14,150 bases of DNA. Origin: Oligoflexales bacterium (GTDB lineage: Bacteria > Bdellovibrionota_B > Oligoflexia > Oligoflexales > Bog-1112). Of this stretch, positions 1 through 14,150 are shown one piece after another (the first letter of the stretch is position 1; each line of letters opens with the position of its first letter). Made by a program: the position numbers and the translations under genes. The notes under the pieces were generated by a model. That model made no database searches and was not told the DNA's origin. It saw only the letters and a program-made list of their open reading frames with translations. The DNA is taken from the NCBI GenBank assembly GCA_045105515.1, contig JBGCDR010000019.1, positions 1-14,150 on the forward strand, written 5' to 3'.

Positions 1-53
1 GAGATTCTTATCGTAAATCATTCAATAATGTTGCTGATTCAATATTAAGCTGA
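1..53 (+). CDS. istB: C-terminal fragment of IS21-family helper ATPase IstB (partial, 5' part outside window)
   Basis: Frame starting at 3 reads DSYRKSFNNVADSILS*, preceded by 'ga' (compatible with a GGA Gly codon). G[ED]SYR is the characteristic IstB C-terminal motif, and it lies just before IS21-like end repeats. Confidence 0.7.
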   Translation, partial: DSYRKSFNNVADSILS

Positions 54-88
54 TAGGAGATTTTTAAGGTCGTCGCCTATGGCTCCGT

Positions 89-133
89 GGTGGGTCAGTT
101 TTACATGACTGGGTGGGTCAAATTGGACATGAC
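89..133 (+). repeat. Two tandem 21-22 bp subterminal repeats (putative transposase-binding sites)
   Basis: GGTGGGTCA-gtttt-ACATGAC at 89-109 and GGTGGGTCA-aattgg-ACATGAC at 112-133. Confidence 0.85.
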
Positions 134-268
134 CGAGCAGCAAGCAGATTAGCCTCATAGACTAAACTAAATCCGCCTTCCGAAGCGATGGAATTTTTTC
201 TTCTGCACTTAATCTAGCAATCCGCCAATTCTCTACGTACTAAGGAATCATGGGACTTAGATCTAAAA

Positions 269-1609
269 ATGCAAACCGGCCAGGGTACAGATAAATGGAT
301 TCGTGCTATCGGACGACCATATTTTATCGATGGTAAAATTGCTGGATTTAAGGGAAGTTATCAGGATATTTCTGAACAAAAGAAAACCGAAATAGAGAGA
401 CTAAATCGCCAAGAAGAGGTGAGAAAATCTCGGGATGAAGCTATCAGGGCGAATAATGCAAAAAACCAATTTATAGCAAACATGAGCCGCGAAATAAGAA
501 CTCCTATGAACGGTATTGTAGCTATGGTCGACATTCTCCTTGAAAAAGAAATGAACTTAGAACAAAGAAATATAGCCCAGACGATACAAAAAAGTAGTGA
601 GGCTCTATTATTGATACTAAACGATATCCTTGATTTTTCAAAAATAGAAGCAAACAAATTAGAAATTTCTAATTCTGTCTTTGATCTCAATAAATGTATT
701 GAAGGGGTCATCAATCTCTTTATTGCTGAAGCTGAGAAAAAAAATATTGCGTTGGAAAGCAATATCAATGAGCAGATACCAGCATTTATTGAATGCGATG
801 AGTTGAGATTAAGGCAGGTGCTTTCAAATTTAATTGGAAATGCTATCAAGTTCACCCTCGATGGTGGAGTGCAGTTGACAGTCACAACTGATAACAAAAA
901 GGAATTCATTATATTCAAAGTATCAGATACTGGCATTGGGATTCCTGACTCAAAGCAAAAGCTTCTTTTTAAGCCTTTTTCCCAAATTGACTCGTCGAAT
1001 ACAAGAAATTTCGGTGGCACCGGATTAGGCCTCGCAATTTCTCAGTCCATTGGTGAAAAGTTAAAAGGAGATATCAGCTTTACAAGTAAAGAAAACAAGG
1101 GCAGCAGTTTTGTTTTCAGGTTACCTTACACAGAAAGGCAACTTTTAAGAAAGAATGACTCACCCAACTTGCTAATGGAACGAAAAAAAAGCCTTTCACA
1201 TCTCAATATACTAGTTGCTGATGACAACGCATTGAACAGAAAAATTGTTGGCCATTTTTTAATTAAATTAGGAGTTTCCTTCACAATTGTCGAAAACGGA
1301 TTAGAAGCTATAGTAGAATTTAGGAAAGCTCACTATGATCTAATCTTGATGGACATCCAGATGCCCGTTCTTGATGGTATTTCAGCAACAAAAAAAATCT
1401 TCGAAGTAAATTTAAAATCACCTCCATCGATTATCGCTATGACTGCTAATGTTCTAGAAAAAGATTTAGAGCAATACATAAAAGTCGGCATCAAAGATGT
1501 CATTAGTAAACCATTTAGATTAAGTCAATTTGAACAGACAATAAGAAAATATTCTGATTTCATCGAAGATAAAAATCTATGTTCAGACTCTAAAGTTTCA
1601 AACTTTTGA
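269..1609 (+). pseudogene. N-terminally truncated hybrid sensor histidine kinase/response regulator (partial PAS/PAC-HisKA-HATPase_c-REC); probable pseudogene or pseudokinase
   Basis: PAC motif (KWIRAIG...GSYQDISEQK), H-box FIANMSREIRTPMNG (His replaced by Arg), N-box QVLSNLIGNAIKFT, G1 DTGIGI, F-box LFKPFSQ, G2 GGTGLGL, receiver ILVADDN...DLILMDIQMP...AMTAN...KPF. PAS-like sequence continues upstream of ATG 269 in the same frame (SLRTKESWDLDLK) up to TAG 215-217. The family call is secure; pseudogene status is less so. Confidence 0.75.
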
Positions 1610-1824
1610 TCTATAAACAGCCTATCACTACATGATTTTACCAATAAAAAAATATAATCCAATTTTGATTGGAATTTAGCCTATCATCAATAAAATAATC
1701 TCATCGTAACTAATTCGTATTTAAAGATCTATCGATATTCTTTCAAGTTTTTAAAATAAATATCCGACTTCCTAAACGATTTTAGATCGAATATCTAGAA
1801 GATGTTTTTATAGAGGAATTTAAT

Positions 1825-4800
1825 ATGAACAAAAATATTTTTAAATTTTGCTTATGCTTGATTTTTATAGATACTACTTTCAATATAACATTCGGCAATT
1901 CATCAACTACAAATAATTCACTCACATTTTTAGCATTTGGTGATGGTGGAACAGGTAACAGCAAGCAAAAAAAGGTCGCAGATTCGATGGTAAGAATTTG
2001 CTCTATACAAGGTTGCGATTTCGCAATCATGCTGGGTGACAATATATACAACGATGGAGTTGACAATGTCGATGATGAGCAATTTCAGACAAAATTCGAA
2101 GTACCCTATGGACCATTGGCAATTCCATTCTACGTTGCCTTGGGAAATCATGATGCCAGGGGAAATACTCAAGCTCAAATAGATTATACTGAAAGATCTC
2201 TTTGGTGGAATATGCCTGCTAGGTATTATGCAGAAACTATAGAAGATCTAATGATCATAGCAATAGATAGCAATGATTTTGGAGAAGATCAAAGACAATT
2301 TCTGGCAGATCAATTAGAGAATTCTTCTGCTTCACTTAATATTGTATATGGCCATCACCCAATCTATTCATATGGAAGTCATGGCCATACTTCATATTTG
2401 GTAGATGATCTCTTGCCGATCTTATGTGAATATCCGAACGTAGTTTACATTTCTGGGCATGATCACGATCTACAAGTTTTGGATTCAGAATGTGGAGTGC
2501 CACTCTTTGTATCTGGTGCAGCTGCAAAATTGCGCAAGACTAACTACGGACGTAGAACCGTGTGGAGTGAAAGTACATACGGATATACCTTATTTAGCTA
2601 CAATTCAGGGATTCTAAATGTAAGGTATTACTCAGAAGATGATGAGATTCTCTTCGACAGAATCTACTCATTCTCTGATAATGAGCAACTAACTGAGAAA
2701 GTTATTAGTTTTGATGGAAACTGGTCTTATCATGATCAAAACTTAGACCCAGGGCTTAGCTGGATGACTGAAGATTTCGATCATGGTACCTGGCCCCAGG
2801 GAAATGCTCATTTGGGCTACGGTGATGGAGATGAACAGACTGTCATTGCAGGAGGAAGCCCAAGTGTATATTTTCGTAGATATTTTGAAATTTCTGAAGG
2901 GCTTAGCTGGGCTCGACTCAAAGTCCATCATGACGATGGGGTAGCAATTTGGATTAATGGTCGGAAAGTCACCGAAAAACATATGGCCAAGGGCTTGGAT
3001 CATGATTCTTATGCAAGTTCACAGTCAAAGGACAATGAGCTAACAATTTTAGATATGGATACAAAACTATTAAATGAGGGATTAAATACTATTGCAGTTA
3101 TGGTTAAACAGCGCTCCCCAACTTCAAGTGACGTATCTTTCGACCTTGAACTCACTGCAAACTATTTACAAACCCCTCTTCCTAGTTCAATAGAATTTGG
3201 ATCAGATTGGCTTTACCACGACTTGGACTACTCTCCCAGTGCTAGCTGGCAACAAAGTGATTTTGACGACCGTTCTTGGGCTCTAGGCACCGCACAGCTC
3301 GGATATGGAGATGGTGACGAAAAGACGGAAATAGCTCAAGGTAGCCCCTCTGCATATTTCCGGAAAAAAATTTACATAGCTGAAGAAATAGCTTGGGCAA
3401 ACCTTAAGGTACTCCACGATGACGGAGTCGCAGTTTGGATTAACGGTGAGATAGTCCTCGCAAAACATATGAATAATGGCTTAGAACACGGTGTCTATGC
3501 TAGTAGCCAGTCAGGTGAAAATGAACTAACAAATATAGAATTAGATGCCAATCTGTTCCAAAAAGGATCTAATACAATCGCGGTAATGATCAAACAACAT
3601 TCAGCTACTTCCAGCGATATTTCTTTCGATTTAGAACTCACTCCAAATTACGACAAAGATCCTCTTCCTAAATCCATAGCATTTGGTTCCGACTGGCAGT
3701 ATCACGCAATTGATCAAAGTCCCGGTGTAAATTGGTTTGAAAAAAGTTATGACGATGAGAATTGGCAACAGGGAAAAGCTGAATTGGGTTACGGAGATGG
3801 AGATGAAAAAACCGAAATTAGCAAAGGAAGCCCTTCCGCTTACTTCAGGAAAGAAATACTTATTTCTGATGGAATTCAATGGGCTCAACTAAAGGTACGT
3901 CATGATGATGGAGTCGCAGTATGGATCAATGGTCAAAAAATCTGGGAAAAATATATGAACAACGGGATAGAACACAACGTTTATGCCAGCAGACAATCTC
4001 AAGACAATGAGCTAAGCACAATCGATTTGCCTCCAAGTTTATTTCAAGAAGGGGCCAATACTATTGCAGTAATGCTCAAGCAGCACTCAGCAACATCAAG
4101 TGACCTCTCTTTTGATTTAGAACTCTTAACCAACTATGATGGCAACCCTCCCCCTCCCGCTGAAGATGGAATAGTCCATATTGGAACCACAGAAATTAGG
4201 GACTCTCGTGGAGTTATTAACATTCAACGTCCATCGGGTAGTAAGCAGGGTGACCTCCTTGTTCTTTTCCTACATCGCACTGATGATGATCTCCCTCTTT
4301 TTGTAGATGGGTGGAAAAGAGTAGCTGAATGCTATAAAACTAACAATGGGCATCAATGTGCCACTGAACCTGACTGTACGAATTGGCACAATGACTATTT
4401 CTGCGAGAAGTTTGGCAGCAAGGGAAATGGTCATGATCTAGCACAATCAGTATTTATCCGTGAAGTAAAACCTGGAGAAAAAGATTCCTACCACTTTAAT
4501 CTTAATCTAGATAGCAGTGGGCATCCTGGTTGGGCGATTCTAACCGCATTGCGTGGAGCAGATACACGCAACCCGGTTAGAGATTGGTCTACCACTGGCT
4601 GCGATAAAAACGCAGATAGCATATTTCCAAGCGTTTATGGGGAGAGTGGTGATATGCTGCTCCTATCACAATCATTCGATGATGCAATAGCTAAATCTAA
4701 ATTTGGAGCACCTTCTGGTACATCGACAATTGGTTATGTAAGTAAAAGTGATGAGGCTGGTTTCCTTTTTGCAGGCATATTAGGTAATTCAGGAAACACC

Positions 4801-4878
4801 GGTAACAAGAAAACTCAAGGAGTGGGTGGACCTAGCTGTAAGGATGCTCTTGTGTCAATAACGATCAAAGCAAAATAG
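1825..4878 (+). CDS. Secreted multidomain metallophosphoesterase (purple acid phosphatase/ACP5-like) with three tandem beta-sandwich-like repeats and a Cys-rich C-terminal domain
   Basis: RBS GAGG upstream and N-terminal basic plus hydrophobic leader. All five PAP metal-ligand motifs are present: GDGG (1939), GDNIY (2035), GNHD (2143), GHH (2350), GHDH (2455). Repeats at 2704-4137; PPPP linker, then a tail domain from 4168. Confidence 0.9.
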   Translation: MNKNIFKFCLCLIFIDTTFNITFGNSSTTNNSLTFLAFGDGGTGNSKQKKVADSMVRICSIQGCDFAIMLGDNIYNDGVDNVDDEQFQTKFEVPYGPLAIPFYVALGNHDARGNTQAQIDYTERSLWWNMPARYYAETIEDLMIIAIDSNDFGEDQRQFLADQLENSSASLNIVYGHHPIYSYGSHGHTSYLVDDLLPILCEYPNVVYISGHDHDLQVLDSECGVPLFVSGAAAKLRKTNYGRRTVWSESTYGYTLFSYNSGILNVRYYSEDDEILFDRIYSFSDNEQLTEKVISFDGNWSYHDQNLDPGLSWMTEDFDHGTWPQGNAHLGYGDGDEQTVIAGGSPSVYFRRYFEISEGLSWARLKVHHDDGVAIWINGRKVTEKHMAKGLDHDSYASSQSKDNELTILDMDTKLLNEGLNTIAVMVKQRSPTSSDVSFDLELTANYLQTPLPSSIEFGSDWLYHDLDYSPSASWQQSDFDDRSWALGTAQLGYGDGDEKTEIAQGSPSAYFRKKIYIAEEIAWANLKVLHDDGVAVWINGEIVLAKHMNNGLEHGVYASSQSGENELTNIELDANLFQKGSNTIAVMIKQHSATSSDISFDLELTPNYDKDPLPKSIAFGSDWQYHAIDQSPGVNWFEKSYDDENWQQGKAELGYGDGDEKTEISKGSPSAYFRKEILISDGIQWAQLKVRHDDGVAVWINGQKIWEKYMNNGIEHNVYASRQSQDNELSTIDLPPSLFQEGANTIAVMLKQHSATSSDLSFDLELLTNYDGNPPPPAEDGIVHIGTTEIRDSRGVINIQRPSGSKQGDLLVLFLHRTDDDLPLFVDGWKRVAECYKTNNGHQCATEPDCTNWHNDYFCEKFGSKGNGHDLAQSVFIREVKPGEKDSYHFNLNLDSSGHPGWAILTALRGADTRNPVRDWSTTGCDKNADSIFPSVYGESGDMLLLSQSFDDAIAKSKFGAPSGTSTIGYVSKSDEAGFLFAGILGNSGNTGNKKTQGVGGPSCKDALVSITIKAK
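2704..4137 (+). repeat. Three intragenic tandem repeats, exact period 486 nt (162 aa)
   Basis: Units start at 2704, 3190 and 3676 and end (SFDLEL..NY) at 3165, 3651 and 4137. Shared motifs: W.YH, G.A.LGYGDGDE.T, GSPS.YFR, LKV.HDDGVA.WING, G.NTIAVM.KQ.S.TSSD.SFDLEL. Confidence 0.97.
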
Positions 4879-5197
4879 CTCAGACAAGAATTGATACAAT
4901 AAAAAATTTGCTCTAAATAATATCTTTGCCCCTTGAAGCGACAAAATGGAGGCCTGTTGCAAAAGGGAAGTAATACTATCCAAGGGTATGATTTGTAGCA
5001 TATTTCAGTTTCTTATCCACCTCTTTTAACACCAATTCTAGCCTTGGAATTTTGGAGAGCTAATTTTTAAGCAATATTGGGCTCACCAGAGCTTTTGAGC
5101 AAGGCAAAAGAGGTTTGCATGCATGGATGAATAAAAATCTCCTTGGGATAAATGGGGCAATTGTGGGCTAGGTCTTGAGAAGATGATTCACTAAAGG

Positions 5198-6469
5198 TCA
5201 ACTCAGACTCTCCACTACATAACTTTCTGGCACCTGCACTACTAAGAAGAGCATAACAAAAGCTGCATAGGCACTGATAAGAGCACCAGGCGCGAAAGGA
5301 CTCAACCTTCCTAGGCCGAGCATCAAAACTGGAGTAAAGCCACCAAAAATAGACATTCCCACATTATAAGCTATGCTTGAGCCTGTATATCGATACACCT
5401 GAGCGAATGTACGTGCTAAAACTCCAGGGAGAGGTCCTGAAAAAAAACCTAAAAGAACTGAAAACAGCATAATCCCGAAACTGACTTCAAATTGGCTACC
5501 GTGATTAATGAGGTAAAAAATAGGCCAAGACAAGATCATAATGAGGCCAGCAGTTCCTCGCAAAATTGCTGTTGGTGCCCATCTATCAGCCAAATAACCA
5601 GAAAAGAGGATTGCAATGCACAAAACTAGTGTATGCTTACTAGTCAAAGCTAAAGCCCGACCGAGCTCATAAGAACGTTCTTGATGCAGATAATTTGCAA
5701 AATATCCACTTAGAGTATAAGTCATCAGCCCAACCAAGCCTACCATGCCAATGCAACATAAAATTTCATGTGCCTGACGCCTCCACAAGAGTCTAATAGG
5801 CTCGAACATTCCCTCTGCTGGAAACTCTCCTTTCCCCTTATCATCAACCATGCTGATCCTAATCAAAGTAGCAGCAAACCCGACAACTATTCCACTCAAC
5901 ACGAAGGGAAGACGCCAGCGCCAACTTGGTATCGATTCTAATGCAAAGCCTTCGACCATAGCAGACATCCAGAACCCACCACTTAGCATTCCAAAACCTG
6001 CAACAGCAACAGTAATACTAGTTGTGAAAGAATAGCGATCTTTCAGCAAATCTAACTTGCTCAAATAAGTTGCTGCACCACTATACTCAGGACTCACAGC
6101 AAAACTCTGCAGACTGCGAAAAAAAAGCAGTAGGCAAGGAGCTAACCAAGAGACTTCAGAATAATCGGGGATAAAACCGATGGCAGTGGTTGAAGCTGCC
6201 ATAAGAAGCATAGACCACAAAAGCGCAATTTTACCACCTTTACGATCACCTAGGGCTCCAAAAACCACTGTCCCCAGTACCCTAAAGAAAAAGCTAGCAG
6301 CAAAAATTAACCAGGTATAGATCAATGCATGCTCACTAGGAGGCAGGAGCTTAAATGCAATGATTTTAGAAGCATAAGCAAACAAAGTGTAATCTAAAAA
6401 CTCTAGATAAGTCCCTAGAGCTGAGGAAATGACAAATAAGCGAGTTCTATATGATTGCTGGGTACTCAT
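5198..6469 (-). CDS. MFS transporter, metabolite:H+ symporter (MHS; ProP/KgtP/CitA/ShiA-like) family
   Basis: About 12 hydrophobic segments. GTYLEFLDYTLF (cf. GN.LEW[YF]DF), FFFRVLG..VFGALGDRKG, TTAIGFIPDY....WLAP.LL..FR.LQ, WRWRLPF, SGYLADR and RYTGSSIAYN are all MHS signatures. Substrate cannot be assigned. Confidence 0.9.
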   Translation of the reverse strand: MSTQQSYRTRLFVISSALGTYLEFLDYTLFAYASKIIAFKLLPPSEHALIYTWLIFAASFFFRVLGTVVFGALGDRKGGKIALLWSMLLMAASTTAIGFIPDYSEVSWLAPCLLLFFRSLQSFAVSPEYSGAATYLSKLDLLKDRYSFTTSITVAVAGFGMLSGGFWMSAMVEGFALESIPSWRWRLPFVLSGIVVGFAATLIRISMVDDKGKGEFPAEGMFEPIRLLWRRQAHEILCCIGMVGLVGLMTYTLSGYFANYLHQERSYELGRALALTSKHTLVLCIAILFSGYLADRWAPTAILRGTAGLIMILSWPIFYLINHGSQFEVSFGIMLFSVLLGFFSGPLPGVLARTFAQVYRYTGSSIAYNVGMSIFGGFTPVLMLGLGRLSPFAPGALISAYAAFVMLFLVVQVPESYVVESLS

Positions 6470-6674
6470 AATTCCACTTTTAGGCTTGAGTTTAACTAAA
6501 TGGCGTAAAGCCTAACATGGATCAGTTATCTGACAAGAAAAAAGCTTCATAAAAGAAAGCTATAACCCAACCCTTGAAGGCCAATAGCTAGCGTTTGATC
6601 CTAACATTTTCAGCTTTACAAGCGCCTAAGCTTCCGATAAAGAAACGAACTTCCGTCGTTTAATGGGAGTGTCT

Positions 6675-7382
6675 ATGAGAGCGATTCAACTTACCTTAAT
6701 AATAATAATTTTCTTTCTGGACTCCAGATTGAGAGCCCAAGAAGAGCAAACCTATGCTCTACAAGATTTGCAAGAGATTTTTTCCCTATTTAATTTTGAA
6801 GACATAAACTTTAACGGTAAACAGCAAATCATAAACAATCTTATACACTGCTTAGAATTAGACAAACAAAGTGATATACCAGCAGATATCCTCATTTCCA
6901 TCAAAAGTGACTATTCAAGCTTTATTAGCTCAAAAAAACCAGTAAATTTTACTTTTAAATACTGCTATTTGGCTGCTCAAGATCTAGACGCTTTTCTCAA
7001 AGAGTTTAATTTAGAAATTCGCCAGCTAGCTACAGTCCTTAAAATTAAGAGGATGGATGGCAACACCTACTTACCTCTTGCTGCTCTAATCATTACTCTC
7101 TCCTGGGACCCCAAACTACATTTTTTTTTACAAGAGAAATATGCTGCATTTGAAAAAAATAAATTAACCCTCACAGGAGGTCCATATGGAGAGTATGCCT
7201 ACTGTCTAAGCACTCTTTATGGAGCCAGTACTTATATACTTAAATATATAATCGCTTTTACTGATATTCATGAACACCAACAGGCCGAGGAATCAAAAAC
7301 AAGCAATATACTTAGGTTCATTGCAAGATGTTTAAGTCGAAAAACAAGTGATGCTGAAGTCCCATTAATAAGCAAATCATAA
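6675..7382 (+). CDS. Hypothetical secreted protein
   Basis: Open frame 6663-7382. ATG 6675 is preferred because GGGAG (6665-6669) is positioned as its RBS. Leader MRAIQLTLIIIIFFLDSRLRA|QEE looks like a signal peptide. No family recognised. Confidence 0.75.
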   Translation: MRAIQLTLIIIIFFLDSRLRAQEEQTYALQDLQEIFSLFNFEDINFNGKQQIINNLIHCLELDKQSDIPADILISIKSDYSSFISSKKPVNFTFKYCYLAAQDLDAFLKEFNLEIRQLATVLKIKRMDGNTYLPLAALIITLSWDPKLHFFLQEKYAAFEKNKLTLTGGPYGEYAYCLSTLYGASTYILKYIIAFTDIHEHQQAEESKTSNILRFIARCLSRKTSDAEVPLISKS

Positions 7383-7472
7383 TCCCAATAAATTTTGCCC
7401 TTAACTCTAGACTTTTTAATAAGTGTCATCTATTAAATATTTCTCTTAATGTCACCTTGCCTTGAGGTAATT

Positions 7473-7926
7473 ATGTTTGGAAAATACTTTCTATTTTCAT
7501 CCTTCGCTTTTGCTAAGCTAAGCTATCTGTATTTTCACCAAATACTTTCACTCGCCCTCTGATTTTAAATAAATTTGGTACAGTGCCGCTTAGTTCACAT
7601 ACTAAAACTATAGAAGTCCCAAACGAGAGCTATATAGACTTTCTTGGGAAGTCTCCTTATGCCAATAAAATTACTAATATTTTTGCAAATAAGGATCTGT
7701 CAATTAGTGAAAACTTCCAGATAGAACTTGACCCAGATAGCTGGGAAAATCAAATTGGGGCTAACAAAGAAGAATTCTATACAAAGATAAGAGCAGACAG
7801 CAAAATAGGCCTGTCTGTCATGCGCTACCTTATAAGAAACAGAGTTCAGGAAGAATTGTGTTAGTTTTGTTTGCTGGAGAACAGCAGTGGATCTTAGAAA
7901 ATACTCTTCATGTATGTACTGATTAA
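7473..7926 (+). pseudogene. Probable frameshifted gene for a small hypothetical (possibly exported) protein, incorporating ORF 7583-7864
   Basis: RBS GAGGT (7464-7468) then ATG 7473. Removing one GCTAA unit from GCTAA-GCTAA-GCTA (7512-7525) joins this start in frame to ORF 7583-7864. A third, overlapping open frame (7765-7926) may be the true C-terminus. Confidence 0.55.
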
Positions 7927-7952
7927 TTTAACTTACATAAAGGAAGTAGATC

Positions 7953-9329
7953 TTGAAACAATATACCATGATAGATACTTTGTTGATTTTTATCTGCTTT
8001 TGTTTACAAACAAAAGCTATCTATGGAAATGAGACCATAAATGTTCAGATTGCTGGAAACTCTTTTGAAGTAAATAAGATTTCCAGCAGTAGGGGGCCAG
8101 ATGCAATCGATCTAAGCCCAATCTTTAAGGACCTCGGTTTTAAAATCTATGATCCAGGATTGACATACACAGTCTCTACTAGCTCATCTATCTCCTTTAT
8201 TGATGGACCTGCAGGTAAACTACTCTATCGTGGTTATCCAATCGAAAGTCTCGTGTTAAAAGACTATGTAGAAGTAGCTTACCTGCTTATTTTTGGGCAA
8301 TCTCCTTCTGAAAAAGAGTTATACGATTTCAACGAGCGGATACGCCACTATGCCCAACTCAATCCTTCAATGTCAAAAAATATAAGCGACCATGCTAAGC
8401 ACTCAGACTCAATGAGTTTACTGGCTAGATTTATCATGACTTTAGCAGACTACAAAACCCACCTAAATAAGGAGAATCTAAATCAAGATGAGAAACTAGA
8501 TTTTATGGCATTAGTTCTTGGAAAAATACGTAGCTTTGTCACAAAACTTTACCAAGTCAAAACAAATACAACTCTTTCTTCTGACAGTAAGTATTTTTTT
8601 GATCACGATAGTTCATACAGTGAATCTTTTGTTAAAGAGGCTTACCGAGGATCTGAGTTAGAAGAAAACCTATCACTAGCATCTAAAGCTATCAATATGT
8701 TGTTAGTATTACACGCAGACCATGGTCAAAACTGTTCGACATCCACTTTAAGAGGTGTCATTTCGGCAAAAGCATCACCTTTTTTTGCTCTTAATGCCGA
8801 GGTTTCAGCCCTTTCTGGAGCGGCTCACGGTAAAGCAAATCATGATGTCATTAAACTCTTAAAAAGTATCGAAAAAAAAATCTATGCCAAACAAGAGATT
8901 TTTGGTGGAGAACCAGTTGACTACCTCACTAGCGAAATTGATATCCTTTTAGCTAGGGTAAGAAACAAGGAAATTCTGCTTCCTGGCTTTGGACACAGGG
9001 TCTATACTTCCTTTGACCCCAGAGCAAGAATTCTCAAAAAACTGAGCAATGAAGTTTTAGCTACGTTCGATAAAGGAAAAGGCCTTTTGACTATAGCGTC
9101 GGCGTTGGAACAAGCAGCCCTAGCAGAACCTTTTTTGATTAAACGCAATCTATACCCAAATTTAGATTTCTATTCTGGGATAATCTATACAGCCCTTGAA
9201 ATCCCAGAGGAAATGCTAACAGTAATGTTCGCCTTTGGGAGAGTATCAGGATGGCTAGCTAACTACCATGAAATGACTAATGAGCCGTTTAAAATTTGGC
9301 GTCCTGGACAGGTATATATAGGTGAATAA
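7953..9329 (+). CDS. gltA: Citrate synthase (type II/GltA-like, divergent) with N-terminal signal-peptide-like extension
   Basis: YDPG...SISFIDG..GKLLYRGYPIE, EVAYLLIFG, LHADHGQNCSTST, GAAHGKAN, GFGHRVY..FDPRA, LYPNLDFYSG, FAFGRVSGW, RPGQVYIG. TTG start with AAGGA RBS (7940-7944); alternative ATG at 7968. The symbol denotes homology; this may be a paralogue rather than the housekeeping gene. Confidence 0.92.
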   Translation: MKQYTMIDTLLIFICFCLQTKAIYGNETINVQIAGNSFEVNKISSSRGPDAIDLSPIFKDLGFKIYDPGLTYTVSTSSSISFIDGPAGKLLYRGYPIESLVLKDYVEVAYLLIFGQSPSEKELYDFNERIRHYAQLNPSMSKNISDHAKHSDSMSLLARFIMTLADYKTHLNKENLNQDEKLDFMALVLGKIRSFVTKLYQVKTNTTLSSDSKYFFDHDSSYSESFVKEAYRGSELEENLSLASKAINMLLVLHADHGQNCSTSTLRGVISAKASPFFALNAEVSALSGAAHGKANHDVIKLLKSIEKKIYAKQEIFGGEPVDYLTSEIDILLARVRNKEILLPGFGHRVYTSFDPRARILKKLSNEVLATFDKGKGLLTIASALEQAALAEPFLIKRNLYPNLDFYSGIIYTALEIPEEMLTVMFAFGRVSGWLANYHEMTNEPFKIWRPGQVYIGE

Positions 9330-9382
9330 TAACCGGGAGATATAGAATCAACTGGACGTTCAATCAAACATTTAATTCAAAA

Positions 9383-10915
9383 CTACTCAAAATTATTAAC
9401 TCTAAGATATTCTAAAGCAGCATCACCTTTTAAAAAGCCCAAACCTAAGGAGCCCGAATCTTGGGTTCCCTGTAATGCGGCTTCCCGCAAAGTGGTATAA
9501 ACAATATTTGTTGCATTTTTTTTAGTAAAATGTATGTAGGGATCCCTTGCAATTACCTCAAATAAAAGAGCTGCGAAGGCAGAAAGCTGCGGAGCTGCAA
9601 AAGAACTACCAGACTCGAAGACAACATTCGCCCAACTAAAAAGGCCTTCACCATTAAGAGCAAGGCTATGGGTATATATAGCTTCAAAGCTTCCTGGGAC
9701 TGTTGCTGTTAGAGCAGCTTCTTGCCCAGATAATTCTGCATTAATGGTAAAAAATACTTTTGGTGCCTCTTCCCAGCTTTTTACATAATCACGAATTAAA
9801 GCCGTATCATATGCTGACAAGTCACCTGGCTTCCCTAAACCCAATCTTTGACGCCTTGGAGAAAGGATACCATTAATATCAGTTCCAGAATTGCCCATAG
9901 CTTTACTAATAATAGCACTTTCTCCAATGAAGCTTAAAAATCTAGCAAATTGGCGATTTACCTTCCCACCTTGACCTATGAAAGGGCGACTAATATTGAC
10001 TACCTGGTACCCATCAACAAAGGCAATATATTTGAAAGCCTCGATGGCATGAGAATTTGATGCTGCAATGGGAATGATGGTAGCTTGAGGAGCTAGAGTC
10101 AAGATCACATCAATCACAGCGTTTCCATGGCTAAGCGAAACCGGATTTCCAAAGGTCTTTAAATCTAATATTCTTGCTCCGTCATAATGCCTTCTTTGTT
10201 TTTTTAATAGCTCAGAATCAAACAAGTCAAAAACTACTATACCTACATCCTTGCCATTATAATTGGCTCTTAAATTCTTTGATTGACTTAGATGCAACTT
10301 AGGATGAAGAAAATCTATTATAACATTTATGGCGGCATTCCAATCGTATATCTGTTGCTTTATAAGCTTTTCATGATCCTTATCACTAGAGCTATCTTCA
10401 AGCAATATTTCCAATAATTGCCAATACTCACCAACTTGTGCTGGCCATTTATAAACTCTCTCTTGCTCAAGCCATAGCATCCTTAGTTTTTCTAGAATTC
10501 CAATTGGATTTTTTGAATTAAGCGGAAGCTTGCTGACCCTAAAAAAGATATCTCTTACTAAACTGTGCATACGGAGCACTAGTGGGCTTAGTGAATCTCC
10601 AACAGGGGGGATGCCAAGTCTAGAATTAATTAGGCCAACCCCCTCAATGACACAATTAACATGAGTTTCCAGATGCAAGAGAATTTGGTGCTTAGAAACT
10701 GAATGTCTTTTTCCATCACTATTAAAAATAGAAGTAAGAAAGACTCTAAGTGCATCTTCTGAAGAAGCTGTATCTATTTCGCTACAAAAATTTGGCTTAT
10801 CTATTACCAAGTTAGATAATTGTCTTCCTAACAATTTTCCAGGACCTGGGCAAATAAAACCATTAAAGACAAAAAAAGCTATAAAATAATTAGCTCTAAT
10901 ACAGACCGAAAACAT
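9383..10915 (-). CDS. Divergent S8 (subtilisin-like) serine peptidase with large N-terminal domain and hydrophobic leader
   Basis: Catalytic residues in subtilase order: D230 (YNGKDVGIVVFD), H263 (SHGNAV), oxyanion N342 (KAMGNSG), S438 (SGSSFAAPQLSAFAALL), plus C-terminal LGLG.L. RBS AAGGGA upstream. Confidence 0.82.
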   Translation of the reverse strand: MFSVCIRANYFIAFFVFNGFICPGPGKLLGRQLSNLVIDKPNFCSEIDTASSEDALRVFLTSIFNSDGKRHSVSKHQILLHLETHVNCVIEGVGLINSRLGIPPVGDSLSPLVLRMHSLVRDIFFRVSKLPLNSKNPIGILEKLRMLWLEQERVYKWPAQVGEYWQLLEILLEDSSSDKDHEKLIKQQIYDWNAAINVIIDFLHPKLHLSQSKNLRANYNGKDVGIVVFDLFDSELLKKQRRHYDGARILDLKTFGNPVSLSHGNAVIDVILTLAPQATIIPIAASNSHAIEAFKYIAFVDGYQVVNISRPFIGQGGKVNRQFARFLSFIGESAIISKAMGNSGTDINGILSPRRQRLGLGKPGDLSAYDTALIRDYVKSWEEAPKVFFTINAELSGQEAALTATVPGSFEAIYTHSLALNGEGLFSWANVVFESGSSFAAPQLSAFAALLFEVIARDPYIHFTKKNATNIVYTTLREAALQGTQDSGSLGLGFLKGDAALEYLRVNNFE

Positions 10916-11079
10916 AGCTTCCCTTGATTTTCAATTGCTAAATATTTGTACTATGTGAAGTATTTATGAGTTTTTAGATAAGTTCAAGCTTAGAATCAAA
11001 TATTGAAAACCAGGAAAAGATATGGACTTTATAGTGGGGGAAGGTTGATTATTCTATTGAGCTGTATTAAAAGTGAGCA

Positions 11080-11925
11080 CTAAAAGCGAATACTCCAAGG
11101 AGTCCAACGAAAATGATTCATCAATATGATAAAGATAAAACAGACAATTACCCCCAATTTTTCAGAATCACTTCCATGACTTGATTCTCCCGCCGGAGCA
11201 CCAGGTGGAGAGAGAGCACATAGCATAATAGTTTTAGATACAATTCCGTTGAACGAGAAAAGCTTGATAGCAACAAAAGCCGCAGCAAACCCAGTACCCA
11301 TTCTAAGCAAGACTGAAGCCAGGCTTTCGCCAAAATTCATACTACCAAATGGATGAAATAATGTTCCAAGGTATATTAAGATTATGGAAAATGAAGCACC
11401 ATAGACTGGTCTAATAATTTTCCCTAAAACTGGGATTTTATAACCAGTAATTGCAATTACAATTCCTAGAACCGTTGCAATAACGATGGGCTCCTTAATC
11501 AACTGCCTCCAATCGATATTTGAGCTTTTCATTATTTCATTGGCGAAAAAGGATCCTATCAGAAAGGAGCTTGCAGTGCCAAACCCTTTTGATCCGAAAA
11601 TCATAGCTATCAGAGGAAAGGTAAAATAAGCGACATTAGGAAAAGCTGCATCTGATGAAACTTTTACGCTCGTACGACTATTGACTTTTTCAAAAACTAG
11701 CTTACTAAGTGCAGTTACAGCTGCACCTGAAAGAACAATTAATGTAAGAGTTTTAACTGGAATGCGACTGGATACCGAATTATAAATTATTACTGGTAAG
11801 AATAAATAGCGTATGAGTGGAAACATATTGCTCGGATTTAGGTGGGCCCATCGAGCTAAGCAGTAACCAATTCCCACAAGGGATATGAAGGGAACATATG
11901 TGTTTGAGAAACCTAAAAAAGTCAT
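11080..11925 (-). CDS. AEC (auxin efflux carrier/malate permease-like) family transporter
   Basis: 281 aa with 8-10 hydrophobic segments. Motifs ..LVGIGY.LAR, IRYLFLP.IIY, AAFPNVAYFTFPL...IFG..G, LIKEPIVIA.VLG, LIYLG, LLRM and A.SPP match the AEC two-fold repeat pattern. RBS GAGG upstream. Confidence 0.8.
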   Translation of the reverse strand: MTFLGFSNTYVPFISLVGIGYCLARWAHLNPSNMFPLIRYLFLPVIIYNSVSSRIPVKTLTLIVLSGAAVTALSKLVFEKVNSRTSVKVSSDAAFPNVAYFTFPLIAMIFGSKGFGTASSFLIGSFFANEIMKSSNIDWRQLIKEPIVIATVLGIVIAITGYKIPVLGKIIRPVYGASFSIILIYLGTLFHPFGSMNFGESLASVLLRMGTGFAAAFVAIKLFSFNGIVSKTIMLCALSPPGAPAGESSHGSDSEKLGVIVCFIFIILMNHFRWTPWSIRF

Positions 11926-12049
11926 GTTTATCCTCTAGATGTAGACTTCCAGGTGAATCGGAAGCATTTAACAAAACCTAAAGGATAAAATCAGTTTTCA
12001 AACTAAGGTATCTATCTTTACAAAAAATTATGTCGCCAATATTATTTTA

Positions 12050-12976
12050 TTATTTCAACATTTTATACAAAGTACAAAAAGCAGTAAAACCAATTAATAA
12101 TGGATTTGTTCCCAGCTGACTTGCCGAACTTGATGAATAGTGGCAGCTCAAACGATTACTTCCTGACCAGTCTATTGGACACTTGTTAAACTCATCATTA
12201 TATGTGTCTGCTGCTACTGTTTTATAAGCATCCAATGTATTGCGATACTCGGCATTCCATGTGCTAAATCGAAGAATGGTATCAACTTCTTTTTCAGACA
12301 ACCAGATTCCAGTTGAGTTGCTAATGGTATTATTAGATTGGATGAGTTTTAAGGTCTCCTCCCAAGTTATCTGGCCTTGAATTGGTCCATTCAAAGAACC
12401 TTTGATTGCTAGATCTTCCACAATATCTCTACCGTCTTCACACCAGTCATCATATTCATCTGCAGCTGCAAGTTCGCATTTATCTGGAAAAAGGGTAGTT
12501 TTGTAACAACCGCTATGCCCAATATAAGCTCCATCGAATTTTTTATTCATGAGATCTCTTAGTTCATCTTCCAAGCTGCCAGTAAACAATGTTACGGGCA
12601 GAAGTGTGTTAACTTGCCTGCCTTTTAGAGATGTTATTGTTGCTGAGTTAAAAAAATAATAGTTTTCCTGAGTAGAATTTGAAAATGAAGCTATCCTCCT
12701 TTCAGCTTGATCCAATAAATATTTTTTCAGACCTTCGTCCATTTCACGAGATTCTTTCTCAATCTCGTCTTGAGCACTACAAGCAAAGTTGCGACCATCT
12801 TCACAAGCTCTCCTTTTCGCTTCCTTTTTTTCGCTATCACAGGAATTTCCTGATGACGAAGATAAGGCACGGATGCCCCTTTCATTAGCTAAGCTATAGT
12901 GATTCAAAGAGGCTAAACAAATAAAACTAACTAAAAGAATACGTCCTAATGCGATAAAATTAGTTTTCATTTTCAT
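12050..12976 (-). CDS. Hypothetical secreted Cys-rich protein with C-terminal hydrophobic tail
   Basis: Signal-like leader ending ...HYSLA|NE, eight Cys in the predicted mature domain, and C-terminus SSSSASQLGTNPLLIGFTAFCTLYKMLK. RBS-like AAGGG upstream. Confidence 0.8.
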   Translation of the reverse strand: MKMKTNFIALGRILLVSFICLASLNHYSLANERGIRALSSSSGNSCDSEKKEAKRRACEDGRNFACSAQDEIEKESREMDEGLKKYLLDQAERRIASFSNSTQENYYFFNSATITSLKGRQVNTLLPVTLFTGSLEDELRDLMNKKFDGAYIGHSGCYKTTLFPDKCELAAADEYDDWCEDGRDIVEDLAIKGSLNGPIQGQITWEETLKLIQSNNTISNSTGIWLSEKEVDTILRFSTWNAEYRNTLDAYKTVAADTYNDEFNKCPIDWSGSNRLSCHYSSSSASQLGTNPLLIGFTAFCTLYKMLK

Positions 12977-13325
12977 CAGATACCCTTTTCTAAATTTCGA
13001 TTCCTTGTGTACAATACTTAAGCAACAAACATTCCATCACCTTTATTTAGCGCTATAAAATGAACCATACTATTTAATTGCTTGTAAACAGTATTTTTTT
13101 AATTTCCCTGGGCGTTACTCATAAATAAAGTCATCATTTAAATCAAAATATTATTTCAATCACAACAATGCTCAAAAGTTTTTCCTTTTTTAGAAATCAA
13201 ATTATAAATATCCTAGAATATATGGAATATGTGAAAAATGATCGATTTTTAACTTGAGGTTTCGAAATTAAGAGTATAGTGTATGTCGTTTGCTTACGCG
13301 ACAAAAACATTAGAAAGATTCAATT

Positions 13326-14042
13326 GTGAAGATATTTTACTACTTCATATTCTTAATGTTCTGCACCAGCTCTAGCTCCAAAGCTGGAACCTCATATTCA
13401 AAACCTAAGGCAGCAACTCGTAAAGTTGTCATTTGGGAACAAGTTTGGCTATATTCATCGTATTTAAGATCCCCCTTAAAAGACAAACCCATTAAAAATA
13501 TTAGAAAAAATCAAATCAGAAAACTCTTAGATAAAACCAAGAGAAGAGTGCCGATTGAAGGTAGTTGGTCTTCAAAACATATATATATTTTCCAAAATAA
13601 GAAATTATTTCTACCCAAACACGGAAGCGACCTATTCATTTTTGCTTCCCTAGTACATTTTACAATTGATCATGAAAATAGTTCCAATCAAGAAACTACA
13701 CAAATAAAATACCTCCCCTTATACAAAACTGGAGATGCCTATCCATGCGCTATCATCGTTGAATCTGAATTATTGGATTTAATAAACGAAGACATTCCTG
13801 AAGGCCACTTCAGCAAAGAACTTAACGTATCAAATTTTGGCAAGTACCGAGCAAAAACAGTAGATAATTTCCAAAAAGTTTTCCTTCATATGAATCTACT
13901 ACCAAGTATTTTGAATGCGATAGGTTTAAAGTTACCGGATGATGCCGAATTTGAACTTTCTCATGCTGCAAAATCCATTCGAGTAAACAGGTTTTATCAT
14001 CACCCAGACACGAGCATTGACCGAAATGCTTTTATTTCTTAA
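13326..14042 (+). CDS. Hypothetical secreted protein
   Basis: 238-codon ORF in AT-rich DNA with GTG start and leader MKIFYYFIFLMFCTSSSSKA|G. No family recognised. Confidence 0.72.
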   Translation: MKIFYYFIFLMFCTSSSSKAGTSYSKPKAATRKVVIWEQVWLYSSYLRSPLKDKPIKNIRKNQIRKLLDKTKRRVPIEGSWSSKHIYIFQNKKLFLPKHGSDLFIFASLVHFTIDHENSSNQETTQIKYLPLYKTGDAYPCAIIVESELLDLINEDIPEGHFSKELNVSNFGKYRAKTVDNFQKVFLHMNLLPSILNAIGLKLPDDAEFELSHAAKSIRVNRFYHHPDTSIDRNAFIS

Positions 14043-14150
14043 TTGAGTCAGTATAACTACTTGTTTAAATTTTCCGACACATCAGTTAATTCAACTATTT
14101 CGTACTAATTTATTTTTGTCCTATCAAGGCCAACTTGATGCTTTATAAAT

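Follow-up and report, generated by a model that had tools for sequence, protein, structure and literature searches.

Textbooks describe citrate synthase (CS) as an enzyme of the cytoplasm or the matrix, with substrates that are found only inside cells. The glyoxysomal/peroxisomal CS of plants, exemplified by Arabidopsis CSY3, presumably reaches its compartment by means of an N-terminal targeting extension with a PTS2-type signal. Bacteria that secrete metabolic enzymes have also been described: Chlamydia trachomatis is reported to secrete glycogen enzymes and the phosphoglucomutase CT295, which are normally cytoplasmic, in order to use host-derived substrates, and the same accounts describe type 3 secretion signals on these enzymes and an experimental demonstration of their secretion (PMC4829429, PMC9251005). 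Here we describe a bacterial CS homologue that begins with a leader resembling a signal peptide. A literature search for a secreted citrate synthase, or for this leader-bearing family, found no paper.

A third, divergent citrate synthase gene

The stretch of DNA analysed (hereafter the window) comprises the 14,150 nucleotides of positions 1 to 14,150 of contig C19 of an Oligoflexales bacterium, a placement which the RpoB sequence of the genome supports. The CS homologue is the 458-aa product of the open reading frame at 7953-9329 on the forward strand, which opens with TTG. Two canonical, leaderless CS genes are present in the same genome, on contigs C60 and C29, and the leader-bearing gene is a third, divergent paralogous copy. 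The original prediction had treated it as a repurposed paralogue and had proposed a search for a second, leaderless gltA; the two genes found bear out the paralogy, and the gene is thereby not the only CS of its genome. We rejected contamination or mis-binning of contig C19: C19 has a GC content of 37.4% and the whole genome one of 38.3%, the repeats at both ends of the contig recur on 26 other contigs of the source genome (G000), and the flanking genes share 46-81% identity with their counterparts in a genome of the same genus (G001).

On the reverse strand, 1.5 kb from the CS gene, lies a gene for an MFS transporter of the metabolite:H+ symporter family (5198..6469; Pfam MFS_1; TIGR00883 at 199.6 bits, which does not reach the cut-off of 443; TcuC at 132.8 bits). 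This family includes carriers of tricarballylate and other carboxylates, and the gene has an 81%-identical orthologue in G001. Among the neighbours of unknown function, a Pfam search at E <= 1 returned only a weak subtilase match, in a 510-aa protein. A scan of 6400-9500 for promoters and terminators found seven promoter-like sequences where 9.0 were expected and one terminator-like sequence where 2.3 were expected; as both counts fall below expectation, the scan is uninformative.

The leader-bearing protein belongs to a very rare family, with five clusters in 5.8 billion. Its members are the query, three close relatives (P0003-P0005) and the more distant P0123, which is 36% identical to the query. 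In our tree they form a single starred clade on a long stem, with support of 100 (starred) for the four close members and 97 (starred) when P0123 is included, and the family appears to have a single old origin. No member was found in a scan of genome contigs, where the best identity among the 80 loci kept was 38%, or in a scan of metagenome contigs, which yielded two loci at 37% and 33% identity. No orthologue was found in G001, where the two contigs that match, of 2482 and 3555 bases, stop short of the region, or in a search of 130 further genomes of the phylum; this suggests an accessory gene rather than a core trait.

Domain, fold and active site

The mature CS domain occupies residues 26-458 (8028..9326), as delimited by Pfam, by PDB matches that begin at residue 27, by the AlphaFold2 (AF2) model and by Foldseek. 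It matches PF00285 over residues 69-451 with 305.6 bits (gathering cut-off 27), and is preceded by the N-terminal beta domain of type II enzymes at about residues 26-69, where the model has strands at 28-33, 36-43 and 51-53 and where the alignment with type II CS starts at residue 27. The model (pLDDT 92.4, pTM 0.89) shows an intact CS fold and superposes on 7e8n and 2h12 with TM scores of 0.82-0.89.

The active site is conserved. His292 (8826..8828) aligns with the catalytic His in the AHGGAN motif of E. coli GltA, His348 (8994..8996, in GFGHRVY) with the second catalytic His and Asp405 (9165..9167, in NLDFYSG) with the catalytic Asp; we take these to be H264, H305 and D362 in E. coli numbering. 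All three, together with H257, R357, R430 and R450, fall in columns that are invariant over 84 CS and align with the matching GltA residues, as had been anticipated for both the catalytic and the substrate-binding residues. From their roles in E. coli, the latter four are presumably the oxaloacetate/citrate-binding His and Arg positions. Over the whole domain, each of the 31 columns that are invariant across the 84 diverse CS is retained in all five members, and 93 of the 128 near-invariant columns (>=95% in 191 canonical CS) are unchanged in all four close members.

The protein nevertheless departs from canonical CS in several respects. A further 21 of the 128 near-invariant columns are altered in all four close members, among them a change of E to G beside the substrate-binding His and a change of K to T at what we take to be a contact with the CoA phosphate. 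The change of E to G in HADHEQN was rejected as a mark of lost function, since a scan with the motifs LHADHGQN and GAAHGKAN recovered 497 genes for CS, of which many belong to Acidimicrobiia. Two family-specific inserts of 8 and 6 aa, IYAKQEIF (residues 310-317, 8880..8903) and ILLARV (residues 331-336, 8943..8960), are evident from the family alignment and lie within modelled helices 295-317 (pLDDT 97-98) and 322-337, extending a helical hairpin ahead of the GFGHR motif; the first is of equal length in P0003-P0005, and this position also carries an insert in P0123. A third insert of about 6 aa lies near residue 214. The stop codon (9327..9329) follows immediately on ...RPGQVYIGE, so that the tail of about 12 residues which canonical type II CS have beyond RPRQxYxG is missing, as it is from all four close members; P0123 is only three residues longer at this end. 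The segment aligned with E. coli RHTM, presumably the NADH site of GltA, varies among the four close members. The NCBIfam equivalog cut-offs are missed (NF004126, 352.3 against 505; TIGR01798, 295.2 against 485.15), and ordinary CS activity is thus not assured.

The altered columns, the lost tail and the missed cut-offs, together with the long stem of the family in the tree, would suit an exported protein that is no enzyme but a binding or structural component, in the envelope or secreted, that moonlights on a CS fold. An acyl-CoA source outside the cytoplasm is not obvious, and a CS that acts independently of catalysis is reported for Caulobacter CitA (PMC7083601). We nonetheless regard a non-enzyme as unlikely: all five members keep every universally invariant residue, although P0123 has diverged so far from the query, and the set kept includes the His/His/Asp triad as well as the Arg and His aligned with substrate-binding positions. 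Retention of this kind across diverged members is the pattern expected under continued selection for catalysis, and CS-type chemistry, the condensation of an acyl-CoA with a 2-oxo acid, is probably retained.

The N-terminal leader and the start of translation

The first 25 codons of the gene (7953..8027), which read M/L-KQYTMIDTLLIFICFCLQTKAIYG, resemble a signal peptide in sequence, in hydropathy, in comparison with relatives and in the AF2 model. In the query, an n-region (MKQYTMID) is followed by an h-region (TLLIFICFCL) and a c-region (QTKAIYG) in which position -3 is I and position -1 is G. The prediction was that the leader had been added to an enzyme of GltA type, and the comparisons agree. 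From residue 26 the query aligns with the extreme N-terminus of solved type II CS, query residue 27 matching residue 6 of 4tvm and query residue 35 matching residue 15 of 7e8n. Structural alignments start at residues 25-28 (residue 25 in the Atlas alignment), and in the model residues 6-23 form a lone helix outside the fold (pLDDT 60-68). Similar leaders occur in the same genome on GspD, on PilP and on the Metallophos protein of the window.

Asked whether its nearest homologues share it, we found a hydrophobic N-terminal extension of 23-25 aa in all five family members and in none of the 191 canonical type II homologues. An uncharged hydrophobic core of 10-17 residues lies within the first 30 residues of the family members, and the best 10-residue Kyte-Doolittle windows score 3.03, 3.01, 1.90, 2.56 and 2.32, against a median of 0.69 in the canonical set; the single canonical homologue that reaches 2.0 does so with a strand of the domain proper. 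The extension also displaces the DPG-like motif, which lies at residues 64-66 in the close members and at a median of residue 42 in canonical CS (115 of the 191, those in which the pattern was found). Cleavage by signal peptidase I calls for a small amino acid at position -1 and a permitted one at -3, a short way past the core. Read by eye, this rule is obeyed by all five leaders, which end in I-Y-G, S-Y-G, L-F-A, I-Y-G and S-L-A; homology or a polar linker begins directly afterwards, the linker being about 20 aa long between the S-L-A site of P0123 and its CS domain. Among the four close members the leaders are only 17% identical (24 of 138 paired positions), against 69% for the mature part. 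The leader is thus shared in kind rather than in sequence by all five known members, which argues that it is more than a chance extension and that it evolves in the manner of a signal peptide.

Other types of signal were considered and rejected. The leader has no lipobox, as its Cys residues are preceded by I and F rather than by G, A or S, and orthologous leaders have no Cys at the matching places; nor does it contain the RR of a Tat signal. A genome-wide signal-peptide rule of our own making was discarded as too permissive, since it flagged 640 of 2574 long open reading frames (25%). The mature part contains 1-2 Cys, compared with 5-6 in the canonical CS of the same genome, which may weakly favour export.

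The net charge of the query n-region is only about +1, K2 being offset by D8, and its core is short, at 10 residues. K or R lies upstream of the core in four of the five members, and their flanking charges, again read by eye, are compatible with an N-in/C-out topology; P0005 has no such residue, and its positive charges follow the core. This last feature, and the uncharged stretch of 17 residues in P0003, close to the length of a membrane span, would fit an uncleaved anchor with its N-terminus outside and the enzyme inside, that is, a CS isozyme of the cytoplasm held at the inner membrane, for instance beside a carboxylate-type transporter such as the one encoded nearby. The problem of substrate supply would then disappear. 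Such an anchor is in our judgement quite unlikely, as the cores are shorter than typical membrane spans, in four of the five members positive charge lies ahead of the core and only neutral or acidic residues behind it, the small -1 and permitted -3 residues are present in all five, and P0123 has a typical polar linker behind its S-L-A site. Moreover, the transporter gene is conserved in G001, whereas the CS orthologue was not found there on matching contigs that end before the region.

The leader is also difficult to avoid in translation. The original prediction held that the ribosome-binding site favours TTG 7953, and a Shine-Dalgarno-like AAGGAAG (7940..7946) does lie 6 nt upstream of this codon, with comparable AGGA/GGAA motifs upstream of four other genes of the window, while none precedes ATG 7968. 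Public gene calls differ between these two starts (453 aa from ATG 7968, 458 aa from TTG 7953). An in-frame TAG (7947..7949) closes the frame upstream, so that translation cannot start before 7950. It was also claimed that no in-frame start follows the leader before 8160; this part stands, TTG 8160 being the first, although ATG 7968, TTG 7980 and TTG 7983 must be added as further starts inside the leader. Each of these, like TTG 7953, retains the hydrophobic core, and a start at 8160 would cut away some 45 residues from the N-terminal domain, whose residues 26-69 orthologues conserve, so that the leader is indeed hard to skip. An ordinary cytoplasmic third isozyme, in which the N-terminal stretch is untranslated or a harmless or regulatory helix, could appeal to the disagreement of the gene calls (458 or 453 aa), yet with the frame closed at 7947-7949, no start between 7983 and 8160, a core that survives every possible start and the same kind of leader in four of four relatives but in none of the 191 canonical CS, we consider it very improbable.

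A possible role outside the cytoplasm, and comparison with known enzymes

The reading that we favour, with a confidence only slightly on the positive side of even, is that the gene encodes a diverged type II CS paralogue which carries a Sec-type signal, is exported, and performs CS-type chemistry on substrates of a host or prey. We infer export by comparing homologues and by reading signal-peptide rules off the sequences by eye. A secretion-like start in the gene and its few relatives suggests that a normally cytoplasmic enzyme probably works outside its own cytoplasm: the paralogue would be made with a signal peptide cleaved by signal peptidase I, and such a peptide would mean that the protein is moved out of the cytoplasm. 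Its destination would be the periplasm, and possibly beyond by way of a type II secretion system (T2SS). A full T2SS cluster is present on contig C36 (two GspC, two GspD with the N0 domain, and GspE, F, G, J and K), and Sec plus T2SS is an exit route available in this genome; to our knowledge, T2SS substrates have no defining sequence motif. A Pfam T2SSL match on contig C60 was set aside, as it is PilM of a PilMNOPQ pilus cluster and not evidence of a T2SS.

We know of no periplasm in which acetyl-CoA and oxaloacetate are available, and the condensation of an acyl-CoA with a 2-oxo acid, of citrate-synthase type, would make sense outside the bacterium's own cytoplasm only with substrates from a host or prey cell. 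The genome also contains six full-length genes for TLC/NTT nucleotide transporters (388-677 bits), which fit a host- or prey-dependent life. A bolder version, which we think unlikely, is that of a secreted effector, passed by Sec and T2SS into a host or prey compartment, which would convert the victim's acetyl-CoA and oxaloacetate to citrate, draining acetyl-CoA and providing a carboxylate that the bacterium could import; the protein would then found a small family of secreted CS, and other lineages of CS would have gained leaders of this sort independently. The original prediction gave such an effector as one example, and as another a periplasmic protein that might bind or cleave citrate or CoA esters. 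If an apparently active CS has a conserved export signal, then either it meets its substrates inside another cell or it performs a new chemistry in the envelope. In the former case the enzyme would be a metabolic weapon or a foraging tool of a new type, in a lineage with predatory relatives.

Among known enzymes, the bacterial type II CS (Hymenobacter HyCS, 7e8n; Acetobacter aceti, 2h12; E. coli GltA, 4g6b and 1nxe) share the fold of the query (TM 0.79-0.89), its N-terminal beta domain and its invariant active-site residues, at 36-41% identity. Unlike them, the query has a 25-aa leader, three inserts, no C-terminal tail, 21 altered near-invariant columns and NCBIfam scores below cut-off. CSY3 (9x0i) is type II-like and also matches the query (215.8 bits, TM 0.81-0.84), but it is eukaryotic, has a targeting signal of another type and is 30% identical; at this distance, greater than that of the bacterial CS, a eukaryotic origin of the gene was set aside. 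The secreted enzymes of C. trachomatis belong to other families and bear type 3 signals, whereas the predicted signal of the query is of Sec type. Hydrophobic leaders ending in V-L-A, S-H-A or A-G-A are found on three metagenomic CS homologues, P0132, P0243 and P0135, all of which keep the catalytic motifs and lie elsewhere in the tree than the query family; the starred branches force at least two origins of the leader, in a quick tree search whose support is weak elsewhere. In P0132 and P0135 both HADHEQN and HGGAN have their canonical form, whereas P0243 keeps HGGAN, has HADHGFN in place of HADHEQN and is without the N-terminal domain.

An additional, diverged citrate synthase gene

The open reading frame at 7953-9329 (forward strand, 458 residues; hereafter the query) encodes a citrate synthase homologue (Pfam PF00285, 305.6 bits, residues 69-451), and its closest solved structures are type II enzymes, 7e8n (5.2e-75) and 4tvm, with alignments starting at query residues 35 and 27 respectively. 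An AlphaFold2 model built from an input alignment of 84 sequences (pLDDT 92.4, pTM 0.89) superposes on 7e8n and 2h12 with TM 0.82-0.89, and the fold is, as modelled, intact. The original prediction of an exported paralogue had proposed a search for a second, leaderless gltA; we found two further citrate synthase genes in the genome, on contigs C60 (450.7 bits) and C29 (425.2 bits), both leaderless and with canonical motifs and tail. The query is an extra, diverged paralogue. It misses all NCBIfam equivalog cut-offs (352.3 against 505; 295.2 against 485.15), and for these low scores, the missing tail and a probable difference in location it should not be filed as a GltA equivalog. Our preferred reading, held with moderate confidence, is that it is an exported citrate synthase-like enzyme, probably catalytic.

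The source genome, assembled from a metagenome, spans 6.29 Mb in 461 contigs (90.9% complete, 4.8% contamination), and its RpoB is 74-79% identical to proteins of Oligoflexales bacterium, Oligoflexus sp. and Pseudobacteriovorax antillogorgiicola. The window is the complete 14,150-base contig C19, which is part of this genome: its GC content is close (37.4% versus 38.3% genome-wide), its ends (1-140 and 14012-14150) are repeats found on 26 other contigs of the assembly, and the flanking MFS, AEC and 510-residue genes have counterparts in a same-genus genome (81%, 69% and 46% identical). The left end matches 12 other contigs and the right end 14, at 94-100% identity and mostly at contig ends; the two are not repeats of each other, and a related segment of about 60-90 bases (139-230) occurs on at least 24 contigs of the same-genus genome. 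The end repeats probably represent a mobile element present in many copies, at which the assembly breaks.

Two forward-strand reading frames upstream of the query, 6663-7382 (with a signal-peptide-like start) and, directly adjacent, 7583-7864, have no family match, no paralogue in the source genome and no match on the two same-genus contigs compared. The MFS gene (5198-6469; metabolite:H+ symporter family, scores below curated cut-offs) is linked to the query by proximity only. On the reverse strand, 9383-10915 encodes a 510-residue protein of no clear family with a hydrophobic N-terminus; it weakly resembles subtilases around GSSFAAP (Pfam E 0.0099; mycosin 2.1e-4), and its gene adjoins an AEC-type transporter in the same-genus genome too (46% identity). 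Hydrophobic leaders are found on four neighbours without functional annotation (6663-7382, 9383-10915, 12050-12976 and 13326-14042). A 1017-residue protein (1825-4878, forward strand) combines a signal-peptide-like start with a calcineurin-like phosphoesterase domain and CBM-like and PA14 matches, and contains three internal repeats (2791-2861, 3277-3347 and 3763-3833) spaced 486 nt apart.

Family extent and conserved residues

The query's family is rare. Among 5.8 billion protein clusters, the only close relatives were P0003 (70% identity), P0004 (67%) and P0005 (66%), beyond which identity falls to 41%; P0123 (40% identity, 496 residues) came from a further search, of 1.84 billion representatives, and a profile of the five returned no further member (scores of 864-750 bits, then a drop to 409). 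No orthologue was found among 40 relatives (best identity 41%), among 130 other genomes of the phylum at E <= 1e-100, or in the same-genus genome, where the two matching contigs stop short of the region. A tree of 66 sequences (IQ-TREE with a short search; SH-aLRT support) groups the four close members in one clade (100) which P0123 joins (97; both branches starred), on a long stem (0.84 + 0.47). This clade lies inside bacterial type II citrate synthases and is separate from the two canonical copies of the source genome.

We found that all 31 columns invariant over 84 diverse citrate synthases are kept in the query, and that the catalytic residues lie where they had been predicted, at His292 (8826), His348 (8994) and Asp405 (9165). 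We also compared 128 alignment columns that are at least 95% conserved across the 191 canonical sequences: the four close members all retain 93 of them, the whole family of five retains 79, and 21 are altered in every one of the four. Among these substitutions are HADHEQN to HADHGQN, HGGAN to HGKAN, LMGFGH to LPGFGH, YKN to YTS, HPM to D(S/P)M and GRLPGW to GRVSGW. At the K-to-T position, where the pig enzyme has a CoA-phosphate contact, P0123 retains K. The E-to-G change is not a mark of inactivity, since 497 citrate synthase genes, many in Acidimicrobiia, match the motifs LHADHGQN and GAAHGKAN. Two inserts shared by the family, of 8 and 6 residues, make a helical hairpin longer (helices 295-317 and 322-337; pLDDT 97-98), another of about 6 residues lies near residue 214, and the C-terminal tail is lost across the family. 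An exported protein that is no longer an enzyme appears unlikely; the 21 altered columns and the lost tail would favour it, and the retained invariant residues speak against it.

The N-terminal leader

Residues 1-25 of the query, MKQYTMIDTLLIFICFCLQTKAIYG, precede the start of homology, and none of 191 canonical type II homologues (415-450 residues) carries an N-terminal hydrophobic extension, which bears out the view that the leader is an addition to a GltA-type enzyme. A 10-residue hydropathy window of at least 2.0 occurs in one of the 191, on a strand of the domain itself, and a DPG-like motif lies at median residue 42 (range 41-64; detected in 115 of 191) versus 64-66 in the close members. 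The nearest homologues share the leader, as had been asked of them: all five family members have a hydrophobic N-terminal stretch, ending I-Y-G, S-Y-G, L-F-A, I-Y-G or S-L-A, followed in P0123 by a polar linker of about 20 residues. Leader identity among the four close members is 17% (24 of 138 paired positions) versus 69% for the remainder, as would be expected if it were a signal peptide, whose character is conserved but whose sequence is not. AlphaFold2 models the leader as an isolated helix (residues 6-23, pLDDT 60-68), and an Atlas structural match spans residues 25-458. Leaders of the same style occur on proteins that this organism has to export, among them GspD, PilP and the neighbouring Metallophos protein, whose leader is MNKNIFKFCLCLIFIDTTFNITFG. 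Judged by these alignments, the leader is real and specific to the query's family relative to canonical citrate synthases. It has neither a lipobox nor a twin-arginine motif, so that lipoprotein and Tat signals were rejected. The mature parts have 1-2 cysteines, and the two canonical copies of this genome 5-6; across the 191 canonical sequences the median is 3, and 14 have one or none. The low count weakly fits export.

Signal-peptide-like leaders were also seen on P0132, P0243 and P0135, metagenomic citrate synthase homologues from the representative library; leader-bearing forms, P0005 and P0123 included, make up five of the 127 representatives of at least 380 residues examined. In the tree these three are placed away from the query's family, and starred branches require two or more origins, so leaders on citrate synthases seem to have arisen more than once. 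P0243 has no N-terminal domain at all. P0157, another metagenomic homologue, has a polar low-complexity extension of about 55 residues, no hydrophobic leader, and the LPGFGH variant motif in common.

Flanking charges, read by eye, favour an N-in/C-out orientation in four of five members, the exception being P0005; an N-out membrane anchor that leaves the enzyme in the cytoplasm is quite improbable. An ordinary cytoplasmic isozyme, or a wrongly placed start, is very unlikely. Public gene calls differ (TTG 7953, 458 residues, versus ATG 7968, 453 residues); the candidate starts, bounded upstream by an in-frame TAG (7947-7949, forward strand), are TTG 7953, ATG 7968, TTG 7980 and TTG 7983, with TTG 8160 the next. 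As to TTG 7953, originally preferred for its ribosome-binding site, AAGGAAG lies 6 nt before it, as comparable motifs do before four other genes in the window, no such motif precedes ATG 7968, and there is no start between 7983 and 8160.

Possible routes of export and precedents

A full type II secretion cluster (GspC and GspD, two copies each, with E, F, G, J and K) and a PilMNOPQ pilus cluster are present in the genome, and a Sec plus type II route is available. In the secretion cluster (C36:42000-61999) the two GspD secretins (796 and 676 residues, both with an N0 domain) are adjacent, as are the two GspC genes. Six full-length TLC/NTT nucleotide transporters (388-677 bits) are encoded at C74:14248-15699, C181:16531-17970, C166:4667-6130, C40:45082-46533, C393:20543-22006 and C190:9435-10832, and the family had no match in any of 14 control genomes. 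Six such genes in 6.3 Mb are unusually many for a bacterium with a large genome; NTT transporters typify bacteria that obtain their nucleotides from host cells.

If the query is an exported enzyme, its leader would direct Sec export and be cleaved near residue 25, a dimer would assemble outside the cytoplasm, and the type II system may release it. Acyl-CoA and oxaloacetate are metabolites of the cell interior, so a citrate synthase that is exported and active would need the interior of a host or prey cell as its workplace; this specific effector scenario is possible but doubtful. The original observation is confirmed, and its interpretation is supported in part. The query would be of real interest if export and activity were confirmed.

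We found no publication on an exported bacterial citrate synthase in the open-access literature searched. The query is a diverged member of the citrate synthase family and probably works like it. Conceptual precedents are the glycogen enzymes that Chlamydia secretes into the inclusion (PMC4829429) and the secreted phosphoglucomutase CT295 (PMC9251005); both use type 3 secretion, whereas the query's leader would be Sec-type.
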